Source: a virus
Taxonomy: Duplodnaviria; Heunggongvirae; Uroviricota; Caudoviricetes
IMG/VR virus record: IMGVR_UViG_2703718837_000001
Length of the DNA stretch: 49,704 bases
Direction: 5' to 3' (one strand)
Under the pieces are notes generated by a model. That model ran no database searches. It saw only the letters and a list, made by a program, of their open reading frames with translations, and was not told the origin of the DNA. Positions 1-49,704 of the stretch are shown piece by piece. The stretch's first letter is position 1; each line of letters starts with the position of its first letter. The translations under genes were made by a program, and so were the position numbers.

Positions 1-12735: not shown

Positions 12736-13437
12736 ATGATTGAACAGCAAAAGCAATGGGTGTTTACTGAATTAGTAAAAGACCCCAATAACATCGAGCA
12801 ACTAATTTCATACACGATTTACAAAGGTTTCAAAAATGAAATAGCCGATAATGCTCGTAAGATGGGCAAGACTGAAGATGAGATCAATGAGGAGTTAGCA
12901 AAATATCACAACTATTGCATTAGTTCTCAAAAGCAATTAGATGTTTTTAGAGATAAAGCTAAAAACACTCTTGACGCTTATATTTTCACCGCTAACCATA
13001 ACATGATGAAACGGTTTAATGCGGAAATTATTAAAATAAAAAACAACTATGATAAAGAACTTGAACTAGCGCAAAAAAAGTTAAAAATTGCCGAAAAAAA
13101 AGCATTAAATAAGCTGTCCAAAGGTGCGGTTCTCTACAGCCAAAAAATTAAAGAGCCAGAGCATCTCTGGGATAAAATCCTTGATTTATTGTGGAGACTT
13201 ATGAAGTTTCTGTTCTCTGGCGTACCTAAACTTTTTGCTACTGCATTTTCTGTTGGTCTAATGTTCACAATTTATACAGCTTTCGACGAAGATGCCACGA
13301 CAGGTTTGAGAAAAGGGCTATATAAAATTGTTGATATGACTGTACCAGGAAAAGATATTCACGAAACCACAGATAATATAACCAATAGTGGCACAGAAAA
13401 AATGTCATCTTCAAATTCCCAAGCGCAGCAAGGATAG
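12736..13437 (+). CDS. Hypothetical protein with coiled coil and C-terminal transmembrane helix, AT-rich accessory gene
   Basis: 233 aa; hydrophobic segment LFATAFSVGLMFTIYTAF; Lys-rich helical N-terminal part; no good RBS. Confidence 0.5.
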   Translation: MIEQQKQWVFTELVKDPNNIEQLISYTIYKGFKNEIADNARKMGKTEDEINEELAKYHNYCISSQKQLDVFRDKAKNTLDAYIFTANHNMMKRFNAEIIKIKNNYDKELELAQKKLKIAEKKALNKLSKGAVLYSQKIKEPEHLWDKILDLLWRLMKFLFSGVPKLFATAFSVGLMFTIYTAFDEDATTGLRKGLYKIVDMTVPGKDIHETTDNITNSGTEKMSSSNSQAQQG

Positions 13438-13443
13438 GTGATG

Positions 13444-13872
13444 TTATAAGCCGCGCAGTGATTTCGGCGCGGCAAACGTCTCAATCATCTTTTCCGCGAT
13501 TGCCGACCAGGTGTGACACTGGACCTTTTCAGCATTTTTCACGCGATCAACGCGAGCAATAACCTCATCCCAATCAATCCGCGACTTGATAACCATATGG
13601 TTCACCAAATCCAGGCGATCCGGCGGAAGGCAATCGGGCGGCGTTAATATCAACGCTCCACACATTGCCGCCTCAAGAACAGTTAATCCAAGGCTTTCGG
13701 GATGCGTAACGATAAAAACGTCACTCTTACGCAATTCAGCTGCAAATTCGGTTGCTGGTACCGGCGTCCGTCTGTATGGGGTTACCGATATATTCCCCGG
13801 ATCAATGGTAATCAATCCGTCATCGGTCAACGTTCTGGCCTCATACGGAACGGTCAGACTCTGAAGGTTCAT
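13444..13872 (-). pseudogene. Glycosyltransferase C-terminal-domain fragment (GT-B fold), 5'-truncated
   Basis: 142-aa ORF with ...HPESLGLTVLEAAMCGALILTPP... typical of GT4 C-terminal domains; no N-terminal domain upstream (frame runs into a tRNA-like fragment and then the next gene). Confidence 0.45.
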
Positions 13873-13998
13873 AAGGATACTTAAGGAGTGATCAAAACCA
13901 CTAACATCAAATGCAGCGTGGTCTACAAAAATACGCAGAACATCGTCTGTTTTGGTTTCATCGACGCATGTGCCATACGCCGTACAACTACCAAATAA

Positions 13999-14030
13999 GG
14001 TGTCCCCTACCGGGCTTGAACCGGTGGCTG
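13999..14030 (-). other. tRNA 3'-end-like fragment (T-arm plus acceptor 3' strand)
   Basis: Minus strand reads ACCGG-TTCAAGC-CCGGT-AGGGGAC-A-CC: perfect 5-bp T-stem, canonical 7-nt T-loop, 7-nt acceptor strand; no matching 5' half upstream. Confidence 0.35.
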
Positions 14031-14168
14031 TGCGATTATGATCCCTTTGAAAAATAAATGCAGATCTAATAGGTTGTGTTATTTACTCATTGGCACAGAT
14101 TGCCATTACTTATCTAGTTTTAGCCATTTTTACCGCACTTCATCGCTACTAGCCTATGTTTCTTTATG

Positions 14169-15104
14169 TTAGAATGGTACATTGTCATCCATCTCAAAGT
14201 CTGGGGGTGCAACAGATATTCGATGAATTTCATTTCTTTCCATATCCATCATTTGATCCTCCTGCTCCCCATCATCGTACCACGATGAAGTGTCTACCTC
14301 TAAAGCTTCAGATATGACTTCAAATGTTTCAGGAGAGTCTAAGTGAGAAGCCATGTGCAACGTGAACGGATAACTTTCTTCTAGGCTAACCCCATCATTC
14401 CTAGAACCATATTCTTGAGTAACATAGACAGTACCGGAAGCATATATATTGATGTACTCATCATCAATCGACGTGATTCCAAATTCTTCGACTTCAGTGT
14501 AATCTACATACGCATGATTCGCGATAGTCACTAGGTTTTCAGGCATAGAGCTTACCGCCGTGTCAATAACTGCATTTCTAATTTTATCTTCGAGAGTACG
14601 AATTAATTCATCTCTACAAATATGTATACCATTTAGTATTTCTGTAGCGATCTGCAGTATTTGTTTGGCCTTCAGGAAGAACTCTTGAGGTGATGGATGC
14701 ATATATTTCTCTGTTATATGCGTATATTTATTTAAGAAGAAATAAAGCTTAAGCATCTCATCTATTCTTTCATTCGACTCCTCCAGGAACTCTTCCCCCA
14801 AGTACGCATCTGAAATTTTAGCTTGAGAACAGTATTTTAAACGCTGTCTTCTAGATATTTCGTAATGTTCATGTTCTCTCTTATACCACGATGCTTGTAA
14901 TAATTTATCATTCGGAGATTTTTTCTCGATAATATGCTTTATTAGCTCGCGAATTGAAAATGCAAAGTTATGAAAACGTAATGGGTTGCCATGTGATGCA
15001 TAATTTCGCAAACAAGCTGTGAATAATTCTTTTTCAAAATCAGCTTCGAGGTGACTCATAAAATCATTCACAAAATCAAGAGATTGTAGTTTTTTAAGCT
15101 TCAT
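14169..15104 (-). CDS. Hypothetical protein with SSB-like acidic C-terminal tip (…PPDFEMDDNVPF)
   Basis: 311 aa; AT-rich; helical N-terminal part with no OB-fold signature; last residues resemble the E. coli SSB tail PPMDFDDDIPF. Confidence 0.6.
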   Translation of the reverse strand: MKLKKLQSLDFVNDFMSHLEADFEKELFTACLRNYASHGNPLRFHNFAFSIRELIKHIIEKKSPNDKLLQASWYKREHEHYEISRRQRLKYCSQAKISDAYLGEEFLEESNERIDEMLKLYFFLNKYTHITEKYMHPSPQEFFLKAKQILQIATEILNGIHICRDELIRTLEDKIRNAVIDTAVSSMPENLVTIANHAYVDYTEVEEFGITSIDDEYINIYASGTVYVTQEYGSRNDGVSLEESYPFTLHMASHLDSPETFEVISEALEVDTSSWYDDGEQEDQMMDMERNEIHRISVAPPDFEMDDNVPF

Positions 15105-15914
15105 CGTGTAACCTTATATTCCTGTCTCAGATTTAATATCGGATTCAACCGAATCCTCTTCTTCTAAATTTTAAAGTCGTGTAACATTACAAAATATTCA
15201 AGGTTAAATTGAACATATATCATTGTTATTTAGATGTAAGTATATCTGAGCACTCGTTACAATACCAGAATATTACCATCATTCATCATAAAGTAACTAG
15301 CGAAGGTGTGGCGGAAACGTAAGTAAGTTGTTCTCCAGGTAATTCAATACCTGTTCTTTCTAAATAGCTGCGCGGAATAGTGATCTACTTTCGTCCGCCC
15401 TTGCAGGGCGAGACATTAGGTCGGCGTCCCCTACCTGACCGTGCTGCATCAGGCTTGAGTGTGTTGCCCATATGCAACATACCACACATCAGTAAACGGC
15501 AAGTGTAGTAGTATTAGGCGCAGAAATTTAGTACAGCCCAGAATGCGCCGTAACAATCAATAAACCACTACACCCGCGCCCTGGCTGCAATTCGGTAACA
15601 GGGGATCCCCCCTAGCTTCCAGCGTGATTAGCGCCTTCAGCATGACGGAATATACCCGTAAATACGAGGAACTCTACCCAAAGGCTGTTAAGAACCGGCT
15701 GTTACGCTGAATGAAAAAGGACGTAACAGGTAAGGACGCTGACCAGAAGATGGCCCCTTCTCGTTCATCTGGTTAATCAAACCAGCGCCCTTGCCTGTTA
15801 TGCCTCCTCGTTCCCTAATACACAGACGGGGACAACCCCGTGGTGTCAGGCTTCTTAGGCCGCAACCATCATCAGATCATCGTTTGCATTTACTTTAATG
15901 GTCAGTTTGTGACT

Positions 15915-17235
15915 GCTCCCCGCCCTGTCGGGCGAGGCTTCCCACTTCTCAGGCCACTACCGTCTGTGCGACGGATTTACGCTGGCCTCCATGGGCGGAG
16001 ACGACGAGTCCCGCCGCCTGTAGTTCCAGTATTCCTTTTTGCCGGATGTTGAGTGCCGCATTGATATCGCGGTCGTGCTCTGCTCCACATTCAGGGCATC
16101 GCCAGATGCGTTTATGAAGCGGCATTTCCGGCATTTTGTAACCACAACAATAGCAGGCTTTCGAACTGGCAAACCACTGGTCGAGTTTTACTAGGTGAAC
16201 GCCTTTTTCCGCTGCCTTGTACTCCAGCTTTGTGATGAAGCTATGCCAGCCTGCATCACCTATCGCTCTTGCCAGATTGTGGTTTTTCATCATGTTGGCT
16301 GTTTTCAGCGTCTCGACAATTACCGCTTGGTTTTCGTCAACAATTGCACGAGAGAGCTTGTGTTGAAAATCAGCACGGGCATTAGCCACCCGTTCGTGTA
16401 ACGCTGCCAGACGGATTGTGGCCTTTTTACGATTCGCGCTTCCCTTTTGCTTGCGGGATAAGGCTTTTTGTTTGCGTCGCAGATTACGGCTGGCATTGAT
16501 GAGATGGCGGGGATTTGCAATTTTTACCCCATCAGACTTGATGGCAAAGTGCGATAATCCCATATCTAGGCCAGTAACTGTTGATATCAACGTGGGTTTT
16601 GCCGGAGCTTCCATGCCATCATCACAGAGAATTGAAGCATAGTATTTCCCCGTTGCTGAACAGGTGATAGTGATGCTTTTCAGCTTTCCATGAAGTTCAC
16701 GGTGAAGGCGTGCTTCTATTAGGGACAGTTTTGGGATTTTGATGGCATTATCCAGCACCTTAATCCCGACACAGTGATAGCTCGATTGTTTTCCGTGTTT
16801 ACGTTTAAACGTCGGGAACCGCGCTTTCAGCTTCGGATTAAAAAAGTTGGAAAATGCCACATCAAGATTAATTACCGCCTGTTGCAACGCAATAGAATCA
16901 TATTCTTTAAGCCATCCATACCTGCGGGATTTCTTTGCCACTGCAAGCAGCGGTTTCAGATCGTTACGCGGACTTAAATTTACTCCATGTCGCTGGTAAG
17001 CATGTTTTTTGATGTGAAGAGCTTTGTTGTACGCAAAGCGCACTGCACCGAACTGGGCATTGAGGTACTCTGCCTGTTCTGGTGTCGGGTAAATGCGTAC
17101 TTTTGTTGCTCTTAACATAGTCACCGCTCATTGATACAGGCTTTTTATGCTAACACCGTAATGATTTTTTTAAAGCCCTGTTGGCTTTTCGCCTTATATA
17201 CCCGCCCGCATTAGGCGAGGGTTTACGGCGTTTTT
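15915..17235 (-). mobile_element. IS200/IS605-family element carrying tnpB only (boundaries approximate)
   Basis: Intact tnpB flanked by similar GC hairpins of the CCGCCC-loop-GGGCGAG type at 15925-15940 and 17196-17216; no tnpA. Confidence 0.55.
15949..17124 (-). CDS. tnpB: TnpB (OrfB) RuvC-like RNA-guided endonuclease homologue
   Basis: 391 aa; N-terminal MLRATKVRIYPTPEQAEYLNAQFGAVRFAYNKAL; RuvC-I D in TGLDMGL, RuvC-II E in IVETLK, zinc finger CYCCG...CPECG, RuvC-III D in HDRDINAALNI. Confidence 0.9.
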   Translation of the reverse strand: MTMLRATKVRIYPTPEQAEYLNAQFGAVRFAYNKALHIKKHAYQRHGVNLSPRNDLKPLLAVAKKSRRYGWLKEYDSIALQQAVINLDVAFSNFFNPKLKARFPTFKRKHGKQSSYHCVGIKVLDNAIKIPKLSLIEARLHRELHGKLKSITITCSATGKYYASILCDDGMEAPAKPTLISTVTGLDMGLSHFAIKSDGVKIANPRHLINASRNLRRKQKALSRKQKGSANRKKATIRLAALHERVANARADFQHKLSRAIVDENQAVIVETLKTANMMKNHNLARAIGDAGWHSFITKLEYKAAEKGVHLVKLDQWFASSKACYCCGYKMPEMPLHKRIWRCPECGAEHDRDINAALNIRQKGILELQAAGLVVSAHGGQRKSVAQTVVA

Positions 17236-17470
17236 CGCTAAACCGCCGCAAAGTCGCTAACCATGACGAAACCTCTGAAAAAAATGCCCACCCGAAGATG
17301 GGCAAACTGGATGGAAGCTCGTTACGCACTTCGGAGTTGCCTCTTAGGCGCATGGTCAACCTGGCAACTCGGTGGTTTGTCTGGGAGGACTAGGCCCAGC
17401 CATGCTTACCGCCGCGCCTGTCGCGGCTAACAGCTAAATCGCTCTAAAAATCACGATTCATTGATTCGAT

Positions 17471-17487
17471 ATTACACTAATAAATTT
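17471..17487 (+). promoter_or_regulatory. P1 C1-repressor operator-like site
   Basis: ATTACACTAATAAATTT (15/17 to consensus), between the IS left end and the 3' end of the methyltransferase gene. Confidence 0.4.
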
Positions 17488-17488
17488 A

Positions 17489-20400
17489 TTATAGCAATAT
17501 TGCTATAACGTCATGAGCAACACCACGAGTGTCTCCCTTACAAGACACAGAACGTCTGGCAAAAAGAGGTTCCACTCTGAAGCCACTGTCCTGATAAAGT
17601 TCTCTGATGTTTGGCGCGCCACTGTTAGTAATGAGAACCTTTGCACCTCGGCGATGAGCATCCGTCAACAGAGACACCAGGCGTTTTTGCTCTTCAAACT
17701 TAAAGTCATGACCGGAATAGTTCGTGAACCCCTCTGTATTGGGGAGCGGTTCATACGGCGGATCGCAAAAGATGACATCTCCTTCTCCGGCAGCTTCAAT
17801 CACCGCTGCAAAATCACCGCATACAAACTCAGACCGCCCTTCCGCACCGAGGAAGGCTTCCATCTCCTGTAATGGAAAATGCGTAGACTTATACTTCCCA
17901 TACCCGACATTGAACTCACCGGCCTGGTTGTAGCGCGTCAATCCATTAAAACAATGTCGGTTCAGGAACAAAAACGCCGCTGCGCGATGTAAATCATCAT
18001 AGACTTGTTTGTTAAACGCATTCCGTACTGCCAGGAATCCCTCCTGGGTGTTGTAGTCCAGGAAGAAACGATGTGCCAGAGTGATAAGTGAATGCGCCTC
18101 GCGTTGCAGAGTCTTGTAAAAGTTAATCAGGTCAGCATTCACATCATTTAGCAGATTTTCCTGATATCCGGCATTCATGAAGACAGCTCCGCCACCAACG
18201 AAAGGTTCAATCAGGCGCTTCCCTTCTGGCAAATAGCGAAAGATTTGTTCCAGAACACCAAATTTTCCACCAGCCCATTTGAATATGGGCCGTTCGAATT
18301 CTGCCGCTGGTTTAACCTTTCGCTCTTTTGTTTCACTCCCTTCTTTTTGCCGACATGCAGCCTTAGTAATCCGATCGCCAATCCAGCGCATTACTGGTAT
18401 TGCCATACTATTTCCGATCGCTTTGTAACGCGGTCCGTCAGCTGCAAGCATCGCGGCCTCTTCTTCGTTTAAATCAGGATAGTTATTGCGAAGGTATGCT
18501 AGTTCATCTGAAGAAACTTTTTTACGCTTTCCCGTAGGGATCAACGTATGCCAATCAGGAAAACCTTGCAGCCTTTCACATTCGACAGGGGTAAGACGGC
18601 GCATTCTATCGTCGCCGAGCAATACAATTGGTGCTTCATGGTTACATGTCAAAGTTGGTGCCGAATTATCGGTTTTTATCTCAGCCCCTCCTTGCCCATG
18701 TGCCATGGCAATTATGTTTGTATCATCGCAAGATCTGATAGCGATGTTTGAAGTATATCTGGTAGTTTCCTTCCCCTCGCCTCTGCTCGGCGCAATATCC
18801 CGGCGCTCGCCTTCGAACTCAAAAAGTACCGTTGCGGGATCGAGGTCTGTTCGAGCACTTGCGACAACAAACACGCGTCGGCGTCGTTGTGCCACTCCGA
18901 AGTATTGGGCATCAAGGATTCTCCAGGCCACCTTTCGCTGCGGTCCATAAATACAACCACACTGCGGCCACTTTGGAGCATGGCAACCGGTTTTGCCATC
19001 CCACCGCCAGAACGCGTTACTTTTTCCTGATTCAGGTCGATCACCTGGTTCAAATGGCGCATCTTCTCCAGCCAATCCGGCAAGGAAACATCCGAAGGCG
19101 TTATCTGCCGATGACAAGACCCCTGGGACATTTTCCCAGACGATAACGGCTGGTTTGAGAAATGACTCAGCCCGTTTGTCGTCAATTGCATTTGCAAGCT
19201 CCACATACTTTAAAGTTAGCGCGCCACGCTCATCATCAAGCCCACCACGTAATCCAGCGATACTGAATGCCTGACAGTTATGGACCACCGCACCATTGAG
19301 GATATAGGAATGATCACCTTCGACTTCTATGTTGTATACAGTATCTAGGCCTACCGATTTAAACTCTTTGACTGTTCGTAAAAGCATTCCATGAGCCAAT
19401 CTTGATTTACGTGACAATTTCTGCGGGCAGATTGTTACCTGATAATAATTCCGTTGATTTACCACGCGATCCTCAATCACTTTTTTGGGCTCAACTTCAA
19501 TAAAGCTGACCGAAGAAACATAACCACAAGTCTGTGACAACTCCGCAACGCCCCAAGCAAGCGCAGGACTAACACTATTAATTCTAAATCCCGCTTTACC
19601 ACTTGGTGTCCCATCAGTATCAAGATAGCCTTGTAAAAACACATGACGCAATGGATGCGACATCACCCATGCAGGGATACGCTTAGCATGGCTTAACTCG
19701 CCAAAATGTTCATTAAGCCAATTGGCATAACACGTATCATTCAAGGTTACTTTGATGCTCCCTCGGATTTCGCTTGCCACGGAAAATATGTTTTCTGGTA
19801 TGCGGCAATGAAACTTTCTCAATTTCTGGCAATTTATGCCAAAAACAACCGCCTTCTTAGATTTACCTCTCCATCTCCTAATATATCCATCGCCAACATA
19901 AGCGCCCGCAAGATACATAGCCTGTTCTTCAGACAAGAACCGAGAACAAATATCTGGAGATGCAATATTGAAATTAGTTAGAGCACACCATTGATATCCC
20001 GGCATATCACATGCTGCTCGCCATTCCGGTTCAGACAACAACTCTCTCTTAAAATATGTGCCATTTTTCCGGGTGTTTTGGGCTTTCCACCGAACCGCCA
20101 GGAAGGGATGGTCATTGGTTGTTCTTATACCTAAAGGCTGCCCAACGGCATTAAGTAACCCCGTATTAGCTATTTTTGAACCAACTCTTTTTACTTGTTG
20201 TAACCGCCCGAGATGACTGACTACGTAATCGCCAGGGCAAACATCTTCTATTGGTTTATAACCATTTTTACAAAGAACCATATGCCCCGCGGTAAAACAT
20301 GGTGTCCCTCCCACCAGCACATCAGGGGCTTCAATTTCTCCGGCCTGGACTTTTTGGGCGAGTTTTGTCATGTCGCCAAGGTTCGCGACATGGGGCCAGC

Positions 20401-20530
20401 GGTGCGCAAGAACGGCAGAGGGAAAAGGCTCGATTTCAGCAAACCACGCCGGACGCATACCCAACGGTTCCCATGCAATGCTCGCGGCTTCAATTCCACT
20501 GCAAACAGATCCATAGCACAGCTCTCTCAC
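17489..20530 (-). CDS. dmt: Bifunctional DNA methyltransferase: N-terminal C5-cytosine MTase (intein-interrupted) fused to C-terminal Dam-type N6-adenine MTase
   Basis: 1013 aa. C5 motifs: CSGIEAAS (I), GGTP/CQAFS (IV, split by intein), VWENVPG (VI), QRRRRVF (VIII). C-terminal about 270 aa match Dam: [21 protein letters not shown]. Confidence 0.9.
19277..20299 (-). other. Intein (Hint domain with LAGLIDADG homing-endonuclease core) inside the methyltransferase gene
   Basis: 341 codons from Cys78 ([28 protein letters not shown]) to ...ILNGAVVHN, followed by Cys(+1) of CQAFS; block B TTNDHPF; [11 protein letters not shown] and [10 protein letters not shown] motifs. Confidence 0.85.
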
Positions 20531-21432
20531 TGCTTAGCCTCTCCGCCCAGGGCATTTACCAGAGCATCAACCAGGCACGAAATTTCACTGGTTAACAGGA
20601 AGAAATCTGCGTCCAGTCGCTGCGCAACATCTTCACTATCAATATCAGAGTTCTGCTCAAGCAATTCATCCGCAAATTTGACGCTGGTAAGGCTGAAGTT
20701 ATGGTCCAGTGTAAATTTAATGCGGTTCTGCCAGTCGAGTGCCAACTTTGTGACGAGCTTGCCAGCTTCCAGGTGTGTGGAAATTTCATCGCTTCCCAAA
20801 TCCTGCTTTTTCACTCGGGCGATACCGCCATCCTCAAGCACTGCCTTAAGTTCTGCCGCATCCCCCATTTGAAATCCCTGTGGAGCACTACCATCACGTA
20901 CCCAGTCGGTCAGCGTTAATTCAATGGGATTTTCAACACTCAGGGGAACAACAGGAAGAGAACCCAGAGATTTACGCATAAGCGCGAGCATATCCTCTGC
21001 CTGCCGCGCGCTGGCATTGATATAGATACGTTTAGTTGAACCGTCGTAGATCGCCTGGATAACAGAAAACTTTGAAAAAGCCCGTGGCAGAAGAGAATGC
21101 AGAACTTCGTCTTTCAGGGAGTCCTTCTCTATTTTCTTCAGTTTACGCGCTTGTTCTTGCTCAAGTTTTTCAATTTTTTCTTGAATAGCTCGCTGGATAA
21201 CCGGCGGGGGAAGAATTTTTGTTTCGCGCTTTGCTTCAACAAGGATAAAGCCATTTCCATGCATAGCGATCACTTCGGAATTATCACCAAATGGCGATAC
21301 AAAACCGAACTTGGCCATATCCTGGCTACCGCATGGCGTGAATAGGATCATTTTATTTTTATCTTCTAAGTCGGTCAGATCCGCCTCACGAGAAACTTTA
21401 TAAATAGAAATGTTTTTCCAGTGCTTAAACAT
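20527..21432 (-). CDS. rdgC: RdgC-family recombination-associated protein homologue
   Basis: Colinear with E. coli RdgC ([62 protein letters not shown]...ALGGEAKQ); start placed at the second Met by alignment. Confidence 0.85.
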
Positions 21433-21709
21433 GTTGTAACCCTTGAATATCAACCACAGAAAGCTCGTCTTTGTAGAAGAAGGTCAGGTTATGGCACCCC
21501 CTCGTTTGAGCGTATGAGCTGGGACCAATTTCGTTCTTCCAGACAAATGGCTTCAGATCCGTACGGCGAAGCATAAAAACGCAATTTGTTCCGCTCTGAT
21601 TCCCAATGAGGCAAAAGCCTTCTTTCACCTTGATAGCCTGCAAGTTGTCGAGTTCACCGCTGGTTACACGGCTATCGAACTCCTTGCGGCTTATTAGCTC
21701 CATCTGCAT
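21425..21709 (-). CDS. Small hypothetical protein, first gene of the methyltransferase operon
   Basis: Start chosen at the ATG preceded by GGAG (7-nt spacer); the longer track ORF would begin inside the operator site. Confidence 0.45.
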
Positions 21710-21780
21710 CTGACGACTCCAAACAAATGCCCATTGAAGGGCGATGGCTGAATGGTACCGAAAACACGATATAAAAAACA

Positions 21781-21797
21781 ATATTTATTAGAGCAAT
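21781..21797 (-). promoter_or_regulatory. P1 C1-repressor operator-like site heading the minus-strand methyltransferase operon
   Basis: Reverse complement ATTGCTCTAATAAATAT (16/17 to consensus). Confidence 0.6.
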
Positions 21798-21878
21798 TTT
21801 GTGATAAGTAAACGCCATACAGACCACAAATAACCTAAGTTAAAATAACGAAAATCAGAGCAAATCATTGGTGATGAC

Positions 21879-22163
21879 GTGGCAAGTATTGCAACAAAAG
21901 ACAGCATTTGTTCGGGGCACGGAGGATTCCCATCCAGGCCTCCTGTAGAGAGTGAACCACTACTTAAAGTCAACGGAGTCGAAGTGTTAGTTGATGGTAA
22001 GCAATATGCACAGCATACCGATGGAAACAGTACGCACGGTGGGCAAGCTATATCAACCAGGGCATGGTTTACCGTCAATGGTAAAGGGGTCGTATGCGTT
22101 GGTGACCCTGTTTCATGCGGCTCTACCGTAGCGTCAGGAGACGGCCTAGTTCAGGTAAGTTAG
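21879..22163 (+). CDS. PAAR-like spike-tip protein
   Basis: 94 aa, GTG start; two HGG motifs plus GDPVSCGSTVASGDG, resembling PAAR repeats; weak RBS. Confidence 0.45.
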   Translation: MASIATKDSICSGHGGFPSRPPVESEPLLKVNGVEVLVDGKQYAQHTDGNSTHGGQAISTRAWFTVNGKGVVCVGDPVSCGSTVASGDGLVQVS

Positions 22164-22171
22164 GAGATATC

Positions 22172-22960
22172 ATGCTGGAAAAAGACTACCAGTTATCCGC
22201 ATATAAAAAATTGGCCGCAGCCGGTGGGATGAAAACACCTGGTGCCATAACATCGGCACGAAACAGTGCTAACACGGCAAAACAGCTTGCAGAAGAATTG
22301 ATCGGATTAATTCTGGATACAATTGTCTATCCCGACACTATTACCAGCTATGTTTCAACGATCAGAACAACCACAACCGGCTTAACGAACATTGGAGAAC
22401 TGGCAACTAAGCACGCGGACCTGTTGGCTGGTTATGCAGATCTGTCAATGCTGCTTCAACTCGATATTGGTTGGGATGTTTACTGCCGTGCTAATGAGCG
22501 AGAAGTTTCAGAACTGCCGATCTCTATTGCCATTGGTGATGTGAATATTACTAAATCGCTTGAGGACGCTGTTAACGCGCTTAATACATCAAGTTTAGTC
22601 GCTGCTATGGGTGAGATTAACCAGACCCTTAACACTGGCTCAGGAAGCTCGTCAGGCTCTGGTTCAGGCGGCGGCACTGCCATTCCCCCACCAGCACTAA
22701 CAGAAGAGCAAATTGAATCTCTGAAAGTAGCAACTGAACAGTTTGGGGTTGTTTTCAACCAGACAACAGCGCCCACAACTGCGTTACAACAGCAGTATGA
22801 ACGAGCGAATGAAAGCGCCAACGTAGCCATAACTGCTTATAACCATGCTATCGGTACCGCGCTTGCGGAAGCATCAGCAAATAAGGCCAGCACAGCCAGC
22901 GCAGTTGCCGCTTTGGTTCCTTATTCTGTTCTTGATGAATTAAACAAAGCGGCACAGTAA
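22172..22960 (+). CDS. Hypothetical protein with Gly/Ser-rich linker
   Basis: ATG at 22172 preceded by AGGAG; 262 aa; central GSGSSSGSGSGGG linker. Confidence 0.55.
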   Translation: MLEKDYQLSAYKKLAAAGGMKTPGAITSARNSANTAKQLAEELIGLILDTIVYPDTITSYVSTIRTTTTGLTNIGELATKHADLLAGYADLSMLLQLDIGWDVYCRANEREVSELPISIAIGDVNITKSLEDAVNALNTSSLVAAMGEINQTLNTGSGSSSGSGSGGGTAIPPPALTEEQIESLKVATEQFGVVFNQTTAPTTALQQQYERANESANVAITAYNHAIGTALAEASANKASTASAVAALVPYSVLDELNKAAQ

Positions 22961-22999
22961 CAAAGGACTTCATTGATAATTTTTCTTCAGGAGGAAGAC

Positions 23000-23422
23000 A
23001 TGTCATTCTTTTCTACGTTAAAAACAGCTTTGTCTTTGAAGGAGAAACTTGCTGCTACTGGTGTTCTTGTTCTGATTTGCGCACTTGTTGGTGCTGGGTT
23101 TGCATGGGAACGTCATCAGCTAAAGCAAGCCATGGAGAAAATTGGCAGTCTTGATCAGGCTGTTAAGGAACGTGATAAGTCAATAATGGATCTTAACCAG
23201 GCCATTGAGACGATGAACAAAGCAGAGCAACATTTTCACAGCCAGGAAGTGAAAAATGAATCAGAACAAGCCAAGTATGCTGACAGGCAAATGGAACGAA
23301 AAGCTGAAGTTCAGAAACAACTGGTTGCGGCGGGTAATGTTCGCCAGCGTATTCCTGCTGACACTCAGCGGTTGCTCCGGGAGTCGATCAGCGAATTTAA
23401 CGCCGACGCCGACAAAGGTTAA
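23000..23422 (+). CDS. Rz-like i-spanin candidate (N-terminal TM helix plus coiled coil)
   Basis: ATG at 23000 preceded by AGGAGGAAG; TM segment LAATGVLVLICALVGAGFAW then charged helical region; a lipoprotein gene overlaps its 3' end in the +1 frame. Confidence 0.55.
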   Translation: MSFFSTLKTALSLKEKLAATGVLVLICALVGAGFAWERHQLKQAMEKIGSLDQAVKERDKSIMDLNQAIETMNKAEQHFHSQEVKNESEQAKYADRQMERKAEVQKQLVAAGNVRQRIPADTQRLLRESISEFNADADKG

Positions 23423-23588
23423 CCACCCTGCCCCCAAAAGTGCATTTATGTGCAGGATGCCAGAATTTAGCAGTGAATATTTTGATGATCTGCCAGCCTA
23501 TATCCTTGATACAGAAACGATGCTGATGGGGATTAACAGGAAGAATCGCAACGTTAATGATTACAACCGCGCTATCAGCGGTAACTAA
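23337..23588 (+). CDS. Rz1-like o-spanin candidate (small Pro-rich lipoprotein)
   Basis: MFASVFLLTLSGC lipobox; Pro-rich mature part with one further Cys; starts inside the i-spanin-like gene and extends beyond it. Confidence 0.5.
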   Translation: MFASVFLLTLSGCSGSRSANLTPTPTKVNHPAPKSAFMCRMPEFSSEYFDDLPAYILDTETMLMGINRKNRNVNDYNRAISGN

Positions 23589-23599
23589 AAGGGATTTTT

Positions 23600-23992
23600 A
23601 TGTCTGATAAAGTAACAGTAAAGCAAACTATCAACAAAGCGACTTCAATCTACAAAATTGAGCAAATCACTGTTGGCAAGCTAGGATCTGAACAATACCG
23701 TCATGCTTTCGAGCTTGCCGATCAGCTTGGTTTAAAACACCCGGATTGCATCGAGCATGTATTTCCTACCTATGCTGATGAGCAATGTACTCATGTTCTT
23801 ACCGAAGAGGATTTTTTCAGCACTGAAGAACGAGAAGGCGTTGATCGCTGCATTGGTGTGATTTGTTCTTCGGTAAGTGATGAGTTATTCCCTAATGTGC
23901 CTGAATATGGTGGTATTGGATACCAATTCCTGTACGAGGGCGATGAGCTTAAATGTTATGAACATGGTCTTCTTATCGAAAGCGTAGAATAA
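23600..23992 (+). CDS. Hypothetical protein
   Basis: 130-aa ORF with RBS-like GGGATTTTT upstream; no motif recognised. Confidence 0.5.
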   Translation: MSDKVTVKQTINKATSIYKIEQITVGKLGSEQYRHAFELADQLGLKHPDCIEHVFPTYADEQCTHVLTEEDFFSTEEREGVDRCIGVICSSVSDELFPNVPEYGGIGYQFLYEGDELKCYEHGLLIESVE

Positions 23993-24039
23993 TACGGTTT
24001 CTTTCCAACCGGCTATGTTGGCCGGTTTTTCACTTATCC

Positions 24040-24290
24040 ACATTATCCACTGGGTAGATCCAATAATTAGGTCCATACAGATCCCAATTAGATCCATATA
24101 GATCCCTGATCGTTGCAGGCCGCGCCACGTCTGGCTTAGAAGTGTATCGCGATGTGTGCTGGAGGGAAAACGATGTGTGCTGGAGGGATAAAAATGTGTG
24201 CTGACGGGTTGCTAATGTGTGCTGGCGGGATATAGGATGTGTGCTGACGGGAAAGCCTGGGTAGTTATCATCACTTATAAAAGCTATCCA
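24040..24290 (+). promoter_or_regulatory. Plasmid replication origin (P1 oriR type): DnaA boxes, five GATC sites, five iterons
   Basis: Tandem TTATCCACA/TTATCCACT at 24044-24061; GATC at 24067, 24090, 24101, 24111, 24118; five direct repeats of ATGTGTGCTGGAGGG-type iterons at 24151-24257; another TATCCACA at 24274-24282. Confidence 0.8.
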
Positions 24291-24310
24291 CATAATTCGG
24301 AAAAAGTAAT

Positions 24311-25171
24311 ATGAATCAATCTTTTATCTCCGATATTCTTTACGCAGACATTGAAAGTAAGGCAAAAGAACTAACAGTTAATTCAAACAACACTGTGCAG
24401 CCTGTAGCGTTGATGCGCTTGGGGGTATTCGTGCCGAAGCCATCAAAAAGCAAAGGAGAAAGTAAAGAGATTGATGCCACCAAAGCGTTTTCTCAGTTGG
24501 AGATAGCTAAAGCCGAAGGTTACGATGACATTAAAATCACCGGTCCTCGACTCGATATGGATACTGATTTCAAAACGTGGATCGGTGTCATCTACGCGTT
24601 CAGCAAATACGGCTTGTCTTCAAACACCATCCAGTTATCGTTTCAGGAGTTCGCTAAAGCCTGTGGTTTCCCCTCAAAACGTCTGGATGCGAAACTGCGT
24701 TTAACCATTCATGAATCACTTGGACGCTTGCGTAACAAGGGTATCGCTTTTAAGCGCGGAAAAGATGCTAAAGGCGGCTATCAGACTGGTCTGCTTAAGG
24801 TCGGGCGTTTTGATGCTGACCTTGATCTGATAGAGCTGGAGGCTGATTCGAAGCTGTGGGAGCTGTTCCAGCTTGATTATCGCGTTCTGTTGCAACACCA
24901 CGCCTTGCGTGCCCTTCCGAAGAAAGAAGCTGCACAAGCCATTTACACTTTCATCGAAAGCCTTCCGCAGAACCCGTTGCCGCTATCGTTCGCGCGAATC
25001 CGTGAGCGCCTGGCTTTGCAGTCAGCTGTTGGCGAGCAAAACCGTATCATTAAGAAAGCGATAGAACAGCTTAAAACAATCGGCTATCTCGACTGTTCAA
25101 TTGAGAAGAAAGGCCGGGAAAGTTTTGTAATCGTCCATTCTCGCAATCCAAAGCTGAAACTTCCCGAATAA
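24311..25171 (+). CDS. repA: Plasmid replication initiator RepA (P1 type)
   Basis: 286-aa ORF placed exactly between an iteron origin and a second iteron array, the diagnostic P1 oriR-repA-incA layout. Confidence 0.85.
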   Translation: MNQSFISDILYADIESKAKELTVNSNNTVQPVALMRLGVFVPKPSKSKGESKEIDATKAFSQLEIAKAEGYDDIKITGPRLDMDTDFKTWIGVIYAFSKYGLSSNTIQLSFQEFAKACGFPSKRLDAKLRLTIHESLGRLRNKGIAFKRGKDAKGGYQTGLLKVGRFDADLDLIELEADSKLWELFQLDYRVLLQHHALRALPKKEAAQAIYTFIESLPQNPLPLSFARIRERLALQSAVGEQNRIIKKAIEQLKTIGYLDCSIEKKGRESFVIVHSRNPKLKLPE

Positions 25172-25172
25172 G

Positions 25173-25456
25173 TGTGTGCTGGAGGGCAGCTGCATTCAAA
25201 AAATGTGTGCTGCCGGGAAGGCTTGTCCAATTTCCCGTTTTTGATGTGCGCTGGAGGGGGACGCCCCGCAGTTTGCTCAGACTTTCCCTCCAGCACACAT
25301 CTGTCCATCCGTTTTTCCCTCCAGTGCACATGTAATTCTCTGTCTTTCCCTCCAGCACACATATTTGATACCAGCGATCCCTCCACAGCACATAATTCAA
25401 TGCGACTTCCCTCTATCGCACATTCTGGTCCTGCATCATCCCTCCAGCACACATCT
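25173..25456 (+). repeat. incA-type iteron array (copy-number control locus)
   Basis: Nine copies of the same iteron core (three forward TGTGTGCTGGAGGG-like, six reverse CCCTCCAGCACACAT-like) immediately after the repA stop. Confidence 0.8.
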
Positions 25457-25570
25457 AATAGCCTCATCGCCATTTCTTTACGTGCAATAATTGACGCACG
25501 AATCAAAAAAAGTTGCACGTAGCAGAATCAAACGTACAATTCACTCATACGAAATGATAAGGAGATGATG

Positions 25571-26776
25571 ATGAAACGCGATTACGGCGGTGTTGGCACC
25601 ATAGCTCTTCGTGCAAGCGCATTACTTAAGGCCATGAGTCAGGATATTGAAGATCAGCGCAAAGAGTTCAATCAGACCGAGTATTATCAGACGTTCACTC
25701 GTAACGCTGTGGCAAAGTTGCCGAAGCTGAGCCGCCGCATTGTGGAGCAGGCCATCAAAGAGATGGAAGATGATGGGTACCAGTTCAACAAGAAACAGGT
25801 CGGTAACGTTGAACAGTACGCGCTGACCATCCAGAACGTCATTGATATCTATGCCCACCGTAAGATCCCCAAATATCGCGACATTCACAAATCGCCTTAC
25901 GTTATTTTTGTCGTAAACCTGAAGGGTGGCGTATCCAAAACGGTTTCCACAGTCACGTTGGCGCACGCTCTGCGTGTGCATCAGGATTTACTGCGTCACG
26001 ATCTGCGCATTCTGGTAATTGACCTTGACCCTCAGGCATCCAGCACAATGTTCCTCGACCATACTCACAGTATTGGTTCCATCCTGGAAACCGCCGCGCA
26101 GGCGATGCTGAACGACCTGGACGCGGAGACGCTACGCAAAGAGGTGATTCGTCCGACCATCGTTCCTGGCGTAGACGTGATTCCAGCCTCTATCGACGAT
26201 GGCTTTGTTGCCAGCCAATGGAAAGAGCTGGTTGAAGAGCATCTTCCCGGACAAAATCAGTACGAAATCCTTCGACGCAATATCATTGATCGTGTTGCGG
26301 ATGATTATGACTTTATCTTTATTGATACCGGTCCACACCTGGATCCGTTCCTGCTCAACGGTCTGGCGGCCAGCGATTTGCTGCTTACCCCTACCCCACC
26401 AGCCCAGGTTGACTTCCACTCAACACTGAAATATCTCACCCGTCTGCCAGAAATGCTGGAGCAACTGGAGGAGGAAGGCGTAGAACCGCGTTTGAGCGCC
26501 AGCATTGGTTTTATGTCGAAGATGACCGGCAAGCGCGATCACGAGACATCACACAGCCTTGCGCGTGAGGTTTACGCCAGCAACATTCTGGACTCTTCTC
26601 TGCCTCGTCTGGATGGCTTTGAGCGATGTGGCGAGTCTTTCGACACCGTAATCAGTGCCAACCCGCAATCGTATCCAGGCAGTGCAGAGGCGCTGAAGAA
26701 GGCACGAACCGAGGCCGAGCGTTTCACTAAGGCTGTGTTTGATCGAATTGAGTTTGTTAGGGGTGAGGCGGCATGA
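25571..26776 (+). CDS. parA: Partition ATPase ParA (type Ia, Walker-type)
   Basis: Deviant Walker A NLKGGVSKTVST, VIDLDPQ, C-terminal LPRLDGFERCGESFDTVISANP...KAVFDRIEF; start set to the third ATG (spacing to AAGGAG); track ORF starts at 25565. Confidence 0.9.
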   Translation: MKRDYGGVGTIALRASALLKAMSQDIEDQRKEFNQTEYYQTFTRNAVAKLPKLSRRIVEQAIKEMEDDGYQFNKKQVGNVEQYALTIQNVIDIYAHRKIPKYRDIHKSPYVIFVVNLKGGVSKTVSTVTLAHALRVHQDLLRHDLRILVIDLDPQASSTMFLDHTHSIGSILETAAQAMLNDLDAETLRKEVIRPTIVPGVDVIPASIDDGFVASQWKELVEEHLPGQNQYEILRRNIIDRVADDYDFIFIDTGPHLDPFLLNGLAASDLLLTPTPPAQVDFHSTLKYLTRLPEMLEQLEEEGVEPRLSASIGFMSKMTGKRDHETSHSLAREVYASNILDSSLPRLDGFERCGESFDTVISANPQSYPGSAEALKKARTEAERFTKAVFDRIEFVRGEAA

Positions 26777-27738
26777 AAAAAATAGTTTCCCGTGGACGAG
26801 TGCTGGGCAAGAATAGCTCCGAGTTTGCTCGCATGCTTGAAGGCAGTGAAGGCACCAAAACCTTTACCCTAAAATCTGGCCGCCAGGCTAAATTTTTGCT
26901 TACCGTTGTGCTGAGTGGTGAGATTGAGTCGCGCACGTTCGTTGACCCGGCAGTTAACGGCCGCGATCAGTCTCTGCTCACCCCTGAGTCGGTAAGCGAT
27001 ATTTCCCGCACCATTAAATTGCAACAGTTCTTCCCGGCTATCGGCCGTATGGTTGGGGAGCGCATTGAGGTATTGGACGGATCACGTCGCCGCGCTGCGT
27101 GTATCTTCAATGAAACGAAATTTGAGATTCTGGTGACGAAAGATGAGATCAGCCTGGCAGATGCCCGCCAGCTGGCCATTGATATCCAGACAGCCCGCGA
27201 ACACACCCTGCGCGAGCTGGGTAAACGCTTCGAGGTTATGTACGGCAAGAATATGACCAAAGAAGAGATCGCCCGAGCTGAGAACATCTCAAAGGCTAAA
27301 GTGACGCGAGCTTTCCAGGCTGCGGCGGTGCCGGATGAGATGATTGCTGTCTTCCCTGTTGCCAGCGATCTCGCCCTGCCTGATTACCAGTTGCTGCTCC
27401 AGATCTCCGAAGATGCTAACGCTAAAAACGTACCGATTGGAGAACTGGTTGATACGGTGCGCGAGCGAATTGCAGAGACTGAGGGCGCGAAAGAGGATAA
27501 AGCGAAGATACTGGCTATCTTCAAAGCGGAAAGCAAAAGCCTGAAACCTGCGCCGGTTAAATCTGTAGTGGTAGAGAAGCTGCGAGATTTCTCTGACCGA
27601 CGCCAGTACGCACGAAAGAAGACCGATCCGAAAAAACGGGTAGTCGCCTACGAGTTCTCCAGACTCCCATCTGAAGTGCAAACTGAAATTGACGAAGCAA
27701 TAAAAAAAATCATTGAGAAAATGTCCGCAGGAAAATAA
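26773..27738 (+). CDS. parB: Partition protein ParB (centromere-binding)
   Basis: 321 aa, overlapping the parA stop; ...ILDGSRRRAA... ParB-box motif; HTH region ...KAKVTRAFQAA.... Confidence 0.85.
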   Translation: MKKIVSRGRVLGKNSSEFARMLEGSEGTKTFTLKSGRQAKFLLTVVLSGEIESRTFVDPAVNGRDQSLLTPESVSDISRTIKLQQFFPAIGRMVGERIEVLDGSRRRAACIFNETKFEILVTKDEISLADARQLAIDIQTAREHTLRELGKRFEVMYGKNMTKEEIARAENISKAKVTRAFQAAAVPDEMIAVFPVASDLALPDYQLLLQISEDANAKNVPIGELVDTVRERIAETEGAKEDKAKILAIFKAESKSLKPAPVKSVVVEKLRDFSDRRQYARKKTDPKKRVVAYEFSRLPSEVQTEIDEAIKKIIEKMSAGK

Positions 27739-27792
27739 ACCTGCTGGTGGGAGGTGGCGTTAGCCCCTCCCCTGCCTAAAATGTCCCGCACC

Positions 27793-27860
27793 GATTTCAT
27801 TATTAACATTATGATTTATATATGTTTTTTAGAAAAATTTCAGACTGAAATTCCCACGGT
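27793..27860 (+). promoter_or_regulatory. parS-like centromere candidate
   Basis: ATTTCAT and ATTTCAG heptamers flanking an AT-rich IHF-like core, then inverted TGAAAT and TCCCAC hexamer; resembles P1 parS box A/box B organisation (recalled from literature). Confidence 0.45.
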
Positions 27861-28003
27861 TTAACGCCTGTATTACTCGTCCCCACTCCCCGCACAAAAA
27901 AATTAAAAAATTACTTTTCGCGAGAAAGTCAACAAGTGACTTTCAATAAAATCTCTTCCGAAAAGGGATTCACACAAGTGCCTTGTGTTTAAGGAAGAGT
28001 AAC

Positions 28004-29710
28004 TTGAGTAACTTACGCGAATACCAGAATCGTATTGCAGATATCGCAAAACGCTCTAAAGCTGTGCTTGGCTGGGCAAGTACAGCACAGTTCGGTACTG
28101 ATAACCAATTCATCAAAGATGATGCCGCGCGTGCCGCATCTATCCTTGAAGCTGCACGCAAAGACCCGATTTTTGCAGGTATCTCTGATAATGCCACTGC
28201 TCAAATCGCTACAGCGTGGGCAAGTGCACTGGCTGACTACGCCGCAGCACATAAATCTATGCCGCGTCCGGAAATTCTGGCCTCCTGCCACCAGACGCTG
28301 GAAAACTGCCTGATTGAGTCCACCCGCAATAGCATGGATGCCACTAATAAAGCGATGCTGGAATCCGTCGCAGCAGAGATGATGAGCGTTTCTGACGGTG
28401 TTATGCGTCTGCCTTTATTCCTCGCGATGATCCTGCCTGTTCAGTTGGGGGCAGCTACCGCTGATGCGTGTACCTTCATTCCGGTTACGCGTGACCAGTC
28501 CGACATCTATGAAGTCTTTAACGTGGCAGGTTCCTCTTTTGGTTCTTATGCTGCTGGTGATGTTCTGGACATGCAATCCGTTGGTGTGTACAGCCAGTTA
28601 CGTCGCCGCTATGTGCTGGTGGCAAGCTCCGATGGCACTAGCAAAACCGCAACCTTCAAGATGGAAGACTTCGAAGGCCAGAATGTACCAATCCGAAAAG
28701 GTCGCACTAACATCTACGTTAACCGTATTAAGTCTGTTGTTGATAACGGTTCCGGCAGCCTACTTCACTCGTTTACTAATGCAGCTGGTGAGCAAATCAC
28801 TGTTACCTGCTCTCTGAACTACAACATTGGTCAGATTGCCCTGTCGTTCTCCAAAGCGCCGGATAAAGGCACTGAGATCGCAATTGAGACGGAAATCAAT
28901 ATTGAAGCCGCTCCTGAGCTGATCCCGCTGATCAACCACGAAATGAAGAAATACACCCTGTTCCCAAGCCAGTTCGTTATCGCGGCTGAGCACACGGTAC
29001 AGGCGGCGTATGAAGCACAGCGTGAATTTGGTCTGGACCTGGGTTCCCTACAGTTCCGCACCCTGAAGGAATACCTGTCTCATGAACAGGATATGCTGCG
29101 TCTTCGTATCATGATCTGGCGTACTCTTGCGACCGACACCTTTGACATCGCTCTGCCGGTTAACCAGTCCTTTGATGTATGGGCAACCATCATTCGTGGC
29201 AAATTCCAGACTGTATATCGCGACATTATTGAGCGCGTTAAATCTTCTGGTGCGATGGGGATGTTTGCTGGTGCTGATGCAGCATCTTTCTTCAAACAGT
29301 TGCCGAAGGATTTCTTCCAGCCAGCCGAAGACTATATCCAGACTCCGTATGTTCACTACATCGGTACCCTGTTCGGTAACGTGAAAGTGTACGAAGTACC
29401 TGCTGGTATTTGTAAGAACTTAACGACAGAGAACATTCAGTTCAGCTCGATGGATGTGCTGTGCTACGTCCGTGATGAAAATCCGGGTAAAGCAGGCTTC
29501 GTGACTGGTGATGCTGTCCCGGCCATCCCGTTCCAGCATCCGACCACTCCGGCGCTGGTCAACCGTACCACGCTGTGGGGTTCGGCTATCAACGATATGC
29601 ACCCACGCAACGGCGCTGATTACTTCACTCGTGTAACGCTGACAATGGCCAAAAAAGGCGGGCTTAACTTCATAAGCGGCGACACGATTGATGCCGGTGA
29701 CTCTGAGTAA
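28004..29710 (+). CDS. Putative major head protein (P1 gp23-like), about 62 kDa
   Basis: Long ORF directly after parS and before the sheath gene; probable TTG start at 28004 after AAGGAAG (track ORF starts at 27983). Product inferred from size and synteny only. Confidence 0.45.
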   Translation: MSNLREYQNRIADIAKRSKAVLGWASTAQFGTDNQFIKDDAARAASILEAARKDPIFAGISDNATAQIATAWASALADYAAAHKSMPRPEILASCHQTLENCLIESTRNSMDATNKAMLESVAAEMMSVSDGVMRLPLFLAMILPVQLGAATADACTFIPVTRDQSDIYEVFNVAGSSFGSYAAGDVLDMQSVGVYSQLRRRYVLVASSDGTSKTATFKMEDFEGQNVPIRKGRTNIYVNRIKSVVDNGSGSLLHSFTNAAGEQITVTCSLNYNIGQIALSFSKAPDKGTEIAIETEINIEAAPELIPLINHEMKKYTLFPSQFVIAAEHTVQAAYEAQREFGLDLGSLQFRTLKEYLSHEQDMLRLRIMIWRTLATDTFDIALPVNQSFDVWATIIRGKFQTVYRDIIERVKSSGAMGMFAGADAASFFKQLPKDFFQPAEDYIQTPYVHYIGTLFGNVKVYEVPAGICKNLTTENIQFSSMDVLCYVRDENPGKAGFVTGDAVPAIPFQHPTTPALVNRTTLWGSAINDMHPRNGADYFTRVTLTMAKKGGLNFISGDTIDAGDSE

Positions 29711-29770
29711 TCAGGGGAAGTTCTCCGTTTAACATAGCGCCCCCGTGCGGGGCGCATAACAGGGAAAGTT

Positions 29771-31360
29771 ATGTCTCAATATTCAATTCAACAGTCATTA
29801 GGTAATGCATCCGGCGTCGCGGTTAGCCCGATCAATGCCGATGCGACGTTATCTACCGGTGTTGCATTAAATAGCAGCTTGTGGGCTGGTATTGGCGTAT
29901 TTGCGCGTGGCAAGCCGTTTACTGTTCTTGCGGTTACTGAGTCCAATTACGAAGATGTTCTCGGCGAACCGCTGAAGCCGTCTTCCGGCTCACAGTTCGA
30001 ACCAATTCGCCATGTATACGAAGCTATTCAGCAAACGTCTGGTTATGTTGTCCGTGCTGTTCCGGATGATGCGAAGTTCCCGATTATTATGTTCGATGAA
30101 TCAGGCGAACCGGCTTACAGTGCGTTGCCATACGGTTCTGAAATTGAACTTGATAGTGGCGAAGCCTTTGCTATCTACGTTGATGATGGTGATCCGTGTA
30201 TTTCACCTACCCGTGAGTTAACCATCGAAACGGCAACAGCGGACAGCGCGGGTAATGAACGCTTCCTCTTAAAACTGACCCAGACGACTTCGCTCGGCGT
30301 GGTAACGACCCTGGAGACACACACTGTGTCTTTGGCGGAAGAAGCGAAAGATGACATGGGCCGCTTGTGTTATCTGCCTACGGCTCTGGAAGCCCGTTCT
30401 AAATATCTGCGCGCGGTTGTTAATGAAGAGCTGATTTCGACGGCGAAAGTAACAAATAAAAAATCGCTGGCGTTCACTGGCGGTACCAACGGCGATCAGT
30501 CGAACATTTCCACTGCTGCTTACCTGCGTGCGGTGAAAGTGCTGAACAATGCGCCGTACATGTACACCGCTGTTCTCGGCCTGGGTTGCTATGACAATGC
30601 GGCGATCACTGCGTTAGGTAATATCTGTTCTGATCGCCTGATTGATGGCTTCTTTGATGTCAAACCGACATTGACGTACACGGAAGCGATCTCTGCTGTT
30701 GAAGATACCGGTTTACTTGGTACCGATTATGTAAGCTGTGCTGTCTATCATTTCCCGTTCTCCTGCAAAGACAAATGGACCCAATCCCGCGTGGTCTTCG
30801 GTCTGTCTGGCGCGGCGTATGCGGCGAAAGCTCGTGGCGTCAAGAAAAACTCCGATGTCGGCGGTTGGCATTACTCACCGGCTGGTGAAGAACGTGCCGT
30901 CATTGCTCGTGCATCACTTCAGCCGCTGTATCCTGAAGACACCCCGGACGAAGAAGCTATGGTCAAGGGCCGACTCAATAAAGTATCTGTAGGTACTTCG
31001 GGCCAGATGATCATCGATGATGCTTTAACTTGCTGCACGCAGGACAACTATCTGCATTTCCAGCACGTCCCATCCCTGATGAACGCAATCAGCCGTTTCT
31101 TTGTCCAGTTAGCCCGACAGATGAAGCATAACCCGGACGGCATTACTGAGTATGGCCTGACTAAAGGGATGACCAAACTTTTGGATCGCTTTGTCGCCTC
31201 CGGCGCTCTGGTGGCTCCTCGTGATCCTGATGCTGACGGTACAGAACCGTATGTGCTGAAAGTTACGCAGGCGGAATTCGATAAATGGGAAGTAGTCTGG
31301 GCCTGCTGCCCGACTGGCGTAGCCCGTCGTATCCAGGGCGTACCGCTGCTTATTAAGTAA
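29771..31360 (+). CDS. Contractile tail sheath protein
   Basis: 529 aa; C-terminal region (...LTKGMTKLLDRFVASGALVAPRD...KWEVVWACCPTGVARRIQGVPLLIK) typical of myovirus sheath proteins. Confidence 0.75.
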   Translation: MSQYSIQQSLGNASGVAVSPINADATLSTGVALNSSLWAGIGVFARGKPFTVLAVTESNYEDVLGEPLKPSSGSQFEPIRHVYEAIQQTSGYVVRAVPDDAKFPIIMFDESGEPAYSALPYGSEIELDSGEAFAIYVDDGDPCISPTRELTIETATADSAGNERFLLKLTQTTSLGVVTTLETHTVSLAEEAKDDMGRLCYLPTALEARSKYLRAVVNEELISTAKVTNKKSLAFTGGTNGDQSNISTAAYLRAVKVLNNAPYMYTAVLGLGCYDNAAITALGNICSDRLIDGFFDVKPTLTYTEAISAVEDTGLLGTDYVSCAVYHFPFSCKDKWTQSRVVFGLSGAAYAAKARGVKKNSDVGGWHYSPAGEERAVIARASLQPLYPEDTPDEEAMVKGRLNKVSVGTSGQMIIDDALTCCTQDNYLHFQHVPSLMNAISRFFVQLARQMKHNPDGITEYGLTKGMTKLLDRFVASGALVAPRDPDADGTEPYVLKVTQAEFDKWEVVWACCPTGVARRIQGVPLLIK

Positions 31361-31369
31361 GGGAATACA

Positions 31370-32185
31370 ATGAGCAAAAACTTTTTTCAATCCGGGGCAT
31401 TTTTGGGGAATGGACTGTCCCGTTTCGCTTTGAACTCTGATCCTGTGCAGCTGATGGAGTCTGCCCGAGCAAGCGCCGAACCGCCAACAGATCCGGTTAT
31501 TAATAATAATCCGGAACCGGCGGCACAGACTAACGATAACGTTCCATCTGACCCGGCTCCTGAGCAAATCCTGGAAGGGAAAGACGGTAAAGAATGGACC
31601 GTCGAACAGGCGCACCAGATGATTCTGGAAGCCGCAAATCGAAGTGCTATGCAGAATGCGTTGAGTGATGCGGCCGACGCCGTTTTCGCCTGGGCTGATA
31701 GCGGTGATCTGACTTTCGACTCCCTTGATGGTTTCGTTCAGGCTATCGCTGGTATCTCTGATGACGACGACTCCGAAGTTACAGAAGAACAGGACGATGC
31801 CTATAACGAAGCATGGGCAAATGTTGCTGACTTCCTCGCAGTATGCGGTGTAGATGATGACCTGATCGAAGCACTGGCTGACGATGAAGACGACGACGCA
31901 GCTGCTGATGTTGGTGCCTCTATCGCTGGTTTAGATAGCGACGACCGCGACGAACTGGAAGCGGCGTTTGTTGTTGCTGGCACTTCTGATGAAATGCTGA
32001 CTGAAGCATTTAAGAAGGTTGTTCGTAACGGTGAGATCAAACTCATCCGTAAACGCCTGCGTAAAAAACGTCTGACTGCGGCTCAAAAATCGGCGCTGAA
32101 AAAAGCGCGTCGAAAAGCCCAGACCGGCGCGGCAAAACTTGCCCGCAAAAAGTCAATGAAACTGCGCCGTAAGCGCCTTGGCTAA
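31370..32185 (+). CDS. Acidic protein with Lys/Arg-rich C-terminal tail (hypothetical structural protein)
   Basis: 271 aa; Asp/Glu-rich core, C-terminus KRLRKKRLTAAQKSALKKARRKAQ.... Confidence 0.55.
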   Translation: MSKNFFQSGAFLGNGLSRFALNSDPVQLMESARASAEPPTDPVINNNPEPAAQTNDNVPSDPAPEQILEGKDGKEWTVEQAHQMILEAANRSAMQNALSDAADAVFAWADSGDLTFDSLDGFVQAIAGISDDDDSEVTEEQDDAYNEAWANVADFLAVCGVDDDLIEALADDEDDDAAADVGASIAGLDSDDRDELEAAFVVAGTSDEMLTEAFKKVVRNGEIKLIRKRLRKKRLTAAQKSALKKARRKAQTGAAKLARKKSMKLRRKRLG

Positions 32186-32220
32186 AGGAGGAGGCCGGAG
32201 AACTCCGGCCTTTAACTTGA

Positions 32221-32802
32221 ATGGCACCTATTCCTTATGGGGTTTACAGCCAGGCTGACGGTGTATCGCCATTTCTGAAAGTTACTTTAACGAACTCTCA
32301 GTACCAGGTTACCGGATATATCAGCCAGGGGGCGGCAATGAACATGGCCCAGAATTGGGAAGCGCCGTTTACCGGTATGTCCATGGGATCTGTTGCTGGT
32401 GCTTTCAGTGGTTTTGCGCAGGTTGGTACTGAAACAACGTCGGTTGCCCGTTGGAACAGCTTAATGGTTTGGGAAGGGGGAACACCGCCGACTTTCACGC
32501 TGCCAGTAACTTTCATCGCTTTGTTTGACCCATTCACGGAGGTTTCAGGAGCTATCGCCGCATTGTCAGCGATGATTAGCCCGGAACTTAAAGATGCCAG
32601 TATTGGTGGTCGAATCCCGGAGCGTGTGACGCTAAACATTGGTCGCCGGATCAACATCATTGATGTCGCTATCCAGGACATAAGTTTCGATCTCGATGCG
32701 ACCAGGGACAGCAATGGGCATTTCCTGAAAAACACCGTCAACCTCCAGTTGACCGGTTCTTCGATATATAACAGCTCCGATATTGTTCGGGCGTTCCAGT
32801 AA
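32221..32802 (+). CDS. Hypothetical tail/baseplate protein
   Basis: 193-aa ORF in the sheath operon. Confidence 0.5.
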   Translation: MAPIPYGVYSQADGVSPFLKVTLTNSQYQVTGYISQGAAMNMAQNWEAPFTGMSMGSVAGAFSGFAQVGTETTSVARWNSLMVWEGGTPPTFTLPVTFIALFDPFTEVSGAIAALSAMISPELKDASIGGRIPERVTLNIGRRINIIDVAIQDISFDLDATRDSNGHFLKNTVNLQLTGSSIYNSSDIVRAFQ

Positions 32803-32813
32803 AAGGATTTTAT

Positions 32814-33323
32814 ATGGGGCACAATAACACTAAGGGAAACCGTAAATTTATTAAGGGCCGCTATACTGCCAACGCGGCCAAAGGCGAACGACTGGTATCT
32901 TCTGAATTCCAGCTCACTTTTGCAGGCCATGAAGATATCAGCGTACTGGTTCGCACGTCGCAAATTCCTGAAATGACCCGCGAGGATGTGGAGGACTATG
33001 GTCCGAATGGTGTGAAGTTCAACCAGCACGGTCCAATCCGTAACTCCGGGGAAATCCAGGTCCAGTGCGTGGAGACTATCGAAGGTGATATTCTTCAGTT
33101 CATTAAAGATCGCATTGCGGCGAAGGACTATGTTGATATCACGATGGCTGCGACCCCTGAATCCAAATCTTCCGGGGTTAACGCCGTGACAAAAGCTGCT
33201 ACAACAATTGAAATGTTGGACTGCAAAATCTACAGTGATGCAATCGACTTTAGTACCGAAGATGTGACTGCCGCTGTGCGTCCGTCACTTCGTATCGTCT
33301 ACAACTGGATTGATTGGGATTAA
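32814..33323 (+). CDS. Hypothetical tail protein
   Basis: 169-aa ORF with RBS; followed by a terminator. Confidence 0.5.
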   Translation: MGHNNTKGNRKFIKGRYTANAAKGERLVSSEFQLTFAGHEDISVLVRTSQIPEMTREDVEDYGPNGVKFNQHGPIRNSGEIQVQCVETIEGDILQFIKDRIAAKDYVDITMAATPESKSSGVNAVTKAATTIEMLDCKIYSDAIDFSTEDVTAAVRPSLRIVYNWIDWD

Positions 33324-33342
33324 GAGTCATCCCTTGTATTTT

Positions 33343-33367
33343 AAAGCTCCTTCGGGAGCTTTTTTGT
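33343..33367 (+). terminator. Rho-independent terminator closing the sheath operon
   Basis: AAAGCTCC-TTCG-GGAGCTTT followed by T-run. Confidence 0.7.
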
Positions 33368-33406
33368 GCTTAAATCATGTCAATATAGCGAAATTTTGAG
33401 CATATT

Positions 33407-33703
33407 ATGGAAATTGATTTTTCATACTCTCCTGAAACGATAGAACGAAGATTCGAAATAATTGGATGCAAAACTATTTCCGAGGAGCATTATTGGATTC
33501 TCTATGATGCCAATACATGGTTATGTGCCTTAGCAGAATGTCAGCCATCGTTATGTGTAGGGGAGGGGGCTTTTCGACATAAGGTGCTGGCTACACTTGA
33601 AGTGAACACGTTACGATATTGGTGTGTAGAAATACTTAGTGATAACAAAGAATTGCACTTATTATTGCTGAATAAGTGTGCTTCTCTGCGCAGAAAAGCA
33701 TGA
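33407..33703 (+). CDS. Cys-rich small hypothetical protein (AT-rich island gene)
   Basis: 98 aa, six Cys; low GC; convergent with the two-gene minus-strand cassette. Confidence 0.45.
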   Translation: MEIDFSYSPETIERRFEIIGCKTISEEHYWILYDANTWLCALAECQPSLCVGEGAFRHKVLATLEVNTLRYWCVEILSDNKELHLLLLNKCASLRRKA

Positions 33704-33829
33704 GAAAACCCAACCGCTCTCCCGGAATTATCAGAAGAATATGTGCGGAAAGTTATAGCTAGCTATTGAAAAGCTAAAGTAGATCGGTTAGATTTGCATT
33801 ACTCATCTACCATGTGTAGAAAGAGCGAT

Positions 33830-33870
33830 CGAACCCGATACATAGCAATATGTGTCGGGTTCAGCTTTTT
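33830..33870 (+). terminator. Hairpin terminator between convergent island genes
   Basis: GAACCCGA...TCGGGTTC stem followed by AGCTTTTT. Confidence 0.5.
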
Positions 33871-34333
33871 ATGTCCCAAGTGCTCTTTTTCTGCTTTGTT
33901 TGAGTGTTCTGATTTTACTGTCATAGGTTACAACATAGGCTGTTTTGAGAAGCCAATAGTCTCTACGTGCGGATAGCACAACAACGTAGTTTTCACACTC
34001 ATTCCAGATTACCCACTCTTCAGTTGGTCCTCGTCTTTCAGACCAACATGATATATCGCAATGGTTATAATTCCTTATCATATGCGCGATCCAGCGAATT
34101 CGCTTGCACCGTTCAAGATCGGGTATACGTTCTTCTTCTTTTTTTCCCTCTGATACTAAATGCCAAAATCCGAACTCTTTCCCATCATATTCCGGTGAAT
34201 AACGTAATCGAACAGGGAGACCCTTAAACGTTATATTAGAGATTAAAATGTCTTCTCTGACAATATCATATACATCGTCTATATACTCTTGCCAACTTCC
34301 ATTGAAGTACAATAAATCTGGCATTTGAAGCAT
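33869..34333 (-). CDS. Hypothetical protein, downstream gene of AT-rich two-gene cassette
   Basis: ATG at 34333-34331 overlaps the upstream stop in a TGATG arrangement, GGGAGG 7 nt upstream; 154 aa; Cys/His-containing; no family recognised. Confidence 0.55.
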   Translation of the reverse strand: MLQMPDLLYFNGSWQEYIDDVYDIVREDILISNITFKGLPVRLRYSPEYDGKEFGFWHLVSEGKKEEERIPDLERCKRIRWIAHMIRNYNHCDISCWSERRGPTEEWVIWNECENYVVVLSARRDYWLLKTAYVVTYDSKIRTLKQSRKRALGT

Positions 34334-35037
34334 CAGCGAGCCTCCCACACGAAAATATTAAATTTACTTTCTGTTGGAAGAGTGCTTTTTAGTAACTCCC
34401 TGTTTGTATGTGATTTTATCCTGTTTATGACTTGGATTTTTCCCGCGTTGCTATTCATTCCTCGATGAACGTAGCCTAATGCACCAATGAAAAGATCCGT
34501 TAGCTGCAATTGTTGCACTTCATGAGATCGTATATGTTGAATTCTGTTTATCGACTCATGATTGTAATCATAGCGATCATTGTGAAGAACCCCTCTTAAT
34601 TTCTCAATTTTTTCAATACCTAAAGTATCTTTTATATCTAGGTAGATATTGTATGTGTTGTTACTTTCTATTATGTTTTTTAAGACATAAAAAAACATCT
34701 TATAATAGAAAGTATTATGATCTTGATGGAATCGAGCATGGTCCAGTTGCTCTTTATCAGGAACAACAACACCTCTAAAGCGCAATGCTGGGTTGCTGAA
34801 GAAGTAATCTACGACATCTAAGTAAAATTCAACTTTGGACGCAGATACTTTAGTCCACTTGATTTCGAAATCAGGTTTTAGATTGTGTTTTAATTTTAAT
34901 TCCTTGATGTCTCTAGCAATTTTTTTTGTGATAGTACCAGGACACCAAAGCGCACCCAATACCATGACTTTATTATGATCATTTAGTAGGTGACAGGATT
35001 CATCGCAGAATACATTAAATGTTCTTCGGTTCAACAT
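34333..35037 (-). CDS. Hypothetical protein with N-terminal FCDESCH motif, upstream gene of AT-rich two-gene cassette
   Basis: 234 aa; GGAG RBS; N-terminal NVFCDESCH resembles a DES-type acidic catalytic signature (reminiscent of DUF3800-like proteins, from memory). Confidence 0.55.
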   Translation of the reverse strand: MLNRRTFNVFCDESCHLLNDHNKVMVLGALWCPGTITKKIARDIKELKLKHNLKPDFEIKWTKVSASKVEFYLDVVDYFFSNPALRFRGVVVPDKEQLDHARFHQDHNTFYYKMFFYVLKNIIESNNTYNIYLDIKDTLGIEKIEKLRGVLHNDRYDYNHESINRIQHIRSHEVQQLQLTDLFIGALGYVHRGMNSNAGKIQVINRIKSHTNRELLKSTLPTESKFNIFVWEAR

Positions 35038-35184
35038 GTTAACTCCACTTATTGTTAGGTAGAATTGTCCGTTAGTTGTTTATTAATTGCAATAATGGGA
35101 CGTCCAGTTTTGGCAACTGTGTCCTCTTACCAAGACGCCTATGAGTTTGCCTCATGGCAAACTAGAAGTGTTGAAAGCATGCAT

Positions 35185-35201
35185 GGTTCTAATTAGAGCA
35201 A
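35185..35201 (-). promoter_or_regulatory. Weak C1-operator-like site upstream of the AT-rich cassette
   Basis: Reverse complement ATTGCTCTAATTAGAAC (first 11 positions match consensus, 12/17 overall). Confidence 0.3.
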
Positions 35202-35205
35202 TTCA

Positions 35206-36051
35206 TTAACCTCTGAATCCTGCCGGTATACCCCATTGTTCGTTATCTTTATTTTTGGCTAAAACCGCATTAAGAGCTTCGTTTACCGTCATGCAATGCG
35301 GCAGATTATCGAAGTTTGATACCCCGCCAATATCAGGAGAACGCTTGTTCTTCAGGTAAGCATATTTCCGCGCTGCCGCCTCTACTTTCTGCTTGAACTC
35401 ATGTTTTTGAGCGCGTTTTTTGGATAACCGCAGATTGTCAGCCTTTGCTTTTGCCTCAGCGATCCATGAAGTCAATTTTTTGAGTCTGGTCGTTCCGGCA
35501 CCGCCGGAAACTGATCTTTTTGTTTTTTTAACTTGTGACTTCTTATTCTTTATTGCCACGTCATCCTGACAGGGGGAGGGGGTATCATTTTGACATGGGG
35601 GTGTGGATAAAAAATTAAATAAAGCCAATGTCTTAGCGAGAACAGCTTTAACCTTGGTTGCCGCTGAAGAGATCTTTAATTTGCTTTCAATCAGCGCATT
35701 TTTGGCTTGTTGTGCGAAGGCCAAAAAGGATGGTGTAAACCGGTACAGGTTAGCGCGACGTTCACGGTGATCGCCGATAACAATCTCTACAGACAGGATT
35801 CCTTTGTTTACAGCTTCACGGAATGCACGAACGACGGTTGATTGGCTATAACCAGTTTCTGCCGCGATCAGGCGGTGAGGCTTGTGAATGAAGTATTCAC
35901 TGGTTGTTGCCGCGAGATTTGCACATTGCGACAGGATATGCCCGGCGCTACGGGATAGACCGGAGTGTGTTACAAAGCAGGCCAATTCATAGCCAGAAAA
36001 AGTAAAATCGCTCATCGTTATACAGCTCAGGAAAGTGACTTTAGCCAGCAT
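35206..36051 (-). CDS. repL: Lytic-replicon initiator-like HTH protein (RepL-like)
   Basis: 281 aa, immediately downstream of the KilA-N gene with an operator upstream, matching the P1 kilA-repL arrangement; HTH-like TGYSQSTVVRAFREAVNKGIL. Confidence 0.5.
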   Translation of the reverse strand: MLAKVTFLSCITMSDFTFSGYELACFVTHSGLSRSAGHILSQCANLAATTSEYFIHKPHRLIAAETGYSQSTVVRAFREAVNKGILSVEIVIGDHRERRANLYRFTPSFLAFAQQAKNALIESKLKISSAATKVKAVLAKTLALFNFLSTPPCQNDTPSPCQDDVAIKNKKSQVKKTKRSVSGGAGTTRLKKLTSWIAEAKAKADNLRLSKKRAQKHEFKQKVEAAARKYAYLKNKRSPDIGGVSNFDNLPHCMTVNEALNAVLAKNKDNEQWGIPAGFRG

Positions 36052-36080
36052 TACAATGCTGGTGGTTCTTACTACGTCTG

Positions 36081-36881
36081 TTAGTGCGTTGCCGCGACAG
36101 GTACCAGCACACCAGCATCAAGCAATCGCTTCATCAGCCACTGCTGACCTTTGCCGGTTATACGAGTCGTGAAAGAAATCCTGCTTCCATTGCTTGTATC
36201 GATCACGGTTTCTTTAAGGGTGAAATACCCACGGGATATGTATTCTTGTTTGGGGACGTTCCTGCGTTCACCGGTTGCGATCAGAATTCCGTTATCACGC
36301 AACCAGGTGAAGAGATAGTTTTGGCCCAGGCCGAGCACTTTGGCATAGTTGCCGATTAGAACCCCGCTGGCGGTAGCAACGCGTTCGGCGAATTCGACTT
36401 TAGGTGCATCCATCAGCATTTTTTGCTCCAGCCGTTGCTTTTGCTCTGCCAGGTCAGCAGCCAAACGGAGAGCTTCTGGGAGACTCTGCGGAATAGCAGG
36501 TTGTAATCTTCCAGCTCGATAGTCGATAAATGTCTGGTTTACCTTCAGCCGAAACGCGGGAGAAATCCAACCTGCGTACTCCACTGCGAGCAATTCATGG
36601 GCAAAAGTGCCGCCGCCACGGCCTTCGAACGAAACTATGCAATTCTGCATAGTTTCTTTTTCAAGCTCTTCGATGAGCTGTTTAGCTGACAGCGTTCTTA
36701 GCCATTGAGCTGGCGCTTTATGGGCACCGAGTCCGCTCGCTCTGTGTAGAGCATTAAGGTTGTAACGGCCAGCGCGGTCGGTCGTAATTTCAACACCACA
36801 AATAACGGGCAGAGTGGTTGAAGGATCGACATTTTGATGAAGGTTTGATATATTCATATCCGCATTGAATGTTTGTTGCAT
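36081..36881 (-). CDS. kilA: KilA-N domain protein with antirepressor-type C-terminal domain
   Basis: 266 aa; N-terminal KilA-N-like region (YNLNALHRASGLGAHKAPAQWLR); C-terminal domain paralogous to that of 37522-38535. Confidence 0.65.
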   Translation of the reverse strand: MQQTFNADMNISNLHQNVDPSTTLPVICGVEITTDRAGRYNLNALHRASGLGAHKAPAQWLRTLSAKQLIEELEKETMQNCIVSFEGRGGGTFAHELLAVEYAGWISPAFRLKVNQTFIDYRAGRLQPAIPQSLPEALRLAADLAEQKQRLEQKMLMDAPKVEFAERVATASGVLIGNYAKVLGLGQNYLFTWLRDNGILIATGERRNVPKQEYISRGYFTLKETVIDTSNGSRISFTTRITGKGQQWLMKRLLDAGVLVPVAATH

Positions 36882-36951
36882 TTTTTCTCCAAATTTGCAT
36901 CAACCTTCAATCACCAGCTCGAAATGGTGATTTCTTTGTACTCAGAAAACA

Positions 36952-36968
36952 AAAATTATTAGAGCAAA
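36952..36968 (-). promoter_or_regulatory. P1 C1-repressor operator-like site upstream of kilA-repL
   Basis: Reverse complement TTTGCTCTAATAATTTT (15/17 to consensus). Confidence 0.55.
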
Positions 36969-37521
36969 TTTTTCTGACTCGATCCAGATCGGGTTGGTCG
37001 ATCTGCTCAGAAACCTGCCAGTTCGCTGGCAGGTTTTTTTGTATAAGGCGTTTTTCAATGTGGATTTGTGGCTGGCTAAAACGAAAAAGGCCACAGGTTT
37101 TACCCTGTGGCCTGTTCGGGCGCAACGCGCTGCTGTTACACTGCGAACTAACGCCCTTCAATATTGTTATGCAATGTGGAGAAGTGAGGCAATCACTGAT
37201 GCCAACACAGAACTTGAAGCTCCGATGATGACAGGAACAATGATGTTGGTCACAATCCACTTGCAAGCTTTTTGAAGAGTCATTACGAAGCTCCGCATAC
37301 TTGCAACAGCAACTGCTTGCGGCTATCCTCTTGTTGTTCAGACATAAGGAATGCCCTCGCTGGTTGCCTCCATGCAACGTTGTGGCGAGGGTTTTTTCTG
37401 TCTGGAGGCTACGCATCCAGGAGTTCATAACCCCCGCATAACGTTGCGCCTCCCCTGAAAAACAGGGTTGGGCATATCGTACACATGCCTGTAATTTATG
37501 GCAAATCCTGGTCTGAATACG

Positions 37522-38535
37522 TTAAGACAAGGACGCCACTGGTTTTAACAAACCAGCATCAAGTAGCTTGCGAGTTAACCACTGCTGGCCTTTACCCGTT
37601 AATTGGGGCGTCAGCCGTATCTGGTAGCCATTTTCATCATCCAGCACCACTTCTTTCACCGTGAAATACCCGGCGTTGATGTACTGTTGGCGCGGTACGT
37701 TTTTGCGCGCTCCAAAAGCCATGAGAATGCCATTCTGGCGCAACCATGAGAAAAGGGCGTTTTGCTTAAGTCCAACGACCTTTGCAAAGTTCCCGATCAG
37801 GATTCCATTGGCCACTGATACCCGGTCGGCAAAATCGACTTTAGGGGCTGCGGCCACCAGCTGCTGTTCCAACTGCATTTTCTGTTCTGCCAACTCGGCA
37901 GCCAGGCGTAGAGCTTCTGGTAATGTTTGGGGGATCGATGGGGCAGGGGAGTTTGCCTGCTGCAATTCTTCCAGTTTGTCGATCAGCGAACGGCGGACCG
38001 CTTTCGATTCGCGCGCGGCGACTCGCAGGGCTTGTTTGTAGGTCATGGTTATAATATCTATTTCTGCGCCGTTTTTTTGACCTACGAAAATTTCGTAGGT
38101 TTCTCCTTCAAGCTCATCCTTAACTCTGGCAATGAAATCATTGTTGCGAACTGGTTTTTCGCTACATAATTTCCGTGCCTCATTGACCATCTTCAACAAT
38201 GTTTGGCTGTCGATTGTGTCTCCGGTGTTGGGGATGACATTCAGGGCTGGTGCTGGTTTTTCAACATTTAAATTATTACCGGTCATTCTATGTGCCTCCT
38301 TTCTCATTTCTGCTGCCACTGTTGCGTAACGTAGACGTCCTTGTTCAATCAAATAATCCCTGATCTCGGCTATCAGTAGCCTGTTGATCACAGCCTTATC
38401 TGTTCGGGTATAAAAACGTCTGGTTATCATGAAATAGTTGGCAATTGCGCCGGGGATCTCCCGTGTCGGCATACAGGTTGTATGCAAAGCGATCGCTTCG
38501 GCTATTTCATTACGGGTGACGAGAGGTTTTTTCAT
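37522..38535 (-). CDS. Antirepressor-like protein (Ant C-terminal domain)
   Basis: 337 aa; C-terminal 130 aa nearly colinear with the kilA C-terminus (PQTLPEALRLAAELAEQK...GKGQQWL); translationally coupled to an upstream 73-codon ORF. Confidence 0.65.
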   Translation of the reverse strand: MKKPLVTRNEIAEAIALHTTCMPTREIPGAIANYFMITRRFYTRTDKAVINRLLIAEIRDYLIEQGRLRYATVAAEMRKEAHRMTGNNLNVEKPAPALNVIPNTGDTIDSQTLLKMVNEARKLCSEKPVRNNDFIARVKDELEGETYEIFVGQKNGAEIDIITMTYKQALRVAARESKAVRRSLIDKLEELQQANSPAPSIPQTLPEALRLAAELAEQKMQLEQQLVAAAPKVDFADRVSVANGILIGNFAKVVGLKQNALFSWLRQNGILMAFGARKNVPRQQYINAGYFTVKEVVLDDENGYQIRLTPQLTGKGQQWLTRKLLDAGLLKPVASLS

Positions 38536-38753
38536 AAAACCCCCTGAACGTCGGCAGAGAAGGGGAGGTTCCAGTAACTAAGTGAATTGCGCGAGTTAGT
38601 CGAAAAACGGGCAGTAAAAATGCAGGGGCCATCAGGCAATTGAGAGCGTGCTTCGTCTTCTGTTGCTGCGATGACGAAGTGATAGTGGTGTTTTTTACAG
38701 GAATAGAAACGCCAGATGAATTCAGGGCGTGCGCAAGGATTGGCATTAACCAT
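38532..38753 (-). CDS. Small protein coupled to the antirepressor gene (icd-like position)
   Basis: 73 codons; ATG preceded by GAGG; stop overlaps the ant start (ATGA-type). Matches the position of icd in the P1 immI operon. Confidence 0.45.
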   Translation of the reverse strand: MVNANPCARPEFIWRFYSCKKHHYHFVIAATEDEARSQLPDGPCIFTARFSTNSRNSLSYWNLPFSADVQGVL

Positions 38754-38809
38754 AGTTACGGCCTCACAATCAGGTTTAACAACCTGCTACCCGCTGCTAA
38801 ACAGGTGGC

Positions 38810-38900
38810 AGGACGTGACGGGGTTAGCAGACTGGCGATTGTGAAACCAGCAGGCCGAAGCCTCCCCATCACGCCCCACCATAATTTGGGCGTAACGCGG
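38810..38900 (-). ncRNA. Candidate c4-like antisense RNA of the immI region
   Basis: Segment contains TCACAATC, complementary to GATTGTGA next to the SD of the 73-codon ORF, and CTGCTAACC, complementary to two GTTTAGCAG copies at 38794-38806 and 38961-38973 on the same transcript. Confidence 0.35.
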
Positions 38901-39067
38901 TTTTACGGACACAAAAATACCGCAATATCGGATATCTGCGGCTGTCCGCACAATCATTCAGGCTGCTAAACCCGGTCGCAGAATTTGCTACGACGGCGAA
39001 ACTATAAGCCTGAACGATTAAAAGGTCAATATGATGCGAAAAGATAGCATTCGCGACTTAAAAATAC

Positions 39068-39084
39068 AAATTTATTAGAGCAGG
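39068..39084 (-). promoter_or_regulatory. P1 C1-repressor operator-like site heading the immI-like operon
   Basis: Reverse complement CCTGCTCTAATAAATTT (15/17 to consensus). Confidence 0.55.
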
Positions 39085-39365
39085 TGAGTGTCGTGCAATA
39101 GATGTATTATTTGTGATGAAAAATAATGCAGAGGGATATTGTTACTTTAAGATGGATATCAATAATCGATACATAAATTAAGTTAGCAATAAACTATTAA
39201 CTTAAGAAATAATGCAGATGGTGAACTTATCTCTGACTTTTCAGCTATACACAATAAGTTAGGGATAGCTTATAAAAAGTTGATTAATTGATATAAGTCA
39301 ATGGGAGTATTCTTGTTTACTTTCCGTTCTCGTGGTAACTTCTCGCCGGTTTTTGTTTTTCTGGG

Positions 39366-39887
39366 ATGATTCTTATGTCTAAAAAGTATACTTTATGCGC
39401 TCTTGTTGTATCTGCAATTCTTCTTTCTGGGTGTCAATCTAGCGGTGCTGATTATGCTGCCGATGTTTATGATACCGCTCAATTGAATTCGAAGCAGGAA
39501 ACAAAGACAGTCAATATTATCTCTGTGCTTCCAGCTAAAGTGAAAGTTGATAATAAAGCTAATAAAGAAGCGGCACAGACATTTGGTGCGGTACTGGGAG
39601 CTGTTGCTGGGGGCGTTGCCGGTTATAATGTTAAAGGCACATCGACACTGGGTGCTGTAGCTGGCGGTACTGGTGGTGCGGCTCTTGGTGCAGCGACTGG
39701 TTCTTTGGTTAGTGATAAAACAATTGTTGAAGGTGTTTCACTGACTTATAAAGAAGGAACTAAGGTGTTCACTTCAACTCAAGTTGGTAAAGCATGCCAG
39801 TTTACAACGGGGCTTGCTGTGCTTATTTCAACTAAAGATAATGAAACTCGAATTCAGCCAAATGCTACTTGTCCAGAAAAGAAATAA
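39366..39887 (+). CDS. Lipoprotein with glycine-zipper region
   Basis: Lipobox LLSGC after a hydrophobic signal; Gly/Ala-rich GAVLGAVAGGVAG...GAVAGGTGGAALGAATG zipper; AT-rich. Confidence 0.7.
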   Translation: MILMSKKYTLCALVVSAILLSGCQSSGADYAADVYDTAQLNSKQETKTVNIISVLPAKVKVDNKANKEAAQTFGAVLGAVAGGVAGYNVKGTSTLGAVAGGTGGAALGAATGSLVSDKTIVEGVSLTYKEGTKVFTSTQVGKACQFTTGLAVLISTKDNETRIQPNATCPEKK

Positions 39888-39890
39888 TTT

Positions 39891-40430
39891 ATGAATAAAA
39901 TTATTTTATTTCTAATCTTTTCTACGTTTAGTGTAGGCACTGCCTTGGCTAACTCGTTGCAAAGTCAAATTGCTGCTATTGCTCAAGCGGAAAATGAAGG
40001 GCGAGCTAAAGAGCAGCAAGCTGAGGATGCCAGAAAAGAACTTATTCGCCAACAAGCACAAGCTGAACGTATTAGAAGAGAAAAAGCAGCATCTGCCGCT
40101 GCTGCACGCGAAAAACAGCGTGTTGCTGCAGAAAATGAACGTAGAGCGAAACGAGAAGCCGAGCTAGCAAATGACAAGAAGCGAGATCAAGCTTATGAGG
40201 ATGAGCTTCGCAAGCTGCAACTCGAAAGCATGAAACTCGAACTGCAAGCAAAAGCGGCTCGTGTCCAGCGAGAAAACGATTTTATAGAGCAGGAGTTGAA
40301 GGAGAGAGCAGCTAAGACAGATGTAATTCAGTCTGAGGCTGATGCAAATAGAAATATTTCTACAGGAAGTAAAGATTTACTGCAAAGCGAAGGAAAAGCT
40401 AGAGAGAAGAAAGCTAGCAGTTGGTGGTAG
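39891..40430 (+). CDS. Secreted coiled-coil protein
   Basis: Signal peptide MNKIILFLIFSTFSVGTALA; long charged helical region rich in E/R/K/A/Q. Confidence 0.6.
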   Translation: MNKIILFLIFSTFSVGTALANSLQSQIAAIAQAENEGRAKEQQAEDARKELIRQQAQAERIRREKAASAAAAREKQRVAAENERRAKREAELANDKKRDQAYEDELRKLQLESMKLELQAKAARVQRENDFIEQELKERAAKTDVIQSEADANRNISTGSKDLLQSEGKAREKKASSWW

Positions 40431-40486
40431 TAATCACTACGATTGCGAGCATACTGTCACAAATGACAACTCGTAGAATCTGTTAA

Positions 40487-41077
<591 letters not shown>

Positions 41078-41087
41078 GGGAGCTGAT

Positions 41088-41699
41088 ATGGGGCTTAATG
41101 TTGCTTCAGTAAAGTCTTATGTATCTTCGGCATTAACGACGACATTATTTGGCTCCGGCGTTGGTGAGCGGGAAGTTGGTAAGCTGACGTCAATCATCAT
41201 GAACAAAATGTTGTTCGCGCAAGGATGGCAGTTCTCTGTCGAAGTTGATGGACTGGAGGGGGCAGACTTCTTTGCCAAAGATATTACCTACCACGATTAC
41301 AGTATCGAATATGAAACGATTAAAATCGGCGGAGGGAATATCCTTCAACCAACGGAGCGTTCGCCTGGGCAGATAACAATGATGGTCAGGGATACCGTTG
41401 ATGGCCTCGTTTTGGACTGGTTTAAGACGGCAAAAAGTCGGGTGATTAATCCAGACGGTACCGGGAATATACCGTCTAAATATTTGCTCAATGTGCGTAT
41501 TTATCGGTTGCTGTCTTCCGGCTTAACCAAACTGGAAAATGAGATGACTGTATTCCCTGTCACTACCGGCGATGTCACCTATGCGCGGGATCAGGTTACG
41601 GAATTTAAGTCATTCCCAATGACCTTCGCATTGCACAGCACGTTTAACCAATCCTCAAGTTCTTTGGCTTCCCTTCTGGGCTTTAGTTTTTCTCTTTGA
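41088..41699 (+). CDS. Putative tail tube protein
   Basis: 203 aa, size and position (upstream of tape measure) consistent with a myovirus tube protein; no motif-level proof. Confidence 0.45.
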   Translation: MGLNVASVKSYVSSALTTTLFGSGVGEREVGKLTSIIMNKMLFAQGWQFSVEVDGLEGADFFAKDITYHDYSIEYETIKIGGGNILQPTERSPGQITMMVRDTVDGLVLDWFKTAKSRVINPDGTGNIPSKYLLNVRIYRLLSSGLTKLENEMTVFPVTTGDVTYARDQVTEFKSFPMTFALHSTFNQSSSSLASLLGFSFSL

Positions 41700-41713
41700 A
41701 TTAAGGAGCAAGG

Positions 41714-42595
41714 ATGCTTTTACCCCTTTTCCCGTTACCATCGCGGCCAACTGAATTGATCCAGTTTCGTCAACCAAATATTGCTGATGCGATGCGTTTC
41801 AACTCGATAACACCGGAGGAACAAGAACAACAGACAACGGCGTATTTAAAAGCCTTGCTGGCTGAACCCGCGAAACATGACCCCCTGACATGGACGGCGC
41901 AGGACCGGATTACCGCGTTATGGTGGATATTTACCGGCTCCCGTGAAACACCGGTCGAGACATTCACCTACACCTGTAAACATTGCGGTAAAGAGCATTA
42001 TTACGATTGCGATATGAATGCTCTGGCTGAAGATATTCAGGTCCTGGAAGTGGAACCGTTCATTGACGATATTGAGGTGTCTGTAGAGGGAGTGCCTTAT
42101 CAATGGCGTATCGTGCCGCTTGATGGTTGGGCAATGGAAATGCTGGAGATGCGCCGTGCAGCATTGCCACCTGAAGACGACGCGGAATTCAAAGAAGCGA
42201 TCGTTGATTTGCGTTTTTGGGAATTCGCTTATCAGTGTGAGCTTTATAACGATGTTAGTGGTACTCGTGAAGATCAGGCTGAGCGTCGTTATGAAACGAT
42301 TAAACGGATGGCCATTGATACTGAATTTATGAAGCTGGCGGCACACATCCGACTGGCTCATGAAAAGCTCGAACATGGTTTACCGTGCTACATCGATAAA
42401 GGTGAAATGCGTCTTCGTCTCCCGCCGCACAAATGCCCAAACCAGGATCAAAAGGAGTCCACAGAGGGTGCGTATACCCGTCTGTGGGTGCCCTTTCGGG
42501 CTACCGACTTCATTCCACAGGTGGGGATTGAAAAGCTATCAGACCTTAGTGTCCAACCTGGTTTTGTATGGGGGTATACCGATTCAGGACGCTGA
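41714..42595 (+). CDS. Hypothetical tail protein with C4 zinc ribbon
   Basis: 293 aa; CKHCGKEHYYDCD cluster. Confidence 0.5.
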   Translation: MLLPLFPLPSRPTELIQFRQPNIADAMRFNSITPEEQEQQTTAYLKALLAEPAKHDPLTWTAQDRITALWWIFTGSRETPVETFTYTCKHCGKEHYYDCDMNALAEDIQVLEVEPFIDDIEVSVEGVPYQWRIVPLDGWAMEMLEMRRAALPPEDDAEFKEAIVDLRFWEFAYQCELYNDVSGTREDQAERRYETIKRMAIDTEFMKLAAHIRLAHEKLEHGLPCYIDKGEMRLRLPPHKCPNQDQKESTEGAYTRLWVPFRATDFIPQVGIEKLSDLSVQPGFVWGYTDSGR

Positions 42596-42676
42596 AAGGC
42601 TTACTGAATCCTATGCGTTTTTCCTGTTGGAGAAACTGGAAGAAAAACTTAAACCGAAACGGTAGGCGATAAGATC

Positions 42677-45600
42677 ATGGAAAGAAAAAACGCCAACATT
42701 GACGATGTGATAAGGACAGTTGAAACCGCCAGCGCAAAAGAGCTGGAAGAGCTTGCTGGTATCCGGGAAGCTGTTGAAGATTTGAAAGGTGGGCGAGTTG
42801 CAACTGTTGATCCTGTCTCTCGCAGTGTGTCGGCATTAAATCGCACAATCGAAAATTCCCGGCCAGACTTTGTGGCCAATGCGCCATCAGTGGACCCTAT
42901 TGTTGAGGCAATGAAACGGCTTAATTTAGGGGACGTTTCTCGTGTAGTTCAGGAGGATGTTGCTCTACAGGAACCGCAGGCCAAATCAACTACGCGAAAG
43001 GGTAAAAAACGACGCAGGAAGGCTATACCAGAGGATGTAAAGGCACAACGGACCGAAGCAGCCGAACACGCTCGCGAAATGTTCGGTCAAAAAGGCGGTG
43101 CGCAAAAAAGCCAAAACCAACGCGATGCGCGTGGTCGTTTTATTGGAAAGTCAGGGAGTAAGGCCGCAGCGGAAGATGCCCGTGCTGAACGTGCTGAAAA
43201 GGCCAGGCGCAAAGAGGATGATGAGCGTCTAAATGCTGAATCAGGTTTATTAAAAAAACTGTCAAAAGTAGCTGAAGGCATAGGTAACCCTTCAGAGACA
43301 CGTGCCGTCGATGCGTTAGGTTATGCCGTTGCTGGTCCATTGTGGGCAGCAGGGAAGGAGCTTGGCGGGATATCAAAAGAAGTTGGTGGATCGCTTAATG
43401 GTGCCAGAAAGTCTATTGCCGATGTGATTCGTGGCAATGACGATAACAGCCGTAAAAAAGGTTTTTTTAGGCGTAAATCGCAAAGTAGTGCCGATGTCGT
43501 TCAGGTTAACACTCAAAAACGGACGGTTCAGGAACTTCAGGATCAGACCAGCGAAATTAAAGAGGGCAATGATAAGATTCTCAGCGCCCTTGAGCAGATA
43601 GCCAAAAACACCGGGAAAAAGAAGGGCGGCTTGCTGTCCAAATTATTTAGCCTGTTAGGGAAGGGGGCCGGAGGCGTCGCGTCGTTATTAATGGGGCGTG
43701 GCATGCTGAAAAAAGCGGGAGCACTCGCTTTTGGCGCTCTGGGGGCAAAGAGACTCGTAGGAATGCTACGCGGTGGGGGCAAGAAGACTCTCGCCCATGA
43801 AGGCGGAGATTTGGCTGCCCGGGCAGCAGGTAAACTTGGATTAAAGGCAGTTGGTAAAGGGGCGTTACGCGCAATTCCCCTAGTCGGCACAGTGGCTGGA
43901 GGTATTTATGATGCGGTAACCGGTTGGAATGATACAGAAGCGCAACGTCGAGCGTTTGGGCTTAAATCAGGACAAGATCCATCATTCCAGCAAAAAGCCG
44001 CTTATACGTTAGCTAATGTTCTTGATATGGGGGGACTGGTATCTGGTATTAGCAGCGCCATTGGTGAGGTTCTCAAATCACTTGGATTTGAGGATATCGG
44101 CAATATGTTGCAATCATTTTCGACGGAAAGTATTGCCCAGGCCATTGATAGTGGGATTACCAACTTAGAAACATATATTTCTAACCTTGGCGACACGATT
44201 TCTACCAAGTTCGATGATTACACAGCAAAGATTGGTGATGCTGTTTCAGCATGGTTTAGCGATACATCTAATAAGCTGCTTGAAAAGCTGGATGCCATCA
44301 AAGACTTCTTTACTGTCGATAACCTGAAACAGGTTTTCAGTGATGCAATTGATAGTGCAATTGACTTCATTAAGAACCCAGGGAAACACATTAAAGAGGC
44401 GGCTGGTAATATTTGGGATGGGGTTAAAAATTTACCCGGTAAAGCATTAGATGCAGCGGTTGATGCCGTTAAAAATACCCCTGCGGCAATGATTGTATCA
44501 AAAATACCCAATCCGATCGGCGAGGCTAATGCAAAAGAAATCACTCCAGAGTTAAAAGCTCCGGTTAATAGCCACCAGGAGACATCTGATTCTAAAACTG
44601 AATCCGATGCTAAACAGACTAATATTGCTACCCGCGTGATAAATGCGGCACTGGACACGGCGAAAGATAGCAATAAAACAGTTAAAGAAACTGCCAATCA
44701 GATTATCAATGCAAATGCCGTAGAAACGGGCAATAGCGCGGTGCGGAAAATTGATTCAGCTATTGGTCAAAATAGCTCGTCATCATCGTCGCTTAATACC
44801 ACTGGCACCAGGAATGACATTCAGAAAGCTGCGGATACTTACAACAATGGCAACTTAGATGTAAAAGTCGGAAGTCTTGGCGCTGAAGGTAAGGCAAATC
44901 TCGATAAGTTGGCTCCGTATTTTGCCGAACTAGAGAATAAATACGGTCTTCCAGAAGGCACTCTTTACGCGATTGCTGCAACTGAATCTGGTGGTAATCC
45001 GTATGCAAAATCCCAAACCGGTGCTCTGGGGATGTTTCAGTTCACGGGGATTGCTCGTGAAGAGACTGGCTTAGCTGAAGGTGAATCGTTTGATCCTGTG
45101 AAATCGGCAGAAGCTGCGGCTCTTCTCATGAGCAAGTATCTGAAGCAAGCCAATGGAGACTTAAACGAGGCCATCACTGCATATAATGCTGGGTTTGGCA
45201 CTATTAATAAGTGGAAAAAAGGCACAGGTGACTTATCGAAAGAAAACCGTGAGTACGCGATCAAGGTCAATACTCATCGTGCTCGCTATTTAGGTGGTGA
45301 AATCTATACACCTGGAGCAGGAGCACAGGGTGGGGCGCAATATGGAGTGAGGGGACCACTGCCTGATAACGCTGTTATCGATCAGTCTACTGGCCTGGCG
45401 TTTACCCTTGGTGATAGCCCGTTTGAGAAAGGCGGTCTGGTCGACAAAATCGGCAATGCTGTTGGCGTTAACGATCTGGTCAACAAATTCATGAATGGCC
45501 GGGGGATGCGTCGGGAAGTCGTTCAGGGAACGCTCGAAGAACGTGCACGAGGGAAGGGGACTGCAACAGCAGCTGGCAATGTGTACGTTGATACTCCGAT

Positions 45601-46069
45601 GCCAGTTGAGGAGGCGCGTCCGGTGGCCAGCAACTCAAGTTACTTTGACCAACTCGGTGCACAAATGGGGATTGATGGGCTGTATGACAAACTCATTAAT
45701 ACCCGGGGAATGCGCTCAAATAATTCTCCTCAACCAGCTTCCACGTCCCAGATGACGACTGTCGCCAACGATTTGCAGCAACCAACCGGTCGTATGCAGA
45801 TAGACGGGCAGGTTATTAGTGACCTTGGCGGTTCCGGTGCCAAGCCGACAATGCAGTTGGCTGATAATACCGTTTCACTTGATGGTGAAACGAAGCGGCT
45901 GTTTGCGCAGATGACCTCATTGCTTGCCAGGATTGAAGAGCACACCAAAGACTCGGCGAAAGGCCAGGGAACTGTCGTAAAGGTCAGCACGCCTCAGCCG
46001 GGCGTTATGCGCACGGTACCACTGTCAATTGATGATCCGTTGATGAATGACTACGCGAGAGTTGATTGA
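42677..46069 (+). CDS. sit: Tape-measure-like protein with soluble lytic transglycosylase domain (Sit-like)
   Basis: 1130 aa; Gly/Lys-rich repeats; SLT signature near the C-terminus (AIAATESGGNPYA...GALGMFQFT...AYNAG). Confidence 0.75.
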   Translation: MERKNANIDDVIRTVETASAKELEELAGIREAVEDLKGGRVATVDPVSRSVSALNRTIENSRPDFVANAPSVDPIVEAMKRLNLGDVSRVVQEDVALQEPQAKSTTRKGKKRRRKAIPEDVKAQRTEAAEHAREMFGQKGGAQKSQNQRDARGRFIGKSGSKAAAEDARAERAEKARRKEDDERLNAESGLLKKLSKVAEGIGNPSETRAVDALGYAVAGPLWAAGKELGGISKEVGGSLNGARKSIADVIRGNDDNSRKKGFFRRKSQSSADVVQVNTQKRTVQELQDQTSEIKEGNDKILSALEQIAKNTGKKKGGLLSKLFSLLGKGAGGVASLLMGRGMLKKAGALAFGALGAKRLVGMLRGGGKKTLAHEGGDLAARAAGKLGLKAVGKGALRAIPLVGTVAGGIYDAVTGWNDTEAQRRAFGLKSGQDPSFQQKAAYTLANVLDMGGLVSGISSAIGEVLKSLGFEDIGNMLQSFSTESIAQAIDSGITNLETYISNLGDTISTKFDDYTAKIGDAVSAWFSDTSNKLLEKLDAIKDFFTVDNLKQVFSDAIDSAIDFIKNPGKHIKEAAGNIWDGVKNLPGKALDAAVDAVKNTPAAMIVSKIPNPIGEANAKEITPELKAPVNSHQETSDSKTESDAKQTNIATRVINAALDTAKDSNKTVKETANQIINANAVETGNSAVRKIDSAIGQNSSSSSSLNTTGTRNDIQKAADTYNNGNLDVKVGSLGAEGKANLDKLAPYFAELENKYGLPEGTLYAIAATESGGNPYAKSQTGALGMFQFTGIAREETGLAEGESFDPVKSAEAAALLMSKYLKQANGDLNEAITAYNAGFGTINKWKKGTGDLSKENREYAIKVNTHRARYLGGEIYTPGAGAQGGAQYGVRGPLPDNAVIDQSTGLAFTLGDSPFEKGGLVDKIGNAVGVNDLVNKFMNGRGMRREVVQGTLEERARGKGTATAAGNVYVDTPMPVEEARPVASNSSYFDQLGAQMGIDGLYDKLINTRGMRSNNSPQPASTSQMTTVANDLQQPTGRMQIDGQVISDLGGSGAKPTMQLADNTVSLDGETKRLFAQMTSLLARIEEHTKDSAKGQGTVVKVSTPQPGVMRTVPLSIDDPLMNDYARVD

Positions 46070-46425
46070 TGGCCAACAATAACGAAATTGATCCTTTGCT
46101 GACGCTGGAGTTATCCGGCGTAAAAACGTATGAGTCCCAGGAGGAGGCCTGGGGCGCTCGTTTATATGAGTGGCTAAACACTTATCAGGGTGAGGTATAC
46201 GGAGATCCGTCATGGGGCAATGTTTTACCGCAGTTTAAACACGAACCGACCAACTTGTCGCATGTTCAAATTGCGGTTGAGGCAATGCTGTTGCAAAAAC
46301 TGACGGTAGATTTACCTGACATACCGATTTCTGGCTTGTCAGTAGCCGAGGGAGATGCTTTTGATAAGTTGAAAATATCCATTCGTATCAGGGATATAAC
46401 TATCACACAGGACGTGGTGCTATGA
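46066..46425 (+). CDS. Putative baseplate protein (gpW/gp25-like by size and position)
   Basis: 119 aa; start overlaps the sit stop. Confidence 0.4.
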   Translation: MMANNNEIDPLLTLELSGVKTYESQEEAWGARLYEWLNTYQGEVYGDPSWGNVLPQFKHEPTNLSHVQIAVEAMLLQKLTVDLPDIPISGLSVAEGDAFDKLKISIRIRDITITQDVVL

Positions 46426-47855
46426 GTAAAACAACACCGACTAAAGACAGTATTCGTGCAGAGTTTGAAGAGCTTGTCGAGAAAGATTCATTCTGGTCGA
46501 AGTTTGTCGGCTCTCAATTTGTCTCGATGCTGACATTGTTTATTACCCAGATTGTCTACAGGTGCTTTCAGTATGCCGATGCGGCGCTGGCTGAAGGCTT
46601 TATATCGACCGCGACGCGGCGTTCCTCTATCCTGGCAGCGGCAGAAACGAATAGTTACGTTGGTACCAAGCCAACACCGTCATCGGGGATGATTGAGATC
46701 ACCGCCACAAGTGAAGATGCCCCAGCGGTAATCCCCAAAAACATGCCTTTAATATCTGACGACCAGTACCCTTACATGACTATGGATGTATGCAGGTTGG
46801 TTGACGGCACCGGTACGGTAGAAGTGGCACAGTTGGAAATCCAGGAGGTGACATATACCGTTACGGCAGCCAAAGAATTTCTGGAAGTCGTGTTATCAAA
46901 GGCTCTCACTGCTGTCTGCTATAAGCTGGAAGTATTCGTGACGACCGATGGTAAGACCACGCAGTGGTCTTCCAGCACTATGTTCCGGTTAGCCGGTAGT
47001 AAAAGCCAGGTCTACGTTGAGTTTTATAAACCATCCGAGCAGTTGGGGGTTCGATTCGGTGATGGGCTAATTGGGCAAATACCGCCAGAAGGCTCGACCA
47101 TTACACTTAAGGTATGGTGCACCAACGGAGATATAACCTTGGTTGCTGGCCAAAATCTGACGCCTGTCGATTCTGCGGCTAATTTAGCTAATTTGATTTC
47201 AGTTAAGACAACGACACCCATAACCGCAGGTACCGATGCCGAAACAACGGAGATCACACGTAATCGTGCACAATATTACCTTGCCTATGATGATCAGGTC
47301 GTATGGGGCGGGGACTATACGTATTTTCTGGTGCGTAACATCCCGGGACTGTCCTGGGTAAAGGCATGGGGCGAAGGCCAGCAAGAGAAATTAGATGGTG
47401 CTTATAATGTTCGGAATATCAATAAGATATTTATTTCAGGATGGCATCCAAACAAAAGCCAGTCAGAGCTTGAAGAAATGATCCTGGCTGCTTTTAAGAA
47501 GGTGCCGAATGAGTTGAACAAGAAATTCTCGTATAAAGAGGTCAGAAAACTACCCTTTAAGATCACCATCACTGGGCGGATATCGGCAAGCCTGACCATT
47601 GAGAACGTGACCGATGAGCTGAAGTCGGCACTGGAAACAAAATTTGGGCGCGACTCAACTTTCTTTGATCCGAACCGCGTCGGAAAGTACATCCTGATTA
47701 AGAAAAAAGACGTTTGGGCGTTTATCGAAACGCTGGGTTATTTCCGCGACTTTTATCTGGAATTTGTCGAGTGGAATGAGTCCAACGGCTTTTACGATTT
47801 CGTCTATCTGGATACAGAAAACTCCACCTTTAATATTTCGTATGAGGATGAGTGA
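46422..47855 (+). CDS. Putative baseplate wedge protein (gpJ-like by position)
   Basis: 477 aa, translationally coupled to flanking genes. Confidence 0.45.
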   Translation: MSKTTPTKDSIRAEFEELVEKDSFWSKFVGSQFVSMLTLFITQIVYRCFQYADAALAEGFISTATRRSSILAAAETNSYVGTKPTPSSGMIEITATSEDAPAVIPKNMPLISDDQYPYMTMDVCRLVDGTGTVEVAQLEIQEVTYTVTAAKEFLEVVLSKALTAVCYKLEVFVTTDGKTTQWSSSTMFRLAGSKSQVYVEFYKPSEQLGVRFGDGLIGQIPPEGSTITLKVWCTNGDITLVAGQNLTPVDSAANLANLISVKTTTPITAGTDAETTEITRNRAQYYLAYDDQVVWGGDYTYFLVRNIPGLSWVKAWGEGQQEKLDGAYNVRNINKIFISGWHPNKSQSELEEMILAAFKKVPNELNKKFSYKEVRKLPFKITITGRISASLTIENVTDELKSALETKFGRDSTFFDPNRVGKYILIKKKDVWAFIETLGYFRDFYLEFVEWNESNGFYDFVYLDTENSTFNISYEDE

Positions 47856-48691
47856 TGCAGCGTTCCTGGTTTAATAACCGGCTTACATCAGCTAAGCAAA
47901 AGTCATTGCTCTATAAATCATTGGCTGATTTGGTTCAGTCAATGATGGACACCTTTGTTGACCCATGGTTGGAGCGAATTACCAACCGGAAGTCTATTTT
48001 CTCCATGAGCAAGGAAGATCTGGAGACTAGGACAAATGAACTTGGCCAGTTCTTTACTATCAGAACCTCGAACTCATCTTCCGTTCCGATGTTGTTACAA
48101 CAGCGGTTTGATGAGATCCATTTTAAGGGTACTGAACGCCCTATAAACCAGACAATTTATCGCGAATTTAACGGTATATCGGTTTTATGGGATCCCATAT
48201 ATGCTCCGGTGGACTTTGAACGTCATCCCTATGGCACGGTCCTGATTCCAGAAAGCACACTGGAAACCACCGGCGGCACATTCGGCGAGATGTTTCTGAC
48301 TTCCAGAGGAATGATCAGTATTCCCATAAACGACCTGGCCCGGACAATGGGTATTACTGGAACGATAGATCAGTCCGCAATTACAGAAGAAATTCTCAGA
48401 AAGTTTAATCAGTTCGTAAAGCCTCTACTACCACTGCATATAGTGTTTGATGGGCTTACGCTCTATTTGTCGGTTGTTGTAAATGAACAGGCCGACATGA
48501 TCACTTTGAATGAGATTTCTGATACCGAAAAAGCATTCTGCTGGTTTGAAACTTCGGATACAACTTCGCTTACAGGAGTTACGTCGATTAGCGCCCCGAT
48601 CACCGCAACGCCGGGCGGCACTATTGTGAAAGCGACACCTACGTTTGATCGCACCCGCGCAGATGATTTGTTGCTGGATAGCGATGCCTGA
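47852..48691 (+). CDS. Putative baseplate/tail protein
   Basis: 279-aa ORF overlapping the previous stop. Confidence 0.45.
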   Translation: MMQRSWFNNRLTSAKQKSLLYKSLADLVQSMMDTFVDPWLERITNRKSIFSMSKEDLETRTNELGQFFTIRTSNSSSVPMLLQQRFDEIHFKGTERPINQTIYREFNGISVLWDPIYAPVDFERHPYGTVLIPESTLETTGGTFGEMFLTSRGMISIPINDLARTMGITGTIDQSAITEEILRKFNQFVKPLLPLHIVFDGLTLYLSVVVNEQADMITLNEISDTEKAFCWFETSDTTSLTGVTSISAPITATPGGTIVKATPTFDRTRADDLLLDSDA

Positions 48692-48769
48692 CAATCACCC
48701 CGTCCGCAGGGCGGGGTGACAAGTTACTTCTCTTACAATGTGGTTCCACAACGTTGATTAAGGAAAATC

Positions 48770-49204
48770 ATGTCTGACGTCTCAACAAACCTCTATAAGA
48801 GTCAGTTGTTGGACTATTACTATCAGCGGCGCGCTGAATCGTCCATTAACAAAGGCTCTCGATTTTTAATCAGCAAGGCCGTTTTCGGTACCAGTTCGCT
48901 GGTTACTAAGAAAGGAGATGGCACTTATGAGATTGGAGAACTGCCAAAGGCTTTCGATCTGGCAGAACTGACCAGTCAATTTTGCACCATCAACCTCGTG
49001 CCAACCTACTCAGGTGGGACAATTACTGTCCGAATGGACCTTGATCAAAGCCAGTTGCAGGAAGGGAAAAACTACCCATTCAACACTCTGGTTGTTCTGG
49101 ATAACGAGAACAAGCCAATCGCCATTATTTGTGTCCAGGAAGACTCGCTGTATGTGGGCAAAACATATACCGCAGTTATGGCCATAAACACGACTACAGC
49201 ATAA
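48770..49204 (+). CDS. Hypothetical tail protein
   Basis: 144-aa ORF after a GC hairpin at 48697-48722. Confidence 0.45.
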   Translation: MSDVSTNLYKSQLLDYYYQRRAESSINKGSRFLISKAVFGTSSLVTKKGDGTYEIGELPKAFDLAELTSQFCTINLVPTYSGGTITVRMDLDQSQLQEGKNYPFNTLVVLDNENKPIAIICVQEDSLYVGKTYTAVMAINTTTA

Positions 49205-49215
49205 GGATATGCTTG

Positions 49216-49704
49216 ATGAATGACGTTACAGTTGTCACATCGGTTACTTACCCATCACCCGAGTCGTTGGCTCTGGTGGCTGATGTGCAATACCACGAAC
49301 CATATCTGTCAGCCGCGCTAAACCGAAAATTCAGGGGAATTGTTGATCCTGGATTTTATGCCGGTTTCTTGCCTAAGCCTGGTGGTGGGATGAACCTGTT
49401 AATCACCTCAGTGGATGGTGATAAAACCGCTGGCGCGGCGTCAGTGGATGTAGGTGAATTCTACCAGGTAACTATTCAGCACCGTAAGGATATTTCTCTT
49501 GCACTTAGCGCAGGTAAGAAATATGCAATTGTTCTGAAGGGAAGATACCTCCTTGGAGAAGATACCTATCAGGTGAATATCGCGTCACATATTTATGCGG
49601 CCGAATTTGTTGCCAGAACCTATACCGATTCATATCAGTTAGGAGATGGGGAGCTGCTTGTTTGTACGGTGAATATCCCTGCTGGTTGGATTTGCCCCTA
49701 TATT
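49216..49704 (+). CDS. Putative tail fibre protein, N-terminal part (partial, continues beyond window)
   Basis: ATG at 49216; frame open for 163 codons to the window end; positioned after baseplate genes. Confidence 0.4.
   Translation, partial: MNDVTVVTSVTYPSPESLALVADVQYHEPYLSAALNRKFRGIVDPGFYAGFLPKPGGGMNLLITSVDGDKTAGAASVDVGEFYQVTIQHRKDISLALSAGKKYAIVLKGRYLLGEDTYQVNIASHIYAAEFVARTYTDSYQLGDGELLVCTVNIPAGWICPYI

What the first reader, a model, noticed from the sequence alone, without database searches (positions are those of the whole stretch)
39100..40430. AT-rich envelope pair (glycine-zipper lipoprotein plus secreted coiled-coil protein) after the immunity region
Two plus-strand genes with export signals (lipobox LLSGC; cleavable signal peptide) lie in an AT-rich stretch with an inverted repeat TTAAGTTA...TAACTTAA at about 39178-39210. 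Envelope-targeted phage proteins here are good candidates for superinfection exclusion or receptor masking.
Basis: inference. Interest (0 to 1): 0.45.

Follow-up and report, generated by a model that had tools for sequence, protein, structure and literature searches.

The report
Phage copy of yfgH-yfgI envelope pair
A P7-like phage-plasmid carries its own diverged copy of the bacterial yfgH-yfgI outer-membrane pair where phage P1 keeps its superinfection-exclusion genes; this makes exclusion a reasonable but untested idea, and the genes belong to a known family.

Summary
Both genes are real. 39375-39887 encodes a lipoprotein (lipobox LSGC, Gln at +2). 39891-40430 encodes a signal-peptide protein predicted as one long helix. 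The window is a P7-like member of the P1 family, and the genes are P7 upf50.5 and upf50.0.

The lipoprotein is 68% identical to E. coli YfgH and homologous over its full length to the ring-forming outer-membrane lipoprotein SlyB. The partner is a DUF5384 protein, 47% identical to YfgI. The two genes are adjacent in 78 of 80 species loci, and dN/dS is 0.04-0.10.

The 1.38-kb cassette (39083-40458) lies between the C1 operator of c4 and late promoter LPsit. P1 has simABC in exactly that slot. The other common cassette types in the slot also start with signal-peptide proteins.

The inverted repeat exists at 39178-39205. It is within chance expectation (12% of shuffles) and is not conserved in diverged alleles. 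The AT-richness is modest (40% against 46.5%).

Best reading: a mobile paralogue of the yfgHI outer-membrane module, carried as accessory cargo by the phage-plasmid. Superinfection exclusion is supported only by position. There is no homology to Sim, and the resemblance to TraT is sub-threshold. This is a new member of a known kind, of modest interest.

The parts
39068..39084 (-). C1 repressor operator Op(c4). It is the left boundary of the cassette: the last 2 bp of the operator already differ from P1.
   Evidence: The P7 annotation maps here. It matches the operator consensus with 2 mismatches, one of 8 such sites in the window against 0.39 expected. Homology to P1 ends at 39082.
39083..40458 (.). 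Replaceable 1376-bp cassette that occupies the slot held by simABC in P1.
   Evidence: Alignments with P1. GC is 40.3% against 46.5% for the window. At least 99% identical copies occur in 164 of 5426 complete E. coli genomes, 169 of 173 places on plasmids. 166 PLSDB plasmids carry it at full length.
39139..39166 (+). Candidate sigma-70 promoter for the pair (TTGTTA-16-AATAAT). This is a consensus match only.
   Evidence: 9 of 12 positions match. The number of such sites in the region is no higher than in shuffles, so the evidence is weak.
39178..39205 (.). It is probably fortuitous.
   Evidence: Searches confirm it is present; 11.7% of shuffles contain one; not conserved in alleles L014 and L016.
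39287..39302 (.). Dyad ATTGA-N6-TCAAT, conserved in three diverged alleles of the cassette leader. It is a better candidate regulatory site than the reported repeat.
   Evidence: both arms are identical in the window, L014 and L016, while the spacer varies. Only three sequences, so the evidence is tentative.
39375..39887 (+). YfgH-type, SlyB-superfamily glycine-zipper outer-membrane lipoprotein (P7 Upf50.5). An alternative upstream ATG lies at 39366.
   Evidence: 68% identical to E. coli YfgH. The family profile matches the SlyB structure 7ojf at E=9.7e-10 over the full length. Foldseek's top hit is SlyB13-BamA, E=4e-6, TM 0.55/0.65. All family-invariant residues are present. dN/dS is 0.06-0.08.
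39891..40430 (+). YfgI-type secreted all-helical protein (DUF5384; P7 Upf50.0). It is probably translationally coupled to the lipoprotein gene.
   Evidence: Pfam PF17358 E=3e-43, 147.8 bits against a cutoff of 25. 47% identical to E. coli YfgI. AlphaFold2 predicts a single helix with pLDDT 88. A DUF5384 gene lies directly downstream of the lipoprotein gene in 78 of 80 species loci.
40460..40479 (+). Late promoter LPsit, just inside the conserved backbone at the right edge of the cassette. It is followed by pmgC/tubA at 40511-41077.
   Evidence: P7 annotation transferred by coordinates. Homology to P1 resumes at about 40459. PHROG match to PmgC.

Best explanation
The two genes are a mobile, diverged paralogue of the bacterial yfgH-yfgI operon. 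A P7-type P1-family phage-plasmid carries them as a self-contained accessory cassette in the sim hotspot.

Shown:
- Gene 1 is a Lol-sorted lipoprotein of the SlyB/YfgH family.
- Gene 2 is a signal-peptide protein of the YfgI/DUF5384 family.
- The two genes are almost always adjacent and are under strong purifying selection.
- The cassette lies outside the late operon and has no C1 operator of its own.

Inferred from the family:
- The lipoprotein inserts its glycine-zipper helical hairpin into the outer membrane. It oligomerises into SlyB-like rings that corral outer-membrane proteins and lipid.
- The partner would be about 24 nm long if it is one straight helix (158 mature residues). It has a conserved N-terminal motif, a variable charged spacer and a conserved C-terminal half ending in Trp-Trp or Trp-Phe, and it works with the ring from the periplasmic side.
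- Expressed in the lysogen on top of the host's own yfgHI, the pair hardens or reorganises the outer membrane.

The benefit to the phage-plasmid is a more robust or altered host envelope. Interference with incoming phage could be a by-product, but it is not demonstrated.
For: Identity of the element: 99.1% to P7, genes upf50.5 and upf50.0.

Family of gene 1:
- 68% identity to YfgH.
- Profile against SlyB 7ojf, E=9.7e-10 over the full length.
- Foldseek top hit SlyB13-BamA.
- Invariant GxxxG glycines and the Cys141/Cys166 pair are retained.

Family of gene 2: PF17358 at 147.8 bits and 47% identity to YfgI.

The chromosomal pair is named yfgH/yfgI and is present in 5421 of 5426 complete E. coli genomes, in the context ppk-ppx-pdeF-yfgG-yfgH-yfgI-guaA.

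Coupling of the two genes:
- 78 of 80 species loci have DUF5384 directly downstream. One of the two exceptions has a short divergent version.
- The two genes are 3 nt apart in the window.

Constraint: dN/dS is 0.04-0.10 with dS above 1 between alleles.

Accessory status:
- P1 lacks the pair altogether and has sim in its place.
- The sim genes are non-essential in P1 (PMC10695390).
- The slot is one of eight variable regions of P1-like phage-plasmids (PMC9603915).
- A different phage-like element of about 102 kb in Salmonella carries a 62% allele.

Family function from the literature:
- Loss of yfgH increases outer-membrane permeability and SDS/EDTA sensitivity.
- YfgH co-purifies with BamA and OmpF/C/A and is modelled as SlyB-like rings (bioRxiv 10.64898/2025.12.22.696046).
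- yfgH shows aggravating interactions with lptD (PMC3219608).
Against: - Nothing has been measured for the phage copy. No paper mentions upf50.5 or upf50.0.
- The monomer model of the lipoprotein is poor (pLDDT 57). Ring formation is inferred from SlyB and from others' AlphaFold3 models of YfgH.
- The role of YfgI is essentially unknown. The only phenotype is nalidixic-acid sensitivity (PMC3536626), and the YfgH preprint never mentions yfgI.
- Essentially every E. coli host already has yfgHI, so a simple dosage benefit is not an obvious reason to keep a 68%/47% diverged copy. That leaves room for a new function.
- Expression in the lysogen is assumed. The promoter is only a weak consensus match.
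Confidence: 0.6

Rival explanations
1. The pair is a dedicated superinfection-exclusion module, a functional analogue of P1 Sim. The outer-membrane ring lipoprotein and its long periplasmic helical partner would block tail-tube penetration or DNA passage across the envelope, or would enclose and mask outer-membrane protein receptors. Lysogens would then exclude related or unrelated phages.
For: - The cassette sits in exactly the slot of simABC, with clean junctions at Op(c4) and LPsit.
- The other common cassette types in the slot also begin with signal-peptide proteins: SimA/B/C, the Ro157c2YLVW pair, and the type IV cassettes.
- The cassette is next to the immunity region, is AT-rich and is polymorphic. 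Its alleles have dS above 1 on a backbone that is 95-99% identical.
- The host already has yfgHI, so a diverged second copy suggests a new function.
- Outer-membrane lipoproteins are a recurrent solution for exclusion. TraT is one documented example (PMC11733297); T5 Llp and Cor are examples from my own knowledge.
- YfgH binds OmpF/C/A and BamA (preprint).
Against: - No homology to SimC.
- No PADLOC hit.
- TraT scores below its Pfam threshold (22.1 against 31 bits) and is absent from the profile search. Foldseek gives E=0.18-0.55 and TM about 0.2.
- All family-invariant residues are kept, and dN/dS is low and uniform. That fits conserved housekeeping-type biochemistry better than an arms race.
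- The family is mostly chromosomal, and it is core in Escherichia.
- From my own knowledge: P1 and P7 are classically heteroimmune and plate on each other's lysogens, so a single-copy cassette does not obviously exclude P1. The same is true of single-copy sim.
Confidence: 0.25
2. The cassette is neutral or nearly neutral hitch-hiking cargo. A recombination hotspot picked it up and it brings no specific benefit to phage or host.
For: - The slot is a generic exchange hotspot that also accumulates unrelated cargo, as in L014, L193 and L248.
- The host already has the same system.
- No phenotype is known.
Against: - Both reading frames are intact.
- Copies in 164 E. coli genomes and 166 PLSDB plasmids are at least 99% identical.
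- Several anciently diverged alleles in the same slot keep every invariant residue, with dN/dS of 0.04-0.10.
- About a quarter of the surveyed P1-like contigs carry the cassette.
Confidence: 0.1
3. The two proteins serve the lytic cycle, as virion or tail components or as lysis accessories such as spanin-like proteins.
For: - The genes sit just upstream of the tail genes pmgC/tub.
- One deposited record (phi456) labels them 'minor tail protein' and 'tail tip protein'.
- A lipoprotein paired with a periplasmic helical protein superficially recalls spanins.
Against: - The pair lies upstream of late promoter LPsit, outside the late operon.
- P1 and most P1-like phages lack the pair and are fully viable.
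- The homologues are core chromosomal genes with no phage context.
- There are no PHROG structural hits. The labels are automated and inconsistent: PHROG 1277 calls the lipoprotein a 'DNA methyltransferase'.
- Unlike an i-spanin, the partner has a cleavable signal peptide and no membrane anchor.
Confidence: 0.03

Closest known systems
E. coli YfgH-YfgI (chromosomal yfgHI operon; srgIL in S. Typhi)
   Same: - Same two-gene architecture and gene order.
- 68% and 47% amino-acid identity.
- Same lipobox with Gln at +2, the same glycine zipper, the same conserved Cys pair, and the same DUF5384 C-terminal half ending in an aromatic residue.
- YfgH is located in the outer membrane and stabilises it (bioRxiv 10.64898/2025.12.22.696046).
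   Different: - It is carried on a phage-plasmid in the sim slot rather than between yfgG and guaA.
- The upstream region is unrelated, so regulation presumably differs.
- The chromosomal pair is SdiA-regulated in S. Typhi (PMC11619404).
- The hairpin tip and second zipper helix (residues about 83-113) are the most diverged part.
SlyB (PhoPQ-regulated outer-membrane lipoprotein; PDB 7OJF/7OJG)
   Same: - Homologous over the full length (profile E=9.7e-10).
- Same predicted order of elements: lipid anchor, beta strand, glycine-zipper helical hairpin, C-terminal beta domain.
- SlyB forms rings around BamA and around lipid nanodomains.
   Different: - Only about 25% identity.
- SlyB has no DUF5384 partner gene.
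- YfgH and SlyB are not interchangeable, and their suppressors differ: clsA for yfgH, the Mla pathway for slyB (preprint).
P1 SimA-SimB-SimC (superimmunity / superinfection exclusion)
   Same: - Identical genomic slot between Op(c4) and LPsit.
- All products carry signal peptides.
- AT-rich and non-essential.
   Different: - No sequence similarity.
- Three genes rather than two.
- SimC has only a faint OB-fold-like Pfam hit.
- An exclusion phenotype is documented for Sim only.
TraT (F-plasmid surface-exclusion lipoprotein; PDB 9FS5, 9E2V)
   Same: - Both are outer-membrane lipoproteins with a helical membrane-inserted segment that form ring-like oligomers.
- Both are chromosomal genes that mobile elements have co-opted (PMC11733297).
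- There is a weak Pfam hit over residues 56-142.
   Different: - The hit is below the Pfam gathering score (22.1 against 31).
- TraT was not found by the family profile.
- Foldseek TM is about 0.2 with rmsd 14 A.
- TraT is about 225 aa and has no partner protein.

Membership tests
SlyB/YfgH glycine-zipper outer-membrane lipoproteins | Lipoprotein signal peptide with a lipobox Cys and a non-Asp residue at +2 (Lol sorting to the outer membrane). | tested here: met
   MSKKYTLCALVVSAILLSG-C-QSS, read directly from the sequence. Cys20 is invariant in 52 homologues.
SlyB/YfgH glycine-zipper outer-membrane lipoproteins | Glycine-zipper (GxxxG) helical hairpin. | tested here: met
   G71, G75, G79, G101 and G105 are invariant. 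Helices 61-85 and 92-111 appear in the model. The Pfam Gly-zipper 2TM hit is below threshold for this sequence (17.6 against 24.2 bits), but the family is recorded for many close homologues.
SlyB/YfgH glycine-zipper outer-membrane lipoproteins | Full-length homology to the solved SlyB structure. | tested here: met
   phmmer E=1e-4. Family profile E=9.7e-10, positions 9-163 against SlyB residues 6-154 of 155. Foldseek E=4.3e-6, probability 1.00, TM 0.55/0.65. The model's pLDDT is only 57.
SlyB/YfgH glycine-zipper outer-membrane lipoproteins | Membership of the YfgH subfamily: high identity to E. coli YfgH and the conserved C-terminal Cys pair. | tested here: met
   68% identity over 167 aa with no gaps. 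C141 and C166 are invariant. RefSeq names the chromosomal gene yfgH.
SlyB/YfgH glycine-zipper outer-membrane lipoproteins | Outer-membrane localisation and ring-shaped homo-oligomers that enclose outer-membrane proteins or lipid. | not testable with these tools
   Only monomer prediction was available. The property is inferred from SlyB cryo-EM entries and from AlphaFold3 models of YfgH in bioRxiv 10.64898/2025.12.22.696046.
YfgI / DUF5384 (PF17358) | Match to the Pfam model above its gathering score. | tested here: met
   147.8 bits against a cutoff of 25, E=3e-43, profile positions 4-145 of 145. 47% identical to E. coli YfgI.
YfgI / DUF5384 (PF17358) | Cleavable signal peptide and no membrane anchor (a periplasmic protein). 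| tested here: met
   MNKIILFLIFSTFSVGTALA|NS, read from the sequence. N-terminal hydrophobic segments are present across 57 homologues. No signal-peptide predictor was run.
YfgI / DUF5384 (PF17358) | Encoded immediately downstream of a yfgH-type lipoprotein gene. | tested here: met
   The intergenic distance is 3 nt here. 78 of 80 species loci are paired.
P1 Sim superinfection-exclusion locus | Sequence homology to SimC, the protein sufficient for the Sim phenotype. | tested here: not met
   BLASTP E=5.0 and 0.044 on short chance segments.
P1 Sim superinfection-exclusion locus | Position between the c4 operator and the pmgC late promoter, with exported products. | tested here: met
P1 Sim superinfection-exclusion locus | A block of incoming phage after adsorption (the exclusion phenotype). 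| not testable with these tools
   Needs the infection assays described under next steps.
TraT surface-exclusion lipoproteins (PF05818) | Match to the family model above its gathering score, or clear similarity of fold. | tested here: not met
   Pfam 22.1 bits against a cutoff of 31. No TraT hit at E<=1 with the family profile. Foldseek E=0.18-0.55 and TM 0.17-0.26.
Known anti-phage defence systems (PADLOC-DB 2.0) | Match to any defence-protein model. | tested here: not met
   No hit at E<=0.1 for either protein.

The most novel reading that the evidence does not exclude
The yfgHI-type cassette may be an unrecognised envelope-level superinfection-exclusion system that is allelic with Sim. A SlyB-like outer-membrane ring, together with a helical partner long enough to span much of the periplasm (about 24 nm), would gate or obstruct phage tail penetration or DNA transit, or would sequester outer-membrane protein receptors. 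If so, the core chromosomal yfgHI pair might also modulate phage entry. The P1 sim slot would then be a diversity hotspot of mechanistically different exported exclusion modules.
Probability: 0.25. Interest if true: 0.6.

Novelty: new member of a known kind. Interest (0 to 1): 0.33.

Why it matters
If the best reading holds, this is a temperate phage-plasmid moving a bacterial outer-membrane maintenance module between hosts. The cassette is present in about 3% of complete E. coli genomes and about a quarter of the P1-like elements surveyed.

It also provides a natural second-copy experiment for the poorly understood YfgH-YfgI pair. The near-universal adjacency of the two genes argues that YfgI is a functional partner of YfgH, which the only YfgH study held here does not address.

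The finding shows as well that the P1 sim slot is filled mostly by mutually exclusive cassettes that encode exported proteins. That makes it a compact place to look for envelope-level exclusion or lysogenic-conversion functions. The practical link is that P1-like phage-plasmids spread resistance genes (mcr-1, blaCTX-M), so their host-range and exclusion determinants are of interest.

Tried and rejected
- **Inverted repeat as a regulatory site.** A shuffle test gave 11.7% and the repeat is not conserved in diverged alleles, so it was rejected as evidence. The leaders of chromosomal and other loci share no motif with this one.
- **TraT kinship.** Pfam is below threshold, the profile search is negative and Foldseek is marginal. 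It is kept only as an analogy.
- **Homology to SimC.** None.
- **PADLOC defence models.** No hit.
- **PDB relatives of DUF5384.** None with the sequence or the profile.
- **Other phages carrying the pair.** The 68%-identical hits in TL-2011b and in about 60 IMG/VR contigs are the host yfgHI at prophage edges. They are artefacts.
- **L010 as an SSU5-like phage-plasmid.** Megablast found no match in the phage or plasmid collections. PHROG hits show only that it is phage-like.
- **A PLD/cardiolipin-synthase-like neighbour** (seen in L008/L009), as a possible link to the clsA suppressors of yfgH. It is not conserved: 0 of 80 loci.
- **Classical coiled coil for DUF5384.** The heptad signal is weak.
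- **Literature on upf50.5/upf50.0 and DUF5384.** No papers. The P1 genome paper (PMC523184) is not held. The SJ46 paper does not discuss these genes.
Full report
**What is in the sequence**

Two adjacent plus-strand ORFs are present as reported.

- The first runs 39366/39375-39887. The second ATG (39375) is the likelier start. A GGGA (AAGGA in the allele L014) lies 8-10 nt upstream of it, and homologues begin M-x-x-K-K.
- Its N-terminus, MSKKYTLCALVVSAILLSG-C-QSS, is a lipoprotein signal with lipobox L-S-G-C. Gln at +2 implies sorting to the outer membrane by the established Lol rule.
- The second ORF, 39891-40430, starts 3 nt after the first one's stop codon. It has a classical signal peptide, MNKIILFLIFSTFSVGTALA|NS.
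- The inverted repeat TTAAGTTA-N12-TAACTTAA is at 39178-39205.

**Where the window comes from**

The region is 99.1% identical to phage P7 and to RCS47, SJ46, JL22 and phi456. It occurs at full length in 166 PLSDB plasmids. The window is therefore a P7-type member of the P1 family of phage-plasmids.

In P7 the two genes are annotated upf50.5 ('outer membrane lipoprotein of unknown function') and upf50.0 ('membrane protein of unknown function'). Both carry notes of similarity to E. coli proteins.

- To the left lie ant1/ant2, icd, the c4 RNA and the C1 operator Op(c4). The operator is at window 39068-39084.
- To the right lie the late promoter LPsit (40460-40479) and pmgC/tubA, tub and pmgB.

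**The slot**

Alignment with P1 shows that homology stops at 39082, inside the last 2 bp of Op(c4). It resumes at about 40459, at LPsit. Between the same two landmarks P1 carries simA-simB-simC, the superimmunity locus. The pair is therefore a clean cassette replacement of sim.

I collected P1-like contigs from IMG/VR by the operator-flank sequence and extracted the DNA between the operator and pmgC. Among 57 slots, counting the window, P1 and Ro157c2YLVW references:

- 20 carry a Ro157c2YLVW-type cassette with two signal-peptide proteins.
- 14 carry simABC.
- 14 carry the cassette seen here, and one more carries a diverged allele of it plus extra cargo.
- 6 carry a fourth type.
- The rest are singletons.

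Apart from one singleton (L193), every cassette type begins with a protein that has an N-terminal signal peptide. P1 simA is merely the 5' remnant of the long secreted protein that heads the commonest type.

The literature already lists simABC as one of eight variable, low-GC regions of P1-like phage-plasmids (PMC9603915). The sim genes are non-essential in P1 (PMC10695390).

**What the proteins are**

*The lipoprotein.*
- It matches the solved structure of E. coli SlyB over its whole length. phmmer gives E=1e-4. A 52-sequence family profile gives E=9.7e-10.
- An AlphaFold2 model has low confidence (pLDDT 57). Its order of elements is strand, two helices (61-85 and 92-111), then a beta domain. 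Its top Foldseek hit is SlyB13-BamA, with E=4e-6 and TM 0.55/0.65.
- Database homologues number in the hundreds. [quoted passage not shown]

*The partner.*
- It is a clear DUF5384 protein (147.8 bits).
- It is predicted as a single helix over residues 3-178 with pLDDT 88. It has no relative in the PDB.
- The mature protein is 158 aa with pI 9.1. It is 19% Ala and rich in Glu, Arg, Lys and Gln.
- Its heptad periodicity is weak. 'Coiled coil' is not established.
- It has a conserved N-terminal motif (SLQxQ[LI][SA]A[VI]AQAE), a variable charged spacer and a conserved C-terminal half. It ends in Trp-Trp or Trp-Phe.
- As one straight helix it would be about 24 nm long. This figure is my arithmetic at 0.15 nm per residue.

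**The chromosomal counterpart**

The commonest E. coli homologue lies between ppk-ppx-pdeF-yfgG and guaA-guaB-xseA. RefSeq names the two genes yfgH and yfgI. They are present in 5421 of 5426 complete E. coli genomes, always on the chromosome.

The window's proteins are 68% and 47% identical to them. Every residue that is invariant across the family is retained, including the GxxxG glycines and a Cys141/Cys166 pair.

- In a scan with one genome per species, 78 of 80 loci have a DUF5384 gene directly downstream on the same strand. These loci span Enterobacterales, Pasteurellaceae, Pseudomonas, Vibrionaceae, Acetobacteraceae and others.
- One of the two exceptions has a shortened divergent version. 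The pair is therefore a conserved two-gene unit.
- Between the window's allele and other alleles in the same P1 slot (87% and 82% identity) or in a chromosomal island, dN/dS is 0.04-0.10 with dS above 1.
- Both genes are thus under strong purifying selection. The alleles are far older than the backbone, which is 95-99% identical.

**What is known about the family**

- Deleting yfgH increases outer-membrane permeability and SDS/EDTA sensitivity. It also aggravates depletion of LptD or BamA.
- YfgH fractionates with the outer membrane, co-purifies with BamA and OmpF/C/A, and is modelled as SlyB-like rings.
- Suppressors of the deletion map to clsA (bioRxiv 10.64898/2025.12.22.696046).
- Earlier genetics linked yfgH to lptD and to outer-membrane integrity (PMC3219608).
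- A yfgI mutant is sensitive to nalidixic acid (PMC3536626).
- In S. Typhi the pair (srgIL) is SdiA-regulated (PMC11619404).
- The YfgH preprint never mentions yfgI.
- No paper in the library mentions DUF5384 or upf50.5/upf50.0.

*The inverted repeat is not informative.*
- 11.7% of dinucleotide shuffles of the 283-bp leader contain an equivalent repeat.
- The window holds 73 such repeats.
- It is missing from the diverged alleles in the same slot.
- Those alleles do share an ATTGA-N6-TCAAT dyad at 39287-39302. With only three sequences, this is a lead and no more.

*AT-richness is modest.* The cassette is 40.3% GC against 46.5% for the window, which puts it in the lowest 9% of equal-sized windows. 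Only the leader is markedly AT-rich, at 31.5%.

*Regulation.* No C1 operator lies inside the cassette, and the pair is upstream of LPsit. This fits expression that is independent of both prophage repression and late transcription. The only promoter candidate is a weak consensus match.

**Interpretation**

The identity of the pair is secure. It is a mobile paralogue of yfgH-yfgI, with a SlyB-superfamily lipoprotein and a DUF5384 partner.

The mechanism I commit to is the family's mechanism. The lipoprotein inserts its glycine-zipper hairpin into the outer membrane and forms rings that enclose outer-membrane proteins and lipid. The long helical partner acts with it from the periplasm. The pair thereby changes or hardens the lysogen's outer membrane. 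This part is inferred, not shown.

The exclusion hypothesis rests on position. The cassette is in the same slot as sim, the other common occupants of that slot are also exported proteins, and the host already has its own copy. That evidence is suggestive but indirect, and four things count against it:

- There is no homology to Sim, and the resemblance to TraT is sub-threshold.
- No known defence model matches.
- Sequence constraint looks like that of a housekeeping protein.
- From my own knowledge, P1 and P7 plate on each other's lysogens.

I put exclusion at about 0.25.

A virion or lysis role is very unlikely. The pair is outside the late operon, is absent from P1, and has core chromosomal homologues.

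The database labels are annotation errors. PHROG 1277 calls the lipoprotein a 'DNA methyltransferase', and phi456 labels the two genes 'minor tail protein' and 'tail tip protein'.

**Distribution**

- The exact cassette (at least 99% identity) is in 164 of 5426 complete E. coli genomes, with 169 of 173 places on plasmids.
- Among deposited phages it is confined to P7-type P1 relatives.
- The apparent exception, TL-2011b, ends in host yfgF'-yfgG-yfgH-yfgI, so its hit is a prophage-boundary overshoot. About 60 IMG/VR contigs of roughly 40 kb carry the 68% copy at a contig end and are most simply read the same way.
- A Salmonella contig of about 102 kb carries a 62% allele. It has a Rep3-type replication gene and PHROG matches to exonuclease VIII, a tail fibre and an endolysin. 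This indicates a second, independent capture by a phage-like element. That element matches nothing in the phage or plasmid collections by megablast.

**Verdict**

They belong to a known family, and P7 has carried annotations for them since its deposition. Three points go beyond the existing annotation:

- the explicit assignment to YfgH/SlyB and YfgI;
- the near-universal pairing of the two genes;
- the demonstration that the cassette is allelic with sim, in a slot filled mostly by cassettes for exported proteins.

Novelty: a new member of a known kind. Interest is modest (0.33). It would rise to about 0.6 if an exclusion phenotype were found.

Noticed in passing
L002 4753-4911 (P1 simA) compared with L012 882-1529 (Ro157c2YLVW gp35): P1 simA (52 aa) is the truncated 5' remnant of a secreted protein of 215-224 aa. 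That longer protein heads the commonest cassette type in the same slot. The first ~45 residues are identical, signal peptide MRKLLLPLLFMAGTVNA included.
   Followed up: partly
L011 (phage TL-2011b, JQ011317 41.3-44.8 kb); L115, L118-L176 (IMG/VR contigs): The record's last 3.5 kb is host chromosome (yfgF fragment, yfgG, yfgH, yfgI). About 60 IMG/VR prophage contigs of roughly 40 kb likewise carry the 68%-identical yfgH copy at a contig end. These are best read as prophage-boundary overshoots next to an integration site by guaA, not phage cargo. They probably seeded PHROGs 1277 and 1094.
   Followed up: partly
window 39375-39887 and 39891-40430: Public labels for these genes are wrong or inconsistent. 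PHROG 1277 and several RefSeq phage records call the lipoprotein a 'DNA methyltransferase'. The phi456 record calls the two genes 'minor tail protein' and 'tail tip protein'.
   Followed up: yes
window 39287-39302: The dyad ATTGA-N6-TCAAT in the cassette leader has both arms conserved in three alleles that are otherwise diverged (window, L014, L016). It may be a regulatory site.
   Followed up: partly
L014 3032-7298; L015: Some P1-like plasmids carry an 87%-identical allele of the pair together with extra cargo in the same slot. The extra ORFs are 107 aa, 118 aa, a YfjT-family protein of 137 aa and an SH3_3 protein of 389 aa. L248 adds a 419-aa membrane protein.
   Followed up: no
L010 (Salmonella contig ABFBLR010000019, about 102 kb): A phage-like element carries a 62% allele of the pair beside its replication gene. 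It has a Rep3-type replication gene and PHROG matches to exonuclease VIII, a tail fibre and an endolysin-like protein. It has no megablast match in the phage or plasmid collections.
   Followed up: partly
window 40464-40510: An 18-nt imperfect inverted repeat (89% complementary) spans the LPsit late-promoter and leader region just upstream of pmgC. It is conserved in P1.
   Followed up: no
window 3757-3773, 3806-3822, 7430-7446, 17471-17498, 21781-21797, 36952-36968, 39068-39084: Eight matches to the C1 operator consensus with at most 3 mismatches, against 0.39 expected. They include an overlapping divergent pair at 17471-17498. This fits a P1-family immunity network.
   Followed up: no
L008 4104-5378; L009: A PLD-superfamily gene lies next to the pair in one lineage. 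That was intriguing because clsA mutations suppress a yfgH deletion. It is not a conserved neighbour: 0 of 80 species loci.
   Followed up: yes
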